Sequence record: OK428535.1 | Reading direction: 5' to 3' (one strand) | DNA: 64,000 bases | Origin: Escherichia phage vB_EcoM_Lh1B | Part shown: in pieces, positions 1-64,000 of the stretch | Layout of the letters: each line of letters begins with the position of its first letter | Position numbering within the stretch: position 1 is the first letter of the stretch | Position numbers and translations under genes: made by a program | Notes under the pieces: generated by a model | The model's input: only the letters and a program-made list of their open reading frames with translations | Database searches by the model: none | What the model was told of the DNA's origin: nothing

Positions 1-232
1 CTTCATCCATTTTGCAGTGATGGCATTACCTTGCTTTACAGTAAGGTTGTCAGTACCACTTAAACTGTTGTGTTGCTTCTCTACAGGTGTCTCTGTTGCA
101 TCGACAGCTGTAGGATTAATAAAGTTAACTTCGATAGGGATGACTTTAACTCGAGTGGCACCACGAGGTTTATCTTCCGCGACGATACCTATCGAGAAGA
201 TGTGCAACCCTGACTTAGATTTATTCATACCA
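1..232 (-). CDS. hypothetical protein, 5' part (ORF continues past left edge)
   Basis: Reverse-complement of 1-232 translates without stops from ATG (comp. 230-232): MNKSKSGLHIFSIGIVAEDKPRGATRV...; GAGGAGGG SD-like sequence upstream on minus strand; absent from ORF track because truncated. Confidence 0.5.
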
Positions 233-408
233 CCCTCCTCTCATACTACACTTTTTTACGTTTCGATCTCATCGTTTGACAATCGAGGAGTGTACGGGGG
301 TAAGGGGGTTTATGTATTGGATGCGAACATAAACGGAGGTATCCGTAGGATACCGACATCCTTTTTGTAGTTGACCTTGACTTTTAACCTAACGAGGAGT
401 GCAGTACC

Positions 409-726
409 ATGTCTTTATTTCAAACCATTAAAAGTGCATTAGAGCGTAATGATGCAGACAGTGCCTTTACTGCGTTACAGAAAGCCAGTAACGGGAAGCT
501 AGACAGCGTCTTTGCTAACAATCAAAGAATGCGCTTTTACAAAGTGGGGGAAGTAGACCAGTTCTACGACGAACTGTTTACGGGGGTAGTGCAAAGCGCG
601 GTATACGCCATGCCGACTGAACAATTAAGTCAGTTTGAAAAAGGGATGCGTTACCAGCGGTTAAGTAACGACTACGCATTACTGAATCTGGCTATCGATG
701 ACTGCGTCGTGCTGGTCGTATACTAA
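409..726 (+). CDS. hypothetical protein (105 aa)
   Basis: ORF track; GAGGAG 8 nt upstream of ATG. Confidence 0.55.
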   Translation: MSLFQTIKSALERNDADSAFTALQKASNGKLDSVFANNQRMRFYKVGEVDQFYDELFTGVVQSAVYAMPTEQLSQFEKGMRYQRLSNDYALLNLAIDDCVVLVVY

Positions 727-733
727 GTTTTTA

Positions 734-757
734 CAGATAGATGTCATCTTAGTGAGC
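734..757 (+). promoter_or_regulatory. class A upstream motif, divergent copy
   Basis: CAGATAGATGTCATCTTAGTGAGC resembles the AGAYAGATATTAYCTA family; intergenic upstream of 847 gene. Confidence 0.3.
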
Positions 758-846
758 ATTGTGTATAAACCCACAGTCGCTTAAACACCAACTGTTCTTT
801 AGTAACAGTTTTTGGTCGCTTTAGTGTACTTTAAAGGAAATACCAA

Positions 847-2085
847 ATGTATAACGAATACGAATTAGTTTACCAGACACCGAAAGAAGCATTCTTTAAT
901 GCAGTAATTACTAACTCAATTGTACTGTTGGGAATGCAGTTCAGTATTCGGAGTATGGCTTACAGCGACGTAACGTGGCAGGATTGTGCGTACCTGCCAC
1001 AAAAGCTCTCAACCGTTGTCGAAAAGCGGCTGCTTGACAAAGGGGAAGTAAAGTGCCGTTTAGGCCACCACGTCTCTGACTTTGAGCCGTGGGTTGAGTT
1101 AACCATGACATTCGAAGGGGATTCGCGGGTAGCTTACCTATCGGGTAATCAAAACATCGGACGCGCCATTGCTGAGGGTAACACAATGTGGGTGCACTAC
1201 ATTCTTACTCTGCTGACCGGTAAACCGGTGTTCGAGTTAACACCTGACATGCCCGCACTAAGCGATAGCAACTGGTGGACTGGCGGAGAGCTGAATACAG
1301 GGTTTAATGAGAAATTACAAAACTTTAATTCAGAGCGACTCGATGTTGATGCGGAAGTGTTAGTGCAGCAGTTCCCCGAATTCACTGCGTACCAAATTAC
1401 TACCGTATGGAATAGAGCGGTAAGCAAGCGCAGATTCTACACGAAAAACGCACCGCGTGAAGCAGCCAAACCTGTGGAAATTGACGAAGACACCAAAGAA
1501 GCACTGCGTGATCTAGTCACCATAGCCAATGATAGCAATATGATGTTCTGGACATCTGATGAAAACGCTAACCATTATTTCGGTGAGATGTTAGACGCCG
1601 ATGTTTGGTCAGTAATGCCGATAGCAGAGCCCGGAAACCTTAAAGATTACCATAAGGTCGAAAAAGGCGATGTGGTTAATGAGAAGGTCGTCACCCTTCT
1701 TAACGTTTTCCGCGAAGTTATCCAGTCAGAAATACTGTTAAGCATCTATAAACGCAAGACCCCGGCCAGTGAAAATGACACGGCGTGGGTATTTGACTGT
1801 CGACCGACAAATACAATATCGCCTGCGTTCTGGATACAGGTGACAGGAAAGCTGCAGCGTGTGAACAGTTCCGTTGTTTCTCGCCTGCCAGATTCTGAAA
1901 NGCGCTCCGTTGCCGAACCTGCTTATTTGNTGTCGGNGAAGGNGGTANGGGATGCGTGGGGTACCAACGAACTGAAACAGTGGCATTACGATGCCATCAT
2001 CAAATGGGGTGTTAACAATGGCTGGAAAGAAGTGACTAAGTACGGCCGTCAACTATTGTTTGTCGCTGATTTGCGTTTACTGTAA
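847..2085 (+). CDS. hypothetical protein (412 aa)
   Basis: Long ORF; AAGGAA upstream; followed by terminator hairpin; contains n-masked codons near C-terminus. Confidence 0.7.
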   Translation: MYNEYELVYQTPKEAFFNAVITNSIVLLGMQFSIRSMAYSDVTWQDCAYLPQKLSTVVEKRLLDKGEVKCRLGHHVSDFEPWVELTMTFEGDSRVAYLSGNQNIGRAIAEGNTMWVHYILTLLTGKPVFELTPDMPALSDSNWWTGGELNTGFNEKLQNFNSERLDVDAEVLVQQFPEFTAYQITTVWNRAVSKRRFYTKNAPREAAKPVEIDEDTKEALRDLVTIANDSNMMFWTSDENANHYFGEMLDADVWSVMPIAEPGNLKDYHKVEKGDVVNEKVVTLLNVFREVIQSEILLSIYKRKTPASENDTAWVFDCRPTNTISPAFWIQVTGKLQRVNSSVVSRLPDSEXRSVAEPAYLXSXKXVXDAWGTNELKQWHYDAIIKWGVNNGWKEVTKYGRQLLFVADLRLL

Positions 2086-2095
2086 TCTCGTCATC

Positions 2096-2124
2096 GGGGG
2101 TCTTGTACCCCCTTCTTATTTTTT
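2096..2124 (+). terminator. intrinsic terminator
   Basis: GGGGGTCTTGTACCCCC hairpin followed by TTCTTATTTTTT. Confidence 0.7.
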
Positions 2125-2145
2125 AACCGTAAAGAGTATTTAACC

Positions 2146-2727
2146 ATGCCACAACCAATTATTGAACAACATGAAATGAACTACGAAGAACTGACCCGCC
2201 GCTATCGCGTGAAAGCCCCACGGGTAGTAGAAGGTTGCGAGAAATACAAAGAAGCAGACTTCGTGGTATTCCAACGCGAAGGTGTTCCGATGCTGGTGTT
2301 CGTAAAACACGTCACCACCGATAACGACGACCGTCTAGTGATGCTGTATAACGTGATGGCTACCGTACTAGATACTGATATTGGGTTGTTACGTCGTTAT
2401 AAATCATCCTACGAACAGAAAGCGAAGGTGGTTGCTTTTGACTTACCACGCACGGTACTAGTAGATGGTTCCCGTCCGGCTATTCTTCGTTTTACGAAAA
2501 GCGAAGACGACAGTAACCCAGCGCATATTGTTCAGCCACTAACGCTGTCGCAAGATACGTTACAGCAGAACGGTGGGATGGATTGGCTAAACGTCATGTT
2601 ACCGGGCCTAGCTGAAGGTCAGGAACTGCATCTGGTTTGCTACACCCCATCCGTCGAGCACACCTATGCGCGTTACCTTACCGAAGAACACGGTTTCCGT
2701 AACCACCGTGGTATTTACATTGCGTAA
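2146..2727 (+). CDS. hypothetical protein (193 aa)
   Basis: ORF track; follows terminator; no recognisable motif. Confidence 0.65.
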   Translation: MPQPIIEQHEMNYEELTRRYRVKAPRVVEGCEKYKEADFVVFQREGVPMLVFVKHVTTDNDDRLVMLYNVMATVLDTDIGLLRRYKSSYEQKAKVVAFDLPRTVLVDGSRPAILRFTKSEDDSNPAHIVQPLTLSQDTLQQNGGMDWLNVMLPGLAEGQELHLVCYTPSVEHTYARYLTEEHGFRNHRGIYIA

Positions 2728-2736
2728 GGTGAGTGT

Positions 2737-3300
2737 ATGTTCCGTTTACTAGAAATTCGAAACGATATCTGGCAAGAGCACATCCGCAACGATCCGGAGT
2801 GGGAAGGGGTTGAAAGTGATTTACCGGATAACCCCGACCAGCTGTTGGTGTTCCTTTATAGCGATAAAGCCAAACAGATCAAGGGGATATTTGAACGTAA
2901 AACGACAAGCTTGTCGACCTTACTGAGCTGCATTTGCTGTGGCGTCAGTGAGCTTGATCCCAATCTATTCACCAACTATCTTGCGCGTAAAGTCCGTACA
3001 CCGCTACTGGAGGTTACACTCCCGCCAGATATTCGTATCAGTAAAACTGTACCGACTGTTTTGCGTTTACAGGATGTCTCTGGCAGCAGCGACGACGGGG
3101 AAACAACGATTACCCTTTCCTCGTCAGAGAGTGAACTCGCAACCGAATCGTTTCTTAGCGAAGTCGAGGCCGGATTAAAGCAGGACGTAATCGTCTATAA
3201 TCTCGGCGGTGTGCCCATTGAGCCCATTTTACACTTCTTTGAAAGCCAAACCTGCCATCTCGTAGAGAGCTTAACATATCACTTTAAAGGAGCCTTATAA
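2737..3300 (+). CDS. hypothetical protein (187 aa)
   Basis: ORF track; AAGGTGAG upstream. Confidence 0.65.
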   Translation: MFRLLEIRNDIWQEHIRNDPEWEGVESDLPDNPDQLLVFLYSDKAKQIKGIFERKTTSLSTLLSCICCGVSELDPNLFTNYLARKVRTPLLEVTLPPDIRISKTVPTVLRLQDVSGSSDDGETTITLSSSESELATESFLSEVEAGLKQDVIVYNLGGVPIEPILHFFESQTCHLVESLTYHFKGAL

Positions 3301-3584
3301 TGAAACTCGAAGGTTATATTGTTACTGATAAGCCGTTTGTTGAGGCTAACCTTTCACGTTCTCAAGTTGTCTATAAAGACATCGATGTCCCTGCTGAAAT
3401 TGTTAAAGCGAANCCCAGCTGGCNAATCAACCNCGTTTCTTTGGAAATCACNAANCCGTTTATCAACGANCCAACCGNCCCATTTGTCGACATGGGTAAT
3501 TTCCGCGAGATTCTTTCCCCGCATCAATACCAGACAGTTGCACAGAAGAAAGGGAAGCTGCTCATTGAAACGTTGAGTGTGTAG
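3300..3584 (+). CDS. hypothetical protein (94 aa)
   Basis: ATG overlaps upstream stop (TAATG); AAGGAG upstream; n-masked middle. Confidence 0.55.
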   Translation: MKLEGYIVTDKPFVEANLSRSQVVYKDIDVPAEIVKAXPSWXINXVSLEIXXPFINXPTXPFVDMGNFREILSPHQYQTVAQKKGKLLIETLSV

Positions 3585-3589
3585 TTTAT

Positions 3590-3630
3590 CTCCAGTAACC
3601 ACGAGGGTTACTGGAGTCCTCTTATTTTTT
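3590..3630 (+). terminator. intrinsic terminator
   Basis: CTCCAGTAACC-ACGAG-GGTTACTGGAG hairpin followed by TCCTCTTATTTTTT. Confidence 0.75.
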
Positions 3631-3663
3631 ACACTTAACTCAAATTAATTTGAGGTGTGGTAT

Positions 3664-4251
3664 ATGACAGAACGTATTTTACGACTGCAAGAGAACAAGT
3701 TAGAAGACCTGCACGTAATGCGTAGTCGTGGCTTGTTTCCGGTGGGGCTTGATGTGAGTGGATTATTAACTGCCGCAGAGCACGGGGATAGGGTCATTAC
3801 AATGCATTCGCGTGGGAGCGAAGTGGTCTCTGCGATTTTCATCGATAAGGTTATTCCAGACTCGGAAAGCGGTAGGGAGGCAGGACACATCATTTACGAA
3901 TACTTTCGCAGCATTCTATACGAGGAAAAGATAAATGTCAAAACTTTTATGGAGTACGCTAAGCGAAATAACTACATCGATGCGCGACTGATGGTCACGG
4001 AAGGCACCCCAACTATAAACGGTAAAGTCCATCATCGTTTACTTGGGGCGCAGTTGCCGAGACTGGGTGAGTTACCGACGNNGNTAGAGCTANACCAAAA
4101 AACAGATTGGCGACACAAAATCGAAGTGCTTCACAAGCTTTACGATTTATCGATCGTTCAAATCAAACTGGTGGACTTCACGCCTGCAAATATGCAAATC
4201 GCTAAGCGAGCATTGGGTTTTCGTATTCTTAACACAACCTTCACATTGTAA
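3664..4251 (+). CDS. hypothetical protein (195 aa)
   Basis: ORF track frame; start moved from GTG 3655 to ATG 3664 with TGAGGTG upstream. Confidence 0.65.
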   Translation: MTERILRLQENKLEDLHVMRSRGLFPVGLDVSGLLTAAEHGDRVITMHSRGSEVVSAIFIDKVIPDSESGREAGHIIYEYFRSILYEEKINVKTFMEYAKRNNYIDARLMVTEGTPTINGKVHHRLLGAQLPRLGELPTXXELXQKTDWRHKIEVLHKLYDLSIVQIKLVDFTPANMQIAKRALGFRILNTTFTL

Positions 4252-4256
4252 AATAT

Positions 4257-4283
4257 CTCAGATATATATTACCTAGGTGAGAG
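4257..4283 (+). promoter_or_regulatory. class A upstream motif (phage promoter-like)
   Basis: CTCAGATATATATTACCTAGGTGAGAG; near-identical copy at 62815-62840. Confidence 0.5.
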
Positions 4284-4303
4284 TTAAGAGATTAACTCAA
4301 CTG

Positions 4304-4331
4304 GCTACCCTCGGGTAGCCTATTCTTTTTT
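4304..4331 (+). terminator. intrinsic terminator
   Basis: GGCTACCC-TCG-GGTAGCC hairpin followed by TATTCTTTTTT. Confidence 0.75.
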
Positions 4332-4334
4332 AAA

Positions 4335-4350
4335 CCAATCGACTATAGAG
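4335..4350 (+). promoter_or_regulatory. class B upstream motif
   Basis: CCAATCGACTATAGAG directly after terminator T-run, about 20 nt before ATG. Confidence 0.4.
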
Positions 4351-4356
4351 TAAAAC

Positions 4357-4758
4357 ATGACTATCAAGAAGTTCTTACAAGCAGTAGTAGTTCTGGCCGC
4401 ATGTGGTATTGCAGCAACTTATGCTTTCGATAAGCCAGACGTGACTGAATACACATCAGCTGATTCGGATTATGGCATTGCACCGAATGAAAAACCGGAA
4501 CTGATGCGTGAGGTCGAACAGTTACAAATCTACAGACTGACGGACGGTAAGAACTGCACAGGGCTGGTTATCGCTGATAAGAAATTGAAAATGTATCAGC
4601 GGTTAATCGACATATCGTGCAATCAACCAAAAGTCACCTCGGTCAGTGTATCGCCACTGGAATTACCGAATTTGGTTGCTGTGAGCTTTTATCACAACGA
4701 TGTGCTCGTCGGTCGCATCACCCTCAATCGTGGAGATATCAAAAATGAAATGCAATAA
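4357..4758 (+). CDS. putative lipoprotein (133 aa)
   Basis: N-terminus MTIKKFLQAVVVLAAC with LAAC lipobox-like signal; preceded by terminator and conserved upstream motifs. Confidence 0.6.
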   Translation: MTIKKFLQAVVVLAACGIAATYAFDKPDVTEYTSADSDYGIAPNEKPELMREVEQLQIYRLTDGKNCTGLVIADKKLKMYQRLIDISCNQPKVTSVSVSPLELPNLVAVSFYHNDVLVGRITLNRGDIKNEMQ

Positions 4759-5236
4759 CGTCAATCGCCNCTTGGCCAAAGTGGTGCTTTTTACTGTGCT
4801 GTTGATGGCAGTTGTTGTTGGGCTACGGATTTCTAAGGCACGCGCTGACGAATTCAGCGGGTTCCAGGGCAGTATTAACGGCAGCATTCCAGCATATACC
4901 CGCACCATCAATCTTAATGATAAGCCGTTCTGGTGCAATGCGCGTAAGCTGCTTAAGAAACAGTGTCGTGTAGTTGACATATCCTTCAACGGTCGTGTCG
5001 CTATCGTACACCGTCCTGGCGATAAAGATTGCCCAGGTGGTTGGTGGGGTGCAGTCGACCGTCACAATGGTGACGCGTTATGGCTTATCCCTAATCGTGA
5101 TGAACTATCAGTGGAGAAAATTTGCAGCAAAGATTTCAGGGCCGGTTTTGTACAGCGACCGGATACCAAAACTCTGGCCTCCATCGCTATGTACTACGGT
5201 ATGGAAACCATCAAAACAATCGACTATTCAGAATAA
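4745..5236 (+). CDS. small exported/membrane-anchored 4-Cys protein (paralog family member)
   Basis: Start set to ATG 4745 (GGAG upstream, 14-nt overlap with previous gene); hydrophobic N-terminus; PFWC motif and 4 Cys shared with next gene. Confidence 0.6.
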   Translation: MKCNNVNRXLAKVVLFTVLLMAVVVGLRISKARADEFSGFQGSINGSIPAYTRTINLNDKPFWCNARKLLKKQCRVVDISFNGRVAIVHRPGDKDCPGGWWGAVDRHNGDALWLIPNRDELSVEKICSKDFRAGFVQRPDTKTLASIAMYYGMETIKTIDYSE

Positions 5237-5258
5237 CTCAAAAAATTGAGGTACTATT

Positions 5259-5669
5259 ATGAAACATTTTTTATTACCAGTTTTACTTGCTACTCTGGCC
5301 ATTAGCTTCTTCGCTCGCGCTGGAAGTATCGAGTTACCAAAAGTTGTTAACGATCACGAATACGGCGGGCCGTTCTGGTGCCAGAACTCTGACGTACAAG
5401 GCGGTAGCTGTCAGATCGTTGCGATGTCCGATAACAACCGTTACCTGTTAGTGAAAACGATGGGCGGTGTCGCATGTGGCGACCCTGAATACGGGGTTAT
5501 TAACATGGCAACAGGTCAGGCCGAATCCATGAACTACAATGATAACCAAGCCTGCAGTGGTGAAGCCGTTGCTGAGTTTACTCGCGACCCAGGTGATAAT
5601 GCCCTGACGGTTATCATGTACGACCCTACGATTAAGAAAAACGTGGGCATCAATAAACTCGACTTTTAA
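5259..5669 (+). CDS. small secreted 4-Cys protein (paralog family member)
   Basis: Signal-peptide-like MKHFLLPVLLATLAISFFARAGS; PFWC motif; 4 Cys. Confidence 0.65.
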   Translation: MKHFLLPVLLATLAISFFARAGSIELPKVVNDHEYGGPFWCQNSDVQGGSCQIVAMSDNNRYLLVKTMGGVACGDPEYGVINMATGQAESMNYNDNQACSGEAVAEFTRDPGDNALTVIMYDPTIKKNVGINKLDF

Positions 5670-5682
5670 GTAAGGAAACAAC

Positions 5683-6066
5683 ATGCGTGGACTTATGGGT
5701 ATTATCGCGGCGGTGTTCTTGACCGCTTCTGCTTCAGCTACAACCAGCGTAGAAGATTTACTGCCAGGCACACCGTATCAGTACAACCCGCCTTCATTCG
5801 AAGTCTGTACTGGCGACAATGGCAGATGTGAAGAAGTCAGCCGTCACGACGAGTATATCCTGGTCCACGCAAAGGGCGAGGAAACTTGTCCGGCTGGTTA
5901 CTACTTCTTGTTGAACTCAAAGGCACAAGAGATTGTGCCGGTAGAGACAATAACGTGCGACCCGACGCTTCGCGCGTCGCTCGCTTACAATACGAAAACC
6001 AAACAACGCCTCCTGGTTATTGAACAGCAAGGGGTGGTGCGTGGTTCAGTAGCGCTCGACCAGTAA
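5683..6066 (+). CDS. small secreted 4-Cys protein (paralog family member)
   Basis: Signal-peptide-like MRGLMGIIAAVFLTASASA; C-x7-C plus two further Cys; AAGGAAA upstream. Confidence 0.65.
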   Translation: MRGLMGIIAAVFLTASASATTSVEDLLPGTPYQYNPPSFEVCTGDNGRCEEVSRHDEYILVHAKGEETCPAGYYFLLNSKAQEIVPVETITCDPTLRASLAYNTKTKQRLLVIEQQGVVRGSVALDQ

Positions 6067-6077
6067 CCGAAAAGTTT

Positions 6078-6100
6078 TCAGACAGATGTTATAACGTGAG
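6078..6100 (+). promoter_or_regulatory. class A upstream motif, divergent copy
   Basis: TCAGACAGATGTTATAACGTGAG followed by small hairpin 6096-6117. Confidence 0.35.
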
Positions 6101-6122
6101 ATGACGACCCATCTCACTTTGG

Positions 6123-6166
6123 CCCTGCGGTGATTTCCCCAACACTTAGCCGCAGGGTCCTTTTTA
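6123..6166 (+). terminator. hairpin with T-run (terminator/attenuator-like, long loop)
   Basis: CCCTGCGG...CCGCAGGG stem with about 20-nt loop followed by TCCTTTTT. Confidence 0.4.
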
Positions 6167-6178
6167 ATCGACTATTAC
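6165..6178 (+). promoter_or_regulatory. class B upstream motif
   Basis: TAATCGACTATTAC after hairpin/T-run, before GTAAGGATT RBS region. Confidence 0.45.
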
Positions 6179-6195
6179 TCGTAAGGATTAAGCAA

Positions 6196-6696
6196 ATGAA
6201 CATGAACATTCTCGACGATACCCGTTCTTCTTTCTTTACTCAGATGAACGTCAATCCCGAACGTACCCNTGCCATTCTTTCCACTGGCTGGAAGTTAAAG
6301 CTGTTAGGCGAGTTAACCCTAAACCGCACCGACTGGCCAGAAGAAGCGACCGTATTGATTAACAGCATTCACAGCGAGTGGCTAGATGCTGCGTTGAATG
6401 CCCCACAACTACGTCCGTACTATCGGATGCTTCATGCGGGTTATGAAGTATACCGCAAAGGTTGGTACGCTGCAGCCACTTATTGCAAAACCCCTGAAGG
6501 TCGTGAAGACAACACTGTCGACCACGTATTAGTAAACAATTTCTGGGGCGACCAAATCGAAGTCTTACAACTTTCCACCGGNGACCGTATTCCGGCCTGT
6601 GAGTTATTCGAAACTAACGCACAAATGTACGAACCATATGCAATGATTCGTGGCCGTAAGGTCCCAATCATTTCCCTTATGCATATGGGGCTGTAA
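6196..6696 (+). CDS. hypothetical protein (166 aa)
   Basis: Start set to ATG 6196 downstream of hairpins and TTAATCGACTATTAC motif; track ORF starts further upstream at 6130. Confidence 0.6.
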   Translation: MNMNILDDTRSSFFTQMNVNPERTXAILSTGWKLKLLGELTLNRTDWPEEATVLINSIHSEWLDAALNAPQLRPYYRMLHAGYEVYRKGWYAAATYCKTPEGREDNTVDHVLVNNFWGDQIEVLQLSTXDRIPACELFETNAQMYEPYAMIRGRKVPIISLMHMGL

Positions 6697-6704
6697 ATAC
6701 GAGA

Positions 6705-6732
6705 GGTAGCCCGTAGGCTACCTTCTTTTTTT
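6705..6732 (+). terminator. intrinsic terminator
   Basis: GGTAGCC-CGTA-GGCTACC hairpin followed by TTCTTTTTTT. Confidence 0.75.
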
Positions 6733-6750
6733 GTTGAAGAAGGATTAAAC

Positions 6751-7377
6751 ATGAACGAGATTACCCTGATTCGTTTCATCGACGACATGGTGACGTGTCA
6801 GAAAGCGAATCGTCAGGATACCAAACTGCGTATCAATCTGATGGAAGAAGAGGTAGAAGGGTTTCTGGAATACCCGCGATTGGTGAAGTGGTTTAAAGAA
6901 GCGCTGCCGCGTAGCTGGGAACAGCTAGAAGCGTGGTTTGCTCTACCTATTGCAGAACGTAATCCCAATAATACGATCTTCACCGGAACTACTGCATTAG
7001 ATTTGGCTGGTTCGGTGGAGCAACCTAAACGTTTAGTTTTCTTCTACGTCAATGGCGATTCAATAATGGCTGATACAGTTAACTGGATTTCCGATGAGTT
7101 AACTGTAAACACCACTTTGGTCGGTAGCGCTGCTGATGCCTGGGTTGTTGGTCAGCACCAATCGCAACCGTACGAAGAAATCAAAACCGGTTATTTAATC
7201 CCGATATATCTCGACGGCGTGGCACCGGGTCGCAGCGCAGAACTGTTCAAATTCCTGCTTACTGAAACGTTAAAGGTTGTCGATTCTGATGCCGGGCGTG
7301 CGTGGTATGAATTAACCAAAGAGCGCACCGATAGTTTTTGGGAATCACTCGGACACCGTAAGTTTATTCCGCAATAA
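6751..7377 (+). CDS. hypothetical protein (208 aa)
   Basis: ORF track; bracketed by terminators; no clear Mre11 phosphoesterase motifs. Confidence 0.65.
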   Translation: MNEITLIRFIDDMVTCQKANRQDTKLRINLMEEEVEGFLEYPRLVKWFKEALPRSWEQLEAWFALPIAERNPNNTIFTGTTALDLAGSVEQPKRLVFFYVNGDSIMADTVNWISDELTVNTTLVGSAADAWVVGQHQSQPYEEIKTGYLIPIYLDGVAPGRSAELFKFLLTETLKVVDSDAGRAWYELTKERTDSFWESLGHRKFIPQ

Positions 7378-7388
7378 CTCTCCTCTCT

Positions 7389-7420
7389 GGAACCCTTCGG
7401 GGTTCCATTTNTTCTTTTTT
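7389..7420 (+). terminator. intrinsic terminator
   Basis: GGAACCC-TTCG-GGGTTCC hairpin followed by T-rich run. Confidence 0.75.
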
Positions 7421-7473
7421 ACGCATGACCTTTTGGATATGAACNNCTAATNCTTTCTCATTANAAGGCAAAC

Positions 7474-9984
7474 ATGCACAAGGTCGAACGTATCATTTTN
7501 AAAGNNTTTACCGGCATGGGGTTACATGAAANNNAAANNTTTGATTTCACCCTTAANTCAACCGTTACCANCATCCTCGGTGGCAACGGCTGCGGTAAAA
7601 CAAGCCTCCTGTCTGTTTTTCTCCCCTTAGCTCCAGCAAAATCAGAATTCCGTGAAGGTGGTTCCTACACTAACTACGCGTTAGTTGGGGACGACCGTCT
7701 TAAGTTTGAAGTCCTGCGTCGTGGCTCTTCTCTGTCTTGTAGTATTTTCAATATCACTAAAGGTGTCTCCATCGTAGACTCGGTAAACGCCAAAGTTTAC
7801 AACTCCATGGTGGAGCAATTAACCGGAATCACCAAAGAAATCAAAGAGTTAATTAATGGTGAGACCTTATTAACTGACGCCACTACCGAAGTTCGTCGTA
7901 AATGGTTTACGTTAATGTCAGAATCTGATCTGACGTACGTTGTTGGTTGCTATCGACGTTTGCGTAAACTCGCTTCCAGTTTAAGTGGGGCCATTGAGCA
8001 CACCGGCCGTAAAATCGGTGAGGCAAAAATGCGCGTGGTGGACGATGAAGAAGATCGTGCACGTTTAGAAGTTCGTTTGAAAGAACTCGATGCTGAGCTT
8101 CAGGAATTAAACCGCACAATTGAAGCGAGACCCGGTTTAGATAACGCCGTTTCGGTTGATAGTATCCGGAAACGCATTGCTTCGTTGCAACCGGCTGTAA
8201 AACTCATTATGGAACGTTATGGCGTTCTGCCTTCTGACGAACTGATTAACGAGTTTCAAAGTCGTGTGGTTGCCTGGCGTGAGCAAGCTGCCTCTGCTGA
8301 AACTGAATGCAACATGTACAATAAAGAGTTGTCACAGCTACTGGATGAGGAGTCGCGTCAAGCGTATCTGATGCGCAACCATACCGGTCTAAAACAAACA
8401 ATCGACAGCTTAAAACAGGAACTGGCAACGTTCCAACAGAACTGGATGTTCCCGGCTCTGTTTGAAGGTACCCGCATTGATGTGGATAGCATTCAGAACG
8501 CGTTAAACGATGCCTGTAACTGGAATTTACCGTTGTCCATGCATCTGGACCAGTTAAAGACAACAGATCGCCTGGGAGCGTTAGAGAAGCGTTTACAGGG
8601 TATGGATTTAACCTCTGCGGGTCTATCTGAAAAGCTGCAACGTTGTGAGAATGTGCTACACGGTTTATACCACGACCGTCAACACTTCTTAGAAACTGCA
8701 GAAGTTGATTGTCCACAGTGTAACCACCGTTTCCGTCCTGGGATTCGTAAGTCGTTACCTGAAATTGAAAAGGCCATCAACGATAATGAAGGTTGGAAGA
8801 AGCAGCTGAAAGACGAAATGGATAGTCTTTTGCGTGACCGCAAAGAGATTGAAGAGGACGTCCGTAGCTTACGTACGATTCGCGAAATCGTCATGTCGTA
8901 TTCCAACCATCCTGTTGTCGGTTTGTTTTTCCGTAAACTGCAGGAGCTGGATATCTTCACCACGGCGCGGGATCGTTACGGTGCCATTGCACGTGCCTTT
9001 ACTGAAGAGCTAGATTCGGCCATGATGTATCTGCGTCAATCGGCGAAGCTTGCAACAGCGGAACGGGAATGGCAAGAGGCTGTTGCCGCAGTAGGTAACG
9101 TTGATGGTGCGCTGAGCCAGAAAATTGAACATATCCGTTCACAACTGGACGGGGCTAACCGTCGACTGATAGAATACCGCAGACAAGCCAATGAGCTGGA
9201 ACGCGAAACCACCCAACTGCAACAAACCAAAGAAGCAATCGAACGTTTCCAAAAAGGCTACGAACATCTGGTATCGGAAATGAACATCTCCGTTAACAAC
9301 GTCGTGGTTCGTGAGTTGTTAAACCGACGCGAAGCGAAGCTCGATGCGTATACTTCAGCTCGTGAACGGTTTCGTCAAATGGAAGGGGCTATTGCACGTT
9401 TAGCGGAATTGGAAAAAGAGCAAGCTGAGTTGCTCAAAGAACACCATCNNGNCNGATTGATTATCAATGCCGTCTCACCCGAAAAAGGATTATTGCGTCG
9501 TTACTTTTATGCTGCGATTACCCGCATCATGGATTTAATGAATCGGTATATCGAAATGGTGTGGGCATATCCGATGCAGGTTATTCCATGCGATCTAACC
9601 GACGGGGATTTGGATTATACTTTCCCGGTGCGATTAAAAGACCATGAAGAACTGGTGCCGGATGTGAAGAAAGGTTCGAAGGCACAGCGTATTATCTTTA
9701 ACATGATGTTTCGTTTAACGGCGTATAAAGCGCTTGGTTTACAAAACTATCCTTTGTTNTTNGATNAANCCNCNNAAGGCATGGATGAANAACANAAAAA
9801 NCGCCTGGTCAACTTCTTTAAATCGTTGGNGTTGTTGGGGGAGTTTTCTNAANTGCTGGTCGTTTCGCATGAAGCGGAAGTTCATTCTAAACTTAACGAA
9901 GCCACCTACTGTGTCGTGGAGCCAGAAGGTGTAACGCTTCCACCGGTTTATAACGAAGGGGTAATAATCAAATATGCATCATAA
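7474..9984 (+). CDS. SbcC/Rad50-like SMC-family ATPase
   Basis: Walker A GGNGCGKTS near N-terminus; long predicted coiled-coil middle with CPQC (CxxC hook-like) near residue 410; C-terminal ...LVVSHEAEV after partly n-masked Walker B/signature region. Confidence 0.75.
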   Translation: MHKVERIIXKXFTGMGLHEXXXFDFTLXSTVTXILGGNGCGKTSLLSVFLPLAPAKSEFREGGSYTNYALVGDDRLKFEVLRRGSSLSCSIFNITKGVSIVDSVNAKVYNSMVEQLTGITKEIKELINGETLLTDATTEVRRKWFTLMSESDLTYVVGCYRRLRKLASSLSGAIEHTGRKIGEAKMRVVDDEEDRARLEVRLKELDAELQELNRTIEARPGLDNAVSVDSIRKRIASLQPAVKLIMERYGVLPSDELINEFQSRVVAWREQAASAETECNMYNKELSQLLDEESRQAYLMRNHTGLKQTIDSLKQELATFQQNWMFPALFEGTRIDVDSIQNALNDACNWNLPLSMHLDQLKTTDRLGALEKRLQGMDLTSAGLSEKLQRCENVLHGLYHDRQHFLETAEVDCPQCNHRFRPGIRKSLPEIEKAINDNEGWKKQLKDEMDSLLRDRKEIEEDVRSLRTIREIVMSYSNHPVVGLFFRKLQELDIFTTARDRYGAIARAFTEELDSAMMYLRQSAKLATAEREWQEAVAAVGNVDGALSQKIEHIRSQLDGANRRLIEYRRQANELERETTQLQQTKEAIERFQKGYEHLVSEMNISVNNVVVRELLNRREAKLDAYTSARERFRQMEGAIARLAELEKEQAELLKEHHXXXLIINAVSPEKGLLRRYFYAAITRIMDLMNRYIEMVWAYPMQVIPCDLTDGDLDYTFPVRLKDHEELVPDVKKGSKAQRIIFNMMFRLTAYKALGLQNYPLXXDXXXXGMDEXXKXRLVNFFKSLXLLGEFSXXLVVSHEAEVHSKLNEATYCVVEPEGVTLPPVYNEGVIIKYAS

Positions 9985-10165
9985 AGGTTGGCGCTTATGG
10001 GCTTGGTGGGGTTTCCAGTTCCTTCAGTTTGTTGTGATGGTACTGTACCTCTCCTTTTGTGCAACCGTAGTGGTTATCGCTGCGGTCGTTTATTTAGCTG
10101 CTGCTCTTAAAGAACGTCTGTTCGACACGCGTTGTGAGTGGCGAGATATGGGGGAACGGACATGA
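9974..10165 (+). CDS. small hydrophobic membrane peptide (63 aa)
   Basis: ORF track; W-rich then TM-like VVMVLYLSFCATVVVIAAVVYLAAAL; overlaps upstream stop. Confidence 0.4.
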   Translation: MHHKGWRLWAWWGFQFLQFVVMVLYLSFCATVVVIAAVVYLAAALKERLFDTRCEWRDMGERT

Positions 10166-10266
10166 TTGAAGGTATCGTATTAACCGGTATTGCACTGTGG
10201 TTGATTCGTGGTGCCTGGGGTTGGATTATCCGCACGAAAGGATGGGCGTTCCATGGCAACACGTAA
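10162..10266 (+). CDS. tiny membrane peptide (34 aa)
   Basis: ATGA overlap with previous stop; translates MIEGIVLTGIALWLIRGAWGWIIRTKGWAFHGNT; below ORF-track size cutoff. Confidence 0.3.
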   Translation: MIEGIVLTGIALWLIRGAWGWIIRTKGWAFHGNT

Positions 10267-10444
10267 ACCACGTCGCTTAAAATCTTGGGNGGTTGTGGTA
10301 ATGCACACTGTAGTGTTGCTGGGTNTTTTCTTGTCTCGTGCCACNCCTGCCTTTTGGGGCTTAGTTGTTTTGGTGTTCTTAGAAGGGGTTTACTTCGGTA
10401 ATCTGTGGAGCAAGCCCCCCGNGTTTAAGGGACCCGGCTTATGA
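10253..10444 (+). CDS. small membrane peptide (63 aa)
   Basis: ATG 10253 within track ORF 10208-10444; MATRKPRRLKSW then hydrophobic stretch; n-masked codons. Confidence 0.3.
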   Translation: MATRKPRRLKSWXVVVMHTVVLLGXFLSRAXPAFWGLVVLVFLEGVYFGNLWSKPPXFKGPGL

Positions 10445-10572
10445 CAGTCGTGAATAGTGTCAACGCGGCGATGATTGNAACGGGTGCGTATGACGGTGCC
10501 ACATGGACAGATGTTGGTATCACGCTTATCATTTGCGCAATCGGAGCGTTTGTAGCAACATGGTTATTTTAG
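10441..10572 (+). CDS. tiny membrane peptide (43 aa)
   Basis: ATGA overlap with previous stop; ...GITLIICAIGAFVATWLF hydrophobic C-terminus. Confidence 0.3.
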   Translation: MTVVNSVNAAMIXTGAYDGATWTDVGITLIICAIGAFVATWLF

Positions 10573-10685
10573 TGAAATGGGTTGGGTGTATCGTCTGTAG
10601 CCTGATACTAGGAGCGGGCGCATACGCCCTAGGCGCAATCCTTGCATTGACGCAAGGTTGGTTTTAACAGGAGGGTAATTACGAA

Positions 10686-10964
10686 GTGGGAGAAGTATCA
10701 TGTAACAGTGAAACAGTCTCTGATCCCGTGGTCGTGGGTTCAGGGGCGGCCGAGCCAACCCGGCGTATCGTTCTTTCGAGCGCGGGGATGGCTATAGGGT
10801 CTTCAAAGAACCTTCTAGCAGACATCGCGGAAGTCTGCGGGCCGGATGATTTTGCAGTTTCACGTACAGTCGGGGAAGACTGGCGTGGTAATCAGAAGCG
10901 CCATGAGCGAATGTGGCGACGGAAGGTTACCTCAGCATCGCGACGTTTTCAACGTCGTTGCTGA
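10686..10964 (+). CDS. hypothetical protein (92 aa)
   Basis: ORF track; AGGAGG upstream; overlaps alternative ORF 10846-11166 so uncertain. Confidence 0.3.
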   Translation: MGEVSCNSETVSDPVVVGSGAAEPTRRIVLSSAGMAIGSSKNLLADIAEVCGPDDFAVSRTVGEDWRGNQKRHERMWRRKVTSASRRFQRRC

Positions 10965-11110
10965 TTATAGACACGGTTCCGATAGAGAACTGGTCTTCAC
11001 CTCTGGCGGTATACACCGCTTAAGTTTACCGGTAAACTTAAGAAAACACAAACCCAATTCTTCGTTACTCNCTTTCATCGCAGGTGAAAGCTCACTTAGG
11101 AATTCAGCTC

Positions 11111-11599
11111 ATGGCCGAAATTGTCATTCTTTCCTCATCCTCAGATTTAACGGAAGCACAAAATAAACAGCTGTTGGGGCTGCATTATAAATTTCTGAAC
11201 CACCAACGTACCATACTCCATATCGAAAAAGGTGAGATTCCGAACCTCACTCTGGAGAAACTGTTGGCGGGGAACCGTGCTTGTGTTGCTCTGGAAGGGG
11301 GTACCCCTGTTGGTTACTGTTTGTATCGCGTAATCGCTGGGGTTCTGAAGATTCGTACGATGTTCGTGTCTGAAATGGCACGCCGTCGTAAAACGATGAC
11401 GCAGATTTTTGATGCGCTTGATGTGAATGNGCAGTTCACCAGTGCGCATGGGGGAATATACGCTTGCCAGGAAGCTGGTATTGCGTTCTTTACCNCTCGC
11501 GGTTTTGACAAGACCGTCTCTACAGACGGACAATGGCTTGAATTTAAGAAGCAGGTTCTTGCGGAAGCAGATGAACCTTTAAGGACTGCGGTAGCATAG
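11111..11599 (+). CDS. possible GNAT-family acetyltransferase (weak)
   Basis: Start set to ATG 11111 (AGGAA upstream); ...GTPVGYCLYRV...MFVSEMARRRKTMTQIFDAL...ACQEAGIAFFT.RGF resembles GNAT core and C-terminal motif only loosely. Confidence 0.4.
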   Translation: MAEIVILSSSSDLTEAQNKQLLGLHYKFLNHQRTILHIEKGEIPNLTLEKLLAGNRACVALEGGTPVGYCLYRVIAGVLKIRTMFVSEMARRRKTMTQIFDALDVNXQFTSAHGGIYACQEAGIAFFTXRGFDKTVSTDGQWLEFKKQVLAEADEPLRTAVA

Positions 11600-11670
11600 T
11601 CCTGTTTTAGCACTCCTTACGATTATGCCTCACTATGAGTGGGGTATTTTTTACGCGAGGAGTGCTATTT

Positions 11671-11880
11671 ATGTTTCACCGTCCCGGGTTTTCAGCTTTA
11701 AACACCGATGTCTGTTGGGCTGAGTACGAGCGGGTGAAGGAGTTCTTACCCGTAAATCCTAAACACATCAACGTGGGTACTATCGGGCGTGTTGCGTTCG
11801 ATGACACTCCGCTGAGTACGTGTATTAAAGCTGCGCTTGGTACGCTGCCGGCGTCTATAGTGTTTGAGGAATTAAAATGA
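11671..11880 (+). CDS. hypothetical protein (69 aa)
   Basis: ATG 11671 with GCGAGGAG upstream within track ORF 11635-11880. Confidence 0.4.
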   Translation: MFHRPGFSALNTDVCWAEYERVKEFLPVNPKHINVGTIGRVAFDDTPLSTCIKAALGTLPASIVFEELK

Positions 11881-12395
11881 CGGACATTCGTGTTGACATA
11901 TATGGGGAAATTCATACCACGGCCGATCGTAATCGTGTTGAATGGGCTATCATCGATAACCATCGGAAAAAACCATACGATTTTTTACTGTGTGAAGAAC
12001 TGGGGCCGTATGAACATCACACTGCAAAAGCGCAAGATAAGGCATTAAAGGAGAAGATGTACTCTATTGGACCCATGGGGCTGGAGTTGGCTAAGAAACT
12101 CGGCATCCCTGCTATTGGGATCGATGACTGGAGCGACGCAACCTACGCTAAAGATATCAAGGATAAAAAGGGAATGGCTGTAAACTTTAGCCGTTCTTTT
12201 TATATTNGTGAAACTAAAATGGTTGCAAAAATTAAAAAGTATATGGCAAAAGGGCGTTGTGCTGTTATGCTTGGCGACTCACACTTGCGCACCACGAAAA
12301 CTAAAGAGCTTGGTGATGCGTCCCTTATCTGGGAAACGTTTAAGGATAATCCTGAAGTGAAGTTTCACAGGAGCCCTAAACGCGAGATTGATTAA
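11877..12395 (+). CDS. hypothetical protein (172 aa)
   Basis: ORF track; ATGA overlap with upstream stop. Confidence 0.6.
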   Translation: MTDIRVDIYGEIHTTADRNRVEWAIIDNHRKKPYDFLLCEELGPYEHHTAKAQDKALKEKMYSIGPMGLELAKKLGIPAIGIDDWSDATYAKDIKDKKGMAVNFSRSFYIXETKMVAKIKKYMAKGRCAVMLGDSHLRTTKTKELGDASLIWETFKDNPEVKFHRSPKREID

Positions 12396-12413
12396 ATCTA
12401 AAGGAGCATTAAA

Positions 12414-12836
12414 ATGGTTACCGCTATTCGCGAAACAAAATCACTATACGATCATTTATCAGAAGAAGAAACAGCCTTATTCTACGACCTGTTACCTGAA
12501 ACCAAAGCAAATGTTCAGTGGTGGTTACGTTTAGCGCTACGTGATAAAGTTGGGGAAACGCCGGTTAGTATTCTCGCACACACGTTGGACATGACACCCA
12601 TGATTGAAATCGCGATTACCCGCCCTAAATTCTGGCGACCTGGTATGGTGCGTGAGGCGTATCTACTCCAACGCTTAGGTGTTGACCCGGAGAAGTGTTG
12701 GCGTAAGATGGACGACCATCGCTACCGTGAAGAAATTACGAATAGCCTCAACACTATGTTGGCAATGAAACGACTCGGTATCGAANACGAAGGTTTCGAG
12801 TCTGCGGTGCAAGCGTGGGTGAGAAGGAATAGCTAA
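12414..12836 (+). CDS. hypothetical protein (140 aa)
   Basis: AAGGAGCATTAAAATG start context. Confidence 0.6.
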   Translation: MVTAIRETKSLYDHLSEEETALFYDLLPETKANVQWWLRLALRDKVGETPVSILAHTLDMTPMIEIAITRPKFWRPGMVREAYLLQRLGVDPEKCWRKMDDHRYREEITNSLNTMLAMKRLGIEXEGFESAVQAWVRRNS

Positions 12837-13085
12837 ATGCAAAAAACAATCATCGGAATAATGGTTAGTTCTTTCTGTGGTTTCCCTACCCCGCAGACAG
12901 AACCCCAATATTTGGGCGCAGGCAAACCTGATCCGGAAGTCCGTAAGTTGCGCGAAGAAGCAAAAGCCAGAGTTCTTACTGAGCTGGAATCGTTGCTTCA
13001 GTCTCCGGTTATTTCACAATGGGGTATGGCAATAGATGTCACTCGAACTGATCGACGAGGCTATTATCTCCCACGACCTGTTTAA
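12837..13085 (+). CDS. hypothetical protein (82 aa)
   Basis: ORF track; 3' end overlaps macrodomain gene start by about 50 nt, so uncertain. Confidence 0.35.
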   Translation: MQKTIIGIMVSSFCGFPTPQTEPQYLGAGKPDPEVRKLREEAKARVLTELESLLQSPVISQWGMAIDVTRTDRRGYYLPRPV

Positions 13086-13536
13086 CGCGCCTGAGCGCTT
13101 CAAGGTCGTTACAGTTAACTGTGTTGGTGCAATGGGAAGGGGCATTGCCTTGGCGTGCCGAGAACGCTTCCCATCGCTTTATAATGACTATCGCCAGAAA
13201 TGTCGTAAAGAGCAAATCGTTATCGGTGAGGTCTATTGTTATCCTGAGGAAGGGGTAATACTCCTTCCTACTAAAACCCATTTTCGCTATAAATCGCAGA
13301 TTTACTATGTCACGTCCGGCATTGATGCGCTGGCGCGACTAGGGGAAGACTTAGAAGGAGGGATTGCGATACCNCCCCTAGGGATGGCTAACGGTTGGTT
13401 ACGTTACCATGAGCGATTGGAAATCTTTATACACTTACAGAAACGACTACAGCACACGGAGCAGACTTATCGATTCTATTTACCAGACACCCTGCTGAGG
13501 GAAGCAGAGAAAATCATCCCAAAAAGTTTCAAATAG
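13036..13536 (+). CDS. macrodomain protein, TARG1/DarG-like
   Basis: DLFNAPERFKVVTVNCVGAMGRGIALACRERFP...IGEVYCYPEEGVILLPTK...GGIAI.PLGMANGWL lines up by eye with the TARG1-type block DLFxCP...C....RMGAGIA...FKKKF...GEV...TK...P.IGCG. Confidence 0.65.
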   Translation: MSLELIDEAIISHDLFNAPERFKVVTVNCVGAMGRGIALACRERFPSLYNDYRQKCRKEQIVIGEVYCYPEEGVILLPTKTHFRYKSQIYYVTSGIDALARLGEDLEGGIAIXPLGMANGWLRYHERLEIFIHLQKRLQHTEQTYRFYLPDTLLREAEKIIPKSFK

Positions 13537-13559
13537 ATATTATTATCAGGGCACATTAC
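13533..13559 (+). promoter_or_regulatory. class A upstream motif, divergent copy
   Basis: ATAGATATTATTATCAGGGCACATTAC resembles ATAGATATTATCTACAGGGAC at 22623. Confidence 0.35.
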
Positions 13560-13635
13560 AAAGGAGCACAATGCCGTCCGCGCCGTCTTCCCGGATTGGG
13601 AACGGAAAAGTATAAATCCGTTTGGAGATACATCC

Positions 13636-14358
13636 ATGTTTCNCACCATTTTATTTCTTCTGGTAGCAGTGACCACATTCAACAGCAACGCTTCTTACCA
13701 GACCACCAGTAACAAACACCAAAAAGAATTCGTCCTTATCCAGGACCAGTTCAATGAGATTAAACCTCTCATCGTCACCGCATCTCGAAAACAAGGCGTA
13801 CATGCCGGGATGCTCGCGACCACCATTTATCGTGAATCCCGTTTTAATAAAAACGTGGGTAAGAATAAATCGAGCAGTGCTAGTAGTGTTGTCCAAATGA
13901 CGACAGGCACTAAACGCTCCATGATACGTCTGTATGGGAAACAACTTAACATCCCAAAGAATGCGGACCTTAATAAACCGAAGTATGCTGTACAGCTTGC
14001 TGCCGTTTACATGAAACACATCGAGGATCATCTGACAAAACAACTCAAACGCAAGCCGAGCACAGCCGAAATCGCTTTAGGCTATCGCTTCGGTGAGGGT
14101 GCCGCTGTTGCGATGATTAAAAAGAAATCACCGGTCGGGAAACGCTGGATGGCNNGCNACNGAAAAGACGCAGCATTCTACGGTGCGAAAATGACACCAC
14201 CGAAAGNTGAAANACNNCNGNTTNNNTTTGNGNAGGNAGNCCANGNCCAACGNGTCGCCGAACTTCAGAAAATCTGGGATACGCTGTACACCAAAATATC
14301 ACCTGCGGCCGGTACATTACTGGCAAATAACACTATCATGAAAGGAGCATTGCTATGA
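13636..14358 (+). CDS. lytic transglycosylase-like protein with N-terminal hydrophobic signal/anchor
   Basis: Hydrophobic N-terminus MF.TILFLLVAVTTF; YRESRFN...SSASSVVQMT...AAVYM resembles the SLT E-S motif block; GGAGA upstream; C-terminal third n-masked. Confidence 0.55.
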   Translation: MFXTILFLLVAVTTFNSNASYQTTSNKHQKEFVLIQDQFNEIKPLIVTASRKQGVHAGMLATTIYRESRFNKNVGKNKSSSASSVVQMTTGTKRSMIRLYGKQLNIPKNADLNKPKYAVQLAAVYMKHIEDHLTKQLKRKPSTAEIALGYRFGEGAAVAMIKKKSPVGKRWMXXXXKDAAFYGAKMTPPKXEXXXXXFXXXXXXQXVAELQKIWDTLYTKISPAAGTLLANNTIMKGALL

Positions 14359-14948
14359 CACTCGTAACACGCCCCTGGTATCCAGGTCTTAAAACAGCCG
14401 NACAAATCACCGCCAAAGACGTTTACGAACTGATTCGCGCGGGTGCGGAACACGTTCAAACCAATCCGAACTACGTTGAGCGTCCTATCGGTGAAGTCGA
14501 TGGGGAAGCTGTCGAAGCACCTGTCTACGTTGAGTACGGCGAATGGTTCGCAGAGAACCACGGTTTCTACGACGCGTTAAACGCGGCGTTTGGTGATGAC
14601 GAAGACGAAGGTATCGAATTCGACTGGAACGTTAATCTGGCGCTGATGTGGATTTGTGGTTTACGTCCAGCAATTAACGAAACCGAAGCAGGCTTCGTGC
14701 TGACGTGGCGACAGTCGGCGGGTTACGATAAAGAACTCGACTTCAAACAGGCGTATATGGATGTGTCGATTGCACTGCAGAAACTGTTCTTCGGCGATCG
14801 TGCTTTCTGCCAGCTCAGCTGGTTGACCATCCTGGAAAAACTGGCAACGTGCCACAAACTGTGGCGAGCAGAAGATGCCCCAGAACATCTTTTCGTGCTC
14901 GAATATGCAGTGGTACCGAACCAGCCGTTCTTTGAGGCCGAAGCGTAA
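14355..14948 (+). CDS. hypothetical protein (197 aa)
   Basis: ATGA overlap with upstream stop; followed by terminator. Confidence 0.65.
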   Translation: MTLVTRPWYPGLKTAXQITAKDVYELIRAGAEHVQTNPNYVERPIGEVDGEAVEAPVYVEYGEWFAENHGFYDALNAAFGDDEDEGIEFDWNVNLALMWICGLRPAINETEAGFVLTWRQSAGYDKELDFKQAYMDVSIALQKLFFGDRAFCQLSWLTILEKLATCHKLWRAEDAPEHLFVLEYAVVPNQPFFEAEA

Positions 14949-14953
14949 TTAAC

Positions 14954-14987
14954 GGTCAGACCTTCGGGTCTGACCNCCTTTTATTTA
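14954..14987 (+). terminator. intrinsic terminator
   Basis: GGTCAGACC-TTCG-GGTCTGACC hairpin followed by CCTTTTATTT. Confidence 0.75.
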
Positions 14988-14999
14988 ATTCTTGGGTGT

Positions 15000-15266
15000 G
15001 TGTTCGTGAAACGTTTAATAAATATTCTCTACTGGATGGAGAAACGCTATAGCCACAACATTCCGATGATGTATAGTTTGTTATTCTCTACGGTAATGTT
15101 GGTGATCGGTGCGATTGTCGCGCATCTGATGGAACTCACGTCTCCATGGGCGCAACTCTTTCTTACCATCTGGATGTTGTTCTCAGGCTACCACATACGT
15201 GGTTTCATAACCCGATTCTTTCGCTGGCGTAGTACCTGGCACGTCTTTAATTCCGACCGTAACTAG
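15000..15266 (+). CDS. small membrane protein (start uncertain)
   Basis: Two hydrophobic helices (LLFSTVMLVIGAIVAHL; LFLTIWMLFSGY); GTG start in track, alternative internal ATG. Confidence 0.4.
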   Translation: MFVKRLINILYWMEKRYSHNIPMMYSLLFSTVMLVIGAIVAHLMELTSPWAQLFLTIWMLFSGYHIRGFITRFFRWRSTWHVFNSDRN

Positions 15267-15326
15267 TTTTTTACAGCAGTAACTAATCATCTGAAAATAC
15301 CATTGACTTTTATAAGGACTATTAAC

Positions 15327-16460
15327 ATGCAATTTCCAATTTCCGTAATCGAAGATATGGCTCGTGTAGTACGTGACCGTGCGTATGTGCTTAGCTACGA
15401 AGGTATTCGTGCATATTCAGAAGCTCTGATTGCACAACACGTCACTGGCACCGGTGTTATCAACCCGGATCTTTACAATGCGCTGGTCGATAACAATGTG
15501 GAGGCTTATCTGCCGCTGCCGCACCTGCGTAATAAGTTGTGCCTTTCTTCTCAAACTCTTCAGTTTGATAACCTGCCGCCACTGAAATATTCGCCAGATG
15601 ACCGTTGGGGAAGTATGCTGGGCGTAGCTTTCCAAAATTGCCACGCGCCTTATAACTGGTCTATTCTCGTTGAAGGTGTTGATGGTGTCTGGTATGCCAT
15701 TGCACATTCTGACGGATTCTTCTTCGAACCAGGTGAGTTGATTAAACCAGTAAGTGCCCCACAAGGTCGTGCTAAGGTTGGGCATTGTTACATTGAATTG
15801 ACTCATGTCCAGTGGACTATCGAAGACTGGCGTGCTGCCTCCGTTATCTTCGGTGACGGTAAACCACACTCAGTTACTTTCGAGCGTTGTGAAGCAGAGC
15901 ATGTTGAAGAGACTGACAATGACGAAGTGGGAGATCGTTACGCGCCGCTGGAAGAGTGTCGTAACATCGNNAACANCNACTGGGTGAAAGTCTTTACGGC
16001 CAACCCCGGTTTCCGTGGCCANACNATCAACCCCGGNGAAGNAACCTGGGAAGGTTTCGTACAACTCGCAGATAAACTCGGTTATGACGTGTGGGATTAT
16101 ACCTACAAACGTCCATACCCGAATGCGTCGGAAGATGAAGACCACGATGAAATCATTCTGGAAAACCTGGCTGATATCGAAAACGTGTTCATCGATGATG
16201 AAATCTTCATCACCCTCGGCATTGAGCGTCCGAAATCAACCGCATATCCGGTATCGGTTGCCAGCGTTATTCAGGAACTGGGCAAGATGCAGGAGCAGAC
16301 CGTCGAAGTGAAAATCGACGAAGAGCAAATGCATATCGTTGCACAGGTACAGAAAACTCTGAACCTGGATAAACTGTACGCGGAAATCCGCAAGCAGCCG
16401 AAAAAGAAACGTACTGCTGCCACAATCAAAGCAATGATGCGTGAAATTATCGGCAAGTAA
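15327..16460 (+). CDS. hypothetical protein (378 aa)
   Basis: Start set to ATG 15327 (TAAGGACT upstream); Lys-rich C-terminus; followed by bidirectional terminator. Confidence 0.7.
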   Translation: MQFPISVIEDMARVVRDRAYVLSYEGIRAYSEALIAQHVTGTGVINPDLYNALVDNNVEAYLPLPHLRNKLCLSSQTLQFDNLPPLKYSPDDRWGSMLGVAFQNCHAPYNWSILVEGVDGVWYAIAHSDGFFFEPGELIKPVSAPQGRAKVGHCYIELTHVQWTIEDWRAASVIFGDGKPHSVTFERCEAEHVEETDNDEVGDRYAPLEECRNIXNXXWVKVFTANPGFRGXXINPXEXTWEGFVQLADKLGYDVWDYTYKRPYPNASEDEDHDEIILENLADIENVFIDDEIFITLGIERPKSTAYPVSVASVIQELGKMQEQTVEVKIDEEQMHIVAQVQKTLNLDKLYAEIRKQPKKKRTAATIKAMMREIIGK

Positions 16461-16478
16461 TGCGATAAAAAATAAAAG

Positions 16479-16516
16479 CCTACCTACTCCCAAGGGAGTA
16501 GGTAGTTCTTTTTTTC
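16479..16516. terminator. bidirectional intrinsic terminator
   Basis: CCTACCTACTCCC-AAG-GGAGTAGGTAG hairpin flanked by A-run upstream and T-run downstream, between convergent genes. Confidence 0.75.
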
Positions 16517-16517
16517 T

Positions 16518-17141
16518 TTAATTTGTTAACCCGTTATCTTTCAGGATTTTCAACATCGCATCATTCAACGCCTGCAGTTCTTGATTCTGCTTAGTGAGTG
16601 TTGCAACTTGTTCTGTCAGAGGAACCTGCTCACGGATTTTGGCTTTACGCACCGCTTCCATTTGCAAGTGTTCTTCTTCCGTCACCGTCCCTTCGTAATC
16701 CATCGATGTGATGTCCACACGTGCATCGATTCCTAAACCGCGTTCTAAGATGCTTTTCAGGTCGTTCGTTAGCAGTGTGACATCGACGTATTCGGGTATT
16801 AATGCCAGGTCAATAACCACCACATTGCGTCTATAATTTAACCCGTTCAGTCCAGGATACGTCTCAATGTACGTATCAGGCAACTCGTAGACTTGACCGT
16901 CCCTCGACTTTAATGTTACAATCGAGGCTTCGACATTAGCGTCGCTGATATAGTCGTCACGAGTTAGGCCGACAGGTTTATAATACTTGTTATAAACGTC
17001 AATATTATTACGTTGGAGTTTCGGAAAGTTCTGTACCGCGTCAACACGGTAAATCACTTTATCTGGCAACGTATAAGGTGCCTTAACCTTGAACAACCCC
17101 TCAAGGTTAACCTGAGGCGTGTTAGGCAACAGTTGTGCCAT
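16518..17141 (-). CDS. hypothetical protein (207 aa)
   Basis: ORF track, minus strand; ends at bidirectional terminator. Confidence 0.65.
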   Translation of the reverse strand: MAQLLPNTPQVNLEGLFKVKAPYTLPDKVIYRVDAVQNFPKLQRNNIDVYNKYYKPVGLTRDDYISDANVEASIVTLKSRDGQVYELPDTYIETYPGLNGLNYRRNVVVIDLALIPEYVDVTLLTNDLKSILERGLGIDARVDITSMDYEGTVTEEEHLQMEAVRKAKIREQVPLTEQVATLTKQNQELQALNDAMLKILKDNGLTN

Positions 17142-17151
17142 TTAACCCTCC

Positions 17152-18531
17152 TTAGGCTTCTGGCTCTGCCNCAGGGACATCCCAAACAGCTTTGCGGGCC
17201 AAGACACGATACTCCACGTTATCGAATTCGAAGACGTAGAAGTAAACGTTAGGATCGACGTCGTCTACGAGCTTCACGATATCCAGCGGGGTGGAATGTG
17301 GGTGATACTCTTCCGCTGCGATTAACGCCTGGAAGAACAAGTCCAGCCACTCGGTGGTTTTCTTCGACATTCTCGCAATATCTGCATTGTTAGTGCCGAT
17401 TAATGCGTAGTCGGGAATCGTATCATGCAGGGTCGTTTTGCGTGAATCGTTTTCAGGGCCCGCGATAACTACAGCGTTTAGTGATTTATAGATGGACGGT
17501 AAATCCGTTACATCGGTAGTTGGAGTTGAGATTGCTCCACTATTTTTTTCCGTAATGGTTTGAACAGTCCACTCCCCAAATCGGGAGATTGCTTTGACCC
17601 AGAAATCATATGGGAGAATCGGCGAGTATAATGCCGCAACGTCTTCCTCATTTGGAANCCCACNAATTGACCAACCGGGAACAATTGTGAANTTGGNGGT
17701 CGTAAANATTTCTGGGAACACCTTGACACCCAACGCCACAGNAAAACTGGNGTTTNCCAAAATGTAATCACNNAACNCTTGTTTAATCCTGNTCGGGTTA
17801 CGACCCGCGCGTCCGTAGATGATAGCCGACATCGGTATCGGTAAGGTGGAATCAAAGTCTTCCTGGTCGTGCCAAGTATAGATGTTAGTAATCAGGCTAG
17901 TGTACGGATAACCGTCAGCTAATTCGTTAATCTTATTATGGTGATCCGGAAGGTTGAACCCTTCCATTGCCTTTTCGACTACAGATTTCACAGCCAAGAA
18001 AGTATCAACCGGTAATATCGGCATTTGGACTTCAATTTCAAATCCGGTATAGTCCTGATTGAAATCTTCATCAGCAAACCAGAGAATAATCTGGTTATTC
18101 ACATCAGATGGGTCTTCGACTTTATCTGCTGTGGTTTCAAGTTTCCAACTGACCCAACGTGGGAACCAGTTACTGTTAGTCTGAATCATCGCGCCAGACT
18201 GAACACCGCTGATGACACTATTAAATTGCCCCAACAGCAAACGCTGGAATTCAACTTCGTCGTTTCTTAAGTTGCCCAGGATAGACTGTTGGTAGATCCA
18301 TTGGGAAACAGTAAGAACGTGGTCGCTAAAGACGGCCGGGGTCTTAATAGGCAACTCGTCACGTTTAGAAGTAAAAGCAACCAGTTCCACCTGCAGATTT
18401 TCTTTAGTAAAATACTGCTTGCTTTTAGCGAACGAATATGACAGCTCAGACAACTCACCTACCGGAGCGGTGTTGCCAGGGCCATTATCAATCAGAGCCG
18501 CTATTTGAATAAAGCCTTGTAAATCATACAT
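17152..18531 (-). CDS. hypothetical protein (459 aa), possibly structural
   Basis: Long minus-strand ORF co-oriented with downstream 207-aa gene; n-masked central region. Confidence 0.7.
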   Translation of the reverse strand: MYDLQGFIQIAALIDNGPGNTAPVGELSELSYSFAKSKQYFTKENLQVELVAFTSKRDELPIKTPAVFSDHVLTVSQWIYQQSILGNLRNDEVEFQRLLLGQFNSVISGVQSGAMIQTNSNWFPRWVSWKLETTADKVEDPSDVNNQIILWFADEDFNQDYTGFEIEVQMPILPVDTFLAVKSVVEKAMEGFNLPDHHNKINELADGYPYTSLITNIYTWHDQEDFDSTLPIPMSAIIYGRAGRNPXRIKQXXXDYILXNXSFXVALGVKVFPEXFTTXXFTIVPGWSIXGXPNEEDVAALYSPILPYDFWVKAISRFGEWTVQTITEKNSGAISTPTTDVTDLPSIYKSLNAVVIAGPENDSRKTTLHDTIPDYALIGTNNADIARMSKKTTEWLDLFFQALIAAEEYHPHSTPLDIVKLVDDVDPNVYFYVFEFDNVEYRVLARKAVWDVPXAEPEA

Positions 18532-18555
18532 AATTAAAAACTCTCCGAGGTGAGC

Positions 18556-19065
18556 ATGATAGCATCAGTTTTCAAACTGCTTCCATTCTTACAAATGCTG
18601 TGGGAAGCATTTAAACCGGGCGAGGGGGAGAAAGTAACACGAGCCGGGAAAATAGTGACACTAGTGATAGTGGCACTGATCGCGTTCTCTGCATTTGTCT
18701 CATACGCCTACATTGTTCAATACCACACACTGGTTAGCGTTCAATCGCGTACTCAGTATCTGGAGATATCCTATAAGGAGCTAAAAGAGAAGTCCGATCA
18801 TGGCGAAGTGGAGAACAATAAGTTGTACGATCGTCTCTTCACGTGCCTGGGTTCTCGACCGCCATATGATGGTACCAAATCTCCAACAGGAACAGGCACT
18901 GAGGCCGCGGTTCCGCCTGTANAAANCAANCCNGTAANNCCNCCGGCNCCGTTNAATCCNTCTANCCCNCCNNCCAAGAAATACCNGGCCNCTTCTCNCC
19001 CGGTAGGGTCGCAGGAGGCAAATGATTTCCGACAGGAGATTATCAGTACGCTTAATAATCCATGA
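18556..19065 (+). CDS. membrane protein with N-terminal TM helix and Pro-rich C-terminal region
   Basis: Start set to ATG 18556 (GAGGTGA upstream); TM IVTLVIVALIAFSAFVSYAYIV; charged helical segment; n-masked Pro-rich region. Confidence 0.55.
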   Translation: MIASVFKLLPFLQMLWEAFKPGEGEKVTRAGKIVTLVIVALIAFSAFVSYAYIVQYHTLVSVQSRTQYLEISYKELKEKSDHGEVENNKLYDRLFTCLGSRPPYDGTKSPTGTGTEAAVPPVXXXXVXXPXPXNXSXXXXKKYXAXSXPVGSQEANDFRQEIISTLNNP

Positions 19066-19074
19066 GGAGCATAC

Positions 19075-19554
19075 ATGAAGTTATTTTTGGTGGCGATACT
19101 GGTGCTATTGTTGACAGGATGCCCTGGAGCCATCCGTCACGTAGACCCAGATTACTCCTCAACCGGAGATTGGCCTTTTCGTCCTTTAGAACACCCACCA
19201 GTTTATGCTGGTGGGAACAGTCCTGAGGCGAAAAAGCTGGCAGGGAAAATGTTTGTTGCGGATGTGAACGCTTATGCTTATTACGTTTATCTGTACGCTA
19301 AGTCGTTGAACAATTACGCAGAAGCTAAGGGGTGGCGCACCCCGATGGCCGCACCGCTTTGTGAAGAGTTTATTCGCCCCACTCTTCATGATATACCCTC
19401 CGGGATATATCTCGACCCTGGTTCTCGTAGCCCTCAAGACATTAGTCGTGATTTGTCACGACAGATTAAGTCNCTCATTCGCAGCTATCGCGAAGACAGA
19501 GAGTCTTTTAATCATGCCTACGAACGGCACAAAAGTAGTTGCCTTGTGCAATGA
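19075..19554 (+). CDS. putative lipoprotein (159 aa)
   Basis: MKLFLVAILVLLLTGC lipobox-like LTGC; followed by terminator. Confidence 0.6.
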   Translation: MKLFLVAILVLLLTGCPGAIRHVDPDYSSTGDWPFRPLEHPPVYAGGNSPEAKKLAGKMFVADVNAYAYYVYLYAKSLNNYAEAKGWRTPMAAPLCEEFIRPTLHDIPSGIYLDPGSRSPQDISRDLSRQIKXLIRSYREDRESFNHAYERHKSSCLVQ

Positions 19555-19557
19555 AAA

Positions 19558-19598
19558 CTCCCTCTTACCTTCGGGTAAGAGGGGATTTCCTTTTTTAN
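19558..19598 (+). terminator. intrinsic terminator
   Basis: CCTCTTACC-TTCG-GGTAAGAGG hairpin followed by GGATTTCCTTTTTT. Confidence 0.75.
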
Positions 19599-19610
19599 NT
19601 TAATANTCAA

Positions 19611-19635
19611 TANTGTGATATATAATCTCNTGGNG
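19611..19635 (+). promoter_or_regulatory. AT-rich promoter-like element
   Basis: GTGATATATAATCTC between terminator and exonuclease gene; partly n-masked. Confidence 0.3.
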
Positions 19636-19642
19636 AGTTGAA

Positions 19643-20362
19643 ATGACATATCCTAAAATTCTGCCTGTTTTAACGCCCACCGTTGTTGTTGGGACGGACT
19701 TAGAGACCCTGGCTTTACGTCCAGATGCCTACATCTTAACGTTGGCAAACGTGGCATTCGATGTTCCGACAATGAAAATGATCGGTTCATGTTACCACAA
19801 AATCGACCCCAATGATGCAAAAGCAAAAGAAATCTTCTACATCGATCCACAAACGGTCGGTTATTGGGAAGGTAAAGGCGACCCCGAATACGCACCGAGC
19901 GAGAAAGCACGTATTGAAGCGTTTTCTGGGACCACTCCACTGCCAGAAGCACTGTGGGCGGCCAAAAAATGGTTGGATGATCTGGGCAACGTGAAAATGG
20001 TTATCACCATGCGCGGTCCCGATTTCGATGCTCCAATTCTGATGAACGCATTCGCGCAGTGCGATATCCCGCCGGGCAAGTACCGCAAGTTTTCTATATT
20101 GGACTCTGACCGGACTGCAGAACGTATTGCATATGCGTTTGGCCTGGAACCGAACTGGCACGCAGAAGCGCACCATTGGACCCGTGGCAAAGAAGCGTAC
20201 GAGCATAACGCTAGCTTCGATGCTGCGAAGGAAGCGTATTCTACGGCACGCATCTATCATTTGGCCCTGGTCGCGCGTACGTACGGCTTCGAACGCATGT
20301 TAGAAGCCCACCGCGAAATGTGCACAGGTGAATACATTCCACCGCAGTTGCGAGGAGAATAA
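19643..20362 (+). CDS. DnaQ-like DEDDh 3'-5' exonuclease
   Basis: VVVGTDLETLAL (Exo I D-x-E) and YEHNASFDAAKEAY (Exo III H-x4-D) motifs. Confidence 0.65.
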   Translation: MTYPKILPVLTPTVVVGTDLETLALRPDAYILTLANVAFDVPTMKMIGSCYHKIDPNDAKAKEIFYIDPQTVGYWEGKGDPEYAPSEKARIEAFSGTTPLPEALWAAKKWLDDLGNVKMVITMRGPDFDAPILMNAFAQCDIPPGKYRKFSILDSDRTAERIAYAFGLEPNWHAEAHHWTRGKEAYEHNASFDAAKEAYSTARIYHLALVARTYGFERMLEAHREMCTGEYIPPQLRGE

Positions 20363-21876
20363 TGAAAGACGTCGACGTAGCGGTTATTTATACCGATGGT
20401 AGTCATACTGAGTCCCCGAAAGGTTCGGGGGCTGGTATTCATGGTTATTTATTCAACAACGGAGATTTGGAAGACAGTCAGGCTTATAGCCATCCGGGTG
20501 TTTCANAANGGATTACCACTGTTGGATANAAAAAAGNGCCGCAGGNTGNGAAGTGTCCGGNGTTGCCGGACACCGTTNAATTTNTNGACGCCGTTNTTCC
20601 CGTTCCNAAANAGTTNTNCNCAGATGTGGGNGNGTTAATCNCCTTCATCACGTTNTTTGAGAACGCGCCCTTCCGCGCGAAGAACTATATCATCTACGTG
20701 GATGCCAGTTACGTTGTAAACACTTTTAACGAGTGGATAGACGGCTGGCATAAACGTGGTTGGGTTCGTGCTGACGGTACTCCGCTGGCGAACAAAGAAC
20801 TTATTGTTCGTATCTGGGAAATCAAACAGCAGATGAAAAAAGAAGGACGGGGTGTTAAGGTTATCAAAATCAAAGGACACTCCGGCCACTACGGTAACGA
20901 CCGGGCGGACGAATTGGCTAGAAAAGGTTCAGCCATCACAGCGACCAACGACGGCGTTCCATATCAGCCGTACTGGTCGAAGGATGAGTTGCCTGCATCC
21001 GCGGAACCCGAGCCCATCGCCGCTGGGATGAACCTTGCGGCATATCCGCCTATTTGTACGGTTAAATATTGCTATCCGTTGGTGAACGAGGACCATCCTA
21101 CTGTAAAAGTGAAAGATGAAACTTTCTATTACATGTTTGGTGGCAACCATGCAAAGAACAAGGACGACTTGGTGTTTATTGGGAAAATGATTCCTGATGC
21201 ACACTTTTCCGTAATGTTCACTAAACAACCGTGGGATAACATCTACACGATTGTAAATACCCACGCCGCCCTGGCATGGAAAGATACACCGAAGATGCGG
21301 CAGTATGATCCAATCGGTGTTGTTAACAATGAGTTCGTTAAACGTAAGAAGTTCGTTGATGTGGCAGGTGATGGATTACCGGCAGACAAGATGCATTTCA
21401 GTGGAGAAGATTCCAATGTCTGGTTCTTTGAAGACCTGGCCATCTCCAGAATGCTTCGCCCGCCCTTATTGTCGTACCGTGCGCTGGATATTCGTGATGA
21501 ACTCGCTACAACGTTGCGAGATGTTCTGCATCAGGAAAAGGGTTACGTCTTAAACGACATTACCGACTTGCTATTCGACGACAAAGGTAAACCTGTCAAG
21601 GAATACTACCGTAGCGTCGATAAGTCAATAACGTTAAAGATTGACTTTCCGATGGGTAAACGACCTGTCTCGGTTATTTTGACTCGCGGTATCGATATTC
21701 CATCACGTACGGAAATCAACCGTATTAAAGAACCCGAAGGCCGTTATTACATCGCGGTGTGTCGTCCTGAAAAATACTACATCCGTTACTTCTTAATCTA
21801 TATCGGTAAAGAGTATCATGGGTTGTGGTGTGCGTATTACGCAAACCGTCGCATACTGCGAGAAGAAGAGGTGTAA
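20362..21876 (+). CDS. RNase HI domain protein with about 300-aa C-terminal extension
   Basis: N-terminal VAVIYTDGS...; WHKRGWVRADGTPLANKEL...VKVIKIKGHSGHYGNDRADELARKG aligns by eye with E. coli RNase HI WKKRGWKTADKKPVKNVDL...VKGHAGHPENERCDELAR; overlapping stop-start with exonuclease gene. Confidence 0.8.
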   Translation: MKDVDVAVIYTDGSHTESPKGSGAGIHGYLFNNGDLEDSQAYSHPGVSXXITTVGXKKXPQXXKCPXLPDTVXFXDAVXPVXKXXXXDVXXLIXFITXFENAPFRAKNYIIYVDASYVVNTFNEWIDGWHKRGWVRADGTPLANKELIVRIWEIKQQMKKEGRGVKVIKIKGHSGHYGNDRADELARKGSAITATNDGVPYQPYWSKDELPASAEPEPIAAGMNLAAYPPICTVKYCYPLVNEDHPTVKVKDETFYYMFGGNHAKNKDDLVFIGKMIPDAHFSVMFTKQPWDNIYTIVNTHAALAWKDTPKMRQYDPIGVVNNEFVKRKKFVDVAGDGLPADKMHFSGEDSNVWFFEDLAISRMLRPPLLSYRALDIRDELATTLRDVLHQEKGYVLNDITDLLFDDKGKPVKEYYRSVDKSITLKIDFPMGKRPVSVILTRGIDIPSRTEINRIKEPEGRYYIAVCRPEKYYIRYFLIYIGKEYHGLWCAYYANRRILREEEV

Positions 21877-21877
21877 C

Positions 21878-22618
21878 ATGTTGCGAGTCGTGAGTGAATC
21901 GCTCACGCTCCACACACAAAGTCTGATTAACTGTGTGGAGCAATACGGATGGATGTCGTGGATGGCAACGAACCGTGAGTTTGGTGCTGCGCCCATGGAA
22001 GATTACGACGTGTTGTACAAGTGGGGATTTGAAGCGGCTTGTGATGTTGTGGCAGAGCTGGTTACCGAAACAATTGCGCGTTACAACGCAAGATGTGATG
22101 AACCGATGCCTAAACAAGTCCCGCCGCAAATACCTCCGCTACCGACAATCGATCGTGAGCATTGTCGAATCTGGACAATGGAAGAGTTGTACGACGAACA
22201 CGTTAGAATGCTGAAACCGAACGAGCTAATAACCGGTGCGTTGAACTGGTTCTTACATCGTTTCTGGACAGAGTTGGTCGATGTGGCGGGTGACGAAGAT
22301 AATTGTTCTCAGGTTATTTGGTACGATCGAGCGATGTTTCATCGCAGTCTTAAAGATCGTAGTCTCTGCAACCTGTATATTGTTGACCCGTGTGAAGACA
22401 TTGTAAAGGTTGCAGAAGGTAACTCTTATTCCGACTTGGTGATGCCCGTGGTAGAAAAACCGATGGGTATTTTCCTGCAGGGNGACGNTTGGGTTTTAAC
22501 GGATGATATCTCGGGCTACCTGCTGGACCCGGATGACATTCACTCGGACGAACCTGATACCATCGAGTATTTTCACTTTACAGAACAGGCAGCACGCTTC
22601 TTGCATCTCTTAAAGTAA
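21878..22618 (+). CDS. hypothetical protein (246 aa)
   Basis: ATG 21878 with AGAGGTG upstream, immediately after RNase H gene stop. Confidence 0.65.
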   Translation: MLRVVSESLTLHTQSLINCVEQYGWMSWMATNREFGAAPMEDYDVLYKWGFEAACDVVAELVTETIARYNARCDEPMPKQVPPQIPPLPTIDREHCRIWTMEELYDEHVRMLKPNELITGALNWFLHRFWTELVDVAGDEDNCSQVIWYDRAMFHRSLKDRSLCNLYIVDPCEDIVKVAEGNSYSDLVMPVVEKPMGIFLQXDXWVLTDDISGYLLDPDDIHSDEPDTIEYFHFTEQAARFLHLLK

Positions 22619-22620
22619 TC

Positions 22621-22646
22621 TGAGATAGATATTATCTACAGGGACG
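22621..22646 (+). promoter_or_regulatory. class A upstream motif (phage promoter-like)
   Basis: TGAGATAGATATTATCTACAGGGACG with internal palindrome TAGATATTATCTA. Confidence 0.45.
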
Positions 22647-22671
22647 TAACCTTAAGGAGAATTTATTCACG

Positions 22672-23406
22672 ATGCTTAAAGTCGAAGTGCCAGTGCTTTT
22701 AAACCTCACGCCCCAGTTCTTTGAAGCGTTGTTCGAAAAGCATTGGCCCGCGTTCGCGAAGAACGAACTAAAGGATAACCCACAGTGGTATCCACTGCGC
22801 GATGAATTCAAGTACACAGCCATCAACGTCTGTATAGAAGTCTTCACTGCGTGGTTACAAGAGATGTACGACTGCATCAACACCGAACGGTTGTTCACGC
22901 TAGAACATGTAGAGATTAATGTTGTTGACGTCTACGAAGGTTACACCTACGAAGAAGGCATTACTGCCACGGGGTTAAGCCAACAAGACGTTGAAGAACA
23001 AATCTTTGCGTGGATCGAGTGGTTCACGGAAAAGTTGATGCTGGCTGATTTTGTCACGCAGGTGGAAGATGTATTCATCCCAATGTACGAGCGGTTAGCT
23101 GAGATACGTCGTAACCATCGTCTGCTCGGTTACTGGTATGACACTTATACCACCTCCTCAACATTGTGGTCTTCCGCTACTGCCGCATTTGGCATAACTG
23201 AAGGCGATTACGATGTCATTCATTCCGGCCCTTGGCAGTATGGTTTCGGCACCCTGTGGCACGAGCTGACCGATGCCATGTGCCTGGACTTTTATCTGTG
23301 TGGAGGTAAGTTTTACACGGATAACTGCGTGAGCCAAATTCCGAATGGTGCGATGGTGGTGATGTGTCGCATCCGTAAAGAAGTCGCTGAGAAACTAAAC
23401 TACTGA
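22672..23406 (+). CDS. hypothetical protein (244 aa)
   Basis: ORF track; preceded by conserved class A motif and AAGGAGA. Confidence 0.7.
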   Translation: MLKVEVPVLLNLTPQFFEALFEKHWPAFAKNELKDNPQWYPLRDEFKYTAINVCIEVFTAWLQEMYDCINTERLFTLEHVEINVVDVYEGYTYEEGITATGLSQQDVEEQIFAWIEWFTEKLMLADFVTQVEDVFIPMYERLAEIRRNHRLLGYWYDTYTTSSTLWSSATAAFGITEGDYDVIHSGPWQYGFGTLWHELTDAMCLDFYLCGGKFYTDNCVSQIPNGAMVVMCRIRKEVAEKLNY

Positions 23407-23419
23407 AGGAGTATTTAAA

Positions 23420-23791
23420 ATGACGCAAGACGAATTTGAAACGATGGTAAAACAGTATTACAAAGAAGGGACTATTCTGTACATAGTCGCACCCGAGAGC
23501 GAAAACTGGTTGACGTTATCGTCGCGGGTAACCACCCTACGCGGCCCAGTTTCTCAAGAAATAAGACAGATGGCTCGTATAGTTCGAGATACCGCCATCC
23601 AGGGCGGTAAAGTCGTCAGCTTCTCCCACCTCTCTCCGATCGGCCACTCTAACTTAGAAACCGAAGTTGATGTCGTTGCTACTGTTGGTTTTGATTTAGA
23701 TGGCTCTCCAGGCTCGAACCTTGTCGTGATTAAGAAATGGCGTGGATACGATGCAATCCCATCGCCAGGGGTGTGGCCGGCAACCAACTAG
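23420..23791 (+). CDS. hypothetical protein (123 aa)
   Basis: GAAGGAG upstream. Confidence 0.6.
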   Translation: MTQDEFETMVKQYYKEGTILYIVAPESENWLTLSSRVTTLRGPVSQEIRQMARIVRDTAIQGGKVVSFSHLSPIGHSNLETEVDVVATVGFDLDGSPGSNLVVIKKWRGYDAIPSPGVWPATN

Positions 23792-23801
23792 AGGGGTCGC
23801 T

Positions 23802-24209
23802 ATGTTAAAGGTGTATAGCGAGTCATTGATGGACTTGCAAGAGTATCTAAAGCATGTGGAAATTAACGGCAACCGTGGAATGATATACTCCATGGTTGTC
23901 GAGATTTTAATTAAAATCGTGCTTGTTTCATTCCACGTAGCAGAAAATGGCACTGCTGTACCAGGAGATGTTTATAAAGGCGTTATTAAGCATCTTAGCG
24001 AGCGCTACAGTTGTTTACGTGAACCGGATATCTTTAATGAGGTGCAGCGTGTTGTGTTGCTTATCCTCGACAACCGTGAAGACTTGGCGTACAAGCTTGC
24101 GCATGAATTGGCAGACACGTCACAGCACGGTGGACAACTGAAATATAACGTTGTGGATCTCGTAGCGTGCAGATACTGGTATACGCAGCCCGAGGTAAGT
24201 AACTTTTAA
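23802..24209 (+). CDS. hypothetical protein (135 aa)
   Basis: ATG 23802 with GAGGGG upstream within track ORF. Confidence 0.6.
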   Translation: MLKVYSESLMDLQEYLKHVEINGNRGMIYSMVVEILIKIVLVSFHVAENGTAVPGDVYKGVIKHLSERYSCLREPDIFNEVQRVVLLILDNREDLAYKLAHELADTSQHGGQLKYNVVDLVACRYWYTQPEVSNF

Positions 24210-24219
24210 GGAGCATTAG

Positions 24220-24759
24220 ATGCAAATCGTAATTGACTTCGCTCTGTCGGAGTCGAGACGTCAGCTAGATGAAATTCTGTTAGGATTAAAACGTGACGTG
24301 GAATTTGAACTTCACGATGCGTTGGCCGTCCACGAAAATCGTTTGTCTGACGAAATAGGTTCGGGTGTAGATGTGGCTATCTGTGACACTGGGGATATGG
24401 TAAATCAGCTTATTGAACGTATGTTCACGCGGCTGCGTAACATTCTGAACTATCCCCATCGTTTTGAACTGGTAGAAGGGACGGACCAAATCACCGACTT
24501 ATTGAGTGAAGCCTTTGATAAGGTTGGTGAATCTCTGGCGGGGTTACATCAAGAGAACCTGGGCGAGACATATGTTGCTGTGGTCATTAACGGGCAAACG
24601 TCGAACGTTACGGATACGGTAACATGGTCCGATATCGTTGACCAGCCAATCATTGACAAAATCACCAAGCTGTATCNTGAGGCGGAGATGAAGGTGCTGG
24701 CTATCTGTCGTCGCGAACTGCTCTATCTCGGCGAGAAATATGGGAAACCTGTTGAATGA
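24220..24759 (+). CDS. hypothetical protein (179 aa)
   Basis: TAAGGAGCATTAGATG start context. Confidence 0.65.
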   Translation: MQIVIDFALSESRRQLDEILLGLKRDVEFELHDALAVHENRLSDEIGSGVDVAICDTGDMVNQLIERMFTRLRNILNYPHRFELVEGTDQITDLLSEAFDKVGESLAGLHQENLGETYVAVVINGQTSNVTDTVTWSDIVDQPIIDKITKLYXEAEMKVLAICRRELLYLGEKYGKPVE

Positions 24760-25298
24760 AAATATTCATTGATTTACTCGATGACGAATTTCGTGAAATA
24801 TTTCCAGCGGCGTTGTTCGAGTTTAAGCGTAAGTGTGAAGACTATCTGATACCGAAGAATATCGATCGTCAACACCTCGCTGGACTTATCTCTGCGGCGT
24901 ACGTCAATATCGCGGTAAATGAAGTTCATCAACTCGCGCAACGTATTGCGTGTTTCGAATACAACGACGAAGACATTGAAGACGGCTTCCTGCAGTCTAA
25001 GATGGGTCGCTTCTCACTCGAACTCAAGACCGATGAGGTTATTGATAAGGTCGGTAAAGCCTTTGATGAAATGAAGGACATCGAAATGATGATTAAGATG
25101 TCTGGACCGGAAGCAGGCCCATTGAAAGAAGCGTGGGAACATCTCAACCGCGACGAGTATAAAGAGATGTACATGGGTGAGTTCACCACCATGCTACGTC
25201 ACCTCGAAGCACAGGTCTGGGAGCATATCGTTTCACGTCTGAAAGAAATACTGATTGTGATTGAGCCAATGCAGCCACTCGCTATTAGTAAATTCTAG
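24756..25298 (+). CDS. hypothetical protein (180 aa)
   Basis: ATGA overlap with upstream stop; followed by terminator. Confidence 0.65.
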   Translation: MKIFIDLLDDEFREIFPAALFEFKRKCEDYLIPKNIDRQHLAGLISAAYVNIAVNEVHQLAQRIACFEYNDEDIEDGFLQSKMGRFSLELKTDEVIDKVGKAFDEMKDIEMMIKMSGPEAGPLKEAWEHLNRDEYKEMYMGEFTTMLRHLEAQVWEHIVSRLKEILIVIEPMQPLAISKF

Positions 25299-25303
25299 TT
25301 AAA

Positions 25304-25338
25304 CGGACACTCTTCGGGGTGTCCGTAGTTTTATTTTA
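25304..25338 (+). terminator. intrinsic terminator
   Basis: CGGACAC-TCTTCGG-GGTGTCCG hairpin followed by TAGTTTTATTTT. Confidence 0.75.
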
Positions 25339-25352
25339 ATCGACCATTAATC
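25337..25352 (+). promoter_or_regulatory. class B upstream motif
   Basis: TAATCGACCATTAATC directly after terminator T-run. Confidence 0.45.
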
Positions 25353-25366
25353 TAAAGGAGTATTAA

Positions 25367-26290
25367 ATGGACAGCTTTCTTTTTGATTTGGCAGAATCGG
25401 TAAATGTAGATGTAATCGGTATGCGCGAATCCCCGAGTAATTTCTTAAACGGTCTTACTAAAATCGACGAACGTGTGAAATCCAGAAGTGGAGATCCCGC
25501 CATCATCGAGCAATACGCAATAGCCCATTGTGGCGAGATAGGCCAGCACTTTATACCGATTGAGGCGTTCCTAAAGAACTGCTTCGCCGAAGAATGCACC
25601 GCAGACTTCCTGTCTCTTGCCTACGGCTGGCGATACGGGGGTATCCAAATGGAATTTGATCTTAATATTTTTGAACAAGTTCTACTTGGCGACGTTCTCA
25701 CTGAGATACCACGCAGCTGGATAGACAAGATTCCCGGTTGGGCCGTCTCCTTTTCAGTGTGCTATCGCGCTAAAGATATCGGTATCCAAGAAAAGACTTA
25801 CGTTTTCGGTCGGCGAATGTTTAAAGGGAAAGATTGTTTAACAATGATGATTTTTGGAAAACGTATCGAGGGGGAAACCTTTGAAATCGTGGACGTGGGT
25901 GACGGCTTTGTATCCTTGCGTGTGGCGGAAACTGGTACGCCGGCCAATGAGAAAACGTTACGCATTGTCGGCGCTACCATGTTTACATTCTCACTGATCC
26001 CGCACAACCCTACACCCGTCAAACTGAGACAATTAACTGGAAAGAAACGTATCGCCAATTACCACATTGAACCAAAATCTAAACCGACTGTCCTCTCCAC
26101 CGTAAAAGCACAAAGCGAGTATCTTGAAGAATTTGATACTGATACGGAGAAAAGAACACAAGGTAGCAGATGTGCGCATATGCGTCGTGCACACTGGTGT
26201 ACTTACTGGCTCGGTCCACGTGACGGGAATCGGACAAAGATTTTGAAATGGATACCGCCGACATTTGTCAACGGTTCTAAATGCAAATAA
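25367..26290 (+). CDS. hypothetical protein (307 aa)
   Basis: AAAGGAG upstream; Cys/His-containing C-terminus; ends at bidirectional terminator. Confidence 0.7.
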   Translation: MDSFLFDLAESVNVDVIGMRESPSNFLNGLTKIDERVKSRSGDPAIIEQYAIAHCGEIGQHFIPIEAFLKNCFAEECTADFLSLAYGWRYGGIQMEFDLNIFEQVLLGDVLTEIPRSWIDKIPGWAVSFSVCYRAKDIGIQEKTYVFGRRMFKGKDCLTMMIFGKRIEGETFEIVDVGDGFVSLRVAETGTPANEKTLRIVGATMFTFSLIPHNPTPVKLRQLTGKKRIANYHIEPKSKPTVLSTVKAQSEYLEEFDTDTEKRTQGSRCAHMRRAHWCTYWLGPRDGNRTKILKWIPPTFVNGSKCK

Positions 26291-26294
26291 AATA

Positions 26295-26350
26295 AAGCCT
26301 ACCCACTCCCGTAAGGGGAGTGGGTACTGCTTACTTNNTNTTTATTTTTT
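26295..26350. terminator. bidirectional intrinsic terminator
   Basis: CCCACTCCC-GTAA-GGGGAGTGGG hairpin with A-run upstream and T-run downstream, between convergent genes. Confidence 0.7.
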
Positions 26351-27097
26351 GTTTGCTTTCAGGGTCTTGAGGCGATCACCGGTTACGTTCAGACATTCTG
26401 TCAGTTCATTAATCTGTTTCATAAACAGTCCGAACAGCTCAACCCAGTCAGCACCCATGTCAGCCATTTTCACTAACTCTGCCGCCACATTAGGATGGAC
26501 TTGTGAATTAGAGATAATGTCTACAGAGACGTTGATGCTTTCAACTGTACGGTCAATACCTTTCTGGAGTTTCTTAGTCACTTCCAGGTTCAGCGCTTTG
26601 GCACGATTAAACGCAACGTCAATCTCACCTGCACTGTGGTAGGTCTTTTCAATCGCACGCTGGTCGATCACATTGTTGGTGTACGACTTCGCCAGTTTTT
26701 CAACCAGGTCTTTCGGATTGATGTTTTTCAGTGGATAGTTCAGGTCTTTGAACTTAAACCNAATCGNNNGAGTTAACATGCCCNGGTCGTGTGTCATCGC
26801 GCCGAAACGTTTGTCGATGGGACTTAAAACCCCTTCCTGAATCTTCTGGAGCACAGCCCATACAGATTCCAACCGTTCTATGTGGTCCATCACATACGTG
26901 TTGAAGCCCGGTGGTACGGGTACAAGCATTCCGGTAAAGTTTAAAAACTTCTCTTGCTGCATCCACTTGGACACATCAGACATGTCGTCATAGGTGGTCA
27001 GCGCGAGTTCCTGTTGAGAGCCGCTGAAGGCTTTAGGCAGAATCGTGGATGCTTTGGCAACAAAGCCCGACAACGCTGCAAGTGGATTAACATTCAT
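26342..27097 (-). CDS. hypothetical protein (251 aa)
   Basis: Minus-strand ORF; stop embedded in bidirectional terminator T-run. Confidence 0.7.
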   Translation of the reverse strand: MNVNPLAALSGFVAKASTILPKAFSGSQQELALTTYDDMSDVSKWMQQEKFLNFTGMLVPVPPGFNTYVMDHIERLESVWAVLQKIQEGVLSPIDKRFGAMTHDXGMLTXXIXFKFKDLNYPLKNINPKDLVEKLAKSYTNNVIDQRAIEKTYHSAGEIDVAFNRAKALNLEVTKKLQKGIDRTVESINVSVDIISNSQVHPNVAAELVKMADMGADWVELFGLFMKQINELTECLNVTGDRLKTLKANKK

Positions 27098-27195
27098 TCT
27101 ATCAACCTCGAATATATAAGGGATTGGGCTACATAGTAAGTCTTTTACGTATCACCCAAACCTTATGTACGAGAACTGCAAAAAGGTAACACCTG

Positions 27196-27495
27196 ATGAA
27201 AATCAAATTACTGACTCGTGCTTTAACCTCTCGTATCGAACCTGAGATTTACACCACCCCGACGAAGAAGAATACCGATGGTAGTCCGATCGTGGTTGGT
27301 AAAATCCTGAACGTGACCACACGTGCTGATGGTCAACGCGTTCTGGAAATCGAAATCGACGAACGTAACCGTAACCGCTTCAAAAGCATTTCTAACATCA
27401 ATCCTAAGGATGACAACCAAGTCACCGAGTGGGCAGAAGTGCATTTCGAAGTTTGGCATAAACGTCGTCTGTTACTCCCACTGAAAAAACGCTAA
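27196..27495 (+). CDS. hypothetical protein (99 aa)
   Basis: ORF track; basic C-terminus. Confidence 0.6.
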   Translation: MKIKLLTRALTSRIEPEIYTTPTKKNTDGSPIVVGKILNVTTRADGQRVLEIEIDERNRNRFKSISNINPKDDNQVTEWAEVHFEVWHKRRLLLPLKKR

Positions 27496-27510
27496 TTGAC
27501 GGNGCGNTAA

Positions 27511-29004
27511 ATGGCAGGTCCAGCTAAACAAGTCATGGGTGAAGTGATTCGCCCTCGTTTTAACGTATATACCATCATGGACCACGCTCTCGGTAACTAC
27601 GAGCGCGGGGAAGATGGTTTGTACTACCTCAACGGTGGTTTTGCCCACATCATGGGCTTCGCAGGTCGTGGGAATACCTTTAAGTCTACCTTATTGGACT
27701 TCTGTATTTTCATGATTCTGCAACGTTATAATGCAGCCTGGGGATCGAAATACGATACCGAAGTTACGGCAGCATTAAGTCGTCTGGAAACGGGGTACAT
27801 TTCCGCAGCGAAAGCAAACGGATTAGAAGTATCGCCAACAGGCGGCGTGCTGGACCTGATCCACGAAGGTCGTTACAACATGGTTGGCTCGGATATCATG
27901 GCGGGTGAGGAGTATTACTCTGCTTATATCCGTGACGAAGTCGAAAAACGTTTCAAAGAGTATATGGCTGGTAAGGCACGTGAAACACCGTTCCCGGACC
28001 CAATCCGTCGCTCTGCGAAAAAGATTCTCGACCCGTGGTTGTACTCGATTGACTCCCTGTCCGAATGGCACACCTCTTCCCTGGAAGAGAAACACGCCAA
28101 ATCAGAAGTCGGTGATTCTGAACAGAACATCCTGAACGCCCACGATGCGCTGCAGAAATCGAACATGATGAGCCGTTGGCCGTCTGCGTTTGCGCGTGGT
28201 GGTTTCTATATGGGCTTCGTTGCTCAGTTGGCCGACGATGCGGGNAAAGCAATGGCGGCAGGTGGCCGGGGTGGACCGAAGGCGAACGGTAAACTGTTGG
28301 ACGATGCAGGCGATGATCTGAAGTTTGCGGGTATCCCGCGCCGTCAGTTGTCGTTCTTAACTAACTCCCTGCTGGTTGCAACCAAGTCTGGTGAGTTGAA
28401 GCAGGATCAGACTTACAACGCGAAGACCGGTGTAAACGAAGAGAAATACCCGACTGCGCGTTCGAAAGCAATGAATGCTTCGGTGAACGACCTGAAAGAA
28501 ATTGTTTTCACGCAGTACCGTGCGAAGGGTGGTCACACAGGCGTTAAGTTCAAAATGGTCTTCTCGCAGGAGATGGGTCTGCTTTATCACCTCTCTCTGT
28601 GGCATTACCTGAGCGACACACTGAAAGATGAATGGGGCTACAAACGTAGTGGTGCTAACTATACCCTCGATTTGCTACCTGGTACATCTTTCATGCGTAC
28701 CACGATTCGCGACATGTGTGACAGCAACCCGCGTTTGCGCCGTGCGTTGGAAATCACCGCCGCACTAGCGTACATGCAGAATAACTACCACCGACTGGAA
28801 ATGAAGTACCATCTCTCACCGGCGGAGCTTTATAAAGTTATCGACGAAAAGTGGGACTGGAATGAAATTCTGGACAATACAGTGGAATACTGGATGTTCA
28901 AGGATCAGGAAGTCAAAGGTGGTAAGCGTTGCTTAACAGCAATGTCATTACTGGCGATGGCCGTGGATGGTCTGGAACCTAAGTTCTTGACTAAGAAGAA
29001 ATAA
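27511..29004 (+). CDS. hypothetical protein (497 aa)
   Basis: Long ORF followed by terminator; no confident motif. Confidence 0.75.
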   Translation: MAGPAKQVMGEVIRPRFNVYTIMDHALGNYERGEDGLYYLNGGFAHIMGFAGRGNTFKSTLLDFCIFMILQRYNAAWGSKYDTEVTAALSRLETGYISAAKANGLEVSPTGGVLDLIHEGRYNMVGSDIMAGEEYYSAYIRDEVEKRFKEYMAGKARETPFPDPIRRSAKKILDPWLYSIDSLSEWHTSSLEEKHAKSEVGDSEQNILNAHDALQKSNMMSRWPSAFARGGFYMGFVAQLADDAXKAMAAGGRGGPKANGKLLDDAGDDLKFAGIPRRQLSFLTNSLLVATKSGELKQDQTYNAKTGVNEEKYPTARSKAMNASVNDLKEIVFTQYRAKGGHTGVKFKMVFSQEMGLLYHLSLWHYLSDTLKDEWGYKRSGANYTLDLLPGTSFMRTTIRDMCDSNPRLRRALEITAALAYMQNNYHRLEMKYHLSPAELYKVIDEKWDWNEILDNTVEYWMFKDQEVKGGKRCLTAMSLLAMAVDGLEPKFLTKKK

Positions 29005-29007
29005 GCA

Positions 29008-29038
29008 TGGGCGGGGCAACCCGCCTGTTTTTTCCCCT
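29008..29038 (+). terminator. intrinsic terminator
   Basis: GGCGGG-GCAA-CCCGCC hairpin followed by TGTTTTTTCC. Confidence 0.7.
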
Positions 29039-29049
29039 NAGGATTAGCG

Positions 29050-29325
29050 ATGCGTTATCAGAAAGATATTGTAGAGCGTCTGTGTCTGGGTCTCGCTGGT
29101 ATTAGCCAGGAACTTAGCACCGCGTTCCATAACGAGTTCTCAGCACCGCGACATGCACTGTCTGAATTTAGTCATCAGGTAAATGCCCATTACGGCAACC
29201 TGATTAATGATAAACCGAAGGTTGATGCGGTCGGTGTGCCTGAACACAATGAAGATATCCCGTACTGGATTGAAGACCTGGAACGTGTGGTTCTTCCAGT
29301 GCTCCGTGAGAGGATGAAAAAATGA
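29050..29325 (+). CDS. hypothetical protein (91 aa)
   Basis: ORF track; ATGA-type overlap with next gene. Confidence 0.55.
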   Translation: MRYQKDIVERLCLGLAGISQELSTAFHNEFSAPRHALSEFSHQVNAHYGNLINDKPKVDAVGVPEHNEDIPYWIEDLERVVLPVLRERMKK

Positions 29326-29990
29326 GATTAGACCCGGCACGGCGAAAAAAAGCAGAAGCTTATGCTTTACAGTTACTGAACTTAGTTGACCCGACCGGGA
29401 TTAACGCGGAAGCTGCCAAGCGCGCTTTCTCACGAATGTCTGACGAAGAGTTCAATCGTCTGCGCGAAGGGTTGCCTGTTTACAACCCAACTGGTGNCAA
29501 GGTCAAAATTGACCATATGCGCAATATTAAAATTTGCGAAGCGATGGGACTGAACTTGTGTCAGCGCCTGTGGCTCACGGAACCGAAAACCGGTATCCTG
29601 CAGCGTACCCGTTACCCCCATTTAGTCTTCCGCCTGCCTGCACGTCGCCAGACGCAGATGCAAGAGAAGAAAATGGCGGTGGCGAAGAACGATAAAGTCC
29701 GCGATAAACTCTCAGGTCAGGTAGTAGGGCCTTCCAAAGCTTCGGGTGTTTCGTTTCCAGAAGCGTACATCATGTACTCGGATGGACACGACTCAACGCT
29801 CCAGGAGTTCCTGTGGGCGCGTGGTGGTAACGATACGTTACAACGTGCGTTCTATCAATCGCTACGGCAAACCGGTAAAGGTCGCATCAACCTGGAAGGG
29901 GCTGAGCGTACCAGTTCAAAAGCGCCGCGTACATGGTCTTCGTACTTTAAAGCAATGCACATCGGTAACAACTTAGGACGCCCGGAATGA
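29322..29990 (+). CDS. hypothetical protein (222 aa)
   Basis: ORF track; overlapping start/stop chain. Confidence 0.65.
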   Translation: MRLDPARRKKAEAYALQLLNLVDPTGINAEAAKRAFSRMSDEEFNRLREGLPVYNPTGXKVKIDHMRNIKICEAMGLNLCQRLWLTEPKTGILQRTRYPHLVFRLPARRQTQMQEKKMAVAKNDKVRDKLSGQVVGPSKASGVSFPEAYIMYSDGHDSTLQEFLWARGGNDTLQRAFYQSLRQTGKGRINLEGAERTSSKAPRTWSSYFKAMHIGNNLGRPE

Positions 29991-30715
29991 GATTAGGACG
30001 CCGTTTCTTAGTCGATATCGACACAATCTTCGATACACGAATTGGTTGGGCGAAAGTGTTGCAGCCTGATGTATTAGAGAAGCTTGATTTAGAAGTGTAT
30101 CGGATGCGGTTCACGGATGCGTGGGCCGAAGTGGTAGGAATTCAGGACTGGAATAAAAAGTTCGCGGAGCGTGATAAACGCGCGTTGCAGAACGCGCAGC
30201 CAACAGAAATGTTGCTTACGCTAAAGAACGAAGTACAGGCAATGTTAATGACGATACAGATGCACGCTCCTATCGAGCGACCAGTCTTAACGTTTAACCT
30301 GTGGCCGTACGCCGATCTCGATGATGAAGAACGTCATGCGTTTTTGGAAGAACTGCGTTACTACTATAACGAAGTGCAAGTAGACGTCGTTGTTATTCCT
30401 CACAGCGATCTTACACCAGGACGACTTGCTTCGGCGTGGGACGGTTGGATAATGTACGACTGGTACCCGTGGATAGAACAACACGCGGGCCATTTCCAGA
30501 AACCGATTCCGGACTTCACTATTACCCGACCGAGTATGCTGACCAGCGAATTAACGGAAGAAGCCATCGCGCAAATAAAAAGAGATAAGGTGAACCCCTT
30601 TAAGGAGTCCACCCGTTTTCTTGCTCAGTACGTCGGTACTGACGTAAAGGACACTGCGCTGTTTAGTCTTCGTCGTCATCAGCAGGACGACGACTCGCAA
30701 ACGCAGACGCCATGA
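29987..30715 (+). CDS. hypothetical protein (242 aa)
   Basis: ORF track; 3' end overlaps convergent minus-strand ORF. Confidence 0.65.
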   Translation: MRLGRRFLVDIDTIFDTRIGWAKVLQPDVLEKLDLEVYRMRFTDAWAEVVGIQDWNKKFAERDKRALQNAQPTEMLLTLKNEVQAMLMTIQMHAPIERPVLTFNLWPYADLDDEERHAFLEELRYYYNEVQVDVVVIPHSDLTPGRLASAWDGWIMYDWYPWIEQHAGHFQKPIPDFTITRPSMLTSELTEEAIAQIKRDKVNPFKESTRFLAQYVGTDVKDTALFSLRRHQQDDDSQTQTP

Positions 30716-31133
30716 TCTGGTCAACGTCAATCTTTTCGCCTACTGGTGCCAACTCACCTTCTTTCGGAGGCCGTACTGCGGCAATCTGTGGGACGGTGGG
30801 TTGGTATCCGTTATTTAAATCTTCTTCATCGTCGTGACGTTTGATACCAACGCCAGCACGGGTCATTAAGAAGCCGTTTAAACTGTTGGCCAAATNTTGA
30901 GTCGCCTCAGCGCCTTTCNCAGCAGCTTTAATTTTCCGCTTCGTCATGACCTGTTTGTCGATGCCGTTGATTAGGCGTTCGATTCGGTCGACGGCTTTTA
31001 AGTCTTTGTGTACTTCACCGTCGTTCACCATATCCGTGACGAGCTTAACGCGTAGCTGTTGTGTTTGGCGGAGAAGCGAATCTTCGTTGTCCACATCTCC
31101 GTCGAACGCTTGGTATTTCACTTCTTCGCTCAT
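30663..31133 (-). CDS. hypothetical acidic protein (156 aa)
   Basis: Minus-strand ORF; acidic N- and C-termini; GAGG on minus strand upstream of start. Confidence 0.55.
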   Translation of the reverse strand: MSEEVKYQAFDGDVDNEDSLLRQTQQLRVKLVTDMVNDGEVHKDLKAVDRIERLINGIDKQVMTKRKIKAAXKGAEATQXLANSLNGFLMTRAGVGIKRHDDEEDLNNGYQPTVPQIAAVRPPKEGELAPVGEKIDVDQIMASAFASRRPADDDED

Positions 31134-31157
31134 GGGATAACCTCATCTCAAAAAGAA

Positions 31158-31184
31158 CTCAGACAGATATTATCTATCCGAGAC
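31158..31184 (+). promoter_or_regulatory. class A upstream motif (phage promoter-like)
   Basis: CTCAGACAGATATTATCTATCCGAGAC preceded by AAAAGAACT as at 62806. Confidence 0.45.
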
Positions 31185-31209
31185 AACATCTCATAATAGG
31201 ATAACACCT

Positions 31210-31740
31210 ATGCTTTTTAAATGGCTTTCAACACTCCTGCGTCGTAAGGCTGTAGAAGCTCGCAGACGCTCTTTGGAGGCTGAGTTTCATAAGAATACCC
31301 ATAACACCCTACACAGAGTGATGGTGGGCTTAGAACTCATTACAGAGCCTCTGGAATATAATGGGAAAGAATACCTTCCTTTTTCATTGCGTGGACAACT
31401 CGAATTACGTATTCGAGATTTTGACACGTTGGTGGAGCGATTGGAATTCTTCATTTCTGAGTATAACCGTGTATCCAGTAGCAACATTCCCAATCAACGT
31501 TGGTTAGAGTTGCCTGAGGCAATCGATAGAAAAGGAGAGAGTTCAGAACCACGATGGCTTGATCATTATTTCGGTGCATCCGATCCTGAAGTCGCGCGCG
31601 AAAAACTGCGCACAGTCTTCGCTATGTTAGAACTGTATCAGCGTGCATTTGATAAACAAACACCCGAACAGGATACGCTGTTTAATCAAACCGCACATAT
31701 CTTCCGCGAGTTAGAAGTGATAGTGGAACACTATCTCTAA
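31210..31740 (+). CDS. hypothetical protein (176 aa)
   Basis: ORF track; preceded by class A motif. Confidence 0.65.
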   Translation: MLFKWLSTLLRRKAVEARRRSLEAEFHKNTHNTLHRVMVGLELITEPLEYNGKEYLPFSLRGQLELRIRDFDTLVERLEFFISEYNRVSSSNIPNQRWLELPEAIDRKGESSEPRWLDHYFGASDPEVAREKLRTVFAMLELYQRAFDKQTPEQDTLFNQTAHIFRELEVIVEHYL

Positions 31741-31773
31741 CTTTTAATCTATTCCCTTGTAACAAGGTGATGT

Positions 31774-32652
31774 ATGGATGATGAGAAAAAGCCGCCGCTG
31801 AATAGCACACGCGAGCAAATTTGGCACGGTACGCCACCGGCGTCAGATTCCAGCTACCCGTTAAGGAAAGCTTATTGGAATCTGGTTAAGTTGATGGGTA
31901 TTAGCGACGGGATATGGAAAGACCTTATCCGTCAACATGTCAACGACCCGGAGTATCTGAAACAGTTTCGCGACAGCAAACTGACCACGATGACCGACCG
32001 CGTTAACCGGCTGAACACCTCACTTACGGGTGGTTCGGTACGTAACCTGACAGTCGATTTTACGTGGAAACGTTTCATCGAGGGATTAGTTATCCTGGAG
32101 ATGCAAACGCTAACAGTCACCCTGCTGACTAAGCGGGGAAGCTTTGACACGAAGTGTTTTGTATTCGACAGTACGTTTGTGCGTGAGGACTTCATTAAGA
32201 ACTTACGTAATGAGAACAGGAAGAAACGTAAAGAGCGTTTCGAGCATCCTGCATCTCACGACGTTAACGAGTATGTCGCGAATATCGACCACACTATCGA
32301 ACATGTGATGAAGCACATTCTCCTGCGTTTAATCTACAAAGTTATTCGTGGGTATAAAATCGATGGTGATAAACTGGAACGGTGGACGACGAACTACGTC
32401 AACAACCCTAAGTTGTGCCCAGGCACATCATCCAAACGTGGGGACAGACGAAACAACATGAAACAGGCGATGCGTCACACCGAGGCAATCACCTGGCGTT
32501 GGTTTCTAATAATCTTACAAGCGCTGGACGTACGTGAGTTCGAAATCACTTTCAAAGTTCGTCATCGTAGTGGTAGAGAATATGAGGTCAGCGACGACGT
32601 TCCGTTAGCGACGTATAGATTCTGGAGTTCCAATGAAACTGAACAACCTTGA
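31774..32652 (+). CDS. hypothetical protein (292 aa)
   Basis: ORF track. Confidence 0.7.
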   Translation: MDDEKKPPLNSTREQIWHGTPPASDSSYPLRKAYWNLVKLMGISDGIWKDLIRQHVNDPEYLKQFRDSKLTTMTDRVNRLNTSLTGGSVRNLTVDFTWKRFIEGLVILEMQTLTVTLLTKRGSFDTKCFVFDSTFVREDFIKNLRNENRKKRKERFEHPASHDVNEYVANIDHTIEHVMKHILLRLIYKVIRGYKIDGDKLERWTTNYVNNPKLCPGTSSKRGDRRNNMKQAMRHTEAITWRWFLIILQALDVREFEITFKVRHRSGREYEVSDDVPLATYRFWSSNETEQP

Positions 32653-33907
32653 TGGGATTACCAACCAGATAAGCAGCACAACGGGCGCAATAGAGAACAA
32701 AGTTAACGATGTTCAAAACCGTGTCCAGTCAACGATTGGTAATGCCGAGCGCGGTATTGAAAGTGCTCAAAATTTGTACAATAACGTAACCGCCAAAGCA
32801 GGGGAAACTTTCGACAAGATCTCCAACATTGGCAACACGATAAGTGAAAAATTTGGTAACGTGTTCGGGGGCGGCGACCAAGTCACGGTAGGTGGTAAAA
32901 AGGCAGCAGGTTCAGCGGCTTCCGGAGTATCGCCGCCACAACGTGTGCCTACTTTTGCTTCCAACACGAAAGAAGCGCTGCCAGTTATCGATCCACAGAA
33001 GCGCGATGTGTCTGAACCCTTTCAGAAGGTAAACCAGGAAGGGAAAACTGCACTGAGCTATCTCTCACCGGGCGGCGCAGGTAGTCTGTTAAGTAAGGGA
33101 TGGGATACACTGACTGATCTTCGCGATAGTGCTTTAAGCGCGGTCGGGACAGATTATGCGTCAGTGAAAGCTCGCCTGGAGTCCACGATGAACATCGCGG
33201 GACAGCTTGCCAAACTACCTGGTGAGGTACAGCGTGAAATCGGTAACTACGTCGATATGGCCAATAGCGCCAAGTGGCAAGTCACCGCACTGATTGACGA
33301 TGTTACGCACACGTTTGATAGCTTTAAGGACCTGGACGACTTCTTGTCTATCGACGGGATCATTGATAGCTTTACGGGCGGGAGTGGGAATTTCTCCTCG
33401 CTGGATATCAACACCTCGTCTGCGTTGATATACGGTATGTCCACAAAGCTCAATCAATACGGTCTGCCGAATCGCATCGATCCGATGATTCAGGCTATCA
33501 CCGATCCTATTGCACAACAAGCGTTGTACGGCGAACTGATGATACAGGCTGCGGCTGCGGGCAATCTCAATTCTGTTGAGTATTACTTGCCTAAACTACA
33601 GCCAGGTCAAGGTGCTGAGATTGCAGATACTGTTATTCAGAATCTTCTGATGAACCTTAACGTTGAGCCGGGGGTGGGTTACAGCACCTACGGTCAGCGA
33701 CTGTTGACGTTGTTTAATGCGCTTAATCCAAACTGGGATATCTCTAAAACGAATCCTGGAATGGTTGAGCTTAAGCTTTACACGTACGCCAACAGTAATG
33801 CGATTCAAGCACTCCTGACCACCGAGAAACGTCCGTACGTTATCGCCGGTGGTAGTGTCCAATATCAGTCTGCCAGTACGCTGGTGCAGAGCTATTTCGC
33901 CTTGTAA
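32633..33907 (+). CDS. hypothetical protein (424 aa), possibly structural
   Basis: Long ORF; Gly/Ser/Thr/Asn-rich composition. Confidence 0.7.
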   Translation: MKLNNLDGITNQISSTTGAIENKVNDVQNRVQSTIGNAERGIESAQNLYNNVTAKAGETFDKISNIGNTISEKFGNVFGGGDQVTVGGKKAAGSAASGVSPPQRVPTFASNTKEALPVIDPQKRDVSEPFQKVNQEGKTALSYLSPGGAGSLLSKGWDTLTDLRDSALSAVGTDYASVKARLESTMNIAGQLAKLPGEVQREIGNYVDMANSAKWQVTALIDDVTHTFDSFKDLDDFLSIDGIIDSFTGGSGNFSSLDINTSSALIYGMSTKLNQYGLPNRIDPMIQAITDPIAQQALYGELMIQAAAAGNLNSVEYYLPKLQPGQGAEIADTVIQNLLMNLNVEPGVGYSTYGQRLLTLFNALNPNWDISKTNPGMVELKLYTYANSNAIQALLTTEKRPYVIAGGSVQYQSASTLVQSYFAL

Positions 33908-33916
33908 GGTACCTCT

Positions 33917-34768
33917 ATGTCGAAAGATGAAGGTAAGTTTTTGCGTAGTGCGTTGGAACGTCTACGTGTCGATGGTGCATCGGTGGATGCTTTGGCGGCT
34001 GCTTTTGGGTTTACGTTGCCCGCCTCGGTAGAAGCCACATATCCTGTTTTACGTCCCATCCTACCACCAGAAGAAAAGGAAGCCTTTGTACGCTATTTAC
34101 TGCGTATGGGTTACCAGAGTACCTTGGTGGATATCACGCCGTCTACAGACGGTCTGAATCACTTCAACATCTATTCGCAGGGGCGAACTGAGATAGGTCG
34201 GATGGCGAGTAACTTCTATGCTCGCCCTGGTGAGTATTTTGTTACCCCCCACGGACCTTTCCGGACGCTCGAAGGTTATTATCATTACCTGCGTATTCTG
34301 GATTACTTAATGCGTGAAATTNATAACCGCACTTTGGTGATGGAATTTGATATCATGNNACAGGCAGTGAACACCTGGCCTGATATTGAGAAGTTGCGTG
34401 CACTAGATGGCACCGACTGTATCCGGCTAGGTCGTAATCTGAAAGCGGAAATCTACGGAGGAACCAGTTATAAGCCCGGTTCATTTACCCCGGTTACAGA
34501 AAGCCGCTTTATCCATGCGCTGGTAAATAAACTCTTTATACTGTCGGTCGACGGGACATCGTTAGGTAATGTATTTGCAGAGATTCTGCGAGCACGTATC
34601 CCGCTTAAGCATTATTACATGATGCAAGGGCGTAAGATATTCCCAGCACACTGGGACTGGCTACCAAATCTGATTGAGATGATAGCTGAACATATCGATC
34701 CTGAGGACAGTACGTTTGATCGAACCGAACTTTTGAAGAAACTAGGAATCGATGATGGGACTATTTGA
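33917..34768 (+). CDS. hypothetical protein (283 aa)
   Basis: ORF track. Confidence 0.7.
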   Translation: MSKDEGKFLRSALERLRVDGASVDALAAAFGFTLPASVEATYPVLRPILPPEEKEAFVRYLLRMGYQSTLVDITPSTDGLNHFNIYSQGRTEIGRMASNFYARPGEYFVTPHGPFRTLEGYYHYLRILDYLMREIXNRTLVMEFDIMXQAVNTWPDIEKLRALDGTDCIRLGRNLKAEIYGGTSYKPGSFTPVTESRFIHALVNKLFILSVDGTSLGNVFAEILRARIPLKHYYMMQGRKIFPAHWDWLPNLIEMIAEHIDPEDSTFDRTELLKKLGIDDGTI

Positions 34769-35414
34769 TATTCTCAAAAACTTAGACGAGCAGCAGGAAA
34801 AAGAAGTCATTACTGTTGCGCGTGAGTCCATCTCTACGGAGAAGGAACGTGAGTATTGCATGTGGGTTAAACCCACTGAAGAAGGTTGGCAATGGCTGTT
34901 TGGTCAGACAGGTGAAACGTTCCTGGATGTGATTATGCCGGTCGTTAACGGCAAACGTCGTGTGCGGTTGTCCACCGATAAAACCGCAGTGTTGACGTTA
35001 AAACGGCAAGCATCTGACGGACGTATCGAAGAGAACTCGGATATCGGGTTTGCTTCGGGTCTGACCTTCTACGAAGATGGCAATCTTGCACATCTCGTGC
35101 GTCGTATCAAACTCGAACCAGGTGAACTGGCAGAGCAAGGTGCGAAGCATTGGGATATTGATCTGTTCTTTAAACTGGCAGGTCACCCAGTTATCGAATC
35201 GCAGGCAGGTTTCGAAGACCTTGTCAACGAACTGCGCGACTCCACGACATTCGGCGAGTGGGTAAAAGTCGAACTGGAAGTTGAGCGATTTGAGCTGACG
35301 TCTATCAAGGACGTATTGCCGTTTGCAGTAGAAGACGCTATTCCAGGCAACCCGTCGGATGCTGAAGCCCAGGAAGTCATTCGGAACTACTGGGATAATG
35401 AAACCCGCATCTAA
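34752..35414 (+). CDS. hypothetical protein (220 aa)
   Basis: ORF track; followed by terminator. Confidence 0.65.
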   Translation: MMGLFDILKNLDEQQEKEVITVARESISTEKEREYCMWVKPTEEGWQWLFGQTGETFLDVIMPVVNGKRRVRLSTDKTAVLTLKRQASDGRIEENSDIGFASGLTFYEDGNLAHLVRRIKLEPGELAEQGAKHWDIDLFFKLAGHPVIESQAGFEDLVNELRDSTTFGEWVKVELEVERFELTSIKDVLPFAVEDAIPGNPSDAEAQEVIRNYWDNETRI

Positions 35415-35420
35415 GTCGTG

Positions 35421-35455
35421 CCCTCTCCTTCGGGAGAGGGTATCTTTATTTTTTA
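35421..35455 (+). terminator. intrinsic terminator
   Basis: CCCTCTCC-TTCG-GGAGAGGG hairpin followed by TATCTTTATTTTTT. Confidence 0.75.
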
Positions 35456-35472
35456 TCTTAAGGAGTATGTAA

Positions 35473-35835
35473 ATGCAAATCGGCTTCTTCTTTAATCGTC
35501 ACGGAATCGTGTTTGTTTGTGGTGTTCCGGATAGTGACGGGAGACGTGTACNCANNTTAGAACTCGACGAAACATCTATGGTNGNGTGGAAAGAGAAACT
35601 TGCNCCCTTCGCAGAAGGTAAGTTTCAACTATTGCAACTCTACACGCAAGCTGCGTCGCCACGCGTGGCTTTCTCTAGGCTTGGGGACAGTGAAGACACC
35701 ACACACCTGGTTATCTTCAGTGGGCAGCCTGGTCGTGTATTGAGCGAATTATTGATGGGATTCAACCCGCCTAGCAAGCCCAGGATGAATACGTACAATG
35801 TGCACGACAGTAGTCAAATTCTTATTCTTCGATAA
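35473..35835 (+). CDS. hypothetical protein (120 aa)
   Basis: AAGGAGTATGTAAATG start context. Confidence 0.55.
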   Translation: MQIGFFFNRHGIVFVCGVPDSDGRRVXXLELDETSMXXWKEKLXPFAEGKFQLLQLYTQAASPRVAFSRLGDSEDTTHLVIFSGQPGRVLSELLMGFNPPSKPRMNTYNVHDSSQILILR

Positions 35836-35883
35836 TTTACGGCCACGGCTGTACGTATGTAAAAGACCTCAAGGAGAACTATA

Positions 35884-36303
35884 ATGAACAATATCGCGTT
35901 TGAAAAAGGCGTTGGCTTACTTCTGAACAACACCATCGTCGCTGGCACTAATAACGCNAACTGGGAAGCGTTAGCACAACGTCTCAAAGACAAGCCGGTG
36001 AAAATCGTGGTGACGAGCGAGTTACCGTTAAACGGCACAATGGCAAACTGTGGTCCAATGTTTGCAGCGTTTAATGTCGACTATGATTGCGGCTCCGCTT
36101 TCTTACAAAACGCCGCGTTACGTAGCCGTCTGTACAGCTGGCGTTTACTAGGTCCGGTAAGTAAAGCCGCAGGTCAAATGGTTAACCAGGGAACACCGAT
36201 GTCGGGTGTAGAAGACCAGACTATCGCCGTTGTCGTTTCTCGCGCAACCGGCCAGCTTAACTTTGCAATCTGCTACGCGTATCAGGAGGAGGAGTATGTT
36301 TAG
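35884..36303 (+). CDS. hypothetical protein (139 aa)
   Basis: AAGGAGAACTATAATG start context. Confidence 0.6.
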   Translation: MNNIAFEKGVGLLLNNTIVAGTNNXNWEALAQRLKDKPVKIVVTSELPLNGTMANCGPMFAAFNVDYDCGSAFLQNAALRSRLYSWRLLGPVSKAAGQMVNQGTPMSGVEDQTIAVVVSRATGQLNFAICYAYQEEEYV

Positions 36304-37156
36304 TATCATTCAGCAAGTTCAAGCGGTCGAAGAGTGGTTTCGGCAAGCGGATATTTACCAATACGGGACACGCGAGCAGCAGCTAGCCAAGTTCTATCGC
36401 ACATTAGGCGACGTCGCTGAAGGTGTGCAGAAGATGGACAACTTGAAAGTGGCGGCGGCCATGGGTCGCTCTCTTTGGGCGTTCGTTGGTCTGTTGCACT
36501 TCGGCAAGCACACGAACGTGGGAGATTTCGTTATTCCACTGGATGCAGCTATAAAAGACCGCACCACGGGAAACACCAAAGAGTTCCGTCTTCATAACCT
36601 TTTTGTTGTTGCCACCGAAGTGGTTGGACTCATATTGCAAGATGAGCACGAGCCCCACAGCTACGTTACCGAGCTGCATAGTTTGGCGCGACAATACCGA
36701 ATGTTGGCGCGTATCTGCGGCCTGGAATTCGGCCGTGTAATATACAACGGACATCGTGTGCTAATCAACACGAAAGGTGAAATGAACGGCATCGGGTTGT
36801 TTGTTCCCGCGTCTGATGATTTTACTGGCGATAAATTGCCTGGTTCTAGACAGATGTCTGGGCCAGCCATCTGTCTGATGTTCCAGACTGTCCTGGACAG
36901 TTGTGTCGCTACGCACCTTGCGCCCTATTGCCACCGGCCGTTTAAACGCGACGAGTTGCCGACAATCAATGCTGCACTCGCAACTACGTTAAACGAACTG
37001 CTGGACAAATATGTTCGTGACTCAGTGCGCTGGAATCGTATCCTGTTCGAACGTGTACCTGAAATAACCGCAGCCTACACAGATGGCGGTGTGAATGTGG
37101 TGATGAATGATGATCTACTTTACTTATTTGAAAGCTTAAAGAGGGATAGTATCTAA
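36296..37156 (+). CDS. hypothetical protein (286 aa), possibly all-alpha NTP pyrophosphatase-like (weak)
   Basis: Start set to ATG 36296 (AGGAGGAGG upstream); stop overlaps thyA start (TAATG). Confidence 0.6.
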
Positions 37157-38187
37157 TGAAACAGTATCTTGAAATGATGCAGAATATTCTGGATGAAGGG
37201 CATGTTAAAGGCGATCGTACTGGGACAGGGACGCTCTCCGTCTTTGGTCGCCAAATGCGTTTTGATTTGCGCAAAGGTTTCCCGTTAGTCACGACTAAGA
37301 AACTCCACCTGCGTTCTATTATTCACGAACTGCTGTGGTTCCTTAGTGGCGATACCAACACCAAATATCTGGAAGATAACGGCGTTACCATTTGGCGGGA
37401 GTGGCAAGATGAAAATGGGAACCTTGGCCCCCTGTATGGGGAACAGTGGAGACGTTGGAAAGATGTGAAACTGGTGCCTAAGAAAAATGCAGCTTTACTC
37501 GAGAAACTGCAAGATGCTGGATACGTGGATTATGGCGACGCGGACGACGGTTCACAAATGTTCGATGCGCGTGTACTTCTGAAACTACACGACCAAATCT
37601 CTAAGGTGATTGACCAACTGCGTAACGATCCTGACAGTCGCCGTATTATTGTCAGCGCATGGAATGTGGGTGAGTTGGATCAAATGGCGTTAGCGCCGTG
37701 TCATGCTTTCTTCCAATTTTACACTCGTGAGCTGTCTATCGACGAGCGGGTGAATTGGGCAGAAGATAACGATAACGAACTCTGGTCTGATTATGTCCAC
37801 AGCACGTACGTACCCGCACCTAAGCGATTAGAGTGGTTGGATAAAGCCAACGTGCCAACCCGTATGTTGTCATGTCAGCTGTATGCACGTTCCCAAGACT
37901 TCTTCCTGGGAACACCGTTCAACATCGCGTCTTACGCATTACTCGTACACATGGTAGCTCAGCAAGTTAACATGGTCCCGGGCGATTTCGTTTGGAGTGG
38001 TGGTGACGTACATCTGTACTCCAACCATCTGGAACAGGCTAAATTGCAGCTGACGCGCCAACCTTTACCTTTACCGAAACTGGTCATCAAGCGTAAACCG
38101 GATTCTATCTTCGATTATAAGTTCGAAGATTTCGAAATCCGGGATCACGTATCCCATGAAAAAATATCTGCACCTGTCGCTATCTAA
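37156..38187 (+). CDS. thyA: thymidylate synthase (ThyA-type) with two in-frame insertions
   Basis: [38 protein letters not shown]...[18 protein letters not shown]...[32 protein letters not shown]...[29 protein letters not shown]...[10 protein letters not shown]...PKLVIKRKP...FEDFEI matches E. coli ThyA blocks including catalytic Cys and PFN motif. Confidence 0.9.
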
Positions 38188-38199
38188 TTAGGAGCGTTT

Positions 38200-38736
38200 A
38201 TGGCTGACAACGTCGTTCCATTCAAACCTAAAGTGGCGGTTGCTACGGACGAACCGCCGTTTATTCCTGTCAATGGACAGAAGATCATCGAGTTTCCAGA
38301 CGAACATCGTGGACAATTGCACGTTCCACAACCGGACGGGACGATGAAAGCTATCGGTTTCCCGATAGCTGAACAAGAATGGTGGACGCTTCTGGCCATC
38401 CAGATGATGTCGCGTGGTCTGGGTGTGTCTACGGAACCTGTCGTTCGCATTAATACCGACCCGTATATCCACGAACAAGGCAGTTGGATGGAACGACGTC
38501 GGACAATGGAGATGCAGATTAGCAAAGAAACGCTTTTGCAAATCGCAGAATCCACACCTTTCATCCTGACCTCATCTTTTAACGGGGATATGGATGAAGA
38601 CCTCTACATGCACCTTTCAGGCTTAGCAGCTGAGCACCGTATTGCAGAAGAAGAGCCTATCTATACCGAAGCGATGATTATCCATCCGACCGGCTTAGAA
38701 GGTAATACCTTTAAACTGATTTGGGTGGAGCTATGA
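38200..38736 (+). CDS. hypothetical protein (178 aa)
   Basis: ORF track; GGAGCG upstream. Confidence 0.65.
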   Translation: MADNVVPFKPKVAVATDEPPFIPVNGQKIIEFPDEHRGQLHVPQPDGTMKAIGFPIAEQEWWTLLAIQMMSRGLGVSTEPVVRINTDPYIHEQGSWMERRRTMEMQISKETLLQIAESTPFILTSSFNGDMDEDLYMHLSGLAAEHRIAEEEPIYTEAMIIHPTGLEGNTFKLIWVEL

Positions 38737-38984
38737 CTGACCGACTTACTAAAACAATTCGACTACCACAAGAGCGTAATGTTCGCAAAGGCGTTGTTTT
38801 AACGGGGGAACAACGGGTTGAATTAAAGGCCCTGTTCCCGGAACAAACCGATTATCATGTCGACCAAACGGNATTAAAAGAGTTTGCAAAGAACGCTCCT
38901 GAAATGCTGCTGCGTAAGAAAGAAGAAGAACTGAATATGCTCCGTAACAGCGTAGACGTTCTCTTTAAAACAATGGAGAAATAA
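38733..38984 (+). CDS. hypothetical protein (83 aa)
   Basis: ATG 38733 with GGGTGGAG upstream (track ORF begins at TTG 38721). Confidence 0.5.
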   Translation: MTDRLTKTIRLPQERNVRKGVVLTGEQRVELKALFPEQTDYHVDQTXLKEFAKNAPEMLLRKKEEELNMLRNSVDVLFKTMEK

Positions 38985-38985
38985 G

Positions 38986-39753
38986 ATGATGAAGCTCTTT
39001 GCGTTCTCCGATGAATTCTACACAGTGGAATTCGACGACTACGAATACGGGTTATTAGGGGCCGTCGACATGGAAGACGCTAAACGGCAGCTTCCCACTA
39101 GCGAAATAGAAATCATTGAGATTGGGGAAACTAATCTTAGTGGTATTTTGATGCTGGGGCGGCGACCNCGNCCTGNGGAACCNGNGNNGGAAAAANAGNA
39201 AANGNNANNGNTTTTTTTGGTTTTTGAGCCGAAAGACCCCGCAGCGATAGCGAAGGTAGTCGATACGTTACGGCCACAGATTGGCGTCGCGATTGAAAAT
39301 TATCGNTGGGCTCGTTTCTCAGGCGACACGCCGATATTTTCGAATAAGCACTGGTTGTTATGTATCAACAACGACACGATAATGGTACCGTTAACAGGGG
39401 AGAAGAATTTTGAAGATAACTTCGTCCCTGGCGAAGAGTCTGTTATCTTCGAGTATACCCATGTCATCGGAAAGCCGAGCTTCTACCAAGTTCTGATTGA
39501 TGTCTTGACTCACGTCGGTCGAACCATCGAATACCACTACTGGGCACGCCAGGCGCGTTCTAAATGGTTCTCGTTGACGTACGTCGAAGGTTGGGAACGT
39601 GTTGTTGAAAAGATTGACGGGCGCTATGAGCAGATTTGGTTCCTGAACCCGGCTTTCCGTGAAGAATTACCCGCATGGGTAAAAGAAGAGGCGAGCAAGC
39701 TGACGGTTGGCTTTACTAAGCAGGGCGCGCCGTATATGGTTAACTACAAATAA
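38986..39753 (+). CDS. hypothetical protein (255 aa)
   Basis: ORF track; n-masked segment. Confidence 0.65.
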   Translation: MMKLFAFSDEFYTVEFDDYEYGLLGAVDMEDAKRQLPTSEIEIIEIGETNLSGILMLGRRXXPXEXXXEKXXXXXXFLVFEPKDPAAIAKVVDTLRPQIGVAIENYXWARFSGDTPIFSNKHWLLCINNDTIMVPLTGEKNFEDNFVPGEESVIFEYTHVIGKPSFYQVLIDVLTHVGRTIEYHYWARQARSKWFSLTYVEGWERVVEKIDGRYEQIWFLNPAFREELPAWVKEEASKLTVGFTKQGAPYMVNYK

Positions 39754-39764
39754 GGTGAAAACAG

Positions 39765-40244
39765 ATGTCTATAACTCGGATCGATTATCGTGCCGTAGTA
39801 AAAGAACTGTCCAAAGGTCTTATCGAACTGGACTCCGATGAAGCCCGCAACTGTGGCTTCCTGCCACACATTGCACTGAGTGAGTTCCGTACCATCCGTT
39901 ACGGTGCCGGTCGTCAGAAGGGCGTTACAACACACACCGTTGATATGTCAGCAAAGTTCCACGGCAGCGTTCTGTATCTGGTCCACAATGAATCGTTACG
40001 AAACGAAGTAGTGGAGAAGTTCCATGAAAAGGCTGCCGGGAACGGTTGGTTGACCGTGCACTGTAACTACTTGCCTGAGGGTTGGAAACGCGCGACAGGT
40101 GCTGGTATATCCGGCTACGAGAAATTCGGCTTGGTTATTGTCGACGAAGCGGGTTTCTTCTTCAACAAGTTCAGTTACGATAAAATCTATCGCAGTCTGG
40201 TTGACGTAGTAACGCCAGACGTTGTGATTCACCTGATTAATTAA
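39765..40244 (+). CDS. hypothetical protein with P-loop-NTPase-like fragments
   Basis: YGAGRQKGVTT (deviant Walker A-like) and GLVIVDEAGFF (Walker B-like). Confidence 0.55.
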   Translation: MSITRIDYRAVVKELSKGLIELDSDEARNCGFLPHIALSEFRTIRYGAGRQKGVTTHTVDMSAKFHGSVLYLVHNESLRNEVVEKFHEKAAGNGWLTVHCNYLPEGWKRATGAGISGYEKFGLVIVDEAGFFFNKFSYDKIYRSLVDVVTPDVVIHLIN

Positions 40245-40256
40245 GTAGAGGAAAAT

Positions 40257-40445
40257 ATGGCTGGAGAACTCGGTCGTGGGCAAGCCACAACGTTCATGTA
40301 TCGTGATGGGTTAGGTGCGGATGTAAACATGTCTCCGGATGACGAGATGGTTATCCCTGGACTTGACCCCGACGCAGGTGTGGAAGGTGGCGTTGACCCG
40401 TCGAAAGACGACGACAACTGCACTGGTGGTGCGTGCAAGATTTAA
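40257..40445 (+). CDS. small highly acidic protein (62 aa)
   Basis: AGAGGAAAATATG start; about 13 Asp/Glu versus 4 Lys/Arg; followed by terminator. Confidence 0.5.
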   Translation: MAGELGRGQATTFMYRDGLGADVNMSPDDEMVIPGLDPDAGVEGGVDPSKDDDNCTGGACKI

Positions 40446-40455
40446 AATACGTATT

Positions 40456-40490
40456 AGGGTGTCCATATGGACACCCTACTTATTTTTTTG
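40456..40490 (+). terminator. intrinsic terminator
   Basis: AGGGTGTCC-ATAT-GGACACCCT hairpin followed by ACTTATTTTTTTG. Confidence 0.75.
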
Positions 40491-40507
40491 TTTAAGGAGC
40501 TATCAAA

Positions 40508-41449
40508 ATGGGCGAACGTTTCATTATCCAGATTCCGTATAACGTTATTGTTGAACCTAATCAGTACCTGGCACAGATTAATGAGCTTCTGGCTGGATTC
40601 TGCCAACGTCAGTTTGTTAAACCGNGGTCCTTTGANAAACTNTACACCCTNTGCGNGAACAGNGAAACCGGTCACACTTACGTCGAAGGTAAAGTCTTCA
40701 NAGGCNACCAGCGTTTGGAAANAAATGATTTCGAAATGCCGTGGACGTTGGAGGGTGTCGAATATCGTGGTACGGTTGATCGCCCGCGTTACGTGCCTTT
40801 GTACACCATCCCACAATGTATTACTAACGTTATGGGTTGGTCTAAAGCGCGTGGTATTCTGGATAACGGCGTCTGGTATAGCCAAGCCACCAAACTCTAC
40901 GAAGAAGACGGTGAAGCAGCAACCGGCATCAGCAAAACCAAAGAACGTCTTATCATGGACGGCCTAGGCGATGCAATGGTGGTACTGGTTAACTTGATGG
41001 AACTCATTAAGTTTGACTCAACCGATATCACCACATACGTCAACGACGCACGTTCAAAGAAACCACACGCCGGGAACAGTCATTACCTGTTCCACAAAAT
41101 GCGTTTCCATCTTACTTGTGCAGTTGATTATATCTGGGATCAGGCAGGCATCGACTCAGCTAAGCAACTCGAATATAAACACTTCGAGAACAGCGACGCG
41201 GTAATGATCGAATGTCACTTCGCGCAGATGGTCGAATACGCCAATGCGCTGGCTAATGCGTACAACATTACCCTGGAACAGTGCTTCTCACTGGCTTGGG
41301 ATGAAATCAAAGACCGTAAGGGTTTCCTGAACGCGGACGGTATCTTCGTTAAAGAAGCAGACATGACCGCTGCTGAAATCGAAGTAAACGGTTCCCTTAC
41401 TGTAAAAGATGAGGCGCTTACCGATGGCGAAGAAACTGTTCACGGTTGA
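40508..41449 (+). CDS. possible MazG-like NTP pyrophosphohydrolase (313 aa)
   Basis: YEEDGEAATGISKTKERLIMDGLGDAMVVLVNL and ITLEQCFSLAWDEIKDRKG resemble the MazG EExxE...GD and C-terminal helix motifs; N-terminal part n-masked. Confidence 0.5.
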   Translation: MGERFIIQIPYNVIVEPNQYLAQINELLAGFCQRQFVKPXSFXKXYTXCXNXETGHTYVEGKVFXGXQRLEXNDFEMPWTLEGVEYRGTVDRPRYVPLYTIPQCITNVMGWSKARGILDNGVWYSQATKLYEEDGEAATGISKTKERLIMDGLGDAMVVLVNLMELIKFDSTDITTYVNDARSKKPHAGNSHYLFHKMRFHLTCAVDYIWDQAGIDSAKQLEYKHFENSDAVMIECHFAQMVEYANALANAYNITLEQCFSLAWDEIKDRKGFLNADGIFVKEADMTAAEIEVNGSLTVKDEALTDGEETVHG

Positions 41450-41846
41450 TTACGATGAATACGTTGATCGTTTACTGGTCAACAATATCGTCTGGGAAGA
41501 CCACGGTCTAATGCCATGGCATCTGAAACTCCTAGCGGAGCGTTCAGAACAATGCGGTGGTTTGGAGTTCGTACTCACCGACACACCAATTCCGGTACCT
41601 CATATTGCGCCGGTAGAAAATCTGTACTTCTTCGATGCTAATGTGAAGTTATTACAGCAGGTACTCTATACGCATGACTGGCGTGGTGGTTGTCAGTTCC
41701 CAGAGAACGTTCTAAAGCTCTCTGAGCGCTTCGGCACCGACATTGCATACTGTCAAACGTTCCCAAAAGACTTGGGACGAAACAGCGTGGTACTGTGGTA
41801 TTACCCTCCGGTAAAAGACATCGTGAAAGTGATTATCGAACGCTAA
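41424..41846 (+). CDS. hypothetical protein (140 aa; start uncertain)
   Basis: ATG 41424 (GAGG upstream) or ATG 41409; overlaps 3' end of previous gene; followed by bidirectional terminator. Confidence 0.55.
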   Translation: MAKKLFTVDYDEYVDRLLVNNIVWEDHGLMPWHLKLLAERSEQCGGLEFVLTDTPIPVPHIAPVENLYFFDANVKLLQQVLYTHDWRGGCQFPENVLKLSERFGTDIAYCQTFPKDLGRNSVVLWYYPPVKDIVKVIIER

Positions 41847-41856
41847 AAAATAAAAG

Positions 41857-41900
41857 CAAACGAGTACCCCGTAAGGGGTACTCGCGTTACTTATTTTTTT
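41857..41900. terminator. bidirectional intrinsic terminator
   Basis: CGAGTACCCC-GTAA-GGGGTACTCG hairpin with A-run upstream and T-run downstream, between convergent gene blocks. Confidence 0.75.
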
Positions 41901-41902
41901 TG

Positions 41903-42454
41903 TTACGCTTGAGTCATGTCGGAGATGTCATAAACCAGACCGTTCAACTCAGTAACGGTGATCAGTTTACTGATATCGACACCATCGCTCGGAACTTCGG
42001 TCAAATAAACTTCAACCGTACCCGTCCACGCCAGTGACTTTCCATTGAAACGCAAATTGTGTTTCGTGGAAGACGTCATTGACTCGTTTGCGTAGATCTC
42101 CGATACGTCAATCATCCAGTTATACTTAGCCTGCAATAACGGGACAAGATCAGCAGCAGTAGATGCGCTACTACCGTCCACAGACAGCACCACGTTTTCA
42201 AACAGGTGGGCTACGTCCAATCGACGGTAAGTAAGACCCATCTTACCAAACGTACCTTTCTCAACGATACCAGAAACATCGAGACTGGTGTTCAGTCTGG
42301 TGTACTGTTCTGGGTCAGGATCGGCTGCGGTGATGTGCGACGGGTTACCGAACGACAATTTATCGATGGTCACGCCCTTACCAGTCAGTCCGGGATTCTG
42401 GGACACGATAAGATCGTAAACCAACTCTTTTGCGGTCTTTCCAAATAAACTCAT
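41903..42454 (-). CDS. hypothetical protein (183 aa), possibly structural
   Basis: Last gene of the minus-strand block before bidirectional terminator. Confidence 0.65.
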   Translation of the reverse strand: MSLFGKTAKELVYDLIVSQNPGLTGKGVTIDKLSFGNPSHITAADPDPEQYTRLNTSLDVSGIVEKGTFGKMGLTYRRLDVAHLFENVVLSVDGSSASTAADLVPLLQAKYNWMIDVSEIYANESMTSSTKHNLRFNGKSLAWTGTVEVYLTEVPSDGVDISKLITVTELNGLVYDISDMTQA

Positions 42455-42476
42455 AATGCGCTACCTCTGTGGTGTA

Positions 42477-44738
42477 TTATCGCGCTTGTGGTAGGAAAAT
42501 GTTCGCGATTTGTCGTGCCGGTATGATATCTAACGCGGCGTTGACGATGCTGCCCTGTGACCAGGNACTTGCCCNNTTCTNCGCCCAGATAGACGCGTTG
42601 ATTTTAGCCTGCGCGATACCGTTGGTACGCTCGTAAAGCGTGGCAGCACCCAACACAGACATAAATTCACTGAACTTGTTATCATCATCAAACACACCAA
42701 TATCAGTTACAATCGGCATGTACATAACACGCGACAGGTCGCGAATAGTTACCTGTATATCACACGACAACGGCAGACCGTCAGCACGCCACCCTAACCC
42801 ACCTGTACCAAACTGGAGACTCAAGTTAGTTACCATGGCATTACGCATGGAATAACGACCACGAGAATAACACTCCAGATAGAACGGGTGCGTAAACGAT
42901 TGTTTACCGGTTGCTAACGGGCAAACTGCCGCTAACCAGAACGACAACGGGACAATCAGATCCTGGAACACATCTAAGTCGTTACCCGACCAACAGCGAA
43001 GAGGAATGCTTAGCGAGATATCGTCACCTGAGGTGTCTGAGGAGTCCCACACTTCCGGGAAGTCAATCACTGACGAGTTGTACAGCGACATAATCCCTGA
43101 TAAATGCAAGAAATCGAGTGCGCCTGTAAAGGCGGACTTCAACCCAGTAATGAGACCATCGACTGCGTCGAAACCAGTCTTACCACCAGAGAGGTTTACT
43201 TCCAAAGAACGTGCTTTCTGTGTGGCGGAGTTAACCGTGCCAGAGATTTCAGGTTCTTTGGTGGTGTTGGAGAACGAACGCCCTACGGTATCACGTCCAT
43301 CAACACGCCAAGTAATCCACTGCGAACCATTGCGTATCTCCGAAGCGATGTTCGAAGTTAACCCATCCATAGCGCCTTCTAAAATATCGATATAGTCTTT
43401 GAAGACGCTACCGACAGATTCTTTCTGGCCTTGGTCCATCCAGTTTTCAATCTTCCCAATGTCGAGATTATTCTCATCCATTGAGTTTGCTTCGGTCTGA
43501 CTTTTAGCAACCTGAGCCTGGTTCTTTTCAACCTGTGCCATACGCTCGGCAAGCTCTTTACGTTGCGCATCACCTTCGTTTTCGAAGTTTTCAGCTTTAC
43601 CTCCTTGTGACTGAGCATCCTGAATGCTTCCGTTCATCCCTGCTACCAGTTCGTCTTCTTTGTTATCGACGTTTTCAAAACCGGCATCGTACCCTTTACC
43701 GGCTTTGGCTACGTATTCAAGGTTACGTAAAGAAACCTCGTACTGCGCAGCTTTCTCCAAATGGGTTGTTGAGTACGTCGCTTCCAGATAGAAGTTTCGC
43801 AAACGTCGAGCCATGTCCTCTTCGTTACTCGACTCTTTACGAATTTTATCGATGGTTTTCGCCTGGTAGTTGGCTAATGTTTGGTAGCGGTTAATCATTC
43901 GATAGATATCGAACTCACCATCAGCTGTCCAGATTTCTGGCAGCATGGAGTACCACTCTTTGCGGTCGCCGTTGTACTTATTAGCAGTACCGCCTTTCTC
44001 AGACCCATCTACAGCATTAGCAAGCTGGAAAGTCCCTAACACACCCGTTGGTACCAATCGGCGATAAACTAACTGGGTGTTGACCATATTCTGCACAGCG
44101 CGCAGATACAAGTGCATTGTCGGTTTCACGTAGTAGTAGCGAGAAGTCTGCTTGTTCAGCACCATCTTCAACATACGTGGTGTAATTAGAATAACCGCAA
44201 AGGCAACCGTACCTACCGCGGCCCATATTGCTGCGGCGGCAACATACGTCCCCATCGCACGTAACATACCTGGGTAGTCACCTGTGCGCGCCAGATACGC
44301 TAGGTTGGAATCGTACATATTCGCGAAGAATGCAGCGACCCCGATATATCGAGGTTTACCGAAACGACAATGAAGATAAAAACTGTTTTGGTTAATAGCT
44401 TCGTAATAGAAAGTACCTAGACGATAGGAACCACGTTGGTCTTGACCTTTAACGTACTTTGAGTACGAGCCACGACCTGCATCAGGTTGTGCAAAAGCAC
44501 CTGTTGAACTCGGATCAGCAAACATCGTAAACTGCGGCGGCGCATTTAACGCTTGCGAACCACCCATCGTGGTATCTTCAAACGAGAGCATCGCGTTAGA
44601 GTAACGACGCAAACCCAGGAAACGCTCATCGCGTTGTGCGGTTGTACCGCCAAACAGGCCGGTTACCCANCCNNAATCTTTTAGTTGTCTTGCTTCCATG
44701 TAAAACCTCTCTGTAAGATGATTAGGGGGTGTTGCCAC
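42477..44738 (-). CDS. hypothetical virion-associated protein (753 aa)
   Basis: Long minus-strand ORF immediately downstream of the giant gene; internal hydrophobic segment GTYVAAAAIWAAVGTVAFAVILI; coiled-coil-like middle. Confidence 0.75.
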   Translation of the reverse strand: MATPPNHLTERFYMEARQLKDXXWVTGLFGGTTAQRDERFLGLRRYSNAMLSFEDTTMGGSQALNAPPQFTMFADPSSTGAFAQPDAGRGSYSKYVKGQDQRGSYRLGTFYYEAINQNSFYLHCRFGKPRYIGVAAFFANMYDSNLAYLARTGDYPGMLRAMGTYVAAAAIWAAVGTVAFAVILITPRMLKMVLNKQTSRYYYVKPTMHLYLRAVQNMVNTQLVYRRLVPTGVLGTFQLANAVDGSEKGGTANKYNGDRKEWYSMLPEIWTADGEFDIYRMINRYQTLANYQAKTIDKIRKESSNEEDMARRLRNFYLEATYSTTHLEKAAQYEVSLRNLEYVAKAGKGYDAGFENVDNKEDELVAGMNGSIQDAQSQGGKAENFENEGDAQRKELAERMAQVEKNQAQVAKSQTEANSMDENNLDIGKIENWMDQGQKESVGSVFKDYIDILEGAMDGLTSNIASEIRNGSQWITWRVDGRDTVGRSFSNTTKEPEISGTVNSATQKARSLEVNLSGGKTGFDAVDGLITGLKSAFTGALDFLHLSGIMSLYNSSVIDFPEVWDSSDTSGDDISLSIPLRCWSGNDLDVFQDLIVPLSFWLAAVCPLATGKQSFTHPFYLECYSRGRYSMRNAMVTNLSLQFGTGGLGWRADGLPLSCDIQVTIRDLSRVMYMPIVTDIGVFDDDNKFSEFMSVLGAATLYERTNGIAQAKINASIWAXXXASXWSQGSIVNAALDIIPARQIANIFLPQAR

Positions 44739-44747
44739 CCCCTACGA

Positions 44748-47700
44748 TTAGCTTGCTTTCCGACTTACGTTTAACGACGGTGTCGGTTGGGTTATTTCCT
44801 GCCTACGTGCAGCTGAGCCCGGAGGAGGCACATTTGCCGCTTGCTGGATACTACCACCCCGTGTGTCGTTTGCCGCTCTTGGATTTGATTTCAAAATATC
44901 ACGAATCTCTTTCAAGTAATCGCGAGACTGAATCAGTACCTTGAGCTGCTGAACATCTATCGGGTCACCATTCAGCGTTGGCGTCGATGCTGTAGCATCA
45001 GAAGTTGGGGCGGCAATTGGACGAGCTGCTGCGTTAACCTGCGCTTCCGCGCCTGCTTTCACTTTAGCAACATCCGTCNCAGACAATCCTTCTGCTGCAG
45101 CTTGCGACGCTACGGTTTCGGCCGTTGTTGAGGCATCGGATGTTCCGGTACCGCCTGTGGTTGGNGTAGGTGCTGCTGGTCCTACATTACCTGCGGCGGT
45201 AGCCATTGCATCTTGTGCCGCCATGGCCCCTTTCTGCGTCAATGCGTCATCACGACGATTAGCATTATCTGCTGGCAGGTTATCTGCNGGCGACAGACTC
45301 GGGTCATTAGCGGCCGGTGCACCCATTGCCGCTGCCGGGTTAGTTGGTGAATTAGGCGACAATCCTGCAACCATATCCTTCGTCTTGCTCGGAACGGCAG
45401 CGACTTCGTTGGCGGAAATTGCGCCCATGCGGCGGTTCAGTTCCTGAATAACCCCGTCTACGCTACGTATACGACCGTTGCTGTAGAAGACGTTGGCATT
45501 CCCTCTCAGTATTGCGGATGTAATCCCAGGAGCACTCGATGCCGCCATATTCGGATTACGCTTCCATGCTTCCAGGAATTTCTTACCGCCGCCTGCACCC
45601 AGGAAGTGGTACAGATAAGCCACGGCTGGNGGNGGTGCTTTACCACCCAGGTCACGTTGTGCTTTTTGGATGTTGTCACGAATGAACTGTACACCCAAAA
45701 TANCATNCNCCCNCGGGNCCNTCTGGTTAACACGCGGAANACCNAACTTCCNCGAANACCCCTTCATCATCCCGTCCCACGNGCCGTTAACAAACTGGAA
45801 CAACCCAGATGCCGAAGCATACGGGTTTTTAGCGGTGTAGTTAAATCCGGACTCCNCCTTAGCCATTGCTAACGCCACTGCAGGTGGCACGCCCATCATG
45901 TTCGCTGCATCGGTAATCAATGCTTTGATATTCGGAACGTTCAACGCACCCTTTCTACCCAACATTTCTATCGGGTATTTTTCAGCCAGTGACTTATAAT
46001 CACCGTCTTTCACTTCACTCAGGTTAATCGAAGACGAACCAGTGGTCATTGCAGCGTAGTTCCGCACACCGCCAACCGCATCGACGACTTGACCCAAGTT
46101 ACCCGGCACACCACCACTCGTACCCGATGGAATGTAGCCTGAGGCGCGAGCACCGTCAGATGACAAAGAATCTCCCGAACTGATGTTCGAGTCTTCTTCA
46201 TCTTCACCGGTAACTTCCAGAGAACTGCGGTTCTTGTTACGATCCTTCCAGCGTGCACGCTTGCCATTATTTTTAATGGCTTTAATCATGTTACGCACGG
46301 CAAGGTCAGCTTCTTTTGACAACAGCTTCAGCGTTTCCAGCTCGGCTTTGATAGACGATGGGTTCGTGTTAGCATCGCCCCCTAGTGGGTTGATGTTCAC
46401 TTCCCACACCGACTGTCTTATACCGCCTTTCAGGCTGTAGGCAGTTGACATCATCAGACTGATTTCGTACAGGTAGCCGCCGGTCAGTTTCAAGTTCAGC
46501 GGATCGGCTGTTGGCAGGTAACGCTTCACCCCAACCAAATACGTCATGAATACCGGTAAGAAGCGGTCAAAGAACCACCGTTTCAAACGATCTTCTTTCG
46601 GTGTGCCGATAGCGTCTGGAACCATCGAGGCGATGGCTTTCTTCCAGTCACCTTTATAGCTTGCGGTTTTCACGTCGATGTCTTTGATGACGTTCTTCTC
46701 GAATACCGTAATCAACGTGCGTGTGGCGTTGTCGATGGTGGTAAAACCATAAGTCTTCCAACGCACCGACTCCATCGCATTCATGTCTTTCTGGTCGAGC
46801 ACCGCGTTCCAGTCTACCTGAATCTGAACCTGCTCTGTTCCGTCTTCCCAACCTTCTACCTTCGCCAGATTTTTATTACGTTCGTTATCCAACTGTCCAA
46901 GTTTGTTGATAGCTTCATCAACACCCGCGGACTTAATCCCCTCCACGGCCGGTGCCATTCCGTACTTACGNGCTTTCTTATCGTCCATTCTGAACTTGAT
47001 TGCACNCNCGACTTCATTCTGCACTTCCATAACCTCTTCACCGCTCAAAAACTCCTTCGGTGTAAAGGTTACAACGTCCCAGGCTTTCGAGAAGAAGCCT
47101 TGGTTGACTTTGCGTGGGTCTGTTAACGAAGAGAACGCTTTTGCATCCTTAGTCATCTTCATTTTGTTGAAGAGTGTCTGCATGTCCTCTTTCGATACTT
47201 TCTTAGCATCGCCGACGTCAGCCAACTGGATACTATTCGGCATTGATTTCAGTGCCGNAATCCAGCGGAGATAAATCGGAATAAAGCGCTGAAGCATAAA
47301 CGCTTGGAAGGCCAACATCTCGCCTTTTTCCTCGACGTTAATACCGAACCCTTCAGCTAACTTCTGAACGTCTTTTCCACCTAGCCCACGGAGACTGGCT
47401 TGGCCATCTTCCGCGTAAGACACATACTCACGCAATGCGTCTTCTAAGTAACGCGCTTTCGCCCCGTCATCCGACGACCACTTATCGTAATCACGGAAAC
47501 CGTACTGAGCTAAACGCATCTTATCCAGGTACTGGGTATAGGTAGTCGTTGCGATCTTGTACNCGGCGTAACCNNCCNCGGNGNNCNCNCCACCGATAAG
47601 AATTGCCGGCCAACCCACCGCAGTCACGACGGCAGAGGCCCCGGTTCCCACNNCGGNCACCNCGGGTGCCNCCAAACGGGTTACTGCGAACTTACCAACA

Positions 47701-50700
47701 TTCCACGCAGCCTTACCTAAAAGACCTACGGGTTTTAACACACCCCATTTCGTGATAGAACCGAGTATATTACCCACAGTTCCCAAGATACTGACGATGG
47801 GGCCGATGATAGGTAAGCCTTTCACCATATCCCACAGACCGCCAGATTTCCCTTTGGAGCCCTGCNCTTTCTCTTTCTTCNCCTTNCNTTTCNCACNCCA
47901 ACNTTTGAAGAAGTTAAAGTAGTCGCGTTTTTCATCACCTTCAGGCGGCTTGTTACGTTTACCGAACTTCGCAAACATGGTACGAATAATACCATCGTCG
48001 CCACCTGCACGGGATACTGATTCGCGCATGGTGTTAAACCACGACATCTCTTGCAAGCCAATCATTCGGTCCAAGCGTTCGAATAACCTTGCACCTGCTG
48101 ACTTGGCGGCATTCTTCCCTTTGTTGATAACCCTCCCTGCTGCATCACGGGCGGTCTCAAGGTCTTCCTTCGCATCGCCGTAGACTTTACGGCCAGAAAG
48201 GCCACCTTTCGCGTTCAAATGGCTGCGATAAAACTCAGCAACATCGTCATCGCGTCCAGCCAACCGACGTTCAACTTCGTAACGTGTAGCAATGTCGTGT
48301 CGTGCTCCACGATATCCATCGAGCATATCCCCAGCCCGGCCTCGGAAACCACTGAACCAACCNCGCAGGCNGTCGCGTCCACGACCAAAGAACGCTTTTG
48401 TTCTTGACCAACGTCCACCAAAACGTTCAGACAATGACGATTTCGCACGATCATACGCCCCGCGTACTGCACGACCGATCGTACTACCGCCACCCCCGAC
48501 GCCCTTCTCCATTTCCTCTGTCCAACTTTCGTCTTCCGGATCTCCCGGTAAACGTTGGTTCAACAGTTTATAGATACGGATAAGGATGTGGTTGGTTTTC
48601 TTGCCGGTTGATGAGAAGAGACTGAAACCACCACCCCCACCATCTTTACGGCCTTTCCACCAACGCGTCAGTGGGTTGTCGGTAANCATGTCTTTCAGAC
48701 GATCGACACCACGTTTCGCAAAACCGAGCACTTTACCCGGTAAGCTCGTTACACGGTTGAACGCTTTCTGGAGACGTGTCTTTTCTTCGCCTTCCGGAAT
48801 CTCGTTCAGCCAGTCCTTAATCTTACCAACGATGCTGCCTGCTTTCGGTGACAGGAAATCCAGGAACCGCTTCGGTAGCTTAGCCACCTTATTAAAGCCT
48901 AAGCCAATCTTACTGGCCAGACCTTGGGTCAGTGCTTGGATTTTCCCGCCTTTATAGTAGCGGAGTTTACCCGCAGCGGCTAAGTCAGCGGCTGCTAATA
49001 CCAGATTACCTGCGGAGTCAACAATATCACTCCCCAGTTTGATGTCGTCCAGCGTTTTCAGCTGAACCATTTTACCATCAATGACCTGATAGTATTCTCC
49101 AGCTTCCAGACGTGCACCTTGCAGAACAACGTTACCGTGGTCATCGTAAACATCGCGGATACCCAGTAGTCCTTTACCGAAGGAACTTACCGCTTCAAAA
49201 CCACCACGGACACTACCACTGATAAGGCCACGCATCCGGGTTAAGAAACCAGGACCTTCGCCACCTCCCATGCCTGCGACTTTACCGCGTGCCCAACCAC
49301 CGAACTGGTTCAGTTTATTCCAGGCACCCTTAACACCACGTTTCGCAAAGCCGCCGATTCCTGCTGCGGTGTCGAACAANACACCGCCCCAACGACGAAT
49401 AAGCCCATCCTCACCGATGATAATACGACGGCGTCTACCGCCACCGCTACCACCACCAGGGCGAGGCGGACCCATTTCTTCATCACCAGAACCAGCACCC
49501 CCTGCTAACGAAGCCAGAAGAACCCCTTCTTCGTCCATACTTCTGACGTGTTCCAGAATTTTCTGGAGGGTGTCACTGTTGTTGTTACCACGAATCGCTT
49601 CGATGATACCGTCAAAGTTATTCCGTGGTGCTTCTTCGCCGCGGTTACGTTGACTCAACAATTCAACAAAGTTAGTCGAGGTTTTACCGTAGAGAACTGC
49701 GGCTAACTGCCGAGGCGACATTCCGCGGCCTTTACCACCGCCACGTAAANCNGGNGGTAACGACGTGTCATCGGCACCACCACTTGCCCCTTGGTTCATT
49801 CGGCGCAGATAGTCGCCTAACGCCGAACCATTTTGCAGCTTACGTTGAATCTCCTGGTCACGAGTCAATGCGCGCCCGCTGCGTGTCTTACCCATCGCCA
49901 AGTCATTAAACAAGGTATAGGGATCGGACAGGTCTTTATCCACGCCGAAGGTGTCACTCTTCGCGTCGTAGTTAAAGATACCCGCATCACGCAACGCTCG
50001 CTCGCCGTAAATATTCACCGCCTCGTCGATAATTGCCTGACGTTGGGTGATAGATGACTGCACTGTGGAGATTTTGCGAGCCAGTTCGTTACTTAATTCG
50101 TTGCTACCACCGAGTAAGCTGTCTGAATGCCCCTGTAACGCTTCCTTAATGCGTTCTGCGGCGTTTCCTGGCATATACCGATGAAGATGCATCGGGTCTT
50201 TCAGAATCGCTTCTACGTCGAATGCGCGGCCCTGCGAGGCACGTGACTCGATATAGTCGGCAAGATGCTGTCGATCCTTCTGCGAGAGCGTTTTGCCACG
50301 GTCAACAAAATCCACAGTGCTGTTAATGGAATTTTGGAGACGCAGGCGCTGCTCATCGTTTGCAACCGCTTTGCGTACACGGTTACCGACCACTTTGCGG
50401 TCTACGAAACCACGACTGGTGATGTCGTATTCCAGATCGGCATGTTCGCCATAGCCACGACGAACAGATTTGTTAATCTCTGCCAGCCAGGCAGGAATAA
50501 CTTCAACCAGGCTAAGATACGCTTTACGGTCAAACTTCGCCGAACGACTTAACGTTTCGCCATTACGCTCATCGAGGAAGGCTTTCTCACGGTTTAACGG
50601 TTGGACAATACCGAGTTCATTCAGTACCCGGAACAAATCCGCCAACGGTCCTTGTGTTTCGCCTGCGATAGCTGAGTTCGAGATAGAGGAAAGATTACCA

Positions 50701-51722
50701 AAGGTGAACGCGCCCTTCTGCAGGCGTTTCATGACCTCTGGATTTTTCTCCATCTCCTCACGAGTCCATTTCTGGAGTTTCTCGATTTGTGGGCCGAGTA
50801 GTTTCTTCGCAAGGAATCCGCTACCCCATGCAGTTGCTTTATCGCGAGCATTTGTTTTGCGACGTTCGGCAGTCAACGAAGAGCTGTCGCTCATGCCGAA
50901 ATCGTCTTCAACACCCATGCCGAGAACAGACTCTAACAAACCACGACCTTCGCCAAATATACCAGAAATTTTCTTCTTGGTATTTTCGCGAATCATGTCC
51001 ATAAACCCGTCAGCATAACGCAANGGGTTCATCCATTCCGCAGCCTGGCGTTTAACGTTTGCCCAACGGACTTCTGAGAAATCTTCCTTCGCGTAGTCTG
51101 GCAGCGCCGTGTTCTTCACGATGGCTTCTAAAGCAGGCGTGTTACGATCGAACTCCGACTGCTTCATCTTCACGATGTCTTGAATGGCGAACAGGGTACG
51201 GTATTGCAATTCGAGTTTCTTACGCTCGATGTTTAAGAATACCCCACGGCTTAACCCGGTTAGCAGGTTAATGTCTTTCGCCATCCCAATCATGGTTTGG
51301 TGCATTGCATCCGCGCGCATCTCTTTGATGCTGTCGCGGAGCTTATCCTCTACCATGCGGTCCTGCAGTTGACGTTGTTCGTCGGCGTCCTTTGGCACGC
51401 CTGAGAAAACGTCGCCCAGTTCACGATCCATCAATGCCTGATTAGGATCGTAATTTTGGTAATCCAACTGGTCAGATTTTGACCACTTGTCGATGCGCTT
51501 AGTAACTGCATCCGGCAAGTATTTCTTCATCGTCGGACCGAGTTGGCGCGCTTGCATCTTCAGCGTGCGCTCGGTCTTCTCAAGCTCCCCTTTCGTATGG
51601 GCGTAAATGTCCTTTGCTGCAGCTGCCGCTGACTGATAACCCTCGTATGCATCAGCTGCCGGCTTAGGCATCCCCTTGAGGATAACTTGGTCGCGTTTCC
51701 CTTCTGGCCAGATAGTTGACAT
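44748..51722 (-). CDS. giant virion-associated protein with C-proximal lytic transglycosylase domain (about 2320 aa from proposed start)
   Basis: Uninterrupted ORF 44748-51905; start proposed at ATG comp. 51720-51722 (AGGAAG SD-like) because the ORF otherwise overlaps the divergent RNAP gene start; GVPPAVALAMAK.ESGFNYTAKNPYASASGLFQFVNG SLT-like motif about 2040 residues in; Gly/Arg-rich low-complexity tracts. Confidence 0.8.
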   Translation of the reverse strand: MSTIWPEGKRDQVILKGMPKPAADAYEGYQSAAAAAKDIYAHTKGELEKTERTLKMQARQLGPTMKKYLPDAVTKRIDKWSKSDQLDYQNYDPNQALMDRELGDVFSGVPKDADEQRQLQDRMVEDKLRDSIKEMRADAMHQTMIGMAKDINLLTGLSRGVFLNIERKKLELQYRTLFAIQDIVKMKQSEFDRNTPALEAIVKNTALPDYAKEDFSEVRWANVKRQAAEWMNXLRYADGFMDMIRENTKKKISGIFGEGRGLLESVLGMGVEDDFGMSDSSSLTAERRKTNARDKATAWGSGFLAKKLLGPQIEKLQKWTREEMEKNPEVMKRLQKGAFTFGNLSSISNSAIAGETQGPLADLFRVLNELGIVQPLNREKAFLDERNGETLSRSAKFDRKAYLSLVEVIPAWLAEINKSVRRGYGEHADLEYDITSRGFVDRKVVGNRVRKAVANDEQRLRLQNSINSTVDFVDRGKTLSQKDRQHLADYIESRASQGRAFDVEAILKDPMHLHRYMPGNAAERIKEALQGHSDSLLGGSNELSNELARKISTVQSSITQRQAIIDEAVNIYGERALRDAGIFNYDAKSDTFGVDKDLSDPYTLFNDLAMGKTRSGRALTRDQEIQRKLQNGSALGDYLRRMNQGASGGADDTSLXXXLRGGGKGRGMSPRQLAAVLYGKTSTNFVELLSQRNRGEEAPRNNFDGIIEAIRGNNNSDTLQKILEHVRSMDEEGVLLASLAGGAGSGDEEMGPPRPGGGSGGGRRRRIIIGEDGLIRRWGGXLFDTAAGIGGFAKRGVKGAWNKLNQFGGWARGKVAGMGGGEGPGFLTRMRGLISGSVRGGFEAVSSFGKGLLGIRDVYDDHGNVVLQGARLEAGEYYQVIDGKMVQLKTLDDIKLGSDIVDSAGNLVLAAADLAAAGKLRYYKGGKIQALTQGLASKIGLGFNKVAKLPKRFLDFLSPKAGSIVGKIKDWLNEIPEGEEKTRLQKAFNRVTSLPGKVLGFAKRGVDRLKDMXTDNPLTRWWKGRKDGGGGGFSLFSSTGKKTNHILIRIYKLLNQRLPGDPEDESWTEEMEKGVGGGGSTIGRAVRGAYDRAKSSLSERFGGRWSRTKAFFGRGRDXLXGWFSGFRGRAGDMLDGYRGARHDIATRYEVERRLAGRDDDVAEFYRSHLNAKGGLSGRKVYGDAKEDLETARDAAGRVINKGKNAAKSAGARLFERLDRMIGLQEMSWFNTMRESVSRAGGDDGIIRTMFAKFGKRNKPPEGDEKRDYFNFFKXWXXKXKXKKEKXQGSKGKSGGLWDMVKGLPIIGPIVSILGTVGNILGSITKWGVLKPVGLLGKAAWNVGKFAVTRLXAPXVXXVGTGASAVVTAVGWPAILIGXXXXXXGYAXYKIATTTYTQYLDKMRLAQYGFRDYDKWSSDDGAKARYLEDALREYVSYAEDGQASLRGLGGKDVQKLAEGFGINVEEKGEMLAFQAFMLQRFIPIYLRWIXALKSMPNSIQLADVGDAKKVSKEDMQTLFNKMKMTKDAKAFSSLTDPRKVNQGFFSKAWDVVTFTPKEFLSGEEVMEVQNEVXXAIKFRMDDKKXRKYGMAPAVEGIKSAGVDEAINKLGQLDNERNKNLAKVEGWEDGTEQVQIQVDWNAVLDQKDMNAMESVRWKTYGFTTIDNATRTLITVFEKNVIKDIDVKTASYKGDWKKAIASMVPDAIGTPKEDRLKRWFFDRFLPVFMTYLVGVKRYLPTADPLNLKLTGGYLYEISLMMSTAYSLKGGIRQSVWEVNINPLGGDANTNPSSIKAELETLKLLSKEADLAVRNMIKAIKNNGKRARWKDRNKNRSSLEVTGEDEEDSNISSGDSLSSDGARASGYIPSGTSGGVPGNLGQVVDAVGGVRNYAAMTTGSSSINLSEVKDGDYKSLAEKYPIEMLGRKGALNVPNIKALITDAANMMGVPPAVALAMAKXESGFNYTAKNPYASASGLFQFVNGXWDGMMKGXSXKXGXPRVNQXXPXXXXILGVQFIRDNIQKAQRDLGGKAXXPAVAYLYHFLGAGGGKKFLEAWKRNPNMAASSAPGITSAILRGNANVFYSNGRIRSVDGVIQELNRRMGAISANEVAAVPSKTKDMVAGLSPNSPTNPAAAMGAPAANDPSLSXADNLPADNANRRDDALTQKGAMAAQDAMATAAGNVGPAAPXPTTGGTGTSDASTTAETVASQAAAEGLSXTDVAKVKAGAEAQVNAAARPIAAPTSDATASTPTLNGDPIDVQQLKVLIQSRDYLKEIRDILKSNPRAANDTRGGSIQQAANVPPPGSAARRQEITQPTPSLNVSRKAS

Positions 51723-51898
51723 CGCCGACTTCCTGGCAACATTCAGGGTACTGAGTATCGGGCTTCGTTTTTTCTCGTCTTTGGGACGGGGNGGTTCNCC
51801 NAAANCNTCCCANTCGTCGANTNTATCTAAATCNATATCATCNAAACCNTCTTTNCCTCTTTTTGCCNTAANNTTTNTTCCAATTNAGGAGNTTAAAA

Positions 51899-53512
51899 AT
51901 GACAAAGCTAAAATGGGTTNACTTTTACTTGTTAAACNNCAACAAGTCCCTGGTGTCGCATTTAAAACCAGTTACAACAACAGACACCTTTCAGGGACTG
52001 ACGAAAAACTTTCACCCTGAAGGACTGTATTCAACCGAAATTTTTGGCCTCACAGGGAGCGAAGCACGAGACTCAACGTTCTCGTACATTGATATCAAAC
52101 TGGATATCATTTCGCCGACCGTTTGTTTGGCATTGTTCCAGCTGAAACAGCTGTACGAAGAAATCTGTTCCGGGAAGCGATTCGCTATCTGGAATGAGAA
52201 AGAAAAAGATTTCGAGCCGGCTCTGCCCAGTGATAAAGGTGCAGACACCGGCTTCAACTTCTTCCTACGCTACTACGAACAACTGACACCGGGACGCAAC
52301 GAATCGATGCGTCGCGACGAGACAGTCGATTTCTTCAATAAGTTCCGTCCGGTCAGTCTCAGCCGCTATGTGCTGGTTCTGCCTGCGGGATTACGTGATT
52401 TGGTCATTCGTCAGGATGGCCGCGACCAAGAAGAAGAGATTGGCGGACTCTACCGTCGTCTGATTTCTCTGGCGCGTGCAATCCCCGACCGCAGTACGCG
52501 AACGGAACTGACTGACCCGGTTCGCTGGAAGCTCCAACAAACCTTTAATGATATCTGGATGTACTTCTTCAACATCCAGGATGGTAAAGGTGGTTTTGCA
52601 CGTCGTAAAGTGACGTCACGTAAGTTAATGAACGGTACGCGTAACGTACTGTCTTCATTCTCAACCGGTTCCAAGGTCATGGGTCGCGAAGATGCGATTC
52701 GTCCAACGGATACCCGTATCGGTTTGTACCAAACCCTGAAGGCATTACTGCCTGTGGCTCAATACCACATCCGTGAACGTTACCTCAGTAACATCCGGGC
52801 AGGGGACGGCAACTTATACGGCGTTAACACCAAAACACTCAAGCGTGAGTTCCTGGAAGTCTCCGGGCGGGTGTATGACCTTTTCACTACCGACGATGGC
52901 ATCGAAACACTCATCAACAGAATGGAAGCGCGCGAGCTTCGACATAAACCGCTGATGATTGATCCGGACCATTACGTGGCATTAATCTACCAGGACAAAC
53001 GCAGCTTCAAAATCTTTTACGATATTGAAGACCTGCCGGAAGGACGTGACCGCAAGCTTGTCCGCGGACTGAGCTTAGCAGAACTCCTCTATTTGTCAGG
53101 TTACGATATTTGGAATGACTACTTCTCGTTCATCACGCGTTATCCGGTTACGGGACGCGGTTCGACTTACTCCTCGACCATAAGATTGGAGACCACCACC
53201 TCTTCCCTCTATTTGCATGAACTGGAAGACGATTGGGNCACGTTAAAAGANAAGGGNGCAATTNGNTTCCCTGACCGTACCGTGAAAACNTTTGTGGAAT
53301 CCATGGCACCACATCCANCCCNATTAGGGGGNTTGGGNGGNGACNACGANGGNGACACCGGCNCANCAAANAGCCCGATGTCAACCGAAGCGCTCGNGGA
53401 AAATCGGAAGTGGGTCAGTTCGAAAAACTACTGGTTTGCAACAGACGGCAGTTTCAAAATCAATCCGGTTAACAACGTGATTAAAAGAACGACTGCTGCG
53501 CTGTTGAAATGA
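51899..53512 (+). CDS. RNA polymerase beta-prime-like subunit, N-terminal fragment
   Basis: FSYIDIKLDIISPTV and VLVLPAGLRDLVIRQDGRD....IGGLYRRLISL align with E. coli RpoC HIELASPTAHIW and [35 protein letters not shown]; partly resolved GGD-x-(D/E)-GD-TG at 53342-53362 compatible with the DxDGD catalytic loop. Confidence 0.75.
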   Translation: MTKLKWVXFYLLNXNKSLVSHLKPVTTTDTFQGLTKNFHPEGLYSTEIFGLTGSEARDSTFSYIDIKLDIISPTVCLALFQLKQLYEEICSGKRFAIWNEKEKDFEPALPSDKGADTGFNFFLRYYEQLTPGRNESMRRDETVDFFNKFRPVSLSRYVLVLPAGLRDLVIRQDGRDQEEEIGGLYRRLISLARAIPDRSTRTELTDPVRWKLQQTFNDIWMYFFNIQDGKGGFARRKVTSRKLMNGTRNVLSSFSTGSKVMGREDAIRPTDTRIGLYQTLKALLPVAQYHIRERYLSNIRAGDGNLYGVNTKTLKREFLEVSGRVYDLFTTDDGIETLINRMEARELRHKPLMIDPDHYVALIYQDKRSFKIFYDIEDLPEGRDRKLVRGLSLAELLYLSGYDIWNDYFSFITRYPVTGRGSTYSSTIRLETTTSSLYLHELEDDWXTLKXKXAIXFPDRTVKXFVESMAPHPXXLGXLXXDXXXDTGXXXSPMSTEALXENRKWVSSKNYWFATDGSFKINPVNNVIKRTTAALLK

Positions 53513-53530
53513 TACCCATAAGGCACATGT

Positions 53531-56500
53531 ATGATTTTTCTGAAACAGTTTAACCAGCGCTTTACCGTGCGCAAGACCGATGAGTTCGGTCGTCCGCGTA
53601 TTATCCCGCTGGAGAAGCTCCAGCTCCCACGTGGTTCTATCTACCACACCATCGATTTAGACCAGGTGGTTTTAGCACCACCGTTAACTACACCGTNTTT
53701 TGNCCNGGTGGAAAAACCGGCGATGATTCGCCACCACTTCCAGCTGCCTGAAGACGGCATTATTGGCCACCCGCGTAAGAAACCGGTTGTTGGCCAAGAA
53801 CGTCAAATCTTCCAGTACCATCGTAACAATCGTCGTATTCGTCGCATGATTGAAGACGGCGTGGTACGTTCCGATCCGAAAGTGCTGCTCATCGAAAACT
53901 ACACCCCGATGCTGCCGCATTATTTCTACCCTGATACTCTGATGTCCTGGTACGAACGTCTGCACAACATTCAGCTGCTGATAACTAACCAGATGAAAAC
54001 TGACTCACGTGAGTACATGCGTCAGAACTACTACATCATCGAACTGGGTAACGTACTGCCTTCTTTCGATCGTTTTAAAATGACGTATAACGATCGTGTT
54101 AAAACCAAACTGGAGCGCTTTAAAGACTTTAACCTGCTGTGGTTACTGGAGTTGTTCGGTTGGGTGTACGGCGATCAGCAAGCAACACTGTTTGACGGTA
54201 TGGACATGAACCAGCTGTCACGTGTGAACTTTATCTTCACACACAACGGTGGTTTTACATCCATGAACATGGGTGTAATTGAAAGAATGCGTAAGTCTGC
54301 CGGTGGTCGTTTGACTGACGTGCAGATGGGCAGAATGTTCTACCGTACACTGACTACTGTGATGACCACACCGCCGTCTACCGACTACGAAGATGACGAG
54401 TTCGTTACACCGGAAGGGGATGAACGCGTACATCTGGGAGAGGACGACGATGCTGTTGAAACCGTTGCCAGTAAACCGGAAGAAAGCCTCGATATCGTCG
54501 ACGATGAAGCAACACAAAGCGACAACGTTGACGATACATTGAACGATCATGAGTTCGATGAGAAAGAAGATCTGGTCATCGAAGCGCCGAAAGAAGATGT
54601 CAAACCAACCACCATCGTCGTAGAACGCACCATCCCACACGATGCTGTGATTAAACAAGAAGTTGAGCGCCTGGCNGAAGCGGGCCGCGTCACCGCCAAA
54701 GCGTATCAGTTCCTGAACGAATCTTCTAAACGTTTCGTAAACTTACCCAACCCGTACAATCCTAAAGAGACGTACGGCGAAGGTCTGACCATCGATCCGA
54801 AGAAACTCGAAGTTAAAGCCGAGCCTAAGAAGATTGAACGCTTAGTTACGGATGAAGCCTGGGCGGAAAATACCACCGACCAAATCATTCGTCAGTACAA
54901 CCAGGAAATCTTCCCGAAAGATATTCTGGGGGCAGTAGCGTCATCTCAGCGTCTCGGTTTGGCGATTCACAATCACACTGTTNAGAAAGAGATTTCCGTT
55001 ACCGGGAATATCGAACACCACACGTTGCGTATTCAGCCGATTGGCGGAGAACCAACCACGGTACGTTTCTCAATTCCTGCATTAACCGAAGACGGTACTT
55101 GGGTTGCGAATGGTGTGGAATATACAATGCGTCGTCAGCGTGTTGATCTTCCCATCCGTAAAGTGTCCCACGATACTGTAGCGTTAACCACTGCCTACGG
55201 GAAGAACTTTGTCCGTCGCAGTGATAAAGTCGTCAATGATTACGGACGTTGGCTCACTAACGCGATTATTACTCGCGCGGTCGATCCAAAGAACACCGAA
55301 ATCACTGATGCAAAACTGGCGAATGTGTTCGATCCGCTGTCTAAACTGCCGCGTCAGTACACCGAGGTGGCACGTCGTGTAGCAGCATTCAACGCAATTG
55401 GGTACCAATGGAACTTTGACATTAAACAGAAAGCGGCATTCTTTAACGAAGGGCAACTGGCAGATGCGGACCGTGTCGAGCTGGTACCTGTGGCGAAGAA
55501 ACCGCGGAGTCATGTCATCGTCGGTATGGATAAAAACTCCCAGCTTTATCGAGTGGATAAGGATAAGACCGAACCACTGGGTACACTCGCCGAGGTCTTT
55601 GGCGTGGACACCTCTAAGGCTCCACGTGAAATGACCGAACTGTCACTGATGGGCAAATCAATCTCGCTGGGCTTTGTGTTTGCGTACTATCTCGGATTAA
55701 CCGGGATGTTGAAACACTTTGGTATCAGTTACGAGGTTCTCTCTGTCGGACAACGTATCGATAAAGGTCAGTTCGACTCCATTATTCGTCTCCAGGATGC
55801 GAAAATTGCAATTGTCTGCGAGAACGATCAACAGAGGATGATTGTCAACGGCTTAGACCGTTACATTAAACACTTTACCACGTATACCGAGTCGGAAGTT
55901 GACCGGGAAGACATTTACCTGAACCTGTTACGTGATGCAGATGGGCTAACACCACGCTACATCAAAGAGCTGAAACTGATGCGGACCGCATTTGTTGACG
56001 ACATGCACGCGCGTATCCTCAGGAAAATGGGCGAGCCGGNAACCTTTATCGGCTTACTGGAGCGTTCTAACGAACTGCTGCAGACGGACCACACGTTACC
56101 GGAAATTAACGGTGACGAAATGATGTTCATCGGGAACCAACGTATTTCGTATCACATCTACACCGCGATGGTGCGGGCGATGCGTAACTACAACAACGCG
56201 CCTAACTCGAATCGTAAGTTTGAGTTGACGCAGGACATGGTCTGGGGTGCAATTAACTCCGACCCGTCTGTTCTACTGGCTCCTGGTGCAAACCCGGTAC
56301 AGAACATCAAAGAAAAAGATGTTGTTACCATGGGCGGTACAGGTGGTCGTAACCGCAAGACCATGGTCTACAGTACCCGTGAATTCCAACCGAGCGACCT
56401 GGGGATTGTCTCCGGTAACACGGTCGATAACGGCGATGTAGGTATCACCGCCTTTGCAACAAACAATCCGCGTTACGACACCGTGGACGGCACGACCTTT

Positions 56501-57736
56501 AAAAAGGACCTCGATAAACTGAAGCCAGGTGAGGCACTGTCATTTATTGATGGCTTGGTGCCGGATACCCTGATGGACGATGCTAAGCGTCAGAACTTCG
56601 TTGGGATTCAATTCGGTTCTGCGACCAGTTGTGTTGGCGCAACCACCACACCGTATCGTACCGAGCAAGAAAAGTTCGTGGCACACCGTACTTCTGTGAA
56701 GCACGCACGCGTAATCGATAAACCTGGCAAGATTGTGGAGGTTCTTAACGACCACGTTAAAATCAAATACGACGACGGAGAGGAAGAAGCTTTCCCACTG
56801 GGCCGTTGGTTCGGTCCGCACGAAGGGACTTACTACCCACACACCCTGGTAACGAAATGGAAGCGCGGAGATAAACTCCCTGCCGGTGCCGTTATCACGT
56901 ACAACGAACAACACTTTGAACCAGACATCTACGATCCAACGCAGGTCAGTTTTAAAAACGGGATACTGGCAACTGTCGCTTTGATTGAAGGGGAAGAAGT
57001 AATTGAGGACTCCAACGCCATTAGTGAGCGGTTCGCTGCTAAGGCTGAAGCCGATGTTACCAAACTCAAAGAAGTCACAATGACGTTTACCCAGAACCTG
57101 TTGGAGATGGTAAAAGAAGGGGACCACGTAGACGTGGATTCAATTCTATGCACCTTCACCGACAACCTGACCGGCGATATGAGCGGGTTCAGTAAAGAAG
57201 CAGCGGAAACGCTGCGTGAGTTAAGCTCCTTTGCACCACGCTCTGGTGTTCGTGGGTTTATCGACAAAATCGAAGTGGTTTACCACGGCGAGGTGGAAGA
57301 TATGACCCCGTCTTTGGCGGAGATGGTTCGTAAATACGACCGTATACGTCGGAAGACTGCGCTGGCTCTCAAACGTGACGAGCCGAAGGATGGTCGAGTC
57401 AACGGTGATTTTCGTGTTGAGGGGGTGCCGTTAGCGTACAATAGCCTGTGTGTCCGATTCTACATCACACACCGGGTAGAGATGGCAGCAGCGGATAAGA
57501 TGGTTATTGCTAACCAGCTGAAAACGACGGTTCAGGAAGTGATGTATGGAACCAACAAAACGGAAGACGGGCAGGAACTCGACATTATCTTTGGTCGTGA
57601 TTCCGTCGACGCACGTATCGTAGGTTCTATCATGCGCATCGGAACCACCAACGCTGTCGGGTATCGTGGTGGGGAGAATATCGGACGCATCTTAGATGGT
57701 GAAGACGTCCCAGCCTTGCCGGCTAAAATCAACTAA
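53531..57736 (+). CDS. RNA polymerase beta-like subunit, N-terminal and middle part
   Basis: [38 protein letters not shown] aligns with RpoB [64 protein letters not shown] aligns with MPWNGYNFEDSILVSERV; C-terminal RpoB region absent. Confidence 0.75.
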   Translation: [1401 protein letters not shown]

Positions 57737-57783
57737 TGTAGGGCGGGTCGCTCCCGCCCGGTAAATAAACTCCGGAGTTAATA

Positions 57784-58077
57784 ATGGGAATTTTAGATAC
57801 GCTCAAGCAGCAGCATGGGATTCCGGTGGGTCGTAATAGCACGAATCCGGAAACGGAAGGTTATTCCCCACAGCAACGCATGAACTTTGTTGTTCTGGGC
57901 AATGCGGTTGAATTGGCCACCGAAATTATTCACGGACTGCTGAAGGGCAGCAATGGCCTGTCTGACCGCATGGGCGATCAGCGTTTGCTGAAACGAGACA
58001 TCGCTGATATGGTGGGTGCGCGTATTACTGGTCGCATCCAGGATTCTATCAGCACCAAAAACGGGGGTCAGGCATGA
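57784..58077 (+). CDS. hypothetical protein (97 aa)
   Basis: ORF track; overlapping stop-start with next gene. Confidence 0.5.
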   Translation: MGILDTLKQQHGIPVGRNSTNPETEGYSPQQRMNFVVLGNAVELATEIIHGLLKGSNGLSDRMGDQRLLKRDIADMVGARITGRIQDSISTKNGGQA

Positions 58078-59549
58078 TCAACTTATATTCACTTAATGCT
58101 GTCACCAACGCAATGAAACTGGCGAAACAACACCAGGTTCGTTTGGAAGCTGACGTTGACAGTCCTGTTGGTCTACTGACAAAAGCGACTACGCAGCAGA
58201 GCGTTTTCGATACGCAGATAACTGACGAAGAGTTCTTCCAGTCTCTGCCGGATATCACTGCACTGAAAACACCACAATCTGGCACGGGCGAAGCGTCTGT
58301 AATCGCAGATACTGCAGCGGGTCCAGAAACGCTGAACGTCGAAGACCACGAACCGACACTGTTCGAACTGAAACGTATGGCTATCCAACGTTGTCAGGGT
58401 ATGCTTGACTTTGCCCGTAACGTTATTCAGCCGTTTGTTCAACTGGTTATCCAAAACAACCAGGGTATTGAAAACCNGGCNGTTNGNGAANAATGGGNAC
58501 TTGTGCCTGCAGGTATGGACCCGGCGTTGAACTCCCCGGTGGTACAGGCATTAATTGATTCGGTAGAAAACCCGCTGGGCAATGGTACTACGCACCCTGC
58601 AGTTAAAGCCAACGTCCCTGCTGATATCGAACTGCCAGAAACCGGCAGCAAAGCTTACGACGATCTGGTTAAAGAACTGTTGAATGCGCTGGGTTGGAAT
58701 ATCAACGAAGCCGTTCGCAACATGCTCGAAGGGAACATGCTCTCTCCGGTAAGCGACCAGGCACCACACAACCTGAAACGCAACATTCTGTTTATGCTNC
58801 TTTCTGGCTNCTACCTGGAAATGCCGTGGAAAGACTCTGGTCTGAATAGCGGGCAGTGGAAAGCACAGATGCTGCCGTTGCATTACAGCTATATCGGTTG
58901 GGTTTACGCCTACACCCAGAACATCGTTACCCGCATCAAGACCGGTAACATTGTCTTCGGATACGACAACGTTGAGAAGAAAGTGTATATCTGTCAGGAA
59001 GTGATGGACGACTATCTGGAAAAAGGCGGTAGCGTTGAAGCGTTACTGGGCGCTATCTACCAGCTGGACGAAGGTGACACCAATGTCTCCACGCGTGTAG
59101 CTTCACTGTTGGAAAAACAGAAAGACTACATCGCTGCCTGGGGCCACCGTTCTGCGATTCAGCGTGCTAAGCTCGACAGCAGTTGGGTAACACGCAATCG
59201 CCAGTCACTGAAACAAGCGTTTAACGTGGCTATCGATGCGACCGATCCTGAACTGTTCTGGCGTGGACAGGACGGTCAGGTAGCAACGCCGGAGTTCGTT
59301 AAGAAATCAACGGCAAGCTTCATCGATTCGTTCTTCACCACCGACACCACAGACATCACTGAGTTCGTTATCAAGGTCTCCGCGACTGAGGTCTTCGGTG
59401 AATACGAACTGTCCAAGCTGATGCTGGATATTCATCGTGGTATGATTGCTAACCGTCAACCTGACGAGGTGGCAACCGACTGGATGATTAACTACGTCCT
59501 GGATTGGATTTGTGGCGGTGTGGTTATTTCTGTACCGAGCAAAGTTTAA
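58074..59549 (+). CDS. hypothetical protein (491 aa), possibly virion-associated
   Basis: Long ORF in the RNAP/structural neighbourhood. Confidence 0.7.
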   Translation: MINLYSLNAVTNAMKLAKQHQVRLEADVDSPVGLLTKATTQQSVFDTQITDEEFFQSLPDITALKTPQSGTGEASVIADTAAGPETLNVEDHEPTLFELKRMAIQRCQGMLDFARNVIQPFVQLVIQNNQGIENXXVXEXWXLVPAGMDPALNSPVVQALIDSVENPLGNGTTHPAVKANVPADIELPETGSKAYDDLVKELLNALGWNINEAVRNMLEGNMLSPVSDQAPHNLKRNILFMXLSGXYLEMPWKDSGLNSGQWKAQMLPLHYSYIGWVYAYTQNIVTRIKTGNIVFGYDNVEKKVYICQEVMDDYLEKGGSVEALLGAIYQLDEGDTNVSTRVASLLEKQKDYIAAWGHRSAIQRAKLDSSWVTRNRQSLKQAFNVAIDATDPELFWRGQDGQVATPEFVKKSTASFIDSFFTTDTTDITEFVIKVSATEVFGEYELSKLMLDIHRGMIANRQPDEVATDWMINYVLDWICGGVVISVPSKV

Positions 59550-59564
59550 TAAAGAGAGGTGGTC

Positions 59565-60287
59565 ATGAGCGCCATTGAAACAGCACGTCGTGACGCGACG
59601 AAAATTCATGCAGATTTAGTGGACCAAGGCACGGCCACCATCACCAAAGGGGGATGTTACATTTACATCCCTGTTGGCTTCGTGGCTAAAGAGCTGGCGG
59701 TAATTTCTTCGCAAGTCGAAATCGTCGGCATTTTCGCTATCTCCACTGACCGCAAAACCTACGGGGTATCGAACGTCACGACGTTCATTGAAATTACCCC
59801 GTCGGCGTTTGAGGAAATTGACGTTCAGGGTGTGCCGTATTACGAGTTCCGTTTTGACCCCGGCACGGTGGTGTTCCCCAACCGAATGCTGCAAGTGCTA
59901 TCCTCGCCAGTCTACAACATCGCTTCGTACATCTACGACTTCGGAAACCGGCCTTTCTGGTACACCGCAGTAGATGACGCTGAGCTATTGTCTGACACTA
60001 AGACGTGGAACGGCTTTACGGTCTTTAACGACCAGATCACCGCTGACTGTTATGCTGCCCACACACAGCGTAAGGTTGGCGACCCGCGGACGTATTTCCG
60101 CTACACCCTGAAAAAAGACAGCGATTTGATGAATCGGGTGCAGTTTATTCCGCTGCGTTCAGGTTCATTGAACAAAACTTCCCGGTTGGCCAAGATTGCA
60201 GATGTGGAACTGAAACAGGGTATCCGTTCTGCACTCCAGGTCGATCCGGTACGTGCAGAGCCACTCGAGGATTTGTATATGAGGTAA
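59565..60287 (+). CDS. hypothetical protein (240 aa)
   Basis: ATG 59565 with GAGAGG upstream. Confidence 0.65.
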   Translation: MSAIETARRDATKIHADLVDQGTATITKGGCYIYIPVGFVAKELAVISSQVEIVGIFAISTDRKTYGVSNVTTFIEITPSAFEEIDVQGVPYYEFRFDPGTVVFPNRMLQVLSSPVYNIASYIYDFGNRPFWYTAVDDAELLSDTKTWNGFTVFNDQITADCYAAHTQRKVGDPRTYFRYTLKKDSDLMNRVQFIPLRSGSLNKTSRLAKIADVELKQGIRSALQVDPVRAEPLEDLYMR

Positions 60288-60349
60288 CTGAGGTAGGGTT
60301 ATTGTACGTCCCCAATAACCCGCTTCGGTAATAACAACTGGGGAAACCA

Positions 60350-61153
60350 ATGGAAAACTTGTCACTACGTTATAACTGCGTGGCACTCGCTGGGGTCAAT
60401 AAAGGGGCAACGCTAAAGAAAGATGCGGACGGATATTACTACGTCCTGTTAGGTGCATTGAATATTTTCAACTCTGAGAATATTTACTACGCCTATAACG
60501 AGTCAAAACATGTCTTCGAGCGCTCTAACGTTTTCATGCGTAAAGTTTTGGCGGGGAATCTCTTCGGTGAAGAAGACCATCCGCAATACGAACAAGGCAT
60601 GAGCGAAGCCCAGTGGATCGAACGTAACGAATGGATCGAAACGCGTAACGTGTGTATGCACATTCGCGAAGTAGAAGTGAAGCCGACCGACCAGATGTGT
60701 AACGGTCTGCCGGTGATGGAAATTTGGGGTTGGATTAAACCTAACCGTGAACGTGGTCCGCTTCTGGCGGAAGCACTAGAGAACCCACATCAGAACGTGT
60801 GTTTCTCACTGCGTGCTATCGTTCGTGAAGGTCGTCTGGGTACGACAATCGTACGCCGCATCGATAAACTGGTCACCTTTGACTGGGTTATTGAAGATGG
60901 TCTGCAAATCTGTAACAAATACTCTGCGATTCAACGCGGTAGTAAAGTGGCACAGGAATCCACTCGCACTTACGTCGACCGTCCTATTAGTCGTCAGGTG
61001 CTGGAAGACATCCTGTACAATCCGACAACGACCAGCGCTGTTGCCACTGAGTCCCGTCGTGGCGCTCTCCAGCAACTCGCGCAGGAATACCTGCAGCTGG
61101 CTCCGAAAGTGTCCAATCTGCGGGTAATGGGCATGGGTGTAAGGAGCTGGTAA
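60350..61153 (+). CDS. hypothetical protein (267 aa)
   Basis: ORF track. Confidence 0.7.
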   Translation: MENLSLRYNCVALAGVNKGATLKKDADGYYYVLLGALNIFNSENIYYAYNESKHVFERSNVFMRKVLAGNLFGEEDHPQYEQGMSEAQWIERNEWIETRNVCMHIREVEVKPTDQMCNGLPVMEIWGWIKPNRERGPLLAEALENPHQNVCFSLRAIVREGRLGTTIVRRIDKLVTFDWVIEDGLQICNKYSAIQRGSKVAQESTRTYVDRPISRQVLEDILYNPTTTSAVATESRRGALQQLAQEYLQLAPKVSNLRVMGMGVRSW

Positions 61154-61156
61154 AAA

Positions 61157-61786
61157 ATGGCAGAACATGTCGACCCGTCATTAGAGCGGTGGTGTGAACG
61201 CCAGATGCCGCACGTCGCCAAAAAGTTGACGTTACGTAAACTGACTGAACAGCCGCTGCATTTAAGCAAGTGTAAGATACCGACGTTTTCGCCGCGTATC
61301 CCACTTTCGTGCGCGCCAGATGAAGACAAGACCGTGCCCAGGATTTGCTGCTCGGTAGATTTAGAGCGAGCGATTAAGGGTGCACGTCACAACTTCTCTG
61401 CAATCGAAATACCCACACGATTGTATCTTTACGGTTTTGATGAACGTGATGTAGCGCAGCCTTCGGTCAACCTGACACAGGAACCGAATCGGGCGGGTGA
61501 AGTATGGATTGTACCACACCGCATGTCGAACTGGGATATCAAACCGATTTACCTGGGCGAGATGCGATTGTCAGAACTTCGCAACGGTGGTCATGTTTTT
61601 GTCTATCACTTAAGTTTCGGACAAGATGTGCGCCTGTCTACCAGTCAACTGCTGAAAGCCGGCGAGTTTTATCGGCTGATTATCAGCGTCAACTGGGAGC
61701 GCGGTGAAGTTAAGGTCTCGGAGGCGGTCGCCACTGCGCGTACTGCTTTTGATAACGCACTGAACGAATACGTCGTTTCACCGTAG
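61157..61786 (+). CDS. hypothetical protein (209 aa)
   Basis: ORF track. Confidence 0.65.
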   Translation: MAEHVDPSLERWCERQMPHVAKKLTLRKLTEQPLHLSKCKIPTFSPRIPLSCAPDEDKTVPRICCSVDLERAIKGARHNFSAIEIPTRLYLYGFDERDVAQPSVNLTQEPNRAGEVWIVPHRMSNWDIKPIYLGEMRLSELRNGGHVFVYHLSFGQDVRLSTSQLLKAGEFYRLIISVNWERGEVKVSEAVATARTAFDNALNEYVVSP

Positions 61787-61841
61787 TGCCTAGTTCGTGG
61801 TCTGCAAATCACAACTAAAAACCACTACAGTAGGGGGACGC

Positions 61842-62141
61842 ATGAAGGTCGTTAACATCGCAATACCTCCGACCCTTCGTTGTTTGACGCCGGAAGAACT
61901 GAAAGCGTTAGCGATCTACGCTATCCAAGGAAAGGCTGGTAAAGAAGTGCTTGCCGAAATCTTATCGAAACGTTTTGATACAAAACGCAAGGTTAATAAC
62001 ATTATCTCCGGAATCGCGTCGCTAGATATCATGGCACTCTATTGCGACATTAAAGAGGCTGGAGTGACAATCGACTATCGCCGTACTTACTTTCTACTCA
62101 CTGAGCCGTATCGTTCGAATATGGCAATAAAGCAGATGTAA
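61842..62141 (+). CDS. hypothetical protein (99 aa)
   Basis: ATG 61842 with TAGGGGGA upstream. Confidence 0.55.
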   Translation: MKVVNIAIPPTLRCLTPEELKALAIYAIQGKAGKEVLAEILSKRFDTKRKVNNIISGIASLDIMALYCDIKEAGVTIDYRRTYFLLTEPYRSNMAIKQM

Positions 62142-62194
62142 TTTTTTACATGACGTTGGTTTCATGTGTTGGGGAACAAAATAAGGACAAGAAA

Positions 62195-62743
62195 ATGTTT
62201 TATCTGGATAGCGATGGCGTTTTTGCACGCTGGCGTAAATACGTTTTATCCACACATTTTCCCGGAANGACGATTAAAGAGTTTAACGCATTACCTGAAC
62301 TCCGCCGTCGTAGTTTGGTTCGTTCGATGTATCAGAACGATCCTGACTTGTTTTACAAACTCGAACCAATTGAGGGTGTAGAGCGAATCCTGGAAACGGT
62401 AGATAGACTTTGCGACAGTTGGGCAATACTCACCTCTGGGTCAGAAGATCACTACGACCACCAATTGGTTGTGGATTCAAAACAACGGTGGTTCATGAAG
62501 CACTTTGGGGTACCAGCTGACAAAGTCATCGTCACCGAAAGTTCAGGGCAGAAGAAAGCTTACGCCTCGCGAGGTAATTTGCTTGTCGACGATTATGGTC
62601 GTAACTGTCGAGAATGGATTTTGCAAGGTGGTGCGGCGATATGGTCGCGAACTGAAGAACCGAACATTGATGGCATTTGCCTCCAGTGTGAAGCGTTCTA
62701 CAATGACCCGATTACTCACTCGGGGACACTACTGCAAGTCTAA
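62195..62743 (+). CDS. HAD-superfamily phosphatase, 5'(3')-deoxyribonucleotidase-like
   Basis: Start ATG 62195 (AAGGACAAG upstream); N-terminal FYLDSDGVF (DxDGV motif I), LTSGS and LLVDDYGRN (DD motif IV). Confidence 0.6.
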   Translation: MFYLDSDGVFARWRKYVLSTHFPGXTIKEFNALPELRRRSLVRSMYQNDPDLFYKLEPIEGVERILETVDRLCDSWAILTSGSEDHYDHQLVVDSKQRWFMKHFGVPADKVIVTESSGQKKAYASRGNLLVDDYGRNCREWILQGGAAIWSRTEEPNIDGICLQCEAFYNDPITHSGTLLQV

Positions 62744-62752
62744 GCTCTACTA

Positions 62753-62796
62753 GGCTCATCCTATCTTCGGATACGGGTGAGCCTTTTTATTTTATT
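62753..62796 (+). terminator. intrinsic terminator
   Basis: GGCTCATCC...GGGTGAGCC stem (one mismatch) followed by TTTTTATTTTATT. Confidence 0.6.
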
Positions 62797-62814
62797 AATT
62801 GCATTCAAAAAGAA

Positions 62815-62840
62815 CTGAGATATATATTACTTAGGTGAGC
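62815..62840 (+). promoter_or_regulatory. class A upstream motif (phage promoter-like)
   Basis: CTGAGATATATATTACTTAGGTGAGC; downstream of terminator, followed by hairpin AGCGTTA-CACG-TAACGCT (62838-62856). Confidence 0.5.
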
Positions 62841-62856
62841 GTTACACGTTAACGCT

Positions 62857-62872
62857 TTAATCGACTATTACC
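62857..62872 (+). promoter_or_regulatory. class B upstream motif
   Basis: TTAATCGACTATTACC after hairpin, before GAAGGAG RBS. Confidence 0.45.
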
Positions 62873-62889
62873 CAGAAGGAGTATTTACA

Positions 62890-63288
62890 ATGACTAACCA
62901 ACTACGCCAAGACCCGTTTGTTGCCATGATGCTTTGTGCTAAAGCCGAGAGCAACGAAGCCGATTTAATTCGTCTGTTGACTGATGACGAATACCTTATC
63001 TCTGAACGTGATAAACGTTTAGAAGAACTCTATAAGCCAGAAACCGGTGAATCGCTCGGTAATCAAAACGCCTGGAAATTTCTTATTCTCGTAGCTGATG
63101 AAAAATGGCGAGCAGAAAATCCCATCGTCTGCGATATTACAGACTTACCGTACAAATACGGCGGACTCATCACTAGCGACCTGCATCTTAAAGCGTTCTT
63201 TGCTGGTGAAGCAATTCAAGAACTGCAAGATGTTCTTGTTACAGCAACAAACACTTTGAGACGTTTACGCGCTGAGCAGCTAATCTGA
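62890..63288 (+). CDS. hypothetical protein (132 aa)
   Basis: GAAGGAG upstream; preceded by class A/class B motifs. Confidence 0.6.
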   Translation: MTNQLRQDPFVAMMLCAKAESNEADLIRLLTDDEYLISERDKRLEELYKPETGESLGNQNAWKFLILVADEKWRAENPIVCDITDLPYKYGGLITSDLHLKAFFAGEAIQELQDVLVTATNTLRRLRAEQLI

Positions 63289-63342
63289 TCCCTCAAAAAT
63301 AACGAATCGTACAAATCCTTTGACTGTGTAGGAAGGAATAAA

Positions 63343-63732
63343 ATGAAAATCGCAGAGGGGTTAGTAGATGCGTGCAGAGACCCATTCACGCTATGGGTTC
63401 TTTGTGGCTTGCGCCGAGACGATCGTTTCGGTGAGTTTGTTCGAAATCCAGATGCTTTACTAAGCTTCGTAGAAAGCGAGGAGAAGCGTTTAGAGGAGAT
63501 TAAAGAGGAAAGTAGTACCCTTACACCAGATATGGTGGTTTATAGCCGTATGACGTCACACAGGTGGCGTACGACCCATCGGCTGAAGGGAACCTCAATG
63601 AAGGAATTGATTGAAGGGTTATCAAAGGCGCTTTCGTCTGATAACATTATCTGGCCGGTGGTGTATACCAACGAAGACCATTCTGATAACGTGAAGGTTA
63701 CACTGACACGTTGTTATCACACATTCTCGTAG
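63343..63732 (+). CDS. hypothetical protein (129 aa)
   Basis: GGAAGGAA upstream. Confidence 0.6.
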   Translation: MKIAEGLVDACRDPFTLWVLCGLRRDDRFGEFVRNPDALLSFVESEEKRLEEIKEESSTLTPDMVVYSRMTSHRWRTTHRLKGTSMKELIEGLSKALSSDNIIWPVVYTNEDHSDNVKVTLTRCYHTFS

Positions 63733-63736
63733 TAGT

Positions 63737-63752
63737 TAATCGACCATTATCG
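63737..63752 (+). promoter_or_regulatory. class B upstream motif
   Basis: TTAATCGACCATTATC about 15 nt before the TAAGGAA RBS of the HD-domain gene. Confidence 0.45.
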
Positions 63753-63766
63753 TAAGGAATATTTAC

Positions 63767-64000
63767 ATGCAGGGCACTGAACTCAACAAACTTTGGGAAA
63801 AACTGGTTCGTCAATTCCGCGACTTCTATCGTTATACCGATAGTGCGCATCGCATGGATCACATCAACTCAGTTAAATCAAATGCGATTCGTATCGCGTA
63901 TATGCTTGGGCAAACCGAACACCTGAAGCTGATACTGATTGCGGTGGCAGCTCACGATATCTTCTCTACCAAAGAAGACCGTGCGTCGCACCACATCAAA
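63767..64000 (+). CDS. HD-domain phosphohydrolase-like protein, 5' part (continues past right edge)
   Basis: ATG 63767 with TAAGGAA upstream; ...SAHRMDHINSV...IAVAAHDIFS fits the H...HD signature; no stop before window end. Confidence 0.5.
   Translation, partial: MQGTELNKLWEKLVRQFRDFYRYTDSAHRMDHINSVKSNAIRIAYMLGQTEHLKLILIAVAAHDIFSTKEDRASHHIK

Follow-up and report, generated by a model that had tools for sequence, protein, structure and literature searches.

What is the short conserved sequence that lies between a leader hairpin and a ribosome-binding site at positions 62857–62872 of this phage DNA, and does it act as a promoter or as a signal in the mRNA leader? We analysed a stretch of 64 000 nucleotides from Escherichia phage vB_EcoM_Lh1B (OK428535.1), referred to here as the window. 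The original prediction for this DNA had set the sequence apart as a conserved motif, class B, different from a first recurrent motif, class A, and had left two readings for it, a different promoter class or a leader/translation-control element. The window shares 96–99% identity with Salmonella phage SPN3US and related phages (Seoulvirus), and its positions 1–64000 correspond to ∼161185–225400 of SPN3US (NC_027402.1). SPN3US-like phages are phiKZ-related, nucleus-forming jumbo phages that encode two multisubunit RNA polymerases; the virion enzyme (vRNAP) transcribes the early genes and the non-virion enzyme (nvRNAP) the middle and late genes (PMC7598289, PMC13282480). Regulation beyond the early promoter is poorly understood in RNAP-encoding jumbo phages, and according to a review of 2020 their middle or late promoters escape bioinformatic prediction (PMC7598289). 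Our literature searches found neither a published description of class B nor a promoter, start-site or transcriptome study of SPN3US-like phages. Complete genomes were taken for SPN3US, Erwinia phage Asesino (Erskinevirus) and Erwinia phage Caitlin (Machinavirus).

Class B copies in the window

Class B has an oriented core of 12 bases, 5'-AwTCGACYATTA-3', located just upstream of ribosome-binding sites (Table 1). The exact 14-mer TTAATCGACYATTA is present four times in the window, at 6164, 25336, 62857 and 63736, always on the + strand, against an expected count of 0.00 in dinucleotide-preserving shuffles. The ATG follows the end of the 14-mer after 18, 17, 19 and 17 nt, respectively, and a strong Shine-Dalgarno (SD) sequence, (A)AGGAG, follows directly downstream of these exact copies. 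Five copies had been predicted. Four of them proved to be exact, with coordinates off by at most 1 nt, while the fifth, near 4335, is degenerate (CCAATCGACTATAG; 10 of 14 positions matched, core AATCGACTAT retained) and ends 8 nt before the ATG. A good copy, AATCGACTATTC at 5218–5229, had been missed.

The statement that the copies mostly follow a terminator T-run or a hairpin was borne out. The copies at 4335, 6164 and 25336 are preceded by a G+C-rich terminator-like hairpin with a T-run and the copy at 62857 by a 5' leader hairpin; the copy at 63736 lies 3 nt past the upstream stop codon. Class A and class B in tandem can likewise be read from the sequence at the two loci that had been named, 4260–4348 and 62818–62870, and we found a third such tandem at 6080–6177, in which class A is degenerate.

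Table 1. Class B sites in the window and the elements of their leaders
Feature	Position	Strand	Score (bits)	Context
Class A AGATATATATTAC + TTAGGTG, putative vRNAP promoter/start region	62818..62837	+		By phiKZ analogy
5' leader hairpin AGCGTTA-CACGT-TAACGCT	62838..62856	+		RNAfold; between class A and class B
Class B core AATCGACTATTA	62859..62870	+	19.7	Followed by 5 nt, SD AAGGAG and ATG 62890
Downstream gene, 132 aa, function unknown	62890..63288	+		SPN3US 223349-223747
Class B core AATCGACCATTA	63738..63749	+	20.1	17 nt before ATG 63767 (HD-domain gene)
Class B core AATCGACCATTA	25338..25349	+		After terminator-like hairpin 25305-25324 and T-run; ATG 25367 (307-aa gene)
Class B core AATCGACTATTA	6166..6177	+		ATG 6196 (166-aa gene)
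Degenerate class A AGACAGATGTTAT, 5' hairpin 6096-6117, terminator-like hairpin 6123-6157, T-run 6161-6165	6080..6165	+		Direct reading
Class A, 5' hairpin, terminator-like hairpin (4303-4320) and T-run	4260..4330	+
Degenerate class B AATCGACTATAG	4337..4348	+	15.0	8 nt before ATG 4357; no clear SD
Extra class B AATCGACTATTC	5218..5229	+	17.2	29 nt before ATG 5259; in 3' end of upstream ORF
Weak ACTCGACTTTTA	5657-5668		11.3	Noise level; just before gene 5683

We compared these leaders with those of the related phages. At 62859–62870 class B lies at about +27 from the class A start predicted there, and Asesino gp271, the ortholog of the 62890 gene, retains class A, the hairpin and ACTCGACTATAA. 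No class A is found ahead of the copy at 63738–63749, where the motif is kept before the Asesino HD gene gp272. Class B of the 6196 gene is kept before its tblastn-matched ortholog, Asesino gp205, and is also present before Caitlin gp194, a counterpart by position only (tblastn gave no match); a covarying hairpin with a T-run precedes class B in all three cases. The orthologous sites of the 4357 gene read AATCGACTGTAG in SPN3US and ATTCGACTATTG before Asesino gp201. A weak TCGACAATTG precedes Asesino gp235, the counterpart of the 25367 gene.

The 307-aa gene at 25367–26290 has no counterpart in SPN3US and is syntenic in Asesino (gp235, 44% identity). The junction of the SPN3US deletion is a short TTCTAAAT repeat, and we rejected a class B-mediated loss of the gene because the junction maps to this repeat. 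Two further observations concern the records. Ambiguous bases (N) are scattered in intergenic stretches at ∼7405–7470 and 26335–26345 of the window, so the source assembly is incompletely resolved there. The RefSeq start of SPN3US gene 23886 (region 23859–23886) has probably been placed 27 nt too far 3': GGAG stands 10 nt ahead of an alternative in-frame ATG at 23859, and the N-terminus read from that ATG (MKI...) is like that of the annotated Asesino ortholog.

Enrichment in SPN3US and shape of the motif

Motif enrichment had been proposed as a check of the prediction, and it was run on the closest complete genome, SPN3US. A weight matrix built from 11 Asesino sites only was applied to SPN3US with a cut-off of at least 17 bits. 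It gave 12 matches on the + strand and none on the − strand, compared to 0.38 expected per strand; none of 300 shuffles gave more than 3. For ten of the 12 matches a + strand start codon follows within 45 nt, and zones of this kind make up 4.4% of the positions.

The information profile of 23 sites from SPN3US, the window and Asesino has the core A-w-T-C-G-A-C-Y-A-T-(T)-(A). CGAC does not vary at all, and the one core position that does vary is always occupied by a pyrimidine (C or T). The flanks of the motif as first described (TT...) are weaker than this core. At the same 23 sites, 0–7 nt separate the end of class B from the SD. Apart from the helix-turn-helix (HTH; HTH_3) gene and the HD gene, the targets are of unknown function by PHROG and Pfam annotation; the 63767 gene owes its HD label to the annotation of the public record only, and Pfam gave no match for it.

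Conservation and concerted change between phage lineages

Class B is kept upstream of the Asesino orthologs despite a protein identity of only 29–83%. The SPN3US genes whose orthologs have kept it are 4501, 23886, 57177, 65485, 94310, 165783, 167622, 223349 and 224226. The Asesino gene at the position of SPN3US 114059 also has class B (tblastn found no ortholog for it), and the weak SPN3US site 56363 is lost in Asesino. Because the motif is retained at the same place in related phage genera, class B is a real and apparently undescribed regulatory signal.

In Caitlin we found eight copies of a changed form, TYGAYYATCA (T[CT]GA[CT][CT]ATCA), all fused to AGGAG/AGGAA without a spacer; the spacing between motif and SD is therefore constant within each lineage. 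These copies precede the HTH gene and the positional match of the window's 6196 gene, and also stand behind class A leaders or terminators. The Machinavirus change thus occurred in concert, ATTA being replaced by ATCA and the spacer being lost. In metagenomic relatives the HTH leader carries the variants ACCGACTTGTTAA, ACGACTTGTTCTA and AACGACTATCA at the same place, and in the HTH leader of Machina and Huxley class B is unrecognisable. Pattern scans of IMG/VR with the motif and its lineage variants gave mostly random single matches, and the Miami-type AAATCGATATTAC and Huxley-type GTACCCACAAGGAG were not multi-copy there as exact strings.

The motif, its strand and position, its conservation and its lineage-wide co-variation are direct observations. 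To judge from these comparisons, class B is functional, old and evolving in concert within a lineage. The claim that it is a second, distinct and functional element is well supported by its strong enrichment, its strand specificity, its link to gene starts and its retention in three genera.

The leader of the Xre-type HTH gene

The best-conserved class B is found in the leader of a gene outside the window (SPN3US 94310–94675), which encodes an HTH protein of 121 aa with an HTH_3/Cro-C1 domain. We compared this leader in five phages, SPN3US, Asesino, phiEaH2, pEa_SNUABM_29 and SPAsTU. All five carry TCGACTATTAA(T)CTAAAGGAGTATT with little or no change, hardly any base differs from TCGACTATTAA up to the ATG, and the adjoining hairpin shows compensatory substitutions.

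Synteny of the HTH gene extends over many jumbo phages of enterobacteria and Aeromonas. Where its flanks were inspected, in Erwinia and Salmonella jumbo phages (loci L032–L056), it lies downstream of the thymidylate kinase gene, either directly or past one inserted gene, and tblastn matches of the HTH protein reach Klebsiella and Aeromonas jumbo phages. Among the proteins of these RNAP-encoding phages, it may be the sole classical transcription factor that can be recognised.

SPAsTU has lost the class A promoter directly before the HTH gene. The order there is class A–hairpin, B–SD–inserted gene and B–SD–HTH gene (L035, 180–735), and the stop codon of the inserted gene supplies the first bases of the class B of the HTH gene. 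On this one example, the 'B–SD–gene' unit seems to be mobile as a module.

Promoter-like signals and leader anatomy

The class A family comprises ∼17 sites in SPN3US, all on the + strand, with the consensus tcAGATA[TG]AT[AG]TTA[CT]cTAGGTGAG; those in the window are at 4260–4298, 6080–6117, 22623–22635, 31161–31173 and 62818–62856. By analogy they look like phiKZ-type early promoters, in which an AT-rich extended −10 is present as in class A (PMC7598289, PMC8244752). In the best-matching subclass the predicted transcript opens with a hairpin of 7–12 bp. The stems of the leader hairpins vary in sequence, with the pairing kept across paralogous and orthologous leaders. Behind class A and the hairpin, class B is located at about +27 to +30 of the predicted starts and is predicted to be unpaired before the SD (RNAfold).

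At 4260–4330 and 6080–6165 an early-promoter-like site is followed within 45–85 nt by a strong intrinsic-terminator-like hairpin. This arrangement predicts short leader transcripts of ∼55–80 nt (an attenuator or a 5'UTR-derived sRNA), and the layout at 4260–4330 would give a short leader transcript ending ahead of class B. Both layouts are kept in Asesino, and the second also in Caitlin. They are similar (4260–4348 and 6080–6177) to the prematurely terminated 5'UTR transcripts of phage 201phi2-1 (PMC11512511). The 49-nt class A and hairpin stretch at 4250–4298 is 92% identical in Machinavirus phages that otherwise have no megablast-level similarity to this part of the window.

For nine of the 12 SPN3US class B sites, another promoter-like site is found 30–90 nt further upstream. 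At SPN3US 57177 and Asesino 58180, class B stands 4 nt after a conserved TTAC[GA]-N14-TATG, i.e. at about +5. The composite TT[TC]AC[GA]-N13-15-TATG occurs 17 times on the SPN3US + strand against 3.0 expected, and by analogy it resembles a combination of the phiKZ middle (−22) and late (TATG) elements. In the window, composite T-run/TT[TC]AC[GA]-N13-15-TATG sites are present at 7418, 27144 and 35836 (+ strand), and the composite signal is usually found directly behind terminators, 20–35 nt ahead of start codons. The class A-like sites and the composite TATG signals together provide plausible promoter sets for both phage polymerases.

A putative operator in the mRNA leader

The reading that we favour, still tentatively, is that class B is an RNA-level operator in the mRNA leader, placed beside the ribosome-binding site and read by a phage factor. 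As a cis-acting signal it would belong to the region in which translation of about a dozen genes, most of them early, is initiated, and in the RNA it would form an unstructured part of the leader or intercistronic junction, 0–7 nt before the SD. A sequence-specific phage-encoded factor would read the class B RNA; candidates are a translational repressor, an activator or an endoribonuclease. The outcome would be a joint control of the translation or stability of this set of mRNAs, whichever promoter made them. What we infer here is where transcription starts, that class B acts as RNA and that a phage factor exists.

The evidence leans to this reading because class B lies mostly downstream of the predicted starts, tracks the SD and precedes internal cistrons. 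Of the readings considered, it accounts for the largest share of the observations with the fewest assumptions. It is a sense-strand signal in several initiation regions, with one copy per cistron, and it follows the ribosome-binding site and no promoter. It falls inside predicted transcripts of two promoter types. Internal cistrons are preceded by it in SPAsTU; in the window, class B or B-like sequences stand before genes 4357, 5259, 6196 and 63767, with a noise-level match before 5683. The motif is also oriented, asymmetric and predicted to be unpaired, and both phage polymerases already have plausible promoter sets.

We looked for possible RNA partners of the motif. Complementarity to E. coli 16S, 23S and 5S rRNA was not found beyond chance: the best run has 8 pairs with G-U allowed, and shuffled motifs commonly reach 7–9. 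A search for an antisense partner (G-U allowed) in SPN3US, Asesino and Caitlin returned only the motif sites themselves, and Rfam 15 gave no family match at gathering score in the whole window. Within the limits of these tests we exclude rRNA pairing as well as an antisense partner, and the reader is therefore probably a protein. The concerted lineage change, the drift at the same HTH gene and the lack of rRNA complementarity make a phage factor more likely than a host factor.

Some observations count against the favoured reading. Three to five copies lie right behind strong terminator-like hairpins and would be included in an mRNA by read-through only. A sharp, lineage-specific 10–12-mer is more typical of phage promoters than of the known translational operators, which are degenerate. 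Class B has a partial dyad, and its best-conserved copy precedes the gene of a DNA-binding protein. To be counted here also are the many other SPN3US genes that show a terminator–SD–ATG layout without a promoter-like motif; because of these genes, upstream terminators are uninformative, and we rejected the argument that an upstream terminator makes class B a promoter. Of the two readings left by the original prediction, the leader element is thus the one that the evidence leans to and the promoter class is less favoured, although sequence proves neither.

A more specific picture is possible, albeit doubtful. A post-transcriptional regulon may exist in enterobacterial nucleus-forming jumbo phages, in which a sequence-specific, phage-encoded factor recognises UCGACYAU by the SD, so that a conserved set of ∼12 early genes, including the only recognisable HTH regulator, is switched off or on as a block whichever RNAP transcribes them, the 'B–SD–gene' unit being portable and taking this control along when genes are shuffled.

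Class B as a possible third promoter class

We consider it somewhat unlikely that class B is a third promoter class, used by a phage RNAP form with a specificity of its own (e.g. nvRNAP with another factor). Transcription would start inside the motif or at its 3' end, and genes with both class A and class B would be transcribed early and later. Dual early and later promoters are known in the AR9 'continuous' genes and in phiKZ gene 054 (PMC7598289, PMC8244752). A sharp, oriented 12-mer just before genes that changes in concert between lineages is consistent with this proposal, and so are the several copies directly behind terminator-like hairpins and the 3' half of the motif, YATTAC-CT, which is like the −10-like TATTAC-CT of class A. 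The frame AAtc-N6-TA has the geometry of the AR9 late promoter, AACA-N6-T[A/G]+1 (PMC7598289), but the fit is only loose: two of the four upstream bases differ, and the middle six are conserved in class B. The AR9 late promoter has AACA at −11 to −8, T[A/G] at −1/+1 and a uracil-containing template strand, and the phage group studied here is described as having thymine-containing DNA (PMC7598289).

However, the start would have to fall within the motif, which in Caitlin, where the SD follows at 0 nt, would leave leaders of only 10–19 nt; phiKZ leaders are mostly 31–40 nt (PMC8244752). The motif begins 4 nt past the conserved TATG start signal at SPN3US 57177 and Asesino 58180, nine of the 12 SPN3US copies have another promoter-like site ahead of them, and some copies stand at junctions between internal cistrons that have no terminator. 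The promoter reading would require a third specificity. Early-like and middle/late-like signals are already present in this genome.

Comparison with the phiKZ promoter types also disfavours a promoter. Class B has no match to the phiKZ TATG, to class A or to the middle motif of phiKZ, a TACT at −22 that follows an A-rich run. Its invariant CGAC core and the lack of a T-rich upstream tract set it apart from phiKZ-type early promoters, in which ∼10 strongly conserved AT-rich positions are centred near −10 behind a T-rich tract; the class A family, AGATA[TG]AT[AG]TTA[CT], is the one that fits this type. Class B is also without the TATG (T-3 A-2 T-1 G+1) of the late type, of which all four bases are required. 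For a phiKZ-type middle promoter, the position 22 nt past GACT coincides with the ATG in SPN3US and falls inside the CDS in Caitlin; the T-run with TTTAC[GA] ∼18 nt before TATG fits the phiKZ middle class better than class B does. We also rejected a role for class B as −22 element in a TATG promoter, since no TATG follows at the right distance. No sigma-70 promoter (−35/−10, spacing of 16–18 nt) was detected at the class B copies in 4000–6400. A resemblance to T7-like promoters (TAATACGACT...) is superficial, with a spacing unfit to any start, and we know of no single-subunit RNAP in these phages.

Less likely readings: a DNA operator, an enhancer or a passive sequence

It is unlikely, in our estimate, that class B is a DNA operator on which the HTH protein forms a roadblock between promoter and CDS, repressing its own gene and a small regulon, with either polymerase, in the manner of a lac operator placed after a T7 promoter. 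The HTH gene does carry the best-conserved copy, encodes an HTH_3/Cro-C1 domain and is widely syntenic, and phages with a different recognition helix (SQISAIKNERE versus STLGAVKNGRS) show a drifted motif in the HTH leader. The site therefore adjoins the regulator's own gene and co-varies with it, but this co-variation is confounded by shared ancestry. A partial dyad, AAT-nG-A-Cn-ATT, is also in favour, and weak PDB sequence matches of the protein include restriction-modification controller proteins. Such controller proteins bind GACT...AGTC boxes adjoining their own genes.

The dyad, however, is short and imperfect, with 4 or 5 of 6 symmetric pairs, and its centre, CGACY, is the most conserved part and is asymmetric: the C at position 0 is invariant, and its symmetric partner is C or T, never G. 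The outer arms are not conserved in Asesino, and the copies all point the same way with respect to their genes. The constant distance to the SD within a lineage would not be required for a roadblock, and the two operators in one operon of SPAsTU would be redundant.

Highly improbable is a host-ribosome translational enhancer (rRNA or S1 contact), comparable to the T7 gene 10 epsilon sequence, or a passive hitch-hiker on a 'B–SD' recombination cassette, comparable to the T4 PeSL cassettes: the RBS-adjacent position, the A/U-rich flanks, the identical extended cassette AATCTAAAGGAGTATT carried by three copies and the module behaviour in SPAsTU would agree with these, but the invariant part is the G+C-containing CGAC and no A/U tract, motif and spacing are lineage-specific although Salmonella and Erwinia host translation is nearly the same, and the motif is kept at orthologs with diverged flanks, which argues against neutral hitch-hiking.

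Significance

Class B is best filed as a phage cis-regulatory signal that defines a small regulon. The analysis defines a sharply conserved second signal, together with a complete site list for three genomes, a conserved target set and the lineage variants. Should class B prove to be an RNA operator, no regulon-wide translational control would have been described before it in this phage family. Should it prove to be a promoter, these phages would have their first well-defined class outside the early ones, and synthetic biology in Salmonella and Erwinia a compact regulatory part.

Comparison with known systems

For an operator in the mRNA leader, the nearest parallel is found in phage T4, where RegA is a translational repressor and RegB an endoribonuclease cutting GGAG, both acting on early mRNAs. 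As with these, early mRNAs would share a short RBS signal, with one copy per cistron, under a joint post-transcriptional control by the phage. RegA sites, however, are degenerate and overlap the AUG, and RegB cuts inside the SD, whereas class B is a sharp 10–12-mer upstream of the SD. We identified no homolog of either protein here, and the RNA-level action of class B is a proposed one.

T4 PeSL consists of an early promoter and a stem-loop repeated before many ORFs, and mediates modular shuffling. The cassette of ∼85 nt described here (class A, stem-loop, class B and SD) similarly stands before many small early ORFs, and in SPAsTU a gene has been inserted at the cassette boundary. PeSL is without a separate RBS-adjacent motif, and only one example points to recombination at class B. 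With the operators of the Xre family (Cro/CI type and controller proteins), class B shares a short partial-dyad motif that lies upstream of the regulator's own gene and is co-conserved with it; it differs in its asymmetric core, fixed orientation and coupling to the SD, and in lying downstream of the promoter rather than overlapping it.

AR9 and phiKZ offer a second element of 12 nt downstream of the early promoter of the same gene, which begins with AA/AT and ends with TA (PMC7598289, PMC8244752). In class B all the core positions are conserved and not only the two ends, and AR9 recognition needs uracil-containing DNA. With phiKZ early promoters class B has in common the strand, the gene neighbourhoods and a TATTAC-CT-like 3' half; in place of the AT-rich extended −10, however, it has the G+C-containing CGAC, and it sits within the predicted class A transcript.
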